The notes beneath the pieces were generated by a model that had not been told where the DNA came from, made no database searches, and saw only the letters and a list, made by a program, of their open reading frames with translations. A stretch of DNA of 64,000 bases, taken from the human T2T-CHM13v2.0 reference genome, Homo sapiens. The translations under genes were made by a program, and so were the position numbers. The stretch lies in contig CP068257.2 in NCBI GenBank assembly GCA_009914755.4, forward strand, positions 32,160,001 through 32,224,000, in the 5' to 3' direction. This document shows positions 1 to 64,000 of this stretch, in pieces (position 1 is the first letter of the stretch; each line of letters starts with the position of its first letter).

Positions 1-311
1 AATTCAACAGAGATATTGGTTTTTAGTGTTCTTCTAATATTCTTGTCTAGTTTTGATATCAGGGTAATGCTGGCCTCAGAAAATGAGTTGGAAAATATTC
101 CTTCCTCCTCTATTTTCTAAAAGTGTTTGTGTTGAAATAGCATTTCTTCTTTAAATTTTGGTGGCATTCACCAGTGAAGGCCTCTGGGCCTGGAGCTTTC
201 TTGAAGACTTAATTATAAAATTCATTATGCAGATATAGGGCTATTCTGATTTTCTTCTTCTCCTTGAATCTGTTTTGATTATCTGTCAATGAACTTGTTT
301 ATATTATCTAA

Positions 312-658
<347 letters not shown>

Positions 659-719
659 TATAATATTCTCTTATTGTATGTAAGTCTGTAGTATCTGTAG
701 TGATGTCTCTTCTTTCTTT

Positions 720-840
720 ACTGATATTGGTAATTTGTGTCCTCTCACTCTGTCTCCGTGCTTCCTTCTCCTTTTCCTTCCTAACCCCTTCTTCTCTCCT
801 TTCTCCTACTCTATCTCTCCTCCTTCTTCTTTTCTTGATC
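720..840. repeat. CT-rich polypyrimidine low-complexity tract
   Basis: ctctgtctccgtgcttccttctccttttccttcctaaccccttcttctctcctttctcctactctatctctcctccttcttcttttctt. Confidence 0.8.
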
Positions 841-1619
841 AGTCTATCTGGAGTTTGTTTATTTTTAAAAAATAAGTTCTTGGCTCTATTGATTTTTTTT
901 TTTTTAGTAAGCCCTTGGCTTTATTGATTTTCTCTGTGGTATGTCTGTTTTCTGCTTTATTTTTGTTCTTTTTCTCTTGTTTCTTCCATTTACTTATTTG
1001 GGGTTTAATTTTCTTTTCTCAAGCTTCATAAGGAGGAAGTTTAGATAATTGATTTTGGACCTTTCATCATTTTTGATACAAACATTTTAAGCTTTAAATG
1101 TCCATCTAAACACTGACATTGCCATATCCCACAAATTTTTAATATGTTGCATTTTCATATTTATTCAATTCAAAATCTTTTTTAAATTTTCTTTGTAATT
1201 TCTTCTAATTCTTTCACCTTTATTGAGATTTATGGCTCAGCATATGCTCTGTCTTGGGGAATATTCTATGGGCGCTTGAAAAGAATGTGCATGCTGTTGT
1301 AATTAGGTAGAGTGTTCCCTAAATATCAGTTAGATCAAGTTGATTCATGGTGGTCTTCAAGTCTCCTGTGTCTTGACTGATTTTGTGACTACTTTTATTA
1401 GCTACTGAGAGTGGAACACTGAAATCCTGATCATTGTGGATTTGTATATCTTCCTTTCATTTCTGTTCAATTATTGTTTCATGTACTTTGAAGTCCTAAG
1501 AAACTCCTTATACATTTGAAATTTGAGATTTGTAAAGGAAAAAGTACCAGAAGTTGATTGCTGGAAATTATTTTAAAATATTACAAAATGCATGCACCTT
1601 TTTAAAGTATATTTTTCTT

Positions 1620-1869
<250 letters not shown>

Positions 1870-3241
1870 AAGTGTATTTTTCTATGTGTTAACTCTCTTT
1901 ATGTGTCTTTTGTTAACTCTTGAGGTAAAGTTTCATAAAATATTCTCCTGGAAAATTTAGGGATGAAGGCCATGTGTTTATTAAACTAAGTATTATCACC
2001 TAATACTATATGACCAAGTACAATTTTTATTAAAGATTGATGTTTAGACTGTTCACTTATTGATAATATGATAAAAATCAAGATTCCCAAAAATGTAATG
2101 AAGTGAAAAATAAAACATTCTTTGAAGAAAGAAAAGTATGTAGTAGGTAATCAGATATTGGTTCCCTTTCTGTACAGGGATTAGCAGATACTTGCTTTGG
2201 AGATAAGTCAGATCTGATTTGTGTATTCTGTTTTATCAAGATTTTTTTTTCTGGTATGGATTATTCATAGGAGAAGATGCTTCTAAATTCTAGCTATTGA
2301 GTTAACTCTTTCTACCATTTAGACATGCATTACACAGAGATTTATTCCACATAAGCCAGTCTGTATCTAAAGGTGGTTATTCCAAAATGGACTGGTTTTT
2401 AGCTTCTGATGAAAAATTTTAATTAAGGCATTTTTAGTTTTTCAAACAAAAAGTCAATACATAGAGCTCATTTTTTATCAAGGTAAAAATAAAAGTCAAA
2501 TATTCTTTATTATAACCTAGGAAGGCTGCCATTTTACTGAAACATGCAGAAACTATACAGGATATTTTCGGCTAAATTTAAGCAGATACTGTTCTTGGCA
2601 AGTTAACCACAAAAATTCCAAACAGCCTGTGCAGTGTGGCTTAACTTTTTTCTTGTGTCAGTTAAAAAAATAGTTGCTTCAAAACTTTTGTGTACCTGTT
2701 TAAAATTCCATCCAGTGTGGTGGAAAAATATATACAGCAGCTAAGATTCTAGTTGTTAAAAATCTTTGATTTCTGTTTCTAACTTCAGGTATACGGTAAA
2801 CCTAAGTTCAGCCTTAGTAAGTATCAAAGTTCAGGATAGAGTAATAGGGTAGCTCCTATTTAGACCACTGAGTTAGTTTACAAACAGTAGGATCACTGCA
2901 TTTGCATTTGATCCCGGTGCCATTGGAAGATCATTGCTTCAATTTATCTCTGTGGAGTAGTACTTAATGTACATTTTTTGAAGCTTATAAATATCCGGTA
3001 AGTCAACAAAAATATAAGAAATATCAGGGAAGCTATAACTGTGTAGGGAAAAGCATTTGGCAAACAGAGTTAATTTCTTGGAAAGAAAGCAGGAGCCACA
3101 CCTAATTAATAATTAAATGCAGCTTCACCATGCAGGATTTGGGAAGAGTCTGAGAAAACTGACTTAAGCTCTGCCTGGATCTTAATGTAGATGTGGTAGC
3201 CTTCCCTGTCATTCATTACTATTTTCCTCCTTCCTTCCCAG

Positions 3242-3329
3242 GAATCTCAGCAAATGCTTGGAAGACTTATTCCAGAAAAACAGATACTCAATGACCAATT
3301 AAAACAAGTTCAGCAGAACAGTTTGCACA
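3242..3329 (+). CDS. ITSN1: ITSN1 coding exon in the coiled-coil region: [29 protein letters not shown](+A)
   Basis: Polypyrimidine tract ttcctccttccttcccAG precedes the exon. The exon is open in frame. The donor is GTAGGT at 3330. The split R codon is completed by the next exon (A|GA). Confidence 0.85.
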
Positions 3330-3366
3330 GTAGGTGTTTTATTTTTAAAGTTGACCTTTTCTTTAT

Positions 3367-3659
3367 TCTTTCTTTTTTTGACATGGAGTCTCACTCTGTC
3401 CCCCAGGCTGGAGTGCAGTGGCGCAATCTCGGCCAACTGTAACCTCCGCCTCCCGGGTTCAAGATTCTCTTGCCTCAGCCTCCCAAGTAGCTGGGACTAC
3501 AGGTGCATGCCACCACAGCCAGCTAGTTTTTGTATTTTTAGTAGAGATGGGGTTTCACTATATTGGCCAGGCTGGTCTCGAACTCCTGACCCCAGGTGAT
3601 CCATCCACTTTGGTTCCCCAAAGTGCTGGGATTACAGGTGTAGGCCACCGCACCCAGCC
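3367..3659 (-). mobile_element. Alu, antisense, 38 bp downstream of the 3329 exon's donor
   Basis: Poly-T followed by gacatggagtctcactctgtcccccaggctggagtgcagtggcg, ending ...ggccaccgcacccagcc. Confidence 0.93.
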
Positions 3660-3774
3660 TTTTCTTATTTTTTAACCAGCAAGAATTTCCTTAAGTGAAA
3701 TGAGAACATTAAAAAACATTTTCCTCACTGCAAATTAAAGTTTTTCTTATCTTTGCGACGTTTTTCTAAAATAG

Positions 3775-3914
3775 GAGATTCACTTGTTACACTTAAAAGA
3801 GCCTTAGAAGCAAAAGAACTAGCTCGGCAGCACCTACGAGACCAACTGGATGAAGTGGAGAAAGAAACTAGATCAAAACTACAGGAGATTGATATTTTCA
3901 ATAATCAGCTGAAG
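3775..3914 (+). CDS. ITSN1: ITSN1 coding exon: (R)[46 protein letters not shown]
   Basis: Acceptor is tttttctaaaatAG. It enters in phase 2 (GA completes AGA). Donor is GTAACT at 3915. The protein is contiguous with the previous exon. Confidence 0.88.
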
Positions 3915-4524
3915 GTAACTCTTCTATGTGTGCCTGCATGTGTGTCCTACCTTTAATTTTTTTAACTGTCCAAATGATTAGTTGCTATTTAATCACAGGC
4001 AGAAAAATTTATTATGCCATTGTGAGACAATCTAAATTGCACTTTTCTCCTTGAAAATATAAGAATGAATTTGGCATCTATAAATTAGGGCTGAATGAGT
4101 GGCCCCAGCATGACATCTATTTTTAACCTGAATCATATTTTGACACATCTCCATTCTTTTGTCTGTTTATAGTCACATCAAGTTGATTCCAAAAGCTTTA
4201 TCTTTCTTATGTTCTTTGAATACTACTAAAAGGGATTGTTTTCTTTTTTAAAACTAAGAATTTTTCTGCCACTTCTTATCTTCATTGCGCTTAAATGTAG
4301 ATCTTTATTTTGTTACCTCATTTTTAAATCTTACTGTTTTAGTGGAGTAATTGCTTTTGTCTCTTGTGGCAGAAGTGGTGTATGGTTTTGTCACATTTGC
4401 ACAGTAAAATTGGGAAAATGCCAAAACTCTGAGGAAATGTAAAATGGTTAGATCACAGCCTTTTTCAGATTTGGTGTTTCTGATTTAACTTTACAACTGT
4501 ATCATCTTAAGAATGTTAATTCTT

Positions 4525-4828
<304 letters not shown>

Positions 4829-5973
4829 TTAAAATCAGAACACAAACAGTTTATTTCTTATAAACAATCATATACTACTTTAGATGTATGTAGATATTAG
4901 CATTTTTGTTATTCTTATAAGAAATTGGATGTTATACTTTTTTCCCCTCCAAATATTTGTTTTCCTTTTCTAACATAAAATTCTTTTTAAGCCAATTCAG
5001 CTTTTGACAGTGGGAAGAAGTAAAACTCCTATTCTATAATTCTAAAAACAAAATTAAAAATTAGCATATTTGAAACTTTTATAATAGTTGACCTTTGGAT
5101 TGAGATTCTAGGCCAAATTGTCTAGACATCTGAGTTTGAGGTATGTGTGCTGTTCTTTCAGAGTATTAGGTAATGATCTTTTCTCAATTGTACGATTCCA
5201 GGAAAGTGCTCTTAGGGGAAATATTATTTGAGCCAACTTAGTGTTTTTCTTCACTTTGCTTTCATGCTTACATGGTGTGTGTTTGTGTGTACACTATATA
5301 TGTTCTATATTCATGCATATATGATTATGTGTGGTATGTCAGTATTGGAAGTACAGCTGTAAATTAACCATCTCTAGAATAAGTGCAATTAGAAACAAAA
5401 AAACAAAAAAGAATAAGTTCAATTAAAGTATGCTCACATTAACTTTCATTGTCACTTGTCTCTTTTATAAGCAAAAAAAAAAAAAAAATAGCACTGTTGC
5501 AAAGCCTATGTTGCTTTTTAATAGTCTCTTGGGATATAAACTGTTAAATATTAAGCTCTCTTCTGAACCCAGGCAGTAGTCCAGATTTGTGCCTTCACAT
5601 TGATTCTTTTTCTAGAAATTTGACTCCCCTAAAAAAGGTTCAGGTATTAGAAAATGATACTCTAGTGAGAGGCTTTTGATAAATGTCTAGAAGATTAAAT
5701 AATTTTGGTGATTGAATTTCTGTTGCCATTACTAAAGAGAACACCCTTAATATGTGGCGAGTCACCCCTACTTTGTTTAATTGACTATGGCTGCTTTCAG
5801 TATCACAGAGTTTCTTACATAAAGGCCAATTTTAGCCCCCTTTTCCACTAGCCCTTTTTCCAAATATGCTTATTTTTAAATAAGAGTATTTCTTCTTGTT
5901 TTTTAATTTTAATTTTGGCTTTCTCTTATTAACTTTAATTAATATGATGAGTTTAAAAAAAATCACAGGTCAG

Positions 5974-6088
5974 GTCGGGTGTGGTGGCATGTGCCTGTAA
6001 TCCCAGCACTTTGGGAGGCAGGTGGATCACTTGAGCAAGTGGATCATTCGAGACTAGCCTGGGCAAAAGGGTGAAGCCCTGTCTCTAC

Positions 6089-6139
<51 letters not shown>

Positions 6140-6309
6140 CAGGTATGGTGGCATGTGCCTGTAGTCCCAGCTACTTGGGAAGCTGAGGTCAGAGAATCAC
6201 TTGAGTCTGGGAGGTTGGGGCTGCAGTGAGCCATGATTGTGTCACTGCACTCCTGCCTGGGCAACAGAGTGAGACCCTGTCTCAAAAAACAAACAAACAA
6301 AACAGTAAA
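5974..6309 (+). mobile_element. Old Alu (J-like) whose middle A-rich linker is replaced by an (AC)22 microsatellite
   Basis: Both the left and right Alu monomers are recognisable. The TSD aaatcacaggtcag lies at about 5960..5973 and 6310..6323. Confidence 0.9.
6092..6135. repeat. (AC)22 dinucleotide microsatellite inside the Alu linker
   Basis: An uninterrupted run of acacac... spans the interval. Confidence 0.95.
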
Positions 6310-9300
6310 CAAATCACAGGTCAGTATAACTATATTGTTTTGTTATTTAACACGCATTTGGAGGACTTAGTGAATATGTTGTGTTATGGTTATTATCTCT
6401 AGTATTCCTCTCAAACCTGATAAAGCCAAAACAAACAATTAAATTGGAGAATCAAAAGATTTATAGAATTTGATTGAGACAACTCAGAGATGGATTTATC
6501 ATTTAGTCTCTTAAGTGTCACTTGCCCACTTTTCTTTGTTGTAGCCACACTGGAAAATGAAATACTTTTTTTGTAACTTTAGAGCATGTGTCCATTAGCA
6601 ACCATGTTTTCTTGGATGAAGAGATAGGCCAGGAGGAGCCAGTCTCCTGACTCTTGGGGTTTCTTCAGTGCCCCTCTTGATCGGCAGTGCCTTTAGAGCA
6701 TCCACGCTGTTGATGCAAAAATTACTTCTGCCTTCCTGGGATGTGTCATTTCACACATCTAACCTGATAGTGTGAATTTGTTGTATCCTAAACCTTCCTT
6801 TCCCTAAAGGAAGCCAGCTGGAGAGTACAGAAAAGAAATTAGGGCTTCCTGTTCTTTTGTATTTCATGTTCACGTAGATTGTTCACCTGGAAGAAGGAAA
6901 TGCAGTTCCCTCATTATAGGTTAGTACTGTAACACTGGAGGAATACCTTACAGAGTACAGAATTTTAAAATTAGTTGATCAGGATACTAAATCTATATTA
7001 AGTGGCTGGCTCCACAAATGAGGATAACATTTAACAAAAATTGATTCTCACTATTTTGGGTAAATTGCAATAAGTCATTCACCTACTTTGATGCATGCTC
7101 AGAGTTATGTCCAGTTTCTTAGGTATAAAGGTAATACAGGGAATAATCGTACCCTGGTTCAGCCCAGATTCTGAGTTATAAGACAGTGATTAGGAAGTAT
7201 AGGAAGCGTATTTAGTCAAAAAACTAAATACACTTATACTTTCCTTTTCTTTTAACATACAATCTGATTTAGTTCTTTCTCTAGAATGTCTTGCTCAGAT
7301 TAATTTGTCTTTTGTGGGTTTCTCCCATTTTCTTCAGTTCAGGAAGAATTCCTTCCTTCCCTACCCAAAATCTGATAAGCAAAGATAGAAATTCTCAAAG
7401 CATTAATTAAAGAGGAAAAAGTTACAGGTTAACAGGTATTTGTCTCGTATAGGAAGCAACCTGTTGAAAACATAAGGCATACTTATAATCGTGATCTTCT
7501 GTTAAATGGCTCCATATTCAAAGTCGTGGGCCTTTAAGTTTCTACCTAATCCATGGAAATTGAAGGCTCATTTTTTGTTTTCCAAAAAAGGCTGTTTTTC
7601 CATGCGTTTTAATAGATATTTACCTTTTAGGTGTCATATTTATATATTCAAAAAAAGATCCTAAGATGTAAATATCTTTCTATTTACCACCCAAACCAAT
7701 AATTACTTGAGAAAGGAAACAGGAATCTTACTGTAGCAAATAAACTTTGCTTTTGGGTTTTAAATAAGTCTGTAAAAACAGGGAGGGTGGGAGAAGAGGA
7801 GAAACGATAGCACCCTGAAATATTGAAGCTCTTATCCTACAAATTCCCCAATTGGCAGCCTTTGTACTTATGCTGCCCTTGCTATGCATGATAAATTTTA
7901 GGTTTTTGATTATCAAATGAAATATTTGAACAGTGAATTAACCAGGAATAATTAATTTTATTGTGATTATTGCTAGCATGAATTAGTACATCTTAAAATA
8001 GTTTTAATTCAGTGGGTAAAATTTATTTACCATTAATTTCTGCTTTTAAAATGTGTTCTGTATGTAACAAATACCTTATTAAGAAATCGGTAGTCTTCTC
8101 AGATCCACGTTCTAGAAACAACAATTTAAAATTATTATCTATGACTTCTACTTCAGTTTACATGAAAATTAAAACTCCCAACTTTTTTGGAGACTCTGTG
8201 TACCAAAAGGGTAGTTTTTCTTACACACAGTGCTTACCTATAGGCATAAAATTATGATTCAAACAAGTGTTAAATAACATTACTGCTAGGACTTTTTGGA
8301 CAGTAGCACCTGACTTTACCTTGACCTTGGCGATGTCAGTAGTTACTGTAGCAGTTTTCCTTGGCACTGACAGCCTAATGTTCCATATTTTAATGTCTTA
8401 GCTCTAAGATGGAGCAGCAGCACAAAGTACAGCTTGTAGTTTTCCAGGCTCCTTTAAGAGGTCAAATAAGGAGAATCCAACACCCAACGGAGCTAGATTT
8501 TATGTTTCATGTTGAAAAGTTGAGTCCTTGTTGGTTCCTGTCTAGTCAGTGTGTACTGGACAAGTCCTAATGTGAATGGCCGTTTACATTTGAGCATTTC
8601 TTTCTTCCAGTCAGTGGCAATGGAGGAGGCAGTGTTGCAGTGCCTGGCAGTTCTCCTGGGCTGCGTCATCCACTTAGACTTCTTTCTAAAGGTCTCCATG
8701 CCCTACTCAGGCAATGCACATCTTTCTCAGACTAAGAATGATGAACCATCTCCAGCTCTGTGCTTCAGTTTCCCCTGCGCAGATGAGTGCTCAGTGTCTA
8801 AGATAGCATTTACCATGAAGTACTAAGCCTTCTTTATAAAAGTTAATTACTAGTTATTATTAATCGTGGAGTATGATTGATTCTTTCCTATTGACGAGTT
8901 GCGTGTGTGTATGGTGGTGTAAACTGAATTACAGGCTGGACAAGGTACTGTATACTGTAGTCTTGTCTTTTTAACAAGCATTTTAGATCATTGAATTTGA
9001 GCTTGTCTGCAAAAATGTGAAAGCGCTCAGTTGTTATTTGGGTCATGTGCATGTTTCCATCATGGGAGACATACTGTGATCAGTATACTATTCCAAATGT
9101 GTATAGCATTTTATTTTCTAGCAAAGTTTGAATATTTAAGACTAATTCACAATTATGATTTAATTCCTTAGTATACTTGGGAAATCCAGGCTTCTAAAAT
9201 TAGACACAAGAGGCTGTTAGAAATATAAATTCTCCCCATAATGCTACCTGTTCTAAAAATTGCTCTTAGAACCGAATCGATGTTGAAATGAGAAGGCCAG

Positions 9301-10229
9301 TTGTAGTAAATGAGGTTGTTTGCTTAACTAAAGCCTTTATACTCTTGGTTTCAGACACTAGCTTTCATGGGAGGCTCATTCATTATGAAGGCAGTGAAAG
9401 GCAAAATGTTTAGCAACCAGAGGAAAAAAGAAAAGAGCTGGAGAAAGAACTGCAGAACAGAGTAAGAAGTCAGGGAAAAAAATGCTTGTGAAGGGAAACA
9501 ATGAAGGAAGGAGAAAGACTCAGAAAGAGGAGGCACAGAGACAGTGAGAGAAATCAGTATGAATTCAAATAGCCATGTTGCTTTGTCATAATTAGTAGAA
9601 TAATGTTTGGTTCTTTCATTCTGTTCAAGCTAAAATTTTATTTTTACCTATATGATCCTTTGGAAAAGACCTCTTATGCACAGAAGTAATAAAGTGCTCT
9701 AACTCTCATTCTGTCAGATTCTGTGCCATACCAGTAGGCTGCTTGGTTGAGTTTTTTAGTTACAGCATGGGTTTTTTTTCTTTTTAAGGTTGTAAAAATT
9801 TAATAAAAGATAATTTGGGAAAGGGTTAAGAAGAACTCAGTCTTTTGAAAAAATACTTTCTTCTCTTAATGGAATATTGCTTTGTGACTGAAGCAGACAC
9901 TTTGAGGGAAATTCAGATTTTCAGGACAAAATGGAATCAGTTTTCTCTTTCTGGTAATGCTTCCCAAGGGTACTTCCCAAAGCCTCATGGCAGAGGGTGT
10001 CTGATTACCTATTACTATTGCAGAGAGGACAAGAGCTTCTAGCTCTTCTGCCCACCTCCTTCCACACACACACCTTGCTCCAATCTCCCTTAGCACTTGT
10101 GACACATTGACTACCATTTTGTGCCATGGGAAATAGTCTTATTATTTTGTTAAATACTGACTTCAAATTTAAATTTTTGAACATGTTTTCAAACAGTATA
10201 TCCCATTTCAGAATTTAAATAACCAGTCA

Positions 10230-10533
10230 GGCCAGGTGCAGTGGCTCATGCCTATAATCCTAACACTTTGGGAGTTCGAGGCGAGTGGATCACTTGAGGT
10301 CAGGAGTTTGAGACCAGCCTGGCCAACATGGCAAAATCCTGTCTCTACTAAAAATACAAAAATTGGCTGGGTGTGGTGGCATGCACCTGTAATCCCAGCT
10401 GCTCGGGAGGCTGAGGCAGGAGAATCACTTGAACTTCATCACGGCAGAGGATGCAGAGAGCCAAGATCATGCCACTGCATCCCAGCCTGGGCAACAGAGC
10501 AAGACTCCATCTCAAATAAATAAATAAATGAAT
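10230..10533 (+). mobile_element. Alu, sense, with an (AAAT)n tail
   Basis: Starts ggccaggtgcagtggctcatgcctataatcc and ends with the tail aaataaataaataaatgaataa. The flanks aaccagtcag and aaccaatcag form a TSD-like pair. Confidence 0.93.
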
Positions 10534-10602
10534 AACCAATCAGTATATATTTTTCTGTATAGTCCTCTCAGTTTTAATGCATCGAGAATGAATAAATGTA
10601 GC

Positions 10603-10745
10603 CTGGTACAGTGACATATATCTCAGGAGGCTGAGGTGGGAGGATCACATGAAGCCAGACGTTCAAGGCTATGATCGTGCCTGTGAGTAGCCGCTGTACT
10701 CCAGCCTGGACAACACATGTCTCTAAATAAATAAATTTTTTAAAT
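10603..10745 (+). mobile_element. Free Alu-monomer-like fragment (FRAM/FLAM-like)
   Basis: The run ggaggctgaggtgggaggatcac...tgtactccagcctggacaacacatgtctc, followed by an A-rich tail, is a single Alu arm only. Confidence 0.6.
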
Positions 10746-13700
10746 GAATGAATAAATTTATAATTTTATGATAAATGGGCTATCAGTTTACCTTGATTTG
10801 GGTATAGTTTCTGTGTTCTGAAATCGTTATTTTTCAAAATTTTCCATACAGGCACAAGTTCTCACCTCATGGGGTTTGTTAACTGGCCTTCTTTAATAGC
10901 TCTTCATTTGTTTCACAACCACTTAATTTGAAAAAGTTAATGTATTTTAAAACTCCAAAGGCCTTCTATAAATTTTGATACCGTATACTACATATTATCC
11001 CTAGGTGAGAAATAATGTTTATTTACAGAAAAGCACTTCTACTTTGGACTTTTTATGGATGTGATATTATAGATAAACACCTGAAATTTCTGATGCTGGT
11101 AGCTACATCATTTTTTAATGAGGTCAATTTAATATTAACAGTATGAAGATTATTATAAATGTTATATGTGAGCTAAATAATTTTATCTTGATTTATGGTT
11201 TTGAGTTCATGAAATTTAAGTAATTAAGTTATGTTTGTTTTTGTCTCTCATTTCCAAGAGACATCCTGAGGCGAACCAAAAGCAAAATCCTTCAAAAAAG
11301 TTAAATATCTAAATCAGTAAATACATTTCCATTAACTGCTGGTCTCCTTTCATAGACCCCTGTTGCTATTTTTTTCTCTTCATATACATTATGCAAAGTA
11401 ATGTTTGTGAAAAGGAATCCTATATATTGTTCAGGCGCATGCTACTTTATATTTCAAGTAATATTGTTTCACATAATACATGTATTTTTGAGTGTCTCTA
11501 AGACCAGATGAAGGAGAAACAGTCACAGTTATTAAATCAAGTGATTCTGTGCCTTTTAGCTTAGCAATAGAACAAACTTCTTCAGTAAACCTGAGCCACA
11601 TTTCTCAGGGGAAAAATAGTTGGATTTTCTTGGGTATTCAATTTGTCAAACAGATTGCTTTTGAAATACTTTGGCTCTGTGCCATAGGATGTCCAAAGAT
11701 GTTTTATGGTTCAAATATCTTAGTTCTTTAGGGGAAATAAGTGACTTTTCCCTCTTTGGTCTAGGGAAGAAAATTAAAAGCAAGTTGATTTTCGTTTATC
11801 TTAACTAATACAAAACAGAATCTTGATATGCCAGTAATTTGTTATTGTGGTTCATGAGCTGTGCTTGATCAAAGACCCCTTGAGACTAATAAAAGCTGTG
11901 AGCTTTCTCCACCAGAAAAATGCCCATATACCCCAAGTCTGCATGCAACATAGTATCCACAGGGCTGAAGCTTATTCATGGAACCTGGTTAAGAAACTCT
12001 GTATTTTCATGATTCTGCATAAATTGTGATTTTTTAAAAAAAACTTATTTTAATATTTAATATTAATATTTAATATATGTGTGTAGTATATATACTACAC
12101 ATTTTATAGTTTTATTTTTTCTGCATAAGTATTTGTTACATGCAGCTACAATTTCTTGACTACTTAATAATTTCTTATTTAAGAAAGTACTGTAATTATG
12201 TTTTATTGGAAGATAATATCAAATTATTACATACTCTACCTAGTGTAAAACATGTCATACACTTGAATAGAATTCATAAAAGAAAAATCAACAAAGTTGT
12301 ACACTCCGTACTATATTGCTAGATTAATATCCATCCAAGAAACAAGTTTTTGTAGAATTACTGGTTTTAGAAAAAAAAATCACTTAACTTTAGGAAGAAC
12401 CGAGTGAGATACTGACTTTTGATTCGTGGTAATTTGTTTGTTTTCTTTCTGTTATAATAGCAAAATAACTGTGACAAATTCCATGTGGATTTAATAGAAT
12501 TTGCAGGGTCATTTAAATCAAGTTGCCTACCAGGAAATGTTGATACTTTCAGTGTGGTGAAATTTTCCTTAGCCATTTCCCCCAATAATTTGCTCATTTC
12601 CTAGATATGTAATTTAATGGCACTAGATTTGTTTGTCACTTTGAATTTTTTTCTTTCTGAAGGAGTTAAAAGGATACTTCTTAATAACTGTAACTGTACT
12701 TGAGTCTCTTTAATAGTATGGAGAAGAATGAGAGAATAGTGTAGCCATCTGCTCCCCTATGTGAAAGGACTGGGTATTCTACAAGGACTTTGTTCTGGCA
12801 AAGGAAGGAGAGTCATTCACTCATTTTTTTAAGAGTATATATTTCTTCATTCTATAGATTGCCTTCTCGGAAGTTCAACTTTTTAAAAAGCTTATCAACT
12901 TAGAAATCATCCATGTTCTGCTTATGTTGATTCATGCCATAGTAAACTCTTTAAGTCCAAGAAAAGAGAAGACCCAGAATGCCTGCCTCTGGGCAGCATG
13001 TTGATTTCCTTACAACTGTGTATCTCAGCAGTGTTTGACTTGGATGAAGGAAATGATAGAAAAACTTTGCCATCTTGAAATCTGGATCATAAGGTGCCAG
13101 AGCCTTCTGTTAGCTTATTTGTCGTCTGTTATTTTATGGTTCCTGCAAGCTCCATTCCTTGGAGGTGCTTGAAACTGCAACTTACATAATCAGTTCCTAA
13201 GATCGGTTCAAATACTGCTATACTCAAAAACAAGTGTGTTTAAAAAATTTAAGTATCTTTTTTCATGTATTTGATACATTTAAAAATTATTTTTGAAACT
13301 GTGTCATAGGTAGGTTTTTTTTCTGTAGATTCTTCAAAATCACTTTTTCTTACAAGCTTTTCAATTTTATAGTCTCTCCTAATGTATTACTAGCTTTACT
13401 TAAATCCGGTAATCAATGATCTATAAATCCATATCCAGTTACAAGAGCCTAGTATAGAAAGGAAATGTGCGGTATAATTCTTGGGGAAAAATGAAAAATC
13501 TTCATTTGTGCCTATGGGCTATCTATTATAGTATGTTGATACATCATGGCCAGTGTCCATTCTGGTTGTGCAGTACCTGTTGTTGAATATTTTGAATATC
13601 ACTCATGAATACATTTTTTCCTGGATGAAATAAGGACTTTTCTTTATTTAATATATAATCAGATTCCTGAACATCAAGCTGAAATGTTATTTCTCTTCCG

Positions 13701-13898
13701 GCATTTCTTACTCCTTTGTAGGGTTTAATTTCAGCTCAGGGTTATTTTGCTTATGCTTTTTTCACTTATTCTTGCAGTTAAGAATAAAATTCTAAATAAA
13801 ACAGATACTGAAATAAATAAATACTTTATTTGTTTGTTAGACATTGTGATGAACAATGTCTAAGATTTATCAGATCCCAAAACTAGAAGAACACCTAA

Positions 13899-14199
<301 letters not shown>

Positions 14200-14619
14200 T
14201 GGCGTAACTTTTAAGTATAGTCTTTTGCTGTAAATTATTTTTTCTGAACCTATTTAAGAATTTGATGGTCTTGAAAATGAAATTTTCATTCATATTATTA
14301 CTGATTATTTATTCTTGATTCCAGGTTACTATGAAAACCAGTACTACTGATTTTTTAACACATTAAAATTAAGTTTTACATCCCTTGGTATGGCAGTGAG
14401 AAAGATGATGAAAAATGGACTTCTTTCTCCCTAGGGTTGATTTTCTGATCTCAGCACTTTAAACAGTCAGTGTGAGGCTGCATCATTGCTTTCCAGTCTT
14501 AGCCTTCTTTTCCCCTTCCCTCTGTTCCACATGTCAGGTCTGCTGCCATAGGGAACAGTCCAATTTGTGCCTTACAAAGGTACCTTTTCCTGCTGTGTCC
14601 TGCCTGGATGTTCCCAGTG

Positions 14620-14770
14620 TCATCTGCTAGGTTCCCTACTGAAGCCCCTTCTTCCTTTCTTTTTCCTCCTTCCCCCTTCCTTCCTTTCCTTTTTTCCTTC
14701 TTCCCTTCTTCTCCATTTTCCCCTTCCCCTTTTCCTCCAGTACCTTCCTCTTCCTAAGTACCTCCCCCCA
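14620..14770. repeat. CT-rich polypyrimidine low-complexity tract
   Basis: cttcttcctttctttttcctccttcccccttccttcctttccttttttccttcttcccttcttctccattttccccttcccc... Confidence 0.8.
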
Positions 14771-16121
14771 GACCCCTATCTCCAGTTAAACTTTTTCTTT
14801 TATCTCATTGTTCTTTTAAAGCCTCTCAGCGTCACTTACAGTTTATAAAACATTTGTGTATGGATTTTAACTTTAACCTTAGCAAAATTAGTAGGAAAAG
14901 GTTAGCCTAACCCTTAGGATTTTTTTCCAATAACAAGTGCATTTTAATACTGACTTTCTACAGACAAACCGTCTACCTTTGTTGTTCAATCTCTGAATGA
15001 ATCTAAAGGTAGGAATTTTAGGGCCTGGAAGAAACCTACCTGCCCATCTAGTCTTGCCAGTGAGAAAGGTGATAGAAGACGACAGGGCAAATCTTAGTCC
15101 TTAACTCTCCCCATAGAGATCCCTGGGCCATGTACTGGGAGGACCAGCCCTGGTTAGATCAAGAAATCAGCTGGAAAGATACCTTGGCTCTACTGGGCAC
15201 TTTGACTCATCTGATTTATCGCTGGCCCACATAAGACGAGTTTCAGTGACTCAATCTATTGGTGACCATTTGATTTCTATGGAATCAGGGAGTTTCTTCC
15301 TCAGCAGACGTTTCCTTATTCTTCCTATTTTCAGGTGTCTAAACTTGTGACTTGAGTACTTTAAATATCATAGAATGCATTTTATTTTCAGTAGCCTGCT
15401 AAGGAAATTACTGCTATTCCTGCAGCTAGTAGTATCAAGTGAGGAAATTGGATCCAAGGTATTCATCATCAAATTATAGCTTTTTACTTTTAACCTGATT
15501 GCTGGTTTAGTTTGGGGCAGTTAGCGACTTGAAGGATAGATTTAGTAAGAAAAGATGCTCTGGAAGAGGAGCAACTTGAAGAAAAATAGACCCTGGGGGG
15601 AAGAATTGAGGTCAAAGAATTGAGGAGCAAAGAGATGTCCATTTGTTCTAAGGCAGCTTAGTGAAAGGTGGAGGTGAGGTTTGAATGGAGGTAGTCAGTG
15701 AAGAAGAGGCATCTGTATTTTCAAAGCCAGTAAAGGTTGGTGTTGATTGATAATCAAAAGAAGCTTAAGTTTTATTCATGATCATCGTCATATCTTGGAA
15801 CTGGTTACGTTCCATTATGATTGCTGAGCCTTTAGCAGCAGAGCTCACCTCCTGCCCTTCGCTAGCAGGTTTCTTCTAGAGCAGATCATGGAAAATGGTA
15901 TAATGTGTATGGCTCATTAGAATGTAATCTTAAGTGGCCTTTGGAAATCAGTCATGTCAAAATGTGGTGTGATTCTAGCTTTCCAAGTTGACTTTTTCCA
16001 ACTCTGAAACGTTATCTCCTAAGTGTCCTAGGCTTCCCACTATGAAATGTTGCATGCTGATAAATAGTTGATGTACCTGTCACTCATGTCGCTACATGAA
16101 CTGTTTCTCGGTTAATTATAG

Positions 16122-16249
16122 GAACTAAGAGAAATACACAATAAGCAACAACTCCAGAAGCAAAAGTCCATGGAGGCTGAACGACTGAAACAGAAAGAAC
16201 AAGAACGAAAGATCATAGAATTAGAAAAACAAAAAGAAGAAGCCCAAAG
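16122..16249 (+). CDS. ITSN1: ITSN1 coding exon: [42 protein letters not shown](+AG)
   Basis: Acceptor is gttaattatAG. Donor is GTGAGT at 16250. It reads as K/E/Q-rich coiled-coil sequence. Confidence 0.9.
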
Positions 16250-16949
16250 GTGAGTCTTCTTTGGATTGTGGACTCATCTGGAAGGAACTTTGAGGATTTA
16301 CTATTCTTTGCTTGGCTTCTCCAAGTAGTTACTGCACCAGAAAGAGCCTTCAGTCTTTAGTGTGCATGTGAAGTGTGAGTGCAAACACAAACACGTGTAT
16401 ATATGAATCTTTGCATGTATCAGTACCCTCTGAAGTTTTTGGTTGGTTCCCAGAGCTCTCTCAAGCTACTACTATGTAGATAAATGGAATTATACAAGGA
16501 AATTGGGACACTTGGTGTGCTCATTTGCATGCTAATGGCCAGTTCACAGCCTTTTACTAACAGCTAACAGGGGTTGGAGTGCCTGGTTTAAAATCCAAGC
16601 CACTGAGCTAGTGCCCCACACAGGGCTTCTCCAGCAGGGTCAGGGTGGGCCTCTTCTGTTTTTCAACTGCAAATTAAACTTTAGTACAAAAGGGGGAAAT
16701 TTGCCACCGCTGCTTAGTGTGTAGGATACAGACATGTTTTTATCTGTTTTTGTTTGAAGATTTATTTGTGATATTTTTATTTTTACTTGTAACTTACTGT
16801 AGTAAATTGTAGAAATTTGTGTCTGATTTTGTTACTGGGTATTTGCCTTTTAAATGTCAGTTAATTTTAGACTCCACGAAACAAAAATGACCAAATGTCC
16901 CAATGACAGCCCCGTAAATTATAAAAGTTGGTAATTGAAATTAGATTAA

Positions 16950-17234
<285 letters not shown>

Positions 17235-17664
17235 TTAGATTAAAAAGGCGAAGAAACGGATACTTGAGGCAAGTCATTGACTTTAGTGGGCTGAGTTCAG
17301 TTAACCTGCCAAGAGCTGTGCATACTTTCTTATGGGTATATAGAGTCTTCTGTTTGTTTTTCAGTGCCAGTGGGGAGGTATCTGGGGTCCCAGACCAATT
17401 TACAGGATTGTTTTATGGTTTTCTTGGGGGTCAGACTAAGGATCTCCTCCTTGGATGTTGATTAACTCCATCCTTTTCTTACCCCCAGAGTTTATAAAAT
17501 GCTTTTATTATTCACACTATACCACACTGAACTGTTAAATTCCTACAGTGTAGAAATAAACATAAAATACAGAAAAATACATAAAATAGCATAATACAGA
17601 AAATAGCATAAAAATATAATATGGAATATGTATTCCAATTATATAGATAAAAACTGCAAATTAA

Positions 17665-18052
<388 letters not shown>

Positions 18053-18339
18053 ACTGTTTTTATTATGGTTTTTTTGTTGTCATGAATAACCATATCCTTA
18101 CCCCTCCAAAAAATGTTTTTATACTTTCTTAAAAGACATTTTAAAAATTGTAAATAAAATGTTTAAGATTTAAGTTTAAAGACTTCTGCATTAAAATATC
18201 ACATTCATACAGAGTAGAAATAAATGTAATTTTTTGACAATGGAGAATAAAAGTATAATTTGTTTCAATTATGTTCCCGTGGCAGATTCCTAATTCTAGC
18301 CGATGACCTGTGTGCGTTAGCCATGTCACAGGATGGCAG

Positions 18340-18500
18340 TTCAGGGTGGAGACTCTGGGACCAGGCTGCCTGGGATTGAAGCCCATGCATGTATGGCTGT
18401 GTGACGTGGACAAGTCATTTAATATCTCTGCCCCAGCTTCCTCATTTGTAAAATAGGAGTAATACTAGGACTACCAACCTGATTCGCAGTTTAAAGGAGT
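18340..18500 (+). mobile_element. MIR (ancient tRNA-derived SINE) fragment
   Basis: ctgtgtgacgtggacaagtcatttaatatctctgccccagcttcctcatttgtaaaataggagtaatactaggactacc resembles the MIR core (tgtgtgaccttgggcaagtcacttaacctctctgagcctcagtttcctcatctgtaaaatgggg...). Confidence 0.6.
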
Positions 18501-19160
18501 TAATATATGGGGAGCTAGTTATTATTATGTCATTTGTTATTACATATTAGTTTCATTTAAAGTATTTTCTGACTTTATAAAGTATTATGGAATGAGAAAA
18601 ATCATTCTCAGTCTTTTACTGTGGGTTTCAGGTTGAGGCCATCAAAAATTTCAAGGCCTAGATTTAATTACAATTATCTATTTGTGGTAGCTACTTTGAA
18701 AAACAAAATCAAAGTAGTTGAAGTCAATAAAACAATCCCTTGCTTTCAACTTCAGGTTTGGGGAGCAATGTGTGTGCATGTAAATGTGTTGTTCCCTTTG
18801 CTGGGGGGAAATTTTTACAGTGTTGGGTGTATTTTATTTTTATAGAAGTTATGTTCTCTGTGTTTTATGGCTTTGTTTGTTTGTTTTGTCAGTTTAATAC
18901 CAGCTTTATTATTAAGAAGTATTTTTCTTATTCTTGTAACCACTTTGTAAAATACATCAGAAATTTTCTGTGTTTTCCTAAATCATGTGATTTCTTCTCA
19001 TTCAGAACTGGAGCCCTGATTCAGTTGCCCCATCTGAACAACAATGTTCCCTTGATGTTCCCATCCCATTTACTGGATGGAGCTTTTTTTGTGAAAAGAG
19101 GCAACAGTAGTGTTAACTTAGAGTTGCTTTCTTGCTGTAATCAAGCGTGTTTGTTGGCAG

Positions 19161-19390
19161 ACGAGCTCAGGAAAGGGACAAGCAGTGGCTGGAGCATGTG
19201 CAGCAGGAGGACGAGCATCAGAGACCAAGAAAACTCCACGAAGAGGAAAAACTGAAAAGGGAGGAGAGTGTCAAAAAGAAGGATGGCGAGGAAAAAGGCA
19301 AACAGGAAGCACAAGACAAGCTGGGTCGGCTTTTCCATCAACACCAAGAACCAGCTAAGCCAGCTGTCCAGGCACCCTGGTCCACTGCAG
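19161..19390 (+). CDS. ITSN1: ITSN1 coding exon: (R)[76 protein letters not shown](+G)
   Basis: Acceptor is ttgttggcAG. Donor is GTATTA at 19391. Length is 230 nt, made of 1 leading base, 76 codons and 1 trailing base. Phase is continuous with the neighbouring exons. Confidence 0.9.
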
Positions 19391-19887
19391 GTATTAGAAG
19401 CCAAAAATAATTATAGAAAATAAGTCATCTTCTCTCCCAGAGCCTCCTGAAAAATGCCCCTATCTCATCAGTACCTGTCTTGGCTACATTAACAGATGAG
19501 AACGTCAGTCTCTTATTTTGAGCATGGCCAGCTCTTCTTTCCCCAGGGTCATTTGAGATCTGTGTAATTCTCCCACCACCATGCCAGCCTCTGGCCCACG
19601 TTACACTGGCATCCACGAGTCCTCTACGGAGCTAACAAGTGGCGTGAAGTTCCAGTGGTCTTATATGCTGCAAAAGAACCTGCTGTTTCTCTGGTTTGTT
19701 ATTTCCCTCCCTGGAATTTCTGAGCTGTTTCTGCAACAGAAAGTGGCACCTTTCACCCTTGCCTCCACTGATGGGGCATTCGCTGTCTTCGGTCTGCATT
19801 GCATAAAACTGCTTTTACTTTTTGAAAAATGTAAAAGCATAATTTGCCTTTTCTTTACTTCTCTTTTCTTTCTTCTCTTTCCTTTTC

Positions 19888-20181
<294 letters not shown>

Positions 20182-21589
20182 TAATTTGCCTTTTTTTTTT
20201 AAAAAAGGGATAAATGAAAGACTGAACAAAAAGATAAATGAAAGACCAATCTAATCGGAATAGCTAGAAAAAGCTATCCTTTATAATATCTGATGTGAGC
20301 TAGAATGTATTTAAGATTCTTGTGTGGTTGTGTGATTGTACAGTTTTGCAAATAATGTTCAGTGGAAGCAAGTCATTGCTTTTTCTTTGTGTGGTAAATT
20401 ATACCAGTTTTGCTTGGTCATCCATGTGCTTCTTTAGTGCTTCAGTATACAGAAAGAAAAGAAAGAAAAAACACTTTCAAGCTATTCTGTAAAGGTTTAC
20501 TGGTCCCCAGCTACATAGTGGGCAGAGATGGGCGTGAGGTATGGAGTTGCATTAGGCACCTACCTGCCTTCAGATGCATGCAGTCCAGGGGAAAGACTGG
20601 CAGGTCATCAGACCTACAGAGTAGCAACCATGTCATAGGAGGGGCAAATTAATTTTTTGATAGTTTTTTTTTTAATCTGAAAATAATTTCACCATTGATC
20701 TTAGGAAGTTAGTTTAAGTTCTTCATGCGTCCTCCTAGTATAAGATGAGGATTTATTTTTCCCCTTCAGTCAGTAGGAAATCTTGCATGTCATACAGTTC
20801 AAAATCATGTGGAGATAATACTTCCCCCTCGTTGCTTTTCAGATAAGATAGGTATATGTCAAAATACTTGTAGCTCTTGAGTAAAAATGCCCAAAGGTCT
20901 GTTACTAGTTTTTGCTAACCAGAATCCAAAATATCCTCCGCTCATGTGCATTTTTAAACATTTTATTTCATGTAAAATCTAAATTATTTTCATCTAGGTT
21001 TCATCCTTAGGCTAATTATTTCCCAAAGAAATGTAGAGGAAGAGTGTCTTCATCGGGGATTATCAGTATAACCAAAATCAGCACTTAGTTTTTATATGAC
21101 CAGGTTAAAGAGCCTAAAACATCTGCATTTTCATGTTTCAGTATGGAAACTGGTGCCTCTGTTCCCTCCCAAACAAGTTGACTCCTTGGCTGATTCAGAC
21201 TTTGGGTCATATCCTAACTGCTACATTGTACTCAACACACTGGGTAGGGAGGAGGGCGGGTATTGATGCTTTACAGATCTGCACTGCTGGAGCCCAAGGA
21301 AAGAGGCAGAGACAAGGGACCTTTAGGCAGCCTCGCCGCACCCAGGCTTGGAGTGACCTTTGTTTAGAGAGAGTCACTAATGAACTCTCTCATGGGTTTT
21401 TGTTGCTGACGTCAGATTTGGCTGTGCTTTGGCATTCAGTATGTGTTTCAGAAATTCCTTGAATGGAGGGAAATAGTTCAGAGGTTAAGATAGGCAATAG
21501 AGGAGAGGTTAGTTGTTTGGCTTGTTGTCATACATTTGTGTTCTCTGTAATTATTTATTTTTGTCCCCCCCACCTTTTTTTGTAAACAG

Positions 21590-21711
21590 AAAAAGGTCCA
21601 CTTACCATTTCTGCACAGGAAAATGTAAAAGTGGTGTATTACCGGGCACTGTACCCCTTTGAATCCAGAAGCCATGATGAAATCACTATCCAGCCAGGAG
21701 ACATAGTCATG
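21590..21711 (+). CDS. ITSN1: ITSN1 exon encoding the N-terminal half of SH3A: (E)[40 protein letters not shown]
   Basis: Acceptor is ccccccacctttttttgtaaacAG. Donor is GTAAGA at 21712. The ALYPFE motif is typical of an SH3 start. Confidence 0.9.
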
Positions 21712-21999
21712 GTAAGAAAGACTCCAGTGAGAGGGTCATTTCTGTTGAAGATTAGCCTCTGTCCTCTTTTTTTCACTTTATTCAACAATTGTGAGATTGT
21801 CAGTGAGTATGAAACCCAATAATCCAGCATCTAGATTTTTAAAGTATAAGCTCAATCTTCTTTCTTTTCTATTAAAATGAAAGATGGCATTTAAAAAAAT
21901 GTATCCTAACATCATTTTAAAATTGAGTTGATAAAGACAGTGTGTTCTTATTTTTAAATCTATAAATGTCTGATAATTTCAGAGTTTAGATTACTACTT

Positions 22000-22155
22000 A
22001 TATACTATGAGTATACATATATATGTAATACATATATTTTATATATGATGTATAGACAATATATATACTAGTGTGCGTGTGTATATATATGTGTATGTAT
22101 AATATATACTAGTGTGCGTGTGTGTATATATGTACACATATATATACACACACAA
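22000..22155. repeat. (TA)n/(TG)n-rich simple-repeat region with an internal imperfect duplication (atatatactagtgtgcgtgtgt occurs twice)
   Basis: tatacatatatatgtaatacatatatttt...atatatactagtgtgcgtgtgtatatatatgtgtatgtataatatatactagtgtgcgtgtgtgtatatatgtacacatatatatacacacac. Confidence 0.8.
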
Positions 22156-22596
22156 AAGGATCCTCCAAGGTGGAAGGAGGCCAGGAGTCTTTAAGAAATA
22201 GTTATAAGTGCAAAACACTCTATCAAATCATTCTCATAATTGCAATAACTTTTGTATCTTTGCATCAAAGCATCTTTTTTCCCTTTAATTATGTGAACTT
22301 TTAATTATGTAAAAAGAGTAATGAATTATACAGTTAATCTGCTTTCCTACTTTGTAACAGAAAATAGTTTAGAATTTTGCTTTGTTATTGTTTCTTTCCT
22401 TGAACTAATAATCATTTTATGATGTGACTAAAACTATAGGAACCAGTTTAAGAAAGAAAATCAGACATGGTTGATCTAAATCATTTTCTAAAAGAAAATA
22501 GTAGTTCCTTGTTCTAGTTACTCTCTTTAGAGTCTTAGAAGTAGTCAACTCTGCATTACTCTTAACATTTTTTTTTTTTTTAAAGATAATTTAGAT

Positions 22597-22970
22597 TTTT
22601 TTTTTGTTGTGGTTGACACAAGTTCTCACTCTGTTGCCCAGGCTGGAGTGCAGTGGTGTGATATTGGCTCACTGCAACCTCTGCCTCCCTGCAACCTCTG
22701 CCTCCCTGCAACCTCTGCCTCCCTGCAACCTCTGCCTCCCTGCAACCTCTGCCTCCCGGGCTCAAGCAAAGCGATTCTCCCACCTCATCCTCCCAACTAG
22801 CTGGAACCACAGGCGTGCACCACCATGCCCAGCTAATTTTTGTAATTTTTATAGAGATAGGGTTTCTCCGTGTTGCCCAGGCTGGTCTTGAATTGCCTGG
22901 GCTCAAACGATCCTCCCAGGTCAGCCTCCCAAAGTGCTGAAATTACAGGCATGAGCCACCATGCCTGGCC
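22597..22970 (-). mobile_element. Alu, antisense, carrying an internal 5-copy tandem 17-mer expansion
   Basis: Poly-T followed by ...ctcactctgttgcccaggctggagtgcagtgg... ending ...gagccaccatgcctggcc. Its length of about 374 bp is inflated by the 17-mer repeat. Confidence 0.92.
22673..22757. repeat. Five perfect tandem copies of the 17-mer tgcaacctctgcctccc inside the Alu
   Basis: The copies occupy 22673..22689, 22690..22706, 22707..22723, 22724..22740 and 22741..22757. Confidence 0.95.
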
Positions 22971-23263
22971 TAGAATTTGTAAAGAACTGTGAAAGTTAAC
23001 AATTGAAACAAACATGTTTCTTACCCAAGGACTGTATGTCTTTGAAGTATAAAGGGTGGTGTACAGGTGATTTTACTATTACTCATGCATTCATCTTGCC
23101 ATATACACATCATATCTGTGGATCTTTAATAGGCTAAAATACCTAGAAATAACAATATGTTTGGCACTTAGAGAAATGAATTCCTGTGTCCCCTTTTTTC
23201 CTAATAGCTGCTTTCTCTGTAATTACCATGGGCTAGAAGAAGCAAGGCCAAACATCCCAAATT

Positions 23264-23480
23264 ATTTTTTCTTTTTTTTGAGACAGGGTCTCACTCTGTC
23301 ACCTAGGCCAGAGTGCAGTGGCATGATCTTGGCTCACTGCAGTTTCCACCTCCCAGGCTCAAGTGATCCTCCTGCCTCAGCCTCCTGAGTAGCTCAGAGG
23401 CGTGTGCCACCACACCGAGCTAATTTTTATTTTTTTACATTTTGTAGAGACAGAGTCTCCCTATGTTGCCCAGGCTCCAG
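23264..23480 (-). mobile_element. Alu, antisense, truncated
   Basis: Poly-T followed by gagacagggtctcactctgtcacctaggccagagtgcagtggcatgatc... Confidence 0.9.
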
Positions 23481-24228
23481 ATCTTTAAAAGTTAAAATCA
23501 CCTTAACAGTAGCAAAAACCTCTTCAAGTATACTCCATGGCTTCATTCAGCACACAGTTATTGACTGAAACATGCTGGGTGCCAGCCTTACTCATCCTTT
23601 ACAGAAAGAACTGTTGGTTTGGGCATGCCACTCTGTACACACAAATGGTAACTTGAGCCAGCGGGGTGTGTTTCTGTCAGCTTTCCTCTGACTTCACCAC
23701 CTGCTGTTTCCTACACCGTGGTTTCTGATAGCCTGAAGCTACTTTACTCATACTGCCTCATATTTGAAGTAGTGTATCCTGTAAAGCAGATTAATTGTAA
23801 AATATGTAAACACCATATAATAGGAATCTAAAATTTCTGAAAATACAATGTCACATCAGTGAGGACCTCATTACAATTTTTTTTTTAATGTTAAACAAAC
23901 CAGCCTAATATTTTTGAAACTGGATTTTGTTGCAACACAAGGTGCAGAGAAGCAGCTCGCTCTCATCCTAAAGTAAGGGAATGTTATGAAATGTGATGAT
24001 GAGGAAATGTTGCAGGTGATCTGTATCTTAATGAGAAAGTGTTGCTCTTTTTCGGGAACATATCTGGGCTTCACTTGTAATCCTAGGCCTGTTGAAACCT
24101 TTTCCTCGAATTGGCTAGTTAACCACCAGCTTGATGAGATGCGTAGAGTTTAGATATGCTGTAAGAATAAAGCATGTCATTAAACATATATTTTGCCTTG
24201 CTTTCAAACCTTTGCTTTCCTGGTGGAG

Positions 24229-24243
24229 GTTAAAGGGGAATGG
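24229..24243 (+). CDS. ITSN1: 15-nt microexon GTTAAAGGGGAATGG encoding VKGEW, read as the neuron-specific ITSN1 SH3A microexon (usually called exon 20)
   Basis: The run ttttgccttgctttcaaacctttgctttcctggtggAG|GTTAAAGGGGAATGG|GTAAGT has a good polypyrimidine tract, an AG acceptor and a consensus GTAAGT donor. It is in frame between IVM and VDES. VKGEW matches the insert I recall in the n-Src loop of brain ITSN1 SH3A. Confidence 0.8.
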
Positions 24244-27200
24244 GTAAGTGTTGCCTAACTGTCAGGAAGTCTGCATCTTATTCAATGTTTTGTCCTTTTA
24301 AGTCACTTGAATTCTGTGTAAGTACACGTATCTCTGGGTGTTGTTGCGGCAGTAAAAATGTGTTTGAGTCTGTGTAGTAGGTTGTGCTTTTTAAAAAAAA
24401 AGTAAGTCGTAAGTCTTCTCAGTTTGTGTACTGGGTTTCTTTTTGTTAGATTCCTTTTAAGGACTAACTTGAATGCTCTGTGTTTGGCAAGGGATTAGGT
24501 CAAGTCTCCATCTCAGGCCATAGACAAAAAGGAGTTCCAAGTAGATTAAACATAAAAGATAAAATTCTGGGAAAAAAATTTTTTTAAGCAGACTATTGGA
24601 ATAATTTTCTGGCTAAGAAAGGCCTTTTGAAGCTATAAAAACCAGAAGTCGTTAAGAGGCAAAAATGGACAGTCAACAATATGCAAAAATTAAAATGTCT
24701 ATGTTTCAAAATATATGAGACCAAGGGTTACATAAAGGGTTACCCCTGTTACATAAAGATTCCGAACAGTTCACTTTGAAAGACACCCACAAGCCTTAAA
24801 CAATTGGCAGAGGGTGGGAAGGGACATTCACAGATGAAGTAAAAAGTCAGTTATTTAAAAAATACATGAAAAGATGCTTAGCTTCTTGGGTGATCAGAAA
24901 AATGCAAGTTATAAAACAAAATAGCATTGTTCCTCTGTCAAATGAGCAAGTTTAAAAGTCTGGTAATATCCAGCTTTGTCAAGAGTATAGGACAGTGGAT
25001 ATAATATACATTGTTAGCATGGTTGTATAAATTGGTTAAGCGATTTGGAAGGCAATTTGGCAGTGCCTGTTTAGATTTAAAATTCTCGTTCCCTCTGCCC
25101 CAGAAATTCTATTTTTCTCCTTCCTCTCATTCTTCTCCTTCCTCTTTTGGGCACATGCACAAATATGTGTGTACATGGATGTTCACTGCAGTGGTGTTGG
25201 TAAAAGCAAATAAACAGCCCAATGTCCATCAGTAAAGGGATGGCTTAAATAAATTATGATACAGCTAAAAAATACAATGAAGATTAAAACTTATGTAGAT
25301 CACATATACACATAAGATTTCCATCAAAAAAGCAGAATATGTGCAGCATAATTGCATTTTGGTTCGAAATAAAACTATATATGTATTCATGTGTTTATGT
25401 ATAGTTAACAGTTTTGAAATATATATATCAAACTGTTAACAATGGTTACCACTGGGCAGTAAAGAAGGGGCTTTCGTGTTGAATTTTATAGACTTCTATG
25501 TTATTTTCATTTTTATAAATGTATCTAATTTGTAATTTTTAATAAAACAAAATAAATTCAAGGACAAGTATATTAGAGAGTATCTACTCAGGACTGTAAT
25601 AATGTTTATTATATCTCAGACCTCCCAAATATGTAATGAAATGTAGAATGTACTACTAGGCATAATTCGTTGGCTTGCAGAAGGGACAGCAGTGTTTCGA
25701 TTTTGTACTACAAAATGCATTGTGATACTCCAGGTGCCATTCAGCTGTGTTATCTTTGTGAGGATAACAGTCAATGCAAAAAGATAGATATTGACATCTA
25801 ATAGCAACAGGTTTGTATTTTTTTAATTTCATGAATTTTGCAGTTAACAAATGATGAGCATGAGACATGTAGTACAACATTACTGTCAGTCTCCCTAGGT
25901 TGAAAAATCCGGGGTTCACTTATACTTTTGTGGGCACAGTCATCAGATTCTCAGATTCCTCAAACGTCTTTGGGACATAGCTTACTATAATATGTTCGAT
26001 TTTTAGAAGTCTAACATTGTGACAGTGTTTTTTAATGTAGGCAGTCTTAGCCTTAAAAATATTTTGTTTTTAGAAAAACTTAGCCTGGTTTTATCCAAAA
26101 CTATAATTTTTCATGTTTAACAAAAATTTAATGTGGTACCTTGTATATAGCACTATTCTCAGCACTGTAGATAATAGAAAATTATCAAGTCTGCCATTCA
26201 TATGTTTAAAATCTTTTTAGAAAAATCTAGAGAAACACATGAAAAGGCCAACATGTGATGAAGTTCTCAATAAACATTCACTAACTCTGCTAGGAATTTA
26301 AAAGAGGAGAGGAATCAGTGTAAAGTGATGTGCTCAGGGAAGACCAAATGCTTTCAATTGAGTCTGACCTTGATGGCTAAGGCTTAGATGCGTAGAAAAT
26401 ACATGGCCTCTCTTGATCTGGAACTCCCAATACTTGGAGGGTGAATTAAATCAAATTTGACATCCGTAACATGTTAGTAGAACATAAGAAATGAGAAGAC
26501 CTATGCTCACTGCTGTTTTGTTGAAGTTTATCTTGAGAACACAGGCTGAGTGTCTAAATCAGTACAATCTTTTGGCTTTCATGGGCCACATTGCAAGAAT
26601 TGTCTTAGGCTGCACATAAAATACACTAACACTAATAATAGCTGATGAACTTCAAAAAAAAGCTTGCAAAAAAAACTCATAATGTTTTAAGAAAGCTTAC
26701 GAATTTGTGTTGGGCCTCATTAAAAGCTGTCCTGGGCCACATGCAGCCAGTGGGTTGCGGGTTGGACAAGCTTGGTTTAAATGCTTATCCTTGGACTGGT
26801 ACAGGCCTGAATGCATCCAGATTGCTGAGGGAGCTTCCAAAAAATAACCATGCCAGGGCTCATCCCCAGAGATTCTGAGAACTCTACTGCATATACAGCC
26901 TTCAGAAGTCTGACCAGGTGGTTCTGTTAGGTAGTCAATTTCAGGAACCGCTGATCTAACCTAATCTCTTTTTCACGTCAGGACTAATCCTAAATCATTT
27001 CTAGAAAATATCCTCTTAAAAATATCCAAAGAAGAATGGACTTCTTTAGTAGTTATCAGTCATTAGCCAGTCAGTTCATTCTGGAAATTGTTTGTCTTAG
27101 TGTTACTCTTATAACAATTTTTAACTCATTCTTTTCCTTTTCTTCTCCTGACAGACATTTTTTTAAATGTAGCCAACAATACCTTTTTCCTCTACCTTCC

Positions 27201-27405
27201 ATAGATTTCCATAGATTAAACATCAGAAAGTATCTCATTTAGTAACAACTGGCCATAATATCACTGCAGTTTTGAGGGACCAGTATACACGATTACAGGG
27301 TTGGCTCAAATCTGGCCCAATCACTGCCTGTTTTATAATAAAGTTTTATTGGAACACAGCCAGGCTCCTTCATTCACATATTGTGTGCTACAGTGGCGGA
27401 TTTGA

Positions 27406-28064
<659 letters not shown>

Positions 28065-29044
28065 TCAAAACCGGCAAATCCATGGAAAATGTTTTACTAC
28101 CTGCACTCCTCAACACATCCCATGCAGCCACTGTCAGCTGGTCTGAATACACAGGCTAAACCTGTTTGCTACACTTGTTTATCATGTTCTATGAGGGGAA
28201 AAAGGAATTTCTGCTTCCCCCCTTTGTGACAAGGTCAGAGATTTTAGAAATATTAATCTTACCTAATGAAGATGGCAGCCATGGAGCATATAAAAATTGA
28301 GAAAAGAGGTGTAATATCATCGGCCTTTGCCAAACGGACTTGAAGCTGAAGTGGCTGCTGTGTATATTTGACTGTTGCATCAGCGAGCTACAATATGCAG
28401 TGTGTAATTACTAACATTTAGTAGAGCAGCTCTGTAACATAGTCCCAGAAATGTGAGCAATATCTGGTGTTTGTACTTCGCTTAAATGATGTTTCACTAG
28501 AATTACCCCCAAATACGTTGGGGTGTTACAGTGTGCCTGATAAATGAAATTGTATTGAGACCAAAATTGTTAATAATAACATCTCCCTTATAGCCCCCAG
28601 TAGGTAAATGTACATTGTGTAAAAGTCCACGTTGGAACCAGTCATATTACAAAGCAGTTTGTGTTCCTATTTCTTGGTCTGCCATAATCTTATGTTTTCC
28701 AAAATTGGATTGGCATTTTGGGTAGTTTTCCAAATCCAAGAAGAAATATTTTTCATTTTCATATGTTGACCTTTGTGCCCTTTCTAAGTGGTTAATTTAA
28801 TTTAGGTGTTAAGAATGAAAGTCTCTTACAGCCCCTGAACCTTAAAATGTAATAATTTATTAAAATTGATGTATACTTGTAAGAGTAAATTAAGCTAATT
28901 GAGACTATTGTTTGGGGGGCTGTTGAGACCAACAGATTTCTTTGCTTAAAAGTGAAATGCTGATTTCACTGTTATCCTTAGGGATGGGAGAAGCTCTTGC
29001 TTAAGGGGATAAGAGGCTGATATGGCCCCCTCCTTCACTCCTAG

Positions 29045-29422
<378 letters not shown>

Positions 29423-29712
29423 TAAAAGTCTTATTAACCAGTCAATACCCTGTGTTTCAAGGGAGTAACAATAGATCATGGGACATAATTAAGCAAAGCA
29501 GCTGACCTTTGAGGAGGTCCAAAATGAGCAGACGAGTAGGAGTTCCCGTCGATCAAGGGATCCACTTGAGCCCCTAAAGGATTGCTTATGGCAAGAAGGT
29601 AAACCTAGAGGGAGCAGAGGACCAGGCAGTTAGAGCAGGGAACTCCTGAACAGAGAAGCAGATTGTTACCTAGAGTGAAGGTAAAGTCAAGACCAGGCTT
29701 TTGGCCGGGCGC

Positions 29713-30005
<293 letters not shown>

Positions 30006-30101
30006 GACCAGGCTTTTAGAATAGGACAGAAGCCCAAGTAGGAGAACTACAGCGCAACATCAGAGCTGGACAGCAGAAGAGAGAATTTAAAAAAAATATC
30101 T

Positions 30102-30600
<499 letters not shown>

Positions 30601-31565
30601 TTCTTGATCATTACACTTTGCAGTCTTGACACTAAGTTATTGTGTGTTTGGCTCAAGCTCCTAACCCACTCCTGCCTGACATCACCTTTGGTCCTAGAAC
30701 CAAGGTGGCTGATCTTGACTATTGAACCTACTGAGAAGTCTGGCAGGACCTGGCTTGGATAGAGACAGCTATGTTTCCAGTGTGGAGCAAAGTTATAATG
30801 TGTCACCATATCACCAAAATGTAAACAAGGAAGGAAAGACATCTAGCCATTTGAGTTCAGCATAAAAGAAGATCCAAATGGGGGAAAATTTATCTTAAAT
30901 CCTCATCTAGAGAAACAGTTGGGGCTGCCCAGAAAAAGAACAGTAAGAACAAAACAATGACTGCAAAGTGGCTAGTGTGTTCATGTGGGTGTAAGTGTGA
31001 GCAGAAATGATAGAACTGTGAAGCCAAAAATTCAACCTTTGGAAGTGTTATTGCATTTTATACAAGGGAACTCCTTTTTTGGTTGTTTGGAGAATTCTCA
31101 GCTTTAAAAATTGCTTTTATCTGTGACAATAAAGATTCCCTAAAGTGGAGCAGCAAGCAGGCATCCCCTACTTGCTGAATATATTGTAAATAACAGGTAG
31201 AAATCAGAAGTAAGCCTTGCCTTGCATTCTGTTTTCTCCACCTCTACCCCAAACATTTGTTAATTCAAATAAGCTAATAAGTATTGAACCCTATTACTCA
31301 CTGTCCACTGAGTACATACAGATAGATGTTTGGTTTGTTTAATGTAATCATTTTTTGCTTTATTTTTAATTAATTTTTACTGAATACTTGAATGGATTAG
31401 ATAACTGGTATTTTTGTCAGATTTTTCCAAAATCATTGTTAAGACCCTGCCTACTCATGTCTGATTTCTAAGAAGCAACTTTAATTTCCAGTGAAGTGTT
31501 TGATGTTTTACTCCTTAGGCAGCATAGGAAGGGGTAAAAATAAGATATAAGGTTTCATAAGATAA

Positions 31566-31890
<325 letters not shown>

Positions 31891-32773
31891 CAAAAATAAA
31901 TTTCCCAATAGCAAATGTGATTGTCCTCCAAAGTCATTCTCCTGTTGCTCATAAAATAGTAGGGACAACTCGTAAAGAAAAGTAGAATCGTTTTGGCCAT
32001 TTTGGATGATCCATTTGAGTCAGAATTAAAATGCAAACCTTAAAAGCATTTGGCGTAATAAATGGCCTCTGTGAAATTTTTAAACAGTATAATCCTGGAT
32101 TTTCCTGTGCACTGAATATGCAAGTTAAATTTATACAAAAGAAAACTACAGGACCTTAATACAATTGATTATTGCTGTAAATAATGACTTCCTTAATTTT
32201 CTCATCATGTGTCTGTGGAGCTTTTAAATGCCTAAACACAGCAGCAGTCAGCTTTGCTTCTCGTGGAAACCATTTAAGGCCATGGTTTTTTTTTTTAAAT
32301 CTTCCTTGTCCTTATACTGAATAAATACTACTTAGTTATTGGAGGTTTTCAGAGTACTGAATTTATATTGATTGCACCCTTTGCTTTCAACTTTAAGTAA
32401 TAAACTCAAGTCAAATTATTTTTAATAATGACATGACTTTCTGATGAAGCCTGTTAAGTCACTTCCCAAATCAAAATATTTAAATTACATGCCTCAGGAC
32501 TCCAGGCACTTTGTCTCAACTGCCATTATTAGGACAGTTATGGGGTAAGGCTTTTTTAAAAAGTGCAGAGAATAAGAGCTTGAATTATAGTGCATTTTTT
32601 TTTTCAGCATTACTGCTTAGACTCTTTTCCCAGACACTTGGACTAAGATGAAGAGATTCCTATGCCATATGTCAATCTAAAGAGGGCAGAGGCTTGGGAC
32701 TTCACTGTAGTTGGGTGCTGGGTCTATTCAGGGGTTAATTTAGTTCTACTTAAAGCTGTGACTTTTTCCACAG

Positions 32774-33021
32774 GTGGATGAAAGCCAAACTGGAGAACCC
32801 GGCTGGCTTGGAGGAGAATTAAAAGGAAAGACAGGGTGGTTCCCTGCAAACTATGCAGAGAAAATCCCAGAAAATGAGGTTCCCGCTCCAGTGAAACCAG
32901 TGACTGATTCAACATCTGCCCCTGCCCCCAAACTGGCCTTGCGTGAGACCCCCGCCCCTTTGGCAGTAACCTCTTCAGAGCCCTCCACGACCCCTAATAA
33001 CTGGGCCGACTTCAGCTCCAC
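32774..33021 (+). CDS. ITSN1: ITSN1 exon encoding the C-terminal half of SH3A plus linker: [82 protein letters not shown](+AC)
   Basis: Acceptor is actttttccacAG. Donor is GTACGT at 33022. The split T codon is completed by the next exon. Confidence 0.9.
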
Positions 33022-34293
33022 GTACGTGTTGGTGGGCTCTTTCTGATGATTTTTGAAATCCCAATTTGATCATTTCCCCCCCACCCCCTTAAGTATTTTC
33101 ATAGTCTTGGATTGTCCTTCTATGTGAGGGAGCTGGCTCATTTTCAGTACTCCTTTCTCTAGCTGGCGAATTGGAGATTACAGTCCCTGAACTGGATTTA
33201 ATGATATCATTGTCTAACAGTGACTTACCATGGTACAAAATGAAGCCTGTTATCTTGTTTTGTTCAATAATGTATTTGTATCTATCATTCTTGTGGAAGA
33301 AGTGGAGAAATACAGTTTCCTAATAATCTATTTTGACATCCATGTCAGTCAGCAAATTTTCAGAGTTATTTCCTGCATGCAAATAGCACTTTTTTTTGCC
33401 AGGCAGAAGCAAAAATTGAATTCAGTCATGTGGTTCTGAATAAGATAGAAAGCTGTTTCCTTTAAAGCTTTCCACTTTCATTAATCTTATACAAATGTAC
33501 AGTAGAATGAAGAGGTGTTTGCACTTGGCCAGTTAGTTCTGTGCCCTGGTTCATCAGGAAATGGCATTTTAAAAACTGTGTGTAAGCAGAGGTTTGAAAT
33601 GATAGATGAAATGGTTGTTCAGACTTCCAGTTATAGGGCCATGACCTAGATGAGCAATTGTCTAAAAATATTTTATACTAGGATACAAGTATGAGTGATT
33701 TGAATAAGAAGTGTTTAAATTTTTTTTCAAGTCTAATCATCTTTCAGAAGAAACAAATTGAAGGCAAGGAATCCAGATGTATTGCTGGAGAAGGATCAGA
33801 TGGAACAAATAGAGGGAAGAAAGAATAATTACTCAGGGCGGGAGGAAGTGGAGGGAAGGATGTAAGGAATAGCAAGTTTTTCATACTTTATTTTCACATA
33901 AAAGGCTGAAGGCGCTAAAGAAGGTCCCCTCATCTAATCTCTGCTTTAAGAAAAAAAAGCCTTCCATTAGCTTGACTTCCAAGTTGAAACTTTTCCTTAC
34001 TCTTTTGGTCTTGACTGAAAAGTTCTGAGTTTTTAAACTAAAGCTTAGGCTAAAATAGAAGACTAATACCATATTTTCCAGGATTTGTTTTGCTGGGGAT
34101 CAAATCAGTATGCCTCTTCTTCAATATATGTATGGTGTGCAGTTCTCTTGCTATAATTATGGGCACCTTATTTTCCAAATGAAAAATCAGGAATTATTTT
34201 GATTTTCAGATTTGTTTGTATATCTTATAAGGATGTAAAAAGTAAATTGCCTTTAGATCTGCAGTCACACAGACATGTTTATCTAAAATTATT

Positions 34294-34597
34294 TTTTATT
34301 ATTTATTATTATTTTGAGACAGGGTCTCACTTCATCACCCAGGCTGGAGTGCAGTGGCATGACCATGGCTCACAGCACCCTTGACCTCCTGGGCTCAAGC
34401 AATACTCCTGCCTCAGCCTCCTAAGTAGCTGGGCCTACAGGTGCATGCCACCATGCCCAGCTAATTTTTAAGTTTTTTGTAGAGATGAGGTCTCACTATG
34501 TTGCCCAGGCTGATCTTGAACTCCCGAACTCAAGTGATCCTCCTGCCTTGGCCTCCCAAAGCGCTGGGATTAGAGGTATCAGCCACCATGCCCAGCC
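34294..34597 (-). mobile_element. Old Alu (J-like), antisense
   Basis: The TSD gtttatctaaaattatt lies at 34277..34293 and 34598..34614. The body runs from tttgagacagggtctcacttcatcacccaggctggagtgcagtgg to ...cagccaccatgcccagcc. Confidence 0.93.
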
Positions 34598-34911
34598 TGT
34601 TTATCTAAAATTATTAAAATCACAAAACTAGAACTGTCCCTGGGACCCAGGACAACTGGTTGCTGTCAGGATGCCACTTGTAATTGCTGTGGCATCTAGG
34701 CATACTACCAGGTACTTGCTGTAGAGTGCATGGGTCTGAGAAATGGTGTTGAGAAGCTCCAGCTCCATAGGTGGCATGTAGCTTTTTTTTTTCTCATTTA
34801 ACTATTGTTATTACAAATGATAATGATCATGTGAGGATGTTTCTCCGGGGCTTTGCAGTTACAGAGTATTTCCCTAGCCTGTATTTCATGTACCCTCACA
34901 ACTAACCTTAA

Positions 34912-35453
<542 letters not shown>

Positions 35454-35570
35454 CTCCTTGTTCTTTCACTGTAGAAAGCCACATTAAGTATACTAGGTTT
35501 GTGTTGCACAGGCTCATTGGTTGCCATCTTTTTCTTTTTTCTTTTTTTCCTCTTTTATTTATTTATTTAT

Positions 35571-35690
35571 TTTTTTGGTACTTTACTGTGGGTAAAAAGC
35601 TGGCATATTAGGGAGTGCTTGCTTTTTTTTTTTTTTGGTACTTTACTGTGGGTAAAAAGCTGGTATATTAGGGAGTGCTTGTTATTCATG
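35571..35690. repeat. Two tandem copies of a roughly 60-bp unit (ttttttggtactttactgtgggtaaaaagctgg[c/t]atattagggagtgcttg) lying 20 to 140 bp upstream of the 35712 acceptor
   Basis: Copy 1 is at about 35571..35630 and copy 2 at about 35631..35690. They differ by one or two mismatches and sit next to a long T/CT-rich tract at 35526..35575. Confidence 0.9.
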
Positions 35691-35711
35691 GTGTTGTGCT
35701 TTTCCCTCCAG

Positions 35712-35871
35712 GTGGCCCACCAGCACGAATGAGAAACCAGAAACGGATAACTGGGATGCATGGGCAGCCCAGCCCTCTCTCACCGTTCCAAGTGCCGGCC
35801 AGTTAAGGCAGAGGTCCGCCTTTACTCCAGCCACGGCCACTGGCTCCTCCCCGTCTCCTGTGCTAGGCCAG
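35712..35871 (+). CDS. ITSN1: ITSN1 linker exon: (T)[53 protein letters not shown]
   Basis: Acceptor is tgcttttccctccAG. Donor is GTAAAG at 35872. Length is 160 nt, made of 1 leading base plus 53 codons. Confidence 0.9.
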
Positions 35872-37705
35872 GTAAAGGCAGCCAGTGAGAGTGTGAAGAC
35901 TTAGCATGCTATCTAGTGCCAAAAACTTCAGCAAATGCTTTTTGGCAATGTCATTTTGAAGCAAGCCTTGTTATGTGTGTCTTGGTTGGCTGGCAGTATG
36001 GGAATCCAGTGCAGGAGCCAGAAATCTGCTGTGAATAGTTGGGAGTTGGGGGTGGGGGTGGGACACAGTCAACTTCTCCTGCCTGGGTTGATGAAGGAAG
36101 CTTCATTGCAGAAGTGGCACTTGAGCTGCATCTTGACCAGTGGGTAAGATCTTACTAGAAAATGGAGAGAGCCTGCCTGTCAGACAGAAACTGCTGGGAA
36201 GGCTCGAAGGCAGACAGTCAGAATGTATTTAAGGAAAATCACATACCCCTCCATTTGTCTAGACCATTGAGTTTTTTTTGGAAAAGGTAGACCAATTAAA
36301 GGTTAATGGGAGGCTCTGAAATGCCCTGCTCGGAAAGAATAATGTCTGAAAGGATAAAGGTGGTTATTCTGAATAGTTCTCTTTTGCTTAATACAATAAT
36401 GATAAAATACTCAAATTTCTATCAATAATCATGCCAAACAGCAAGTGCCCATCTGGGAGGCACTGGAGGTTCCAGCATCATTTCTGATCTGAGAACACCC
36501 AGATGGAACACAGGGTCTAGGCAGATCCATCTGGAGGAGCGGTGTGCAGGAAGATTAGAGTGGAGGGCCGGCAGGGCGGTGCCACCAGTCAGGGGGCTGT
36601 TGGTGTCACCCAGCTGAGACCTAGGGCAGGCCTGGACCCAGCTGAGTTCATGTTCACCAAGTAGGGAGGTGCCGGTGGAAGCAGAAGAGGCGAGCACGTG
36701 GGAGAGACTGCAGAGGAGAGTGAAGAGGTTGGAGTCACAATGCCTATGGGAGCCGAAGGAAAGGAAAGAGGGCTGGGATTGAGAATAAGGGCCCACCTTA
36801 AAGCGGGAAGGGAGAAAGGCAGAAAATGAAATGAATGCGCAGTTAAAGGGAAGAGTTGTGTTTTAGTTGTGTTGAGTTGAAGGTGAACGTGGGACCCTGT
36901 CTGGCAGGCTGTCGGAATATAGATCTGGAGGATGGAAGAGAGCACGAGACTGGGATTATAGATTGGAGCCATTCCCATAGAGAACATTATCGGATATCAG
37001 GAAATGTGTGAGGTCATCCAAGGAGAGGGAATACAGGGAGAAAATAGCAAATCCACAGGCACGTGTGTGTTCTGTGGTCTGGAAGAAGAAGAGGAGCTAC
37101 TCAGCAGGAAATGGTACTTTCCTTTGCATCTGTCCTAGCTCAGCATTTAGCACGTGTCACATGCTCAGTTAACAGTAACTCAGTGATGGGGTGGGGGTTT
37201 GTTCCAGAGAGTGGAGGTGGGGGATGGGAGGTTGCTTATGTTACTAAGTACCGTGGTCAGGGCAAAGAAGAGACCATTCATTGTGACAGGTAGAGCTTTG
37301 TAACCTGGGAAGGAGAAGGATGAAACCACACTGCAGGGGCGTAAAAGGAAATGAGCAGCAAGAAAGTGGAAAGATCTGCAAAAGGAAAGAGAAGGACCAG
37401 AGTGAGGGGCCTCGGGAAAGCAAGAACCAGCCATGTTGCCAGTGGAGATGGGAATGGAAAAGTGAAGTGTCAGAGGATATAGTTGGTATAAGGCAGAAAA
37501 CATTAAAAGCACAGAAAAGACAGGAGTCTTTTTCTTCTGGATGAGGAAGAGTGAAGAGATTGGAGAAGATAAAGCCAAGAAAAATGTTCAAGTTGGGCTG
37601 CATGATATTGTTCTCAGTGAGGAGGGAGCCTGGAGGGGCTGCGGAGTGTAGAAGAGGTTTGGGAGCAGGCGAATGAGGGATCCGACAAAGAAGAATGAAG
37701 AATTG

Positions 37706-38005
<300 letters not shown>

Positions 38006-38229
38006 GAATTGCCTGGCTTAATTTAACCTGAGTCCGTAATAGATCATTGCACATTGCCTCAGCTTTCTCTAGCAATGCTTCACAGCTTGGGACTAGGAAT
38101 AATAATAGTTATATAGCTCACCACTGTTATTTCTATCATAGCAATACTGTGCATGGATCTTACTAAACTTCCTTCCCCCTCCCCACCTACACACATCTTG
38201 CATTACCATGGGATTGCTAAACTTTAATA

Positions 38230-38370
38230 GCCTTTTGGAGAAAGTATCATCTCTACTTTACAGATGTGGAAATCGAGATTCAGAGAGATTAAACAGTTGC
38301 CAAAGCCAGAAAATTAGTAAGTGACAGACCTGGGATTCAAACCCAGAGTCCACATCCAGCCCAGGCTGGG
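38230..38370 (-). mobile_element. MIR fragment, reverse orientation
   Basis: ctttacagatgtggaaatcgagattcagagagattaaacagttgccaaagccagaaaattagtaagtgacagacctgggattcaaacccagag matches the MIR reverse complement (ttacagatgaggaaactgaggc.cagagaggttaagtgacttgcccaaggtcacacagctagtaagtggcagagctgggattcgaacccagg). Confidence 0.65.
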
Positions 38371-40065
38371 GTCATTAGGGCCCATCAATGTGAAAAGGTT
38401 GACAAAGCAGACACGGGGAAGATTTCTCAGGGGGAGAGATTCTGAAATACCAGTGAGGGCACAGTTGAAAGGCCAACCCTGGGGTCCATACGTAGAGAAA
38501 TCAGTGAAGTGGCGGAGAGGATTAGACAGTGCAGAAGGGCTGTGGGATGAGGAGCTACGCGGGCAGCAGGTCCACTGCAAGAGGGGGAAAATGGAAGGTC
38601 GAGAATATACAATCTTAGGGGTGTTCGAAATCCAGGGAAACCCCCTCAGCTCTGAGGGACTTGAAGGAGTGAATGTACAGCTAAGTGGAAGGAAATAGGA
38701 TAGGGATGTTGTGGGTTTAAGAAGGCAAGAACCCATGAAGACCAGGAATTAGAGGTTATCAACATAGATGCTGAAACTATTTGACCTGTTGTAAATTCTC
38801 TGCTCATCAGACATAATCATAACTTAATGTCAGTATAATATAAATGACTTCTAAAGGCATGTACAAATTGGTTCTGAAGTAACTCTCTCTAGGCATTATC
38901 TTTTGTTCTTGTCCATTCATATATATGATTGAAAGTTGGTGTTTCATTTTTTACTAAATGCTTTAAGATACTGTAATGGTTTAATGCTATAGCTTAAAAG
39001 ATAATAAATGCCTCACCCTGCCTTTCCAGCCTGACTTCCTCCTCCACCCCTCCATGAGACTAGGCCACATGCAGCCCCGGATTGTGCTTCTCTTCCCGGA
39101 CCCCCTGCAGTGTTCCACCTCGAGGCTTTTGCCCATGCTGCGCCCTCGGCCTGGAGTGCCCTTCCTCCGAAGCCCTAGCTGTCAAAGTCCTTCTCATCCT
39201 TCAAGGCCCATCTCAGATGCTGCCCCCTCTGTGAAATTTACGCTGATGCCCCCAGGCAGAATTCATCCCTGTTTTCTCTTTATTCCTGCAGTGAATAGTA
39301 GGAACTCCTTTTTAGTATATTTCATTCTGCCAGGTGGTACACTTGGTTGTTTTTATCTCTGTCTTCCCCATTACTTGTGAATTACCTGCTAGTAATACTG
39401 CCCATCTTTATAGTGCTTTGTGGTTAATAAAGTGCTTTTCCCTAAATTATCTGGGGGAGGCAGAGACTGTTTTTTTCATCTGTAATCTCATGGGGCAGTG
39501 CATGTAGATGTACAATAAATGGTAATTACAATGAATTTATGCTAACCAAATCCCTGTTTTCTCTGAAAAGGAACTAAAACAAGCATAATCCAGATAGGGC
39601 CTATTTCCCTGGGTCTACCTAATCTAAAATGCCAGTTAATGATCTCATGATAGTTCATAAAATGTCTGCTCCACTGTTAATCCTCCACTAAAAATGCCAG
39701 TCAAATTGGAAATGGGGAGGTGTCCCGGGCAACTTGAGAGTGAAAATAGAACCAAAATATAAAGGGCACACAGCCAGATGCAACAGAATAATTGTGACCT
39801 CCTGGCTTTTTGAAATAGAGAGTTCTAGATGGTCAGACAATGACTTTGTGAAGAGGCTGGAAGGCTTTGGCCTCCACTTTTGGAAATAAACAATTGTTGG
39901 GAAACAGTGAAGCATCCAGCCCTCCTGCTGTGCTGCCTCAGGGCCCTTTGTGGCTGTGTGTGCTTGTCTGGCCTGTGCTTGTTGGAGAGGTGCCATGCTC
40001 ACGTCTGCCCTAATTGATAACAAAGCGCAACATAACGAGAGGTCCTTTATGTTATTCCACACAAG

Positions 40066-40271
40066 GGTGAAAAGGTGGAGGGGCTACAAGCTCAAGCCCT
40101 ATATCCTTGGAGAGCCAAAAAAGACAACCACTTAAATTTTAACAAAAATGATGTCATCACCGTCCTGGAACAGCAAGACATGTGGTGGTTTGGAGAAGTT
40201 CAAGGTCAGAAGGGTTGGTTCCCCAAGTCTTACGTGAAACTCATTTCAGGGCCCATAAGGAAGTCTACAAG
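40066..40271 (+). CDS. ITSN1: ITSN1 SH3B exon: [68 protein letters not shown](+AG)
   Basis: Acceptor is ttattccacacaAG. Donor is GTATTT at 40272. A complete SH3 domain sits in this single exon. Confidence 0.9.
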
Positions 40272-41039
40272 GTATTTTTGTATTTATCTGCTTGTATTTG
40301 ATGAAAACAATATTAGGCGTTATATTACTGTTTGCACTAGTTAAGATTCACAGACAGGAGTTGCGGGATTAGTTTGTCTTCTAGATCTTTTAACTGCAAA
40401 AGTTATAGTATATAGAGTACCAAAAGGGAGCCTCTTATAGATAAGTGCATTCTTTCTTCTCTCATGAAAACCTATGTGCCTTGTTTTTCATTGCCTTATG
40501 CAAGAAGGAATTCAGCTCTGAGACCTGGAACACTCTTGTGCATTAGTTGGAGATTATGACTCTCTTTATGCTTATTACCCAGTGCTGTACCAGATATATG
40601 TGAATACTTGGAAACCCAAAGGATCTGGGGAAATGATCAGAAGGACTTAATTGTCTTTTTCATTAGGGTCTTATAGCATGGAACCTAAGGTTGTTAATTC
40701 CTCCAACCATATTGATGTTCAAAACAAATTATGAGCTTTAAAAGGATGAAAATAGCAAAAATATTCAATGAGCATCTCTCAGTCAGTCATGCCTTGAAAT
40801 AAACTAGTACATAAGCCATGTGTCCAGTATAGCAAAGTGCTGAAAAATAAGAATGCGAGCTTAGAGTCATGCCTCTGTAGTACCTTATTATGTGTTTTTA
40901 ACCTAGCTAAGTACAACTATTTCAGCTGTGGGTCGTTTAAAGTTTTAAAAGTTAAGCAGTTTTAACAGAAAAATCAGTGTCATTGTACGATTTTCTTTGA
41001 AGATAAAAATTAAAATACTCTCTTCTTCCATTATTGCAG

Positions 41040-41122
41040 CATGGATTCTGGTTCTTCAGAGAGTCCTGCTAGTCTAAAGCGAGTAGCCTCTCCAGCAGCC
41101 AAGCCGGTCGTTTCGGGAGAAG
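41040..41122 (+). CDS. ITSN1: ITSN1 SH3B-SH3C linker exon: (S)MDSGSSESPASLKRVASPAAKPVVSGE(+G)
   Basis: Acceptor is ctcttcttccattattgcAG. Donor is GTGAGG at 41123. Length is 83 nt. Confidence 0.88.
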
Positions 41123-41499
41123 GTGAGGGCCTGAGTTGTATTATGTTCTTCAGAAGGGTCAAGGACATTGTGTAAATGTTTGAAATGAGATTGAATTTCA
41201 TCTTAAGATAGACTGCATTTATGATCAGTATATTAAACTACAGTAAAATGTAAGTTTAGCTCTTTACAGAATCGGAGTACTTCATGGAAAATACTGTCAG
41301 GTATATTAATCATCAAAAACTGAATTTTCTAATTATATTTTATTATAAGCCCTTTGACTTTTAAAAGAGACCCATTCAGTTCACTAAGAATCGAGTTTTC
41401 CGAGCATCTCTATAGCTAAACTATGGTCATTGCTTCACCTAACATAGTCTAGTCTCATCTGACTTCATAGATAAGTATTTCGTTTTAAAAGTAACTACA

Positions 41500-41810
<311 letters not shown>

Positions 41811-42689
41811 AAAAGTAACTACACAGACCACTAGAGTTCTCATAGTAACATGAATGCCATCTGTACCATCCCAAATGAAACTGAAACTCAATTTCTGTGC
41901 TCCATGAAAACAATCAAACCAGACAATTTAGGACTAAAAAAAAAAAAATCATTTTGAGTATTTATTATGCAAATAATTGCCTTCTTTCTCAATCTCCACT
42001 TGGTGACATAATCCTAAATATTGTATGGATGCCAACTGAATAAAACTTAGGTAATTCAGGCCCTCATGGTAAAAATCTCACATCTTTTTTACATTCAATA
42101 CAGCCATCATCACATCCTAACTGGAGAGTGCTCCCTGAGTTAGATGGGTTTTCTGTGTAGACATCTGAGCAGTGTTGTAGTTAACAGATGCCATAACTAA
42201 CCAATTCTATAGTAATTCTTTATGGGTTCCTTGAATACATTACAGGAGAATAGAATGTTTTATTTAGTTTGTCTGCCATAATGAGATTGTTAACATTCCT
42301 TAGAAACCTTGCCCAGTGAAAAACAGAATTATTAAAACAGCTGTTTTAGGTGGAGACAGCAAGGATTAAGGTATAATGGTATTTCAGACTCACAGTAACA
42401 ATGTTCTTTTTTCAAGAGGTTTTTTAAAGTAAGAATTTTTTTTAGTTCATAGTATAGCTATAAAACCTTATCACTAAACAAATCCAGCATCTAATTTTTG
42501 CTATTACCATGAAAATGATTAACAGAGTTCCCTTTATACATTCTCATTATCTTAATGACTTTTTATCCACTGTTAGGGTAACAAGGCAAAAAGCTCCTTT
42601 AAATACCACATGCAGTCAGTTTAGTAAAAAGCAACTTATGCACCTCACCAAAAGATAAAGAAAAAAACTTTGGTGTGTTACATCCAATC

Positions 42690-42860
42690 AAGGCTCACTG
42701 GAGGGCTGGAGTTTGTATCTTGACTCACCCATCTAGTAACAGTATTATTTTGTTTATGCCTTAGCTTCTTTGTCTGTAAATTGGCCGTGATAACTACCCC
42801 TTGAGGTAGGAAATTATTACAAGGATAATGAGATAACATGCAGAAGGCTTTTAGAACAAA
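42690..42860 (+). mobile_element. MIR fragment
   Basis: cttctttgtctgtaaattggccgtgataactaccccttgaggtaggaaattattacaaggataatgagataacatgcagaaggctttt resembles the MIR core and 3' half. Confidence 0.55.
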
Positions 42861-45284
42861 GCTCAGTAAATGTCTGCTACTTTTATGTCGTTTTTGCTTC
42901 ATTCCCTGGATTAGTGATAAAGCCACATAAAGTATGAGCATCCTCATCCAATAGCAGTATGGAGGAGTGTTTGTTTGTTTTGAGACATGTACTGAGGACT
43001 CAATAAATAGGTCACAAGTGAACCATGCATGTACTTAAAATTGGGCAACATAATAGAGTTAAATTCTGATCTTAGTTTGTATTTATTACAGCCATTTTGA
43101 AATGACTTAGTTATTAGAAATATTTGGAAAGGTTGCTGGCTTTGTGAAGGGGTGGGAGGACATTAGAAATTCTGAGAAAAGCTATTTACATATATTAATG
43201 AGCCTTTTGTAAATACCACATTGAACATAATCAAATTTAAAGTAAACTGTAAACCAGATAAAATAGATGATTGGCTTGGGTTGCTTTTAAAATATTTAAA
43301 ATATTGGCTTGGGGATGGCCAGTGCCCTCTGTGGAATGTTTCCTGAGAAGGGGTAGCTAAAGAGGAACCTCTGCCTATCCATCATCATGTCTCTGGGTTT
43401 CATTGTCACCCTAAAGCCACTCTCAGATGTCTTTGTGCAAGGCAGGCAGGGCAAGGCCAGCCTCAGTCTTCCCAGTCTCCTTTATATTTTATACTGCAAT
43501 ACCAAGTTCAGCCAGAGTTCATGTTTCTGAAGTTTCTTAAGCATTTGGAAAGTTACTTCAAAATTTGGATCAATTTTAAAGAAAGTAACTTTGAAGTTGA
43601 GGAATCACTGGGGAAAGTATTGATGGCCAAGGATCCTGTCTTAAATGGCCAAATATGATCTAAAGAACAGTAACAGGGAGCAAAATGAAAAGGGAAGGGT
43701 GAGAGTATGGAGAAGTCAGAAAAATGAGTCTGTTAATGAAGAAAGAATGACCCTATTAAAGCCACCAAACTTTGATTTCCTTGTGTGGGAAATCATTTTT
43801 CCAATTTTCACTGTGGAGGTATGTGTTACCAGCGCCTCAGGGCTAAAGACAGAGAGTCTTCTGTTTTCCCTGGGACGTTTGAATGACCTGTGTCTGCCAT
43901 GGGGCCCAGTGCTCTCCACCAGCAATTGCTGCTGGCCTCGGCGCTGACAGGTCAACACTGGCGCTGAAGGAGGCCCTTGTTGCTCCAGGGGCTGCCCACG
44001 TGAGCACAAGAGTTAGAGGTTTTTGTGTTTTTGTCTGTTTGTTTTAGTTTTCATTAGTACCTCCTGCAGAGGCTCTGATAATCAACCGAAGGAGTTCTCC
44101 ATAAAAAATTCCTACCTCTTACTCAACACGAGGCTCGACATTAAAGGAACATCATCTGAGGTTTAGAGAGAAACATACATTGTCCATCATAAAAATGAAC
44201 TTTTTGGGTAAATGGTGATTTTTCTGTTGCTTTAAAAAAATACATACAAAAGCCTAGGATAAAATGGAGAAAAAGGGGAAATAAGAAACCTGTGCATCTT
44301 TCTGTAAATCTTTTATCCTGTACCTAGAACCTCCATCCAGGATTTTGTGTCTGGTGATCTTTCTGAGAGTGTGATTTGGTTCTAAGCCTTAATAAAATCC
44401 ACCAAGAGTGATGCAAAGTTCTACATCTAATTAAAAAGGAAAGTTTCTTCTGTAATGCACACCCTTCAAATTCAAGACACAAAGGAACATTAGTTCTTAT
44501 CCTTTAAGACTAAATTACATGAATAATAAAATGTGATAAACTGTGATTTGTCTTTTTAACTTGTTGAAAGGCTTTCTGGGATTGGGTTAGACATTCCTTT
44601 TATCATCAGTCCTCTCTACCTGTTTGTGCTCTTGAATGACAACTAGATGCCCATTTTTAACTAAACAATATGTGTAACTCATTTTGTGTTCTAACAGCTT
44701 CCTATCATATTGTGTATATGGCACAATAGGACATAAGTTTTCAGGCACTTCAATAAGGAAAAGTATGTCTTATTTAATTTATGCGAAGGATATATGCTAT
44801 CTAACAATTTTTTAAAAACCTGTGACGTAGTACCCTCAAAACTGAAATACACATATTTAATATGCTTACCAAGAGCCTGCATATGAATGCATCTGACCCA
44901 GTGCTCAGCACAGAGTAGGTATTGTGTAACTCTTAGTTAAAAATAAATGTAAAAACCATTTTCATTCAAAAAGAAATCATGATGCTAAATGGTAGATCAC
45001 TCTTAAATACTCAAGTGTCGGTAAACATGCAGTTGGGTTTTTTATTCCTGTGTCTGGGTCTTCCCAGGAATTGTCTCCCTGTCTGCAGCTACTGAACTTT
45101 TATGTGCACTGGGGGAATGTGGAGCCCAGGGCATTCTGCAGCTCTGTATTTTATCTGTGACTAGCCTTTCTCTTGAATGGATCTTGTCCTAACTTCCTTA
45201 TTCGTAAACTTGCTTTTGCAAAGCTGTCTGGGATTTCTTTAAACAATCAAGCTCTCTCCGTATCTCAATATTTCTCCCCACCAG

Positions 45285-45451
45285 AATTTATTGCCATGTA
45301 CACTTACGAGAGTTCTGAGCAAGGAGATTTAACCTTTCAGCAAGGGGATGTGATTTTGGTTACCAAGAAAGATGGTGACTGGTGGACAGGAACAGTGGGC
45401 GACAAGGCCGGAGTCTTCCCTTCTAACTATGTGAGGCTTAAAGATTCAGAG
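45285..45451 (+). CDS. ITSN1: ITSN1 SH3C exon: (E)[55 protein letters not shown]
   Basis: Acceptor is tatttctccccaccAG. Donor is GTAAAC at 45452. Length is 167 nt, made of 2 leading bases plus 55 codons. Confidence 0.9.
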
Positions 45452-48400
45452 GTAAACCCACATTAACTGTTTCCTCTCCCTTTCTGTGCGGTGATTCTCT
45501 TTGTGGGGAGTCACGATGTTTGACAGCGGAACTTTGTTGGGTTTTGCTAAGTTCTGGAATGTGACAGTAAATCCAGTGTGACCTGTCATTGTTTGATCTT
45601 GTCATTTGGCACTGCGCAGTAAGCACTGGCTTCCCCCAAGCAGAATGCCATCAGGGCTAAGTGGAGGCTGAGTGTGATGGGGCTGGTCCGCATCAGCTGG
45701 GAGGATAATGTTCAGTATTAAGCTCTCTTCCTGCCTGTAACTGACTTACGCTTTGGAGTAAACTTTCTTGATTAGATCATTATGGTCATTGATTTTTAAA
45801 TGCCCAAGAATGGTAGCAATATTTTGCCTGTATAAACAGAAGTATTCTGGTGATAATCGCCCCAGAATATTGGATATTATTAGAAAGTTTTTAGAATTTC
45901 TGGTTTTGCCCACACAGTAGAAAGACACAAGATCTAAGGGATGGGTACACTTTTGGCTAGGCCTTAGAATCTCCGTTGATCAGGACTGAATTTAAGTGCT
46001 GTTATCCGTATGAATTGGAAGTGCTCTCACTGTTGTTAAATAGAGCCCTAAAAATTTGATCACATAAACTGTGGTCTTAAGATAGTGCAAGTTGAATGGA
46101 ATGGTGGGGTGGACCTACCACAGAGCATGGGAGTCAGTCTTGTAGGAGCCACTTGCACGTTAGTGGAGAGTTTCAGGGTATAAATGGAGTCATTTAACAG
46201 ATCCAATGCACATTTAAAAAAACCAACAAGAATTAACTCCTTTTTTTTTTAAGTGTTGACAGTCAATTCACAGTTATTTTCTTTTTCTCCTCATACCTCC
46301 TAGGTACTGAGAGAGAAAAGGCTGGCAGGGAGCCTGTAGGGGCCGCTTTCTCAGGAGTGAGCAAGTGGACAAAGTTCTCTCTCTCTTTCAAATGCCAGTA
46401 GTAGAGTGTATACTGGGCTCTTACATGTGCGGCTCCGTGTACTCGGAGCTGCTCTGGGAGCGAGGCTGGGCCTGGTGCCCTGCTCTAGGAGTCCTGCCCT
46501 TGGCCTGCTCACCTCTCCTGCAGCTCCCAGAAATGATTTTATTTGCTTGGGTTTTGTTTTTTTAAGGGGTGGCATTGTTTTGCTTTTTGGTTTTTCTTGC
46601 TGCGGTCTTGAGAGCAGCTAAGTGGAATTCCCATGGATGGATTTACATAAGTCTGCCCACCCTTGGAGAATCTGGCAGAAGCCCGGAAGAAAGTAATTTT
46701 GCCCTGCGAGACAGCTGGCATATTGGACTTTTCAGACCTGGAAACAGAGAATTCAATTCTTCTCCAGGCCAGCAAGTCGAGTCCAATGAGAGTCATACAG
46801 ATGATATTTCAGGGGAATTGGGTAAAACACTAAAAGCCAAACTCAATTTCTACTACCGTGCATGAAAACTCTTAAAGTGACTTTACCTTTTGGATCAGTT
46901 AAAATACGAAAGCCATTACTTGTAATGTATTTTAATAAGTTACAGTTTTCTACTTTAATAAAACCATCCGAAATAAATTTTAGGAAAACACACAGTGACT
47001 TTTTTTTTTAAGGTAAGTGGAGTTGTAAGGTACTTTCTTAACCACAGTCTTAAATTATTAGCCACAGAAGAACTAGCAGTACTAGAAATTTTTAGATATA
47101 CATCTAGCTATACTATTCAATAATAATGAAAAAAAAACCTGAAAACTCAGCTCTTTCGTCCTACTTGAATACAGAATTCAGTGTAAAAGCAAAATATCCG
47201 ACCCAACCTAACACCAGACCCAGCTTCAGATACCAGAACTGACGTCTGGGCATGGGGAGAGTCGTCCCATCCTGCTTCCCTTCTCTGTATGGGCAGGTCT
47301 GGGGCACAGTCTGGGGGACTTTATAGGTGCAGGGAGGACAGAACATGGCCTTCTGAATCCATCTCAGCTTATGGGGCTGGCTGTGGTTTTTCAAAGGGAG
47401 CACATTGAAACTACTTGAACTCTAGGGTACTGCCAATTGCCTTGTTCTTTTTATGGAGTATAGGGAGTAGATTCTAAGCCTGTACTAGGAAAGTTAACTG
47501 GTCACTGGAGTCTTGTTTCATTGGTATTCCTTTTTTTGATATGCAGCCTATTGAAAAATAGTGAGAGATTGCTTTTGTATAACTTTGTTCGTTAATAAAG
47601 CAGAATCAGAGTAAAAATTTAACCCGAACTTTTCCTGGTAAATGTTTCTTAAATTTCAATAAGCAAAATAAAGAGACTGTAAGTTGTGTTCCTGGTAGAT
47701 AAATGGCATATTTTTATTCTTTCAGTAACTCATGTTTTGTTTATTAAGCCTTTTGTTTTGTTTTAATTGGAATGCTTAATTTACTGCAAGATAGACTCAA
47801 GCATAAATTAATTTAGAATAAAGTACTTTGTAACAACAGATTCCGTTCTGGCTCCTGTCCTGCCTCTCGTGGTCTCTGTTGTTGGCTTACTTGGCTGGTT
47901 TAAAATTCCATGAGTATCCCAGAGAGGAATTCAACCCCAGAGCACTTTTTAAACACTTGATAGTTGGGAAGAAATATGCTCTGCCTCTATGCATTGATAG
48001 AGAAATTTCAATGTATAAACTCTGTGAAATTGGGTGGAAAGGCCACACAGGACAGCCACTGCCTCTTTGGATAGAGAGGGGTGAATAGGATGGGGGAAGA
48101 GAGGTTCCAGTTGTCCCTGTTAGTTTTTTAAAAAAGAAAGCTCCTGAAGCAAATGTGCAAAATATTAATATTTTAATGTGTTAAAACCGGGTAGTAGGCT
48201 CGTGAGTTATATTCCCTGTACTTTTTATGTGTGAAATATTTCATAATTAGCCATGTGAAAATAAGTCCGAGCTTAGTGTTTAGGATGTAAACTAACAGTC
48301 TTCCTAGCCTGGAACCTCCTCTTAGATTTGACCAGGTCCGAGAAGTGCCTGTGCTTGGAGCCCTCTGGGCTCTTACAGGCGCCATACTCTGCTGTTTTTT

Positions 48401-48615
48401 TCTCTTATAGAAATGAGTAAAAGCCACATGTTTTAATTATTTTTTTCCATGTTTTCCTGATCTATATCCTTGTGTCAGGTGATACAGTGCTATGTTTTCC
48501 CAGAATGAAAAGTGGGGCTTTGGGGCTCAAGCGGGTTTGTATCATCATTAATCGTTTTTAAAGTTGCATGATCAAAACTTCAGCATGCAAATGAGACCTT
48601 TTGCTCTGTTTTAAG

Positions 48616-48661
48616 GGCTCTGGAACTGCTGGGAAAACAGGGAGTTTAGGAAAAAAACCTG
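48616..48661 (+). CDS. ITSN1: ITSN1 46-nt linker exon: GSGTAGKTGSLGKKP(+G)
   Basis: Acceptor is ttttgctctgttttaAG. Donor is GTAAGT at 48662. It is in frame between SH3C and SH3D. Confidence 0.85.
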
Positions 48662-48912
48662 GTAAGTTACAAACCCTGATGCTTACTTTTCAATGTTTTG
48701 AATGTAATTGATAGTTGCTCCCCATCTTTGTGTATTAGGGCCAGAAGCCTAAAATAAAAAGAATCTTTCCTAAGAGTGGTGAGAGTAAGTCCTTTCCTTG
48801 GAATCCATTAATAATTTTACTTGGTTATGAGATTTGTCTGTTGCTTCACACATGAAGAGTGGAGACGTTACCTAACAGAATGTTCTCTTGGGTTGTCGAG
48901 AAATAATTCAGG

Positions 48913-49236
48913 TGAGGCCAGGCACGGTGGCTCATGCCTGTAATCCCAGCAGTTTTGGAGACCGAGGCAGGTGGATCATTTGAGGTCAGGAGTTTAAGAC
49001 CAGCCTGGCCAACAGGGGAATCCCGGTCTGTACCAAAAAATAGAAAAATTAGCCAGGCATAGTGGCATACACCTGTAATCCCAGCTACTCGAGAGGCTGA
49101 GGCAGGGGAATCACTTGAACCCGGGAGGCCAAGGTGGCAGTGAGCCGAGGTTGCTCCACTTCACTCCAGCCTGGGCGATAGAACAAGACTCTATCTCAAA
49201 AAATAAAATAAAATAAAATAAAATAAATATATAGAT
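48913..49236 (+). mobile_element. Alu, sense, with an (AAAAT)n tail
   Basis: Starts tgaggccaggcacggtggctcatgcctgtaatcccagcagttttggagaccgagg and ends with a tail of aaaataaaataaaataaaataaaataaatatatagat. The TSD aaataattcagg lies at 48901..48912 and 49237..49248. Confidence 0.93.
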
Positions 49237-51421
49237 AAATAATTCAGGCAAGATGCTGGGAAGTTATAATACATGGAGCTGTAGGATTATGGGCTCAGCT
49301 GCTTCTCCGTCTTCCTCTTAGGCTTGGTTAGCCCTTTTTCATTTCATAACAATGCATTCCCAGGACACAAACAATGGAGAAGATTAGAGTGTAGGTCCCA
49401 TTAATGTAGAAGCCATAGGATGGTTTTCCTCGGTACACATTGAAGGTACAAAATTGTAGTCATGCCTCTGAATCCAAAGTGTTTTAGTTTATTTCAGTAA
49501 AATCACATGTGCTATAAATAGCACGAAAAAGAAAAGAAAGAAGCGGATGTGAAATAATACGGTTTCTGTGGCACGTCTTCCTGGTCTAGGTCATTTGAAC
49601 TTTTTGGCTATCATATTCTTAGAAAATTATAGGTTGAAACAGTCACTGAATTGCCAAGAGACGGATTTGCTTGTCTGTCTGGTGCCCAGCTCCAACTGGG
49701 CTTACATGGCTAGGGAAAAGAAGGGAAATTTCACGTAGTCTAGGATTTTATTTTAGTCAGATAAATACTGGATGGAGTATTTAGTCAGATAAATACAGTG
49801 GATGGAGATACATTGGACCACCCCACCAAATCTCCGTTTTAAGTGTAAGTTTTCTAAGTTTTGTACACTTGTCATTCCAGAGGGTCCAGATATTTCATAG
49901 ATGAAGCCCAGGTGGGCTTTGCTTTGCACTGAAACTAGCAAGAAAGGACACAAAAGACTGCAGAGAATGTTGGGGCAGATTGCTGGCTGCGTATGCCAGG
50001 TCCCTTGAGGAGCAAGAACATCCAGTGCCAAATAGGACACTAGTTTGGTCTTTCTCCAAACCATAAACTCTTGGAACCAAGAGCTGGTCTTTGGTGTGTT
50101 GCAGGAGAGTCCTCATCCCAGCGTAGACATCCCAGCTGGAGCTCCCAGTCAGAGCCTAGGCTGGGCCAGTAGACCATGCTGTGGCCTTTCTTGCTTGCCC
50201 CAAGCTCTGCAAAGCATCAGGCAGGGCCAGGCCTGCACCATGACCGCCAGGTGCTTCTATCCTGGTGGCCGACCCCTGATAGCATGCAGAACAGAATGAG
50301 AGCGGCTTGCTTAAGGGCCAGAGTCTTACTTGTTCCCTGGAGTGAGTAGAAAAGTAGGAAATCTCGTCAGAACATGAGACCTTTTTGCGTTCTTCCTTTC
50401 CATTCTTCTTTACTTCATTCCCTCTTTCTTCTTTTTTTTCTGTCCTTCTTTCCTTCTTTTCTCCTTTCGTTCACAAACCACACTTGGAGAGCAAGGGTAG
50501 AGGAGCAGAACAGTTTGTTCTCTATTGCTTCTAGAAGTTCAGAAAGCAGTAGTTGCAGATGAGCCAGAACTCAGGCAGAGAAGGGTTCTGTCTCTTCATA
50601 CTCAGTCTCCTGGGCCCGTGGAAATGGTGTGTTTCAGAGCCTGGTCTGTGGTACCGCTGGAGTTTTTCCCATGGGACTTTTCACATTCAGGAAAAGTACA
50701 GAACTGTTCACATTTTTTTCCCTGTGCTGAATTGTTTTTGCATAAAGTTCCCTTCTTAACTCCAGGTCCCTCCTGTAACGTGAAATAAAAAGAAAGAAAT
50801 TTGCCCTGCCATGATTTGCACCTGATATTCAGGGATCACTCTCAAAATGTGAGCCATAAAGAAGAAGGCTGTGTCGTTGGGAGTGAGAATCTGCAGCAAC
50901 AACATAGAAATAAGCCCCTGCCGGGCTCCCAGTGGTTTCTGAGGAAAATGGGCTTCTCTTTCTACTGTACTTGGCAGCTAGAAAAGCTATTGAGTCCTTT
51001 AGTCACTTCAAAGTAGCACTTTAGCCATTGGGTGCTACTGTGCTGGGGTGGGTGGTGAATGAGGCCCCACCCTTGGCCTCAGGGCATTCTGGGTAATTAT
51101 GGGAGGGGTGTGACAGAAGGTGCCAGGAGTGGGCAAGGAGCGGACTTCGTGGAGGGAAGTTGGTAAGTAAGTTTCACGGGATGACAAGGGAGTCTGCAGC
51201 CCACTGAGGGCTCAAGGATCAGCCAGGCCCTTGAATGCCGTGTCTGCCTGGTAGCTCTGGGAACGGGCGATTCAGGGAGCCTTACTCGTTGGGTAGAAAT
51301 CCAGCTCAATACATTGGTTTTGATGTGTTCATCTGTGAACCTGGGAGGCGCCTGCATCTTCTTGGCCTTTTCTCCTGCTGACTCTTAACAGTGCACTGCC
51401 GTGTTTGATCTTGTTTTTCAG

Positions 51422-51543
51422 AAATTGCCCAGGTTATTGCCTCATACACCGCCACCGGCCCCGAGCAGCTCACTCTCGCCCCTGGTCAGCTGATTTTGAT
51501 CCGAAAAAAGAACCCAGGTGGATGGTGGGAAGGAGAGCTGCAA
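51422..51543 (+). CDS. ITSN1: ITSN1 exon encoding the N-terminal part of SH3D: (E)[40 protein letters not shown]
   Basis: Acceptor is gtgtttgatcttgtttttcAG. Donor is GTCAGT at 51544. Confidence 0.9.
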
Positions 51544-54500
51544 GTCAGTGTCTTTTTTGTTTATTTACAATTCTCCATCCAAGTTTCAATACACAAAATC
51601 TCAAAGGGACGCTATTTTATTGTAAAGTACAAACCACCCCTCACCACCTAAATTCTGTATTTGGATAGTGAGAGATGCCAAATTTTCTGTGTTTGTTTGG
51701 TTCCTAAGTTTCAGACAGCCGGTAACAGATTTCTGAGAGCTAGGAGCGCATACGAAAACATATCTTTCCCATTCCTGAATTCAGATAGAGTCGGCATAGT
51801 GAGAACTCATATGACGAGGGATGCCTGCATATCCTTATGTGCCTTGGCATTAGAGAGTGGAGCTTTTCATCAGTGGTATTAGAAGGTGTGGCACAAGAGC
51901 AGATTTCTTTGCATTCAAAGCCACATCCATACATCACAGTATTTTTAGTTCCCGTGTGTGTGCGCGCACGTGTGTGTGTGTGTATTGTTAATCATATCAT
52001 CTTGTTTACACATTTTACCATTCCAGATACTTCCTATAAGTCTCATTTCCAGAGACAAAGATGCTTTAAAAAGATTACTGTTACGCAGTTCTCATGGTAA
52101 AACTTCTTAGAATCATTGGTGGATGCCCAATCTGCAAGAAAATTTTCAGTAGGAGCAGAAAATGTGCATGGTCTTGAAGTGACCCCCACAGATCACTCAT
52201 GATCTGCAGGGGAAAACACAATAATTATAGAGTGGGGAACTAGGACAAGACCTGAATGAGGTGATCAGAATGATGAGCAGTGGGGAGACCAGAGGACATG
52301 GTGTGTGTACAGCTGTGCCGGGAGGGAGGAGGGAGGGAGTGACTGGTCTTCAAAACCGTCAGGATCATAAAAGACAAAACCTGTCGAAAGGGGGCTAAAG
52401 AGGCGTGAGGACTGGCTGCAGTATCTAGACTCAGTGCAGTATCTAGACCCTGTGTGAAAGAAAACCACGCTGTCAAGGACATTTTTGGGATAATGGACAA
52501 AATTGGGTTATGGACACTACATTAGACAAAATTACTGTACCAGTGTAAAATTTACAGAAAGCAATAACTGTACTGTGGTTATATAAGAGAATATTCTTAT
52601 TTTTAGGAGATACGTGTTGAAGTATTTAGGGGTAGAGTTAAGATGTAAGCAACTTGCAATCAGATGAATCAAAAAAAGAACTTGCAGAGAAGAGGGTGGG
52701 GGGGGAGGGAGGGAGAACGCGCACAAATGAGGGAGCAGCTGCTGCCAAGTGTTGACAGTAGGTGAATTCGGGTAAAGGGCCTATGGGTGTTCTGTGTGCT
52801 TTTCTTATTCTTGCCAATTTTCCTGAGTTTGAAATCATTTCTAAATAAAAAGTTGCCTTTAAAAAGTTACTACTATAGCAGTTACTTGAGAGGTAAGCCA
52901 GCTGACTTTTCATACAGAAAGTGTGTCTCCCTCCCCGCATCCTCCCCCATCCAAAGTGAAGATCAGCCTCAGACTGCCAGGCGGGCACCTGGCCACCTGC
53001 TTCATAGCTTAGTGAAGGACAGGGCTTGCTCCCTGGCTTGCCCACATGGGGCCTATGGAAGGACTGAATTTTCCAGCAGCCGTCCGTCTCTCTGGCGTTT
53101 GTTGAACGTGGGCCTCTGCGTAACACAGGGGGGCCTCAGTAAGGCTTGAACGGATATAGGAAGGAATGGTTTCTGGAATGCTTTGTGAGGAAGGGGCCCA
53201 TGGGAACCCTTTGGTGGCTATTAGTGGGCCTGTAGACTGACTTACCCAATCTGCTGGTATTTGTCTGCCCATGAGCAGGACGGTATGGAACTACGTAAGT
53301 TTGAGGGGGAAGAGGGAGGCAGGAAACCTTTGCCATGCAGTGGACTAGCCACGGAAGACAGACCCTCAGGTGCTCCTGAGGAATGGAGGTTGGAACAGCA
53401 GGAGCAGGAAGGAAGAAGGCCTTGCTGGGGAAGGCCTCGGGTCTCACACAGTCCCGTCTACCACTCTGTGGAAGTGAGCCTGAGGCCAGGACAGGAAGAG
53501 CCACACTGGAGAGCTGAATATATAAGAAACGCATCTTGGCCAGAATAGAAGGCACAACCTGGAGTGTAACTAAAGATGAAACTTTCCCTGGAGAGTTTGC
53601 TGATGGACACCCATAAATGTCCAGATACTACTCACTGGTTAAGGAATCTGACCTCTGGAGGCCTGGAAATCCACTCCTTTTTGTCAGCATGCCTTCTCCT
53701 GTGCTGGGGAGGGAGAGGCCTCCTTAGACCCTCGGGTCCCACTCCCTGCTTAGAGTTGTGCTGTATCACCCATTGGTCCTTCCAGCATCATGCCCCTGTC
53801 CTGTTCTGGAGACGTGGGAGACTCCCATCGCCTGTCCTCCTTGCCTGCCAGGGGAAGGCTTCCTGCGGGGCCCCTCTCCCCGGTGCAGCCTCACGTCTTA
53901 CCGCTGAGCAATGACGTCTCCACTCCAGCCTCTTTGAAACACCAGCACCCCCTGCTCTCCTGCCTTGCTGCCTTTGTTCATGACATTTCTCACCAGCGGC
54001 CAACCAGCTCCAACCTCTCCACTTTCGCAAGAGCTGGGAGATCCCACTTCTGGAAGCTCTCTGTGACCATCCCAACCAGAAGCACCGTGTCCCTCCCCTG
54101 AGCTCCAGCACTGGCCCCGTGCCGGCACCACTCTTTAGTATTTTATATTACTTTGCTTTCTGTGCACATTTCTTACTTCCACATGTAGCTGACTAGCACC
54201 TTGGAGGCAGCAGCCGTATTTTTCAGTCCCCACACCTCTAGCACTGTGCTTAAGTGAGTGTTTGAGTGGTTCTTAGGATTCTCAATAAAGTGGCTGAGTT
54301 GCCATGACCCAGGAGAGCTCCTGGCGCTGTCACCAGAGTGACTCTCAGCGTGGATCCACAAATGAGGAAACACCAGTGAGTTCTGTGCTGTGCTGCAGAG
54401 GTGTGGGAAAGAGTGGTGTCATTGCGAGCAGAATGGTGGTATACTCGGTAGATAAACGTGGAAATTTGTAACCAGATGGCTTCAGTCATCGGCAGGTTCA

Positions 54501-55229
54501 CTGTAAACATAAAAGCTTTAGTCCTTGAGCCAAGGGGATGGAATCTATCAGACCTCAAGGAAAGGGAAACCTGCTCTGTGTTCTGAAAATGACCTAGAGG
54601 TATCCCTCTTGATAAACTGGCAGGTGGGAGGGCAGAGGTAATGTGGTGGAAGTTTTCTTTTCTTTTAGTTTTATTTCCTTATTTTGGGAATAGGTAATTA
54701 TAGTCACATGGTTTAAAATTCAAAAGTTACAAGGGGATATAAATGTCTCCCTCCCACCTTGTCCCCAGAGGTGGCTGTTTCGATCAGAGCCTTGTTTCTA
54801 GACGTGTGTGTGTGTATGTGTACGCATGTGTGTGTATGCACAAGTAGTTTTGGGTTCTCTTTTCTTGGTGGTGTACAGAAGGGTAGTCAAAGCCCGACTC
54901 ATGATCCCTAACTCGAGTCTTTTAATGGGATTGTGTCCTAACTGCAAAACCCGCCTCACCAACTTTGTTATAAACTCCCCGGGTTTATAGGGACAGTCAT
55001 CTACTGTCCCTTCCTAACAGCATGGTGCAGAAACACTCCATAAATGAGTCTTGTGTTGAATCAGATTGAATTAAGTGAGAAAGGAATGGCGGTGAAAAAT
55101 GTGGCTTTAGTCATCACATGGGCCTACGGGTTTGTGAAAGTAACATTGAGTCTCCTTGTGTTCTGTGTGTACTGCATGTATGTCATCTTGCATCTAAGGA
55201 TGTATATTACCCATAAAGGAGCATGCAGA

Positions 55230-55385
55230 CACATGAGTGCATCTTGGCTTGCCACTAACTGCCTGTGGCCTTGGGGCTGTCACTCAACTTTTCATCTGGA
55301 AATTGAGAATAATAATACTATTATCCTTCTGGAATTGTGTGCATAAATGCACAGGGCCTGGCTCATAAAAAGTACTCAGTGAGGG
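55230..55385 (+). mobile_element. MIR 3' fragment, interrupted at its end by the AluY insertion
   Basis: ttcatctggaaattgagaataataatactattatccttctggaattgtgtgcataaatgcacagggcctggctcataaaaagtactcagtga resembles the MIR tail (...tgtaaaatggggataataatac...gcacagtgcctggcacatagtaagcgctcaataaa). Confidence 0.55.
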
Positions 55386-55776
<391 letters not shown>

Positions 55777-56104
55777 CTACATTACCTGAAATTAACAGCT
55801 GAGTGCTAGCATTACATGAGTAGAATTTCCTGTCCCAGGCAATCCATGGTATATCTTAATTTTGTGATCCACACAGTCTAGCCGAAGCAAAAACATTCTG
55901 GGCTTTGCTGACCAGTGATTGCCACAATTTGAATTTTTAGCTATGGTGTTTTACTTTTGTGACATAGTAATCCATAGATTTTACCGTTAATGTCATTTGT
56001 TTTTCAGTTATATGTAAGCTTTACATAAGTGCTCTGTTATAAAGTGAGCTGTATTATAAAAGATGCGCCTTTAAAAATGTTTGATGTAATTATTTTCTTA
56101 CTAG

Positions 56105-56222
56105 GCACGTGGGAAAAAGCGCCAGATAGGCTGGTTCCCAGCTAATTATGTAAAGCTTCTAAGCCCTGGGACGAGCAAAATCACTCCAACAGAGCCACCT
56201 AAGTCAACAGCATTAGCGGCAG
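56105..56222 (+). CDS. ITSN1: ITSN1 exon encoding the C-terminal part of SH3D plus linker: [39 protein letters not shown](+G)
   Basis: Acceptor is taattattttcttactAG. Donor is GTAAGG at 56223. Confidence 0.9.
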
Positions 56223-57385
56223 GTAAGGAGTTTCGCATCTCTAACTGGAAGATGGTCTGCATGCCACTTGAGTTTTTCCACTTGATTTTCTCATTAAATA
56301 TCTTAGGTTGTTTTTCACATGTGCTTTAAAGCACTTCCTGTACTTGCTGGGACTGACACCCAACTAATGTGATATGGAATATGTCTTTCAAAAGGACCAG
56401 ATATCTAAGTGGCTTTTCTGTGCTGGATACAACAGAACCCTTGTTGGAATGCTCTTCTTGCAGGAGTCATGAATGCTGTGGCATTAAGGCCACATTTTCC
56501 TCTTGATTTCCTTCCAGCCATTTAAATTGGGGTTTAGGCTAGGGGGTGAGGTGACAGAAAGGGACACCCAAAAATAAACGGCTGGGGTCTCAGTAGGTCA
56601 TGAGATGGAGCTGGGGGCCACGGGGGTTGGGGGGCTATAATGTGGTGTTCACTGAAGACCAAAATAGCTCCCCTGTGACATTCACTGTGGGCAGAGGGGG
56701 CTTCGCTGGGCAGGCAGGATGTTGTACTCACTTTCCTGGAGGACTGGAAAAGAACAGAGCACAGCAGTTGGCCCAGTTGGCTATTTTCTGATTGAAGGGA
56801 CCAAATGAGATGCTTCAGCAAGATCTGAGAGAGGTGAGGTCAGGGGGAGCAGATTTCTGCTTTAGGTCTTTAAGCCATCATTCTTGGTTGGCTTTTGTGG
56901 AAAGTGTAGAATTTTTGTTCCAATACCTTGTGGTTAAATATCTGTGCTGTATGTACCCAGTGAGATAAGATTAAAAACTGGCAGCCTTCTCAAGAAATTA
57001 AAGGATGGGCAAACTTTGTGATGAGCCGCAGTCCCCACTGGGCCTCTTTGCTTGAGCTGTGGCCTTGTGTAGGCTGAGGAATGTGGTTCCCGCAGGGTTT
57101 GCTGTCCCCTGGAGAGATGTGTCAGTATCCCTCCACTTCCATGTACAGCCCCTTCCTCAGGCCCGCTGAAATTAGTTGCTGAAGTGATTGAATTAGCTGG
57201 AGAATTTAAAAAGCCTAAACCTATTTATTAATAGGTTGGTTAAGAAAGATTCATAGGGACTGTGACCTGTTGGTGCAGACTCATCTGAAGTAGAAGTGCC
57301 AAAGAATGAGAACAATTTTACCTCCTGTAAGCTTGAGAGAAAATGAGAAAAGAAAAATTGTTCTTGAGGGTGGAGATTTCTTTCA

Positions 57386-57773
<388 letters not shown>

Positions 57774-58238
57774 CTAAGATTTGGAATTCTTGGAGGTCAA
57801 ATGATGATTACCTTCCACTTTAAACCAAAAAGGAAAAATGATAGTAAAGTCCCCATGATACATAGCTGTCCTGTGCAGCAGAAGATAGGATGGGGTTGGG
57901 CTGGTCTTTCCAGAGTCAGCAGTAGGAAGGAGTTCCGCTGCACTCAAAACGAAAGCCCTCGATTAGCACTGTACATTTTCTGCTGACAAGTAAACATGAA
58001 AAAGAGGACGATATCATAAAAACTAAAGACTTAGTGTGAAAATTTTGTTGTTGTCTTAGTTTTTAATTCTTCACCTTTATTGCCCACACTGTAAAAAGCC
58101 CAACAGAACAGTTCCACCTACTGTCACCCTCTTCTGAAAGGACAGAAATAGTAGCTGGGAATGTTGAATGGCTGCGCGGTACCCGTTGTGCATTCTCCGG
58201 CGGGTGTGCAGCCGCTCACCCAGCCCTGTCTCCTGCAG

Positions 58239-58430
58239 TGTGCCAGGTGATTGGGATGTACGACTACACCGCGCAGAATGACGATGAGCTGGCCTTCAAC
58301 AAGGGCCAGATCATCAACGTCCTCAACAAGGAGGACCCTGACTGGTGGAAAGGAGAAGTCAATGGACAAGTGGGGCTCTTCCCATCCAATTATGTGAAGC
58401 TGACCACAGACATGGACCCAAGCCAGCAAT
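58239..58430 (+). CDS. ITSN1: ITSN1 SH3E exon: (V)[63 protein letters not shown](+T). If the GTAAGT donor at 58431 is not used, the frame stays open to a TGA at 58499..58501, adding [23 protein letters not shown].
   Basis: Acceptor is cagccctgtctcctgcAG. The donor at 58431 is GTAAGT. I recall that the short ITSN1 isoform terminates just after SH3E while the long isoform splices onward to the DH-domain exons, which lie outside this window. Confidence 0.88.
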
Positions 58431-59964
58431 GTAAGTGCCCTGGTGGCTCTGTCGCCTCGCCTCTCTGGTATCTTCCCGTAAAACATGCAGCATTGCTCTG
58501 ATTCTGCTGAGCTTTGTTTGCAGAACTTAAAGCTAGACCATTGCTGCATTCGCAGTCGTCTCTTTGAAGACCTTCTGTAATGCAAGAGTTTATCTCATGG
58601 GGTTTTATTTCTCTTTAATTTTCATTCCTTCTGTAGCATGTCCCCTCCCTCCCCTCCCTCCTTTTTCCTTTTTTTTTTTAAATCATTTTGGCACCATGCT
58701 GTTTACATGCCTGACTCATTTTCCTAGCTTGAATTTTGCTCATTGTTTTGTTTTGCTTATGTGTTGTTTTCCTCCTTTTTCTAGGAATCATATGTTGTCC
58801 ATCCCCCCCTCAGGCTTGAAAGTCCTCAAAGAGACCCACTATCCCATATCACTGCCCAGAGGGATGATGGGAGATGCAGCCTTGATCATGTGACTTCCAG
58901 CATGATCACCTACTGCCTTCTGAGTAGAAGAACTCACTGCAGAGCAGTTTACCTCATTTTACCTTAGTTGCATGTGATCGCAATGTTTGAGTTATTACTT
59001 GCAGAGATAGGAGCAAAAATTACAAAAACACACAGGGTAGTGGGTCCTTTTGTGGCTTTCCTAGTTACTCAAATTGACTTTCCCCCACCTTTGCACAGGT
59101 GCTTTCAATAGTTTTAAAATTATTTTTAAATATATATTTTAGCTTTTTAATAAACAAAATAAATAAATGACTTCTTTGCTATTTTGGTTTTGCAAAAAGA
59201 CCCACTATCAAGGAATGCTGCATGTGCTATTAAAAATTGTTCCAAATGTCCATAAATCTGAGACTTGATGTATTTTTTCATTTTGTCCAGTGTTACCAAC
59301 TAAATTGTGCAGTTTGGGGCTTTTCCCCCTTACCATAGAAGTGCAGAGGAGTTCAGTATCTCTGTTTTAAAGACGTATAGAATGAGCCCAATTAAAGCGA
59401 AGGTGTTTGTGCTTGTTTGTGTGTATCAGCTGTACCTTGTTGAGCATGTAATACATCCTGTACATAAGAAATTAGTTCTTTCCATGGCAAAGCTATTACC
59501 TTGTACGATGCTCTAATCATATTGCATTTAATTTTATTTTGCACAGTGACCTTGTAGCCACATGAGAAAGCACTCTGTGTTTTTGTTCGGTCTCAGATTT
59601 ATCTGGTTGAGTTGGTGTTTTGTTTGGGGTTTTTAATTTTGCGTGTTTGCATAGCATAAAATCAGTAGACAACACCACTGAGGTCGTTACGATCAACGAT
59701 ATCCACAGTCTCTTTTTAGTCTCTGTTACATGAAGTTTTATTCCAGTTACTTTTCATGGAATGACCTATTTTGAACAAGTAATTTTCTTGACAAGAAAGA
59801 ATGTATAGAAGTCTCCCTGCAATTAATTTCCAATGTTTACATTTTTTAACTAGACTGTGGAATTTCTACAGATTAATATGAAATGGAGCTCATGGTCCGT
59901 TTGTGTGTTAGATATGCTGTAGCTGAAGCCCTGTTTGTCTTTTAAACACTAGTTGGAAGCTCTC

Positions 59965-59970
59965 AATAAA
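59965..59970 (+). other. AATAAA hexamer, a candidate poly(A) signal for the short-isoform 3'UTR, about 1.5 kb after the read-through stop. A second AATAAA lies at 59149..59154.
   Basis: The hexamer is visible in the sequence. Its position would fit a short-isoform 3'UTR of roughly 0.65 to 1.5 kb. Which site is used cannot be decided from sequence alone. Confidence 0.3.
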
Positions 59971-62170
59971 AATGCCTGCTGCTCACAGCACAGAAAATGG
60001 GGCAGGGGGAGCCTCAAGCACAATCTAGCTGTCCTCCTAAAGACTCTGTAATGCTCACTCCCCTCGCGTTCTCCCGGCGCTGTCGGGAGGCTGTGCTGGT
60101 GGTCGTGTAGAGGTCCTTCTCCTTTCACATGGTGCAGAGAGCGAGGACCTCTCCTCCTCGTTCAGTTGCACTTCAGTATTTTCACGGATATGAATGTAAA
60201 ATATATAAATATATAAACCTGCGGCTTTAACAACTGTAATACAACCTTTTGAATTAGTTCCGTGTATAGATAATTAAATTCTTCATACAAAAGTTAGATG
60301 GAAATGTCTCTGTGTTCTTGATGTTGGAACCTGGCAGTGGTGGTGAGGAACCAAGCAGACTAGATGTCAGCAATGGGCCTGCTGCCCACGTGTCAACCAT
60401 GACCTGTGCTCTTTGAAATACAGACATTATCAGAGGCTCGCCGAGTCTTTGTTGAACAGCCCTCCCTCTCCCCGTGCTCTCCACCTTCCCTGATCAATAT
60501 GCAAATGATCATTCCTTATAATACCAGTTTCGAAACATAGAACTCTACCACCCAGTTTAGCAGTTCAGTCTCACCGGGCTTTTGATATAAGTTGTCGACA
60601 CATTGAGGGTGTGTGATTTGGCTCAGGGTACAAACCATTTGTCCAAAAGATGTATCGTAATGTACTGGTGAACACCCCCAAAATTATGTGGGTAAAGACA
60701 GAAACTTGCACATGCCCCACGTTGTCTGGGATCGGCTTCTGCCTGGCACACTTTGCAGAAATAAACCAGCGTCCACATTGATGCCACTGTTTGCTACAAT
60801 GACCACATGCTTGATTCCATCCTCATGAGCTTCACTTATTGGACCTCTCCTGCCATTCAGTGGAAAAGTGGTTTCCTTCCTCAATTCAGCAGATATTTGG
60901 TGGGGGGGATGTCTACCATGAGTTGGGTGCCCCATTGGCTTCTGGGAGGAGTGTGGTACTCCGTGGAAACAGAGTCCCTGTCTTCATGGAGTTCATATTG
61001 TAATGGAAGGAACAAACAGAAAACCAAACTCCTGCAATCCATATAAATATGCACGGTATGTGTGTGACAAGGTGACAAGTTCTGCACTAGAAGTTTGGAT
61101 ATGAGGCACCACTGAGCAGACTGGCAGGGCCAGGGGAGGGTGGCTGCAGGGCAAGGATCAGAGAACCTTCAGGGGGTGGGGCGGGGAGTGCCATTTGAGC
61201 TGAGACCTGAAGAGTAAGGAGGGAGGAGCCAGATGGAGTGGGGGAAGAGGTGTGGCTATTGTAGATGGAGCTGTCAGGACAAGCAAAGGCCCAGGGGTGG
61301 GCGGGGAGATCCTTCTCACTGTCCCCCAGGCCACCCCCGTGTGGAGCAGTGGTTGAGTCTGCAAGTCCCATCTCTTCCCCAGGATCCCTTCAGCTGTGTA
61401 AGCCAGTGTTGCTTCTCCAGTCTTGAGTTTGGCTGGAAGGGATGCAGTTGTCAAGGTGGGTACTACTCCATAACACTCTACCTAATTCACTCCAGATGCC
61501 CCACGCCCTCACTGTAGGCCATTTCCCCAGGCTTGCCTCCAGCTTTGTGAAGTTGACATGGGTTGTTCCCCAGGAAGCTGTGCTTTCCCCTACAAATCAT
61601 TGAGTTTGCATTTGGTTGTATCCATTGGACCCCATGATTCTCAGCCAGTGGGAGTGCTGCTGGTGTCTCATGGTTAGAGTCAGGGATGCTGCTCCTCATC
61701 CTGCAGTGCACAGGACAGTCCCCCGCAACAAAGAATGATCTGGCCCCAGATGTCACCAGAGCTGAGGTTGAGAAGCGCAGGTCTCACCCCACTGGCCACT
61801 GTGGTTAATGTTCACCTGGTTATTCACCACCAGAAAGGCTGCCCCGGTAACTCCTGTTGAATAAATTTAATCACCTAAGCTCATGTCGTGTATCTGCAGC
61901 ATCAAACGTATCTCAGAACCTTGGTTTTATATTTCAAAATCTTATTCTTGTTTATTATCCCCCATACTCTGCACTTTGGTACTAGATTAAACTACTTCAG
62001 TCATATTCACAAGAGAATCTGGTTAACAGAAAATTGAGTACAAGGGAAAGAAAGCATCTTTCTTCTAATAAATTAGTGAAGGGATACTAGGTATCTCCTA
62101 TGGCCTCAGAGTTTAAAGGTGTCAGGTTTTGGTTTGTTTGTTCTTTAGCTATTTGTTTTTTGTTTTTTAA

Positions 62171-62617
<447 letters not shown>

Positions 62618-63725
62618 TGATTATTAAATCATTTAATTTCATATTGGTCTGTGTAAATATATTTGCAAGTGAACTTTGGGTACAGTTTTGCTCCAGTAGC
62701 ATTAGACAAGATGAGTCCAAATGAGATTGTCTTCATTGTGCACTTACGAATCACTCTCCTCTGGCCGGCTGCCTCTCCACACTGCAGAGCAGGCCTGCAG
62801 AGTTGGGGAGCCATGGTGGTTGAGTTCCCCAAGTGGCCCAGGCCTCAGACTGCCTCTGCATAAAAGGGTGTCTGGGAGAAGCCGATCTAAAGCAGTAACT
62901 CGGCCCTATGTTAAGTCACAAAATATCTAACCATTACATGCATGGTAGAAACTGGTATCTTCCCTGTTTCTGGAAAGGAATCTGGGCAGACCCAGGCCGC
63001 AAATAGTAACGATTGGGTTATCTATGCTTTCAGCGATGCCATCAGAAGAAATAGTAACACTAGCTTAGGAAAACCCTCTAAATATTAGGTTTAACCATAT
63101 GAAATTGTCAATTCTTACCTATAAAAACAGCAATCTATAATTCAACCTAGTACAATATATCATCACCTGGCACATGGTAGGTTAGGTTAAAAAAAAATGC
63201 CTATTGAATGAGTGAATGAAATCAACCGGTGACTATAGAAAACACCAGTCTCAGCTTTTGACACAGACCACATCACCCTCAGAGAGGAGACCATGCTGTC
63301 TCTCCAGTTTCCTTTTCCTTTAGATGTGAGCTTCCCAAAAACAACAGTGGCCTTGGAAGGGGCTGCTCCTGGAGTCTCTTGCTCATTTGGTCTAAGAAGG
63401 AGGCTGAGGACCAGGGACCGTTGTCTGAGCCAAGTCTCCACTCCAGCACAGGGCGGGGGCAACACCCCACCCAGGTAACAGTTGGGCAACGGGCACAGCA
63501 AATCGCAGTCCTGCTTCATTAATCCTATTCATTCTCTTTAGTTCCAAAAATACCCAAGAGAATTTTTATGGAAATGACATTGGATGCCAATGGTCCCAAA
63601 AATGCAAGGAAAAATAGCTCCTTCTTTGAAATGTCTGGTATTCGGGGTCTGGTAGGATAGGGAGACGTAGTGAAGTCCAAGATCACAGTAGCCTTAATGT
63701 GAATGTTCCGCTTCAGCCAGAGTTC

Positions 63726-63992
63726 TCTTGGGCACTTTTTTTTTTTTTTTTTTGAGACGGTTCACCCAGGTTGGAGTACAGTGGTGCAATCTCGGCTCAC
63801 TGCAAGCTCTGCCTCAGCCTCCCCAGTAGCTGGGACTACAGGTGCCCGCCACCATGCCTCGCTAATTTTTTTGTACTAGAGATGGGGTTTCACTGTGTTA
63901 GCCAGGATGGTCTCGATCTCCTGACCTTGTGATCCGCCTGCCTCGGCCTCCCAAAGTGCTGGGATTACAGGCGTGAGCCACCGCGCCCGGCC
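63726..63992 (-). mobile_element. Alu, antisense, with internal deletions; it runs to the window edge
   Basis: Long poly-T followed by gagacgg|ttcacccaggttggagtacagtggtgcaatctcggctcactgcaagctctgcctcagcctcc, ending ...gagccaccgcgcccggcc. It lacks the consensus stretches agtctcgctctgtcg and cgggttcacgccattctcctg. Confidence 0.9.
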
Positions 63993-64000
63993 ACTCTTGG

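What the first reader, a model, noticed from the sequence alone, without database searches (positions are those of the whole stretch)
24229..24243. 15-nt VKGEW microexon with perfect splice signals inside the SH3A-splitting intron
About 2.5 kb into the 11-kb intron that splits the SH3A coding sequence (between ...GDIVM and VDESQ...), the sequence reads ttttgccttgctttcaaacctttgctttcctggtggAG|GTT AAA GGG GAA TGG|GTAAGT. It is an in-frame 15-nt exon encoding VKGEW, with a polypyrimidine tract, an AG acceptor and a consensus donor. From memory, this matches the neuron-specific ITSN1 microexon that inserts five residues into the n-Src loop of SH3A and changes its ligand preference. Finding it directly in the sequence supports the ITSN1 assignment. 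It also marks this intron as a site of regulated splicing, so flanking intronic enhancers for neuronal splicing factors (SRRM4/nSR100 and PTB/RBFOX-type UGC, UCUC or GCAUG motifs) are expected nearby.
Basis: partly seen in the sequence, partly recalled or inferred. Interest (0 to 1): 0.6.

Follow-up and report, generated by a model that had tools for sequence, protein, structure and literature searches.

The report
Known neuronal ITSN1 SH3A microexon (VKGEW)

Summary
Window 24229-24243 (GTTAAAGGGGAATGG) is an in-frame, phase 0-0, 15-nt exon encoding VKGEW. It lies 2,517 nt into the 11,062-nt intron that splits the ITSN1 SH3A coding sequence. The flanking exons are 100% identical to the crystallised human intersectin-1 SH3A (PDB 6h5t), which has a 5-residue gap exactly here.

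Seven orthologous vertebrate contigs carry the same exon. Nearly all differences are synonymous. Between human and a distant tetrapod it is the only alignable block in the whole intron.

VastDB/hg38 coordinates for ITSN1 HsaEX0032608 fit the window. Published RNA-seq shows neural-specific, SRRM3/4-dependent inclusion: PSI goes from 0 to 82% in HEK293 with SRRM4, and is about 90% in zebrafish brain against 0 in other organs.

Two corrections:
- The splice signals are not "perfect". The donor is consensus, but the acceptor is a weak GAG behind a G-rich spacer, as expected for a regulated microexon.
- Of the predicted enhancers, only UGC is supported. There are three within 35 nt of the acceptor, and the one at -16 is invariant from fish to human. 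GCAUG and UCUC are not conserved.

An internal AG gives an annotated 8-nt frameshifting variant.

Verdict: real, correctly interpreted, already known. Low interest.

The parts
21590..21711 (+). ITSN1 exon encoding the N-terminal half of SH3A (…[40 protein letters not shown]); donor gtaaga at 21712
   Evidence: Translation. 100% identical to PDB 6h5t and to P0042, human intersectin 1 partial.
24190..24228 (+). Conserved upstream intronic flank: interrupted pyrimidine tract with three UGC motifs (24194-24196, 24199-24201, 24213-24215, i.e. -35, -30, -16), then a G-rich spacer and the GAG acceptor (AG at 24227-24228). Candidate SRRM3/4-responsive enhancer.
   Evidence: UGC positions are conserved in all orthologs, and the -16 UGC is invariant in 7 of 7. 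Three UGC in 40 nt occurs in 1.1% of intron windows. This is the only block alignable between the human and L012 introns. The role of UGC in the SRRM4 response comes from 10.1101/2024.09.17.613571.
24229..24243 (+). 15-nt microexon GTTAAAGGGGAATGG = VKGEW (ITSN1 'microexon 20', VastDB HsaEX0032608, long form)
   Evidence: orthologs; VastDB coordinates and PSI data.
24236..24243 (+). 8-nt variant (GGGAATGG) using the internal AG at 24234-24235. It shifts the frame and gives …[23 protein letters not shown], with the stop at 32820-32822.
   Evidence: The predicted translation equals the C-terminus of P0042 (KAI2596056.1, KAI4003919.1, PNJ46012.1) exactly. VastDB lists two acceptors 7 nt apart and gives the length as 8.
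24244..24282 (+). Consensus donor GTAAGT (24244-24249) and the deeply conserved downstream flank, including ACTGTCAGGAAGTCTG
   Evidence: The literature gives this donor a MaxEnt score of 10.24, and a +3 A>G change abolishes the SRRM4 response.
24283..24393 (+). Extended downstream block conserved among mammals only (about 87-93% identity between human and L007); GU-rich; function unknown
   Evidence: Binned identity profile.
32774..33021 (+). ITSN1 exon encoding the C-terminal half of SH3A and the start of the SH3A-SH3B linker (INTAP/AP2-binding region). The 3' end at 33021 is inferred from the gtacgt donor.

Best explanation
Window 24229-24243 is the neuron-specific alternative microexon of human ITSN1 (microexon 20, VastDB HsaEX0032608).

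Splicing, partly inferred. In most cells the 15-nt exon is skipped. It is too short for ordinary exon definition and its acceptor is weak: GAG, with a G-rich spacer and an interrupted pyrimidine tract. In neurons, and weakly in endocrine pancreas, SRRM4/SRRM3 promote early spliceosome assembly on the upstream 3' splice site. They act through their eMIC domain and are helped by the UGC motifs 16-35 nt upstream of the AG. The consensus donor G|GUAAGU supplies strong U1 binding.

Protein, from the literature. Inclusion inserts VKGEW between the beta-b strand (…GDIVM) and the n-Src loop ([10 protein letters not shown]) of the SH3A domain. This re-tunes ligand preference, with more dynamin-1 binding and less SOS1/CBL binding, and is cited as relieving SH3A autoinhibition. 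The endocytic scaffold is thereby adapted to synaptic vesicle recycling and neurite growth.

Basis. Shown here: sequence, frame, gene identity, deep conservation of the exon and its flanks, the UGC architecture, and agreement with VastDB coordinates. Taken from papers: tissue specificity, SRRM3/4 dependence and binding changes. Inferred: which UGC is functional and where the branch point lies. The region free of upstream AGs extends to -58, so the branch point probably lies around -40 to -55.
For: Gene and position:
- The flanking exons are 100% identical to PDB 6h5t Intersectin-1 SH3A, with a 5-aa gap exactly at the insert. The solved ITSN2 SH3A (1uff) has a gap at the same place.
- Pfam finds SH3 plus INTAP.
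- Other ITSN1 exons lie on the same strand across the window.

Conservation:
- Orthologous exons are found in L007, L016, L012, L014, L017, L006 and L011.
- All four degenerate third-codon positions vary, and there is only one replacement (G to R, in one clade).
- The human and L012 introns align only at 24190-24282 (82% over 97 nt).
- Human-L007 identity is 80-93% from -90 to +150, against about 60-70% elsewhere.
- The -16 UGC, AG, GT.AGT and most of the exon are invariant.

Coordinates:
- VastDB gives chr21:33799929,33802430+33802437-33802444,33810975. This fits the window's 15-nt and 8-nt forms and the 8,531-nt distance to the next exon.
- The upstream distance differs by exactly 17 nt, which equals one unit of the 17-nt tandem repeat at 22668-22757.

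Expression and regulation, from papers:
- Endogenous PSI in HEK293 is 0 with GFP, and 17, 76 and 82 with low, mid and high SRRM4.
- In zebrafish, PSI is 88-91 in neurons and brain, 18 in beta cells and 0 in six other tissues. The change on eMIC loss is -45. In human the neural difference is +51.
- The exon is nSR100-dependent in mouse brain.
- The donor scores MaxEnt 10.24, and the artiodactyl +3 A>G change (seen in L007) kills the SRRM4 response.

Function, from papers.
Against: Nothing contradicts the identification. There are four limits:
- I could not align RNA-seq reads to the window myself.
- No retrieved text spells out the human peptide 'VKGEW'. A full-text search for that string found only unrelated papers. 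The link rests on position, length, VastDB coordinates and the zebrafish guide sequence.
- VastDB lists the human event with length 8 rather than 15, so some published PSI values may pool both acceptors.
- UGC motifs are reported to help the SRRM4 response but not to be strictly required.
Confidence: 0.97

Rival explanations
1. The biologically dominant product of this site is the 8-nt form (24236-24243). On this view it is a frameshifting 'poison' microexon that sends ITSN1 mRNA to nonsense-mediated decay, and the 15-nt coding form is secondary.
For: The internal AAG|G acceptor matches the consensus better than the upstream GAG and lies only 7 nt downstream. An annotated human and ape partial protein uses it. 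VastDB lists both acceptors and gives the length as 8.
Against: The peptide VKGEW/VKREW is under coding constraint from fish to human, with almost only synonymous changes. The zebrafish event is annotated as 15 nt. The experimental literature reports a 5-amino-acid insertion in the neuronal protein. The internal AG is forced by the Lys-Gly/Arg codons, and the length it leaves differs between species (8, 7 or 9 nt), so its presence is not independent evidence of function.
Confidence: 0.05
2. Inclusion is controlled mainly by RBFOX, PTBP or NOVA through GCAUG, UCUC/UCUU or YCAY elements, rather than by SRRM3/4 through UGC.
For: There is one GCAUG at -57 in human. UCUC runs lie upstream of the exon in both fish loci, and a UGCAUG lies at +110 in L006. 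SRSF11 and PTBP1 are discussed as microexon co-factors in PMC12871342.
Against: The -57 GCAUG is lost in L007, L016 and L012. No GCAUG lies within +200 in any tetrapod, and there is no UCUC within -60 in tetrapods. Direct published evidence shows SRRM4 dose-dependent inclusion and loss in Srrm mutants.
Confidence: 0.03
3. It is a chance AG…GT pseudo-exon that is never spliced in.
For: Short AG-N15-GT strings do arise by chance. A second one lies 59 nt downstream at 24303-24317.
Against: The exon and its flanks are conserved from fish to human while the rest of the intron is unalignable. The position matches the 6h5t gap exactly. Published inclusion data exist.
Confidence: 0.005

Closest known systems
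ITSN1 microexon 20 (Tsyba et al. 2008; Dergai et al. 2010; Gerth et al. 2019; VastDB HsaEX0032608)
   Same: It is the same object: the same gene, the same position in SH3A, 15 nt and 5 residues, and the same genomic geometry as the VastDB entry.
   Different: Nothing of substance. The window has 17 nt more in the upstream part of the intron, consistent with one extra copy of a 17-nt tandem repeat.
c-Src N1 neuronal microexon (n-Src; 18 nt, 6 residues in the SH3 n-Src loop)
   Same: Both are neuron-specific, SRRM-regulated, frame-preserving microexons that insert residues into the n-Src loop of an SH3 domain. Both change binding to dynamin-1, and they were studied side by side by Dergai 2010. 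Both give neurite phenotypes when deleted in zebrafish.
   Different: The gene, inserted peptide and length differ. The Src insert is basic (from my own knowledge), whereas VKGEW is reported to shift acidic residues towards the binding interface.
SRRM3/4 (eMIC)-dependent neural microexon programme
   Same: It shares the length (27 nt or less), frame preservation, UGC motifs between the pyrimidine tract and the AG, a strong donor, a weak acceptor, extreme vertebrate conservation including the flanks, and a location on the surface loop of an interaction domain.
   Different: It is classed as a 'low-sensitivity' target, so it needs more SRRM4 than the highly sensitive set. PSI is only 17 at low SRRM4.
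ITSN2 SH3A (PDB 1uff)
   Same: It is the paralogous domain, and it aligns with the same 5-residue gap.
   Different: The solved ITSN2 chain lacks any insert. Whether ITSN2 has an equivalent microexon was not tested here.

Membership tests
Human ITSN1 gene, SH3A-coding region | Flanking exons encode the intersectin-1 SH3A sequence | tested here: met
   100% identity to PDB 6h5t_A 'Intersectin-1' over 97 residues apart from the 5-aa gap. 100% identity to NCBI 'intersectin 1, partial [Homo sapiens]'.
Human ITSN1 gene, SH3A-coding region | SH3 domain followed by the intersectin-specific AP2-binding linker | tested here: met
   Pfam SH3_1/SH3_9 and PF16617 INTAP score above their cut-offs.
Human ITSN1 gene, SH3A-coding region | Genomic geometry matches the catalogued event (VastDB HsaEX0032608, chr21) | tested here: met
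   The acceptor spacing of 7 nt, the exon end and the 8,531-nt distance to the next exon are identical. The upstream distance is off by 17 nt, which equals one unit of the tandem repeat at 22668-22757.
SRRM3/4-dependent neural microexons | Length 3-27 nt and frame-preserving | tested here: met
   15 nt, phase 0-0, no stop codon.
SRRM3/4-dependent neural microexons | UGC motif(s) between the branch point / pyrimidine tract and the acceptor AG | tested here: met
   UGC lies at -35, -30 and -16. The -16 UGC is invariant in 7 vertebrate sequences. Such density occurs in 1.1% of intron windows.
SRRM3/4-dependent neural microexons | Deep conservation of the exon and its immediate intronic flanks | tested here: met
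   Orthologs are found in 7 contigs spanning teleost-like to mammal-like. It is the only alignable block between the human and L012 introns.
SRRM3/4-dependent neural microexons | Strong 5' splice site and suboptimal 3' splice site | tested here: met
   G|GTAAGT against gGAG with a G-rich spacer and a 65% pyrimidine tract. MaxEnt could not be computed here; the published donor score is 10.24.
SRRM3/4-dependent neural microexons | Neural-specific inclusion | not testable with these tools
   No RNA-seq alignment tool is available. Published zebrafish PSI is 88-91 in brain and neurons and 0 in six other tissues, and the human neural difference is +51.
SRRM3/4-dependent neural microexons | Inclusion depends on SRRM3/4 | not testable with these tools
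   Published values: HEK293 PSI goes from 0 to 82 with SRRM4, and HeLa from 0 to 37 with SRRM3. The exon is lost in the nSR100 mutant mouse. The change is -45 in the zebrafish eMIC mutant.
SH3 n-Src-loop insertions (c-Src N1 type) | Insert lies between beta-strand b and the n-Src loop of the SH3 fold | tested here: inconclusive
   The alignment to 6h5t, 1uff and GRB2 SH3 puts the insert right after …GDIVM, ahead of the loop [10 protein letters not shown]. The Pfam SH3_1 score drops from 44.2 to 36.7 bits with the insert, as expected for a loop insertion. The n-Src-loop location is stated in PMC3645719.

The most novel reading that the evidence does not exclude
The two acceptors 7 nt apart may form a regulated productive/unproductive switch. 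One is the weak upstream GAG, giving the 15-nt VKGEW form. The other is the better internal AAG, giving the 8-nt frameshift/NMD form. At low SRRM3/4 activity, some exon recognition would go to the 8-nt poison form and lower ITSN1 output. High SRRM4 together with the -16 UGC would enforce the upstream AG. This would add dosage control to what is regarded as a pure protein-recoding event. It would also mean that catalogued PSI values, where VastDB gives the length as 8, mix two outcomes.
Probability: 0.08. Interest if true: 0.35.

Novelty: already known. Interest (0 to 1): 0.1.

Why it matters
The finding confirms that the window is human ITSN1 on chr21. It also shows that a tool-free reader can pick a true 15-nt microexon out of an 11-kb intron.

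The exon matters biologically. It retunes the SH3A interactions of an endocytic scaffold in neurons, is slightly under-included in autism brain data sets, and gives a neurite phenotype when deleted in zebrafish. All of this is published, so nothing new is learned here.

The only mildly open points are how much the 8-nt frameshifting acceptor is used and what the mammal-specific conserved block downstream of the exon does.

Tried and rejected
- A strict chance scan (at least 70% pyrimidines at -23..-4, GTAAGT donor) missed the real exon and found only 24303-24317. This showed that the acceptor is weak, and I re-ran the scan with relaxed criteria.
- A full-text search for 'VKGEW' returned two unrelated papers.
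- Most hits from the search for homologous proteins are single-exon ORFs called on genomic contigs, so the search gave no transcript isoforms.
- The look-up of encoding contigs found nothing on record for P0042 or P0044. L001 ended before the microexon.
- Gerth et al. 2019 (Structure) is not held in the library. It is known only through a citation in PMC8044098.
- RNA structure gave nothing. The single-sequence fold has z = -0.23. The consensus fold merely pairs the pyrimidine tract with the purine-rich exon, and the covariation term is +0.36, so there is no support. I rejected structure as part of the mechanism.
- Rfam found no family on either strand at 21000-33500.
- RBFOX and PTB motif expectations were not supported by conservation.

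Full report
**Observation.** The upstream coding exon is 21590-21711. It encodes [40 protein letters not shown], ends on a codon boundary and has the donor gtaaga. The downstream exon begins at 32774 with [32 protein letters not shown]... and probably ends at 33021 before a gtacgt donor. The intron is 11,062 nt and the 15-mer starts 2,517 nt into it. It is phase 0-0 and encodes VKGEW.

**Correction to the observation.** The phrase "perfect splice signals" is only half right. The donor, G|GTAAGT, is consensus. The acceptor is GAG, with G at -3, the least favoured NAG by established knowledge of 3' splice sites. It is preceded by GGTGG, and its -23..-4 tract is only 65% pyrimidine, which is why my first strict scan missed it.

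**Chance.** I scanned for in-frame 3-30-nt AG...GTRAG mini-exons with a Y-rich upstream 38 nt. The 11-kb human intron holds three candidates, and this one scores best. In the orthologous 6.7-kb intron of L012 the same scan returns only the orthologous exon.

**Gene identity.**
- The joined flanking exons match PDB 6h5t_A "Intersectin-1" at 100% (E = 1e-58), with a single 5-residue gap exactly where VKGEW sits. The ITSN2 SH3A structure 1uff aligns with the same gap.
- Pfam finds SH3 domains followed by PF16617 INTAP, the intersectin AP2-binding linker. The SH3_1 score falls from 44.2 to 36.7 bits when the insert is present, as expected for a loop insertion.
- Further ITSN1 exons (coiled-coil region, SH3B, SH3C, SH3D/E) lie on the + strand across the window.
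- The NCBI protein "intersectin 1, partial [Homo sapiens]" (P0042; KAI2596056.1 and others) is 100% identical to three of the window's exons.

**Conservation.** Host-derived vertebrate contigs recovered through the flanking exons carry the same microexon.

| Locus | Type | Exon | Peptide | Note |
|---|---|---|---|---|
| L007 | mammal-like | identical 15 nt | VKGEW | donor gtgagt |
| L016 | mammal-like | GTTAAAGGGGAGTGG | VKGEW | last 38 intronic nt identical to human |
| L012, L014, L017 | non-mammalian tetrapod-like | GTTAAAAGGGAATGG | VKREW | |
| L006 | teleost-like | GTTAAAGGGGAGTGG | VKGEW | |
| L011 | teleost-like | GTGAAGGGGGAATGG | VKGEW | |

- All four degenerate third-codon positions vary and there is only one replacement, which is the signature of coding constraint.
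- Between human and L012, the only alignable block of the entire intron is 24190-24282 (82% over 97 nt).
- Between human and L007, identity is 80-93% from -90 to +150 against about 60-70% elsewhere.
- Invariant across all seven aligned sequences are the -16 UGC, the AG, most of the exon and GT.AGT.

**Literature.**
- PMC3645719 summarises Tsyba 2008 and Dergai 2010. "Microexon 20" adds 5 residues to the n-Src loop of ITSN1 SH3A, is neuron-specific, is conserved from human to zebrafish, lowers SOS/Cbl binding and raises dynamin-1 binding.
- PMC4387716 shows that the Itsn1 SH3 microexon is strongly nSR100/SRRM4-dependent in mouse brain.
- bioRxiv 10.1101/2024.09.17.613571 treats ITSN1 HsaEX0032608 as a low-sensitivity SRRM4 target. 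It reports a donor MaxEnt of 10.24, an artiodactyl-specific +3 A>G substitution (8.73), and complete loss of the SRRM4 response when that change is put into the human sequence. L007 has exactly this gtgagt donor, which suggests it is an artiodactyl contig.
- The supplement of the same preprint gives the VastDB coordinates chr21:33799929,33802430+33802437-33802444,33810975. It also gives endogenous PSI in HEK293: 0 with GFP, 1.1 in the SRRM4_CONT sample (which I take to be uninduced), and 17.2, 76.4 and 82.5 at low, mid and high SRRM4. In HeLa, PSI goes from 0 to 37 with SRRM3.
- These coordinates fit the window. The two acceptors are 7 nt apart (24229 and 24236), the exon end matches, and the distance to the next exon is 8,531 nt. 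The upstream distance is 17 nt longer here, equal to one unit of the 17-nt-period tandem repeat at 22668-22757. A copy-number difference is the likely cause, though this is inferred.
- PMC12626424 lists the zebrafish ortholog DreEX0040386 as 15 nt. PSI is 88-91 in neurons and brain, 18 in beta cells and 0 in six other tissues. The change on eMIC loss is -45, the human neural difference is +51, and the autism difference is -5.7. Deleting the exon lengthens neurites.
- The knockout guide in that paper, GCCTGAAGGTGAAGGGAGAGTGG, contains AAG|GTGAAGGGAGAGTGG, which encodes VKGEW. This ties the named exon to this peptide.
- PMC8044098 cites Gerth 2019 for the five-residue insert making ITSN1 constitutively active. 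PMC13388176 follows E20 inclusion together with Srrm4 levels in PC12 cells.

**Regulatory motifs.**
- UGC lies at -35, -30 and -16 in human. The positions are the same in mammals, -34/-29/-16 in the VKREW clade, and -29/-17 and -17/-12 in the two fish.
- Three UGC in 40 nt occurs in 1.1% of windows in this intron.
- The last AG upstream of the acceptor is at -58, consistent with the extended branch-point-to-AG region described for neural microexons.
- GCAUG occurs once, at -57, in human only. None lies within +200 in tetrapods. UCUC is found upstream only in fish.
- No conserved RNA structure is supported, and there is no Rfam family on either strand.

**Mechanism.** The most likely mechanism is SRRM3/4 (eMIC)-assisted recognition of a weak, UGC-flanked 3' splice site, paired with a strong donor, on an exon too short for normal exon definition. 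Inclusion inserts VKGEW at the base of the SH3A n-Src loop and retunes ligand binding and autoinhibition in neurons. This is the same logic as the c-Src N1 microexon.

**Side observation.** The AG inside the exon (24234-24235) yields an 8-nt exon. Its predicted product...[23 protein letters not shown], is identical to annotated human and ape partial proteins. VastDB lists this acceptor and even gives the event length as 8. Whether it is noise or a regulated unproductive isoform remains open.

**Verdict.** The feature is real, correctly located and correctly interpreted. It is already thoroughly known, so interest is low.

Noticed in passing
window 24234-24243: An AG inside the microexon creates an alternative acceptor that gives an 8-nt exon (GGGAATGG). 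This shifts the frame and stops at 32820-32822. It matches NCBI partial proteins KAI2596056.1, KAI4003919.1 and PNJ46012.1, and it is the second acceptor in VastDB HsaEX0032608, which lists the event length as 8.
   Followed up: partly
window 22668-22757: A tandem repeat with a 17-nt period (CTCCCTGCAACCTCTGC, 5.3 copies, 98% matches). One extra copy would account exactly for the 17-nt excess of this window's upstream intron segment over the VastDB/hg38 coordinates.
   Followed up: partly
window 24303-24317: A second in-frame 15-nt AG...GTAAGT candidate (TCACTTGAATTCTGT, SLEFC) with a good pyrimidine tract lies 59 nt downstream of the microexon donor. Its acceptor AG is not conserved in L007 or L016, so it is probably a pseudo-exon. 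The GTAAGT at 24318 is conserved in L007.
   Followed up: partly
window 24283-24393: A GU-rich intronic block downstream of the microexon is about 87-93% identical between human and the mammal contig L007, against a background of about 60-70%. It is not alignable to non-mammals. Its function is unknown.
   Followed up: no
window 24269-24272 (GTCT, +26..+29): A GTCT tetramer downstream of the donor is invariant in all seven aligned vertebrate sequences, including fish. In fish this may be an artefact of the alignment.
   Followed up: no
L012:2342-2356, L014:42-56, L017:2927-2941: One non-mammalian tetrapod-like clade encodes VKREW instead of VKGEW (GGG to AGG). This is the only amino-acid replacement seen in the microexon. 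The species of these contigs is unknown.
   Followed up: partly
L007:1387-1392: The donor is GTGAGT (+3 G) instead of GTAAGT. This matches the artiodactyl-specific substitution reported to abolish the SRRM4 response in minigenes, so this metagenome contig is probably artiodactyl host DNA.
   Followed up: partly
protein P0015 (Logan contig, not fetched): An intronless ITSN1 SH3A-like ORF joins both SH3A halves without the microexon and carries many substitutions. It looks like a processed pseudogene derived from the skipping isoform.
   Followed up: no
L011:3736-3829: In one teleost-like contig the microexon lies only 94 nt downstream of the upstream SH3A exon, against 2.5 kb in human. The upstream intron there is therefore close to the minimal size.
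   Followed up: no
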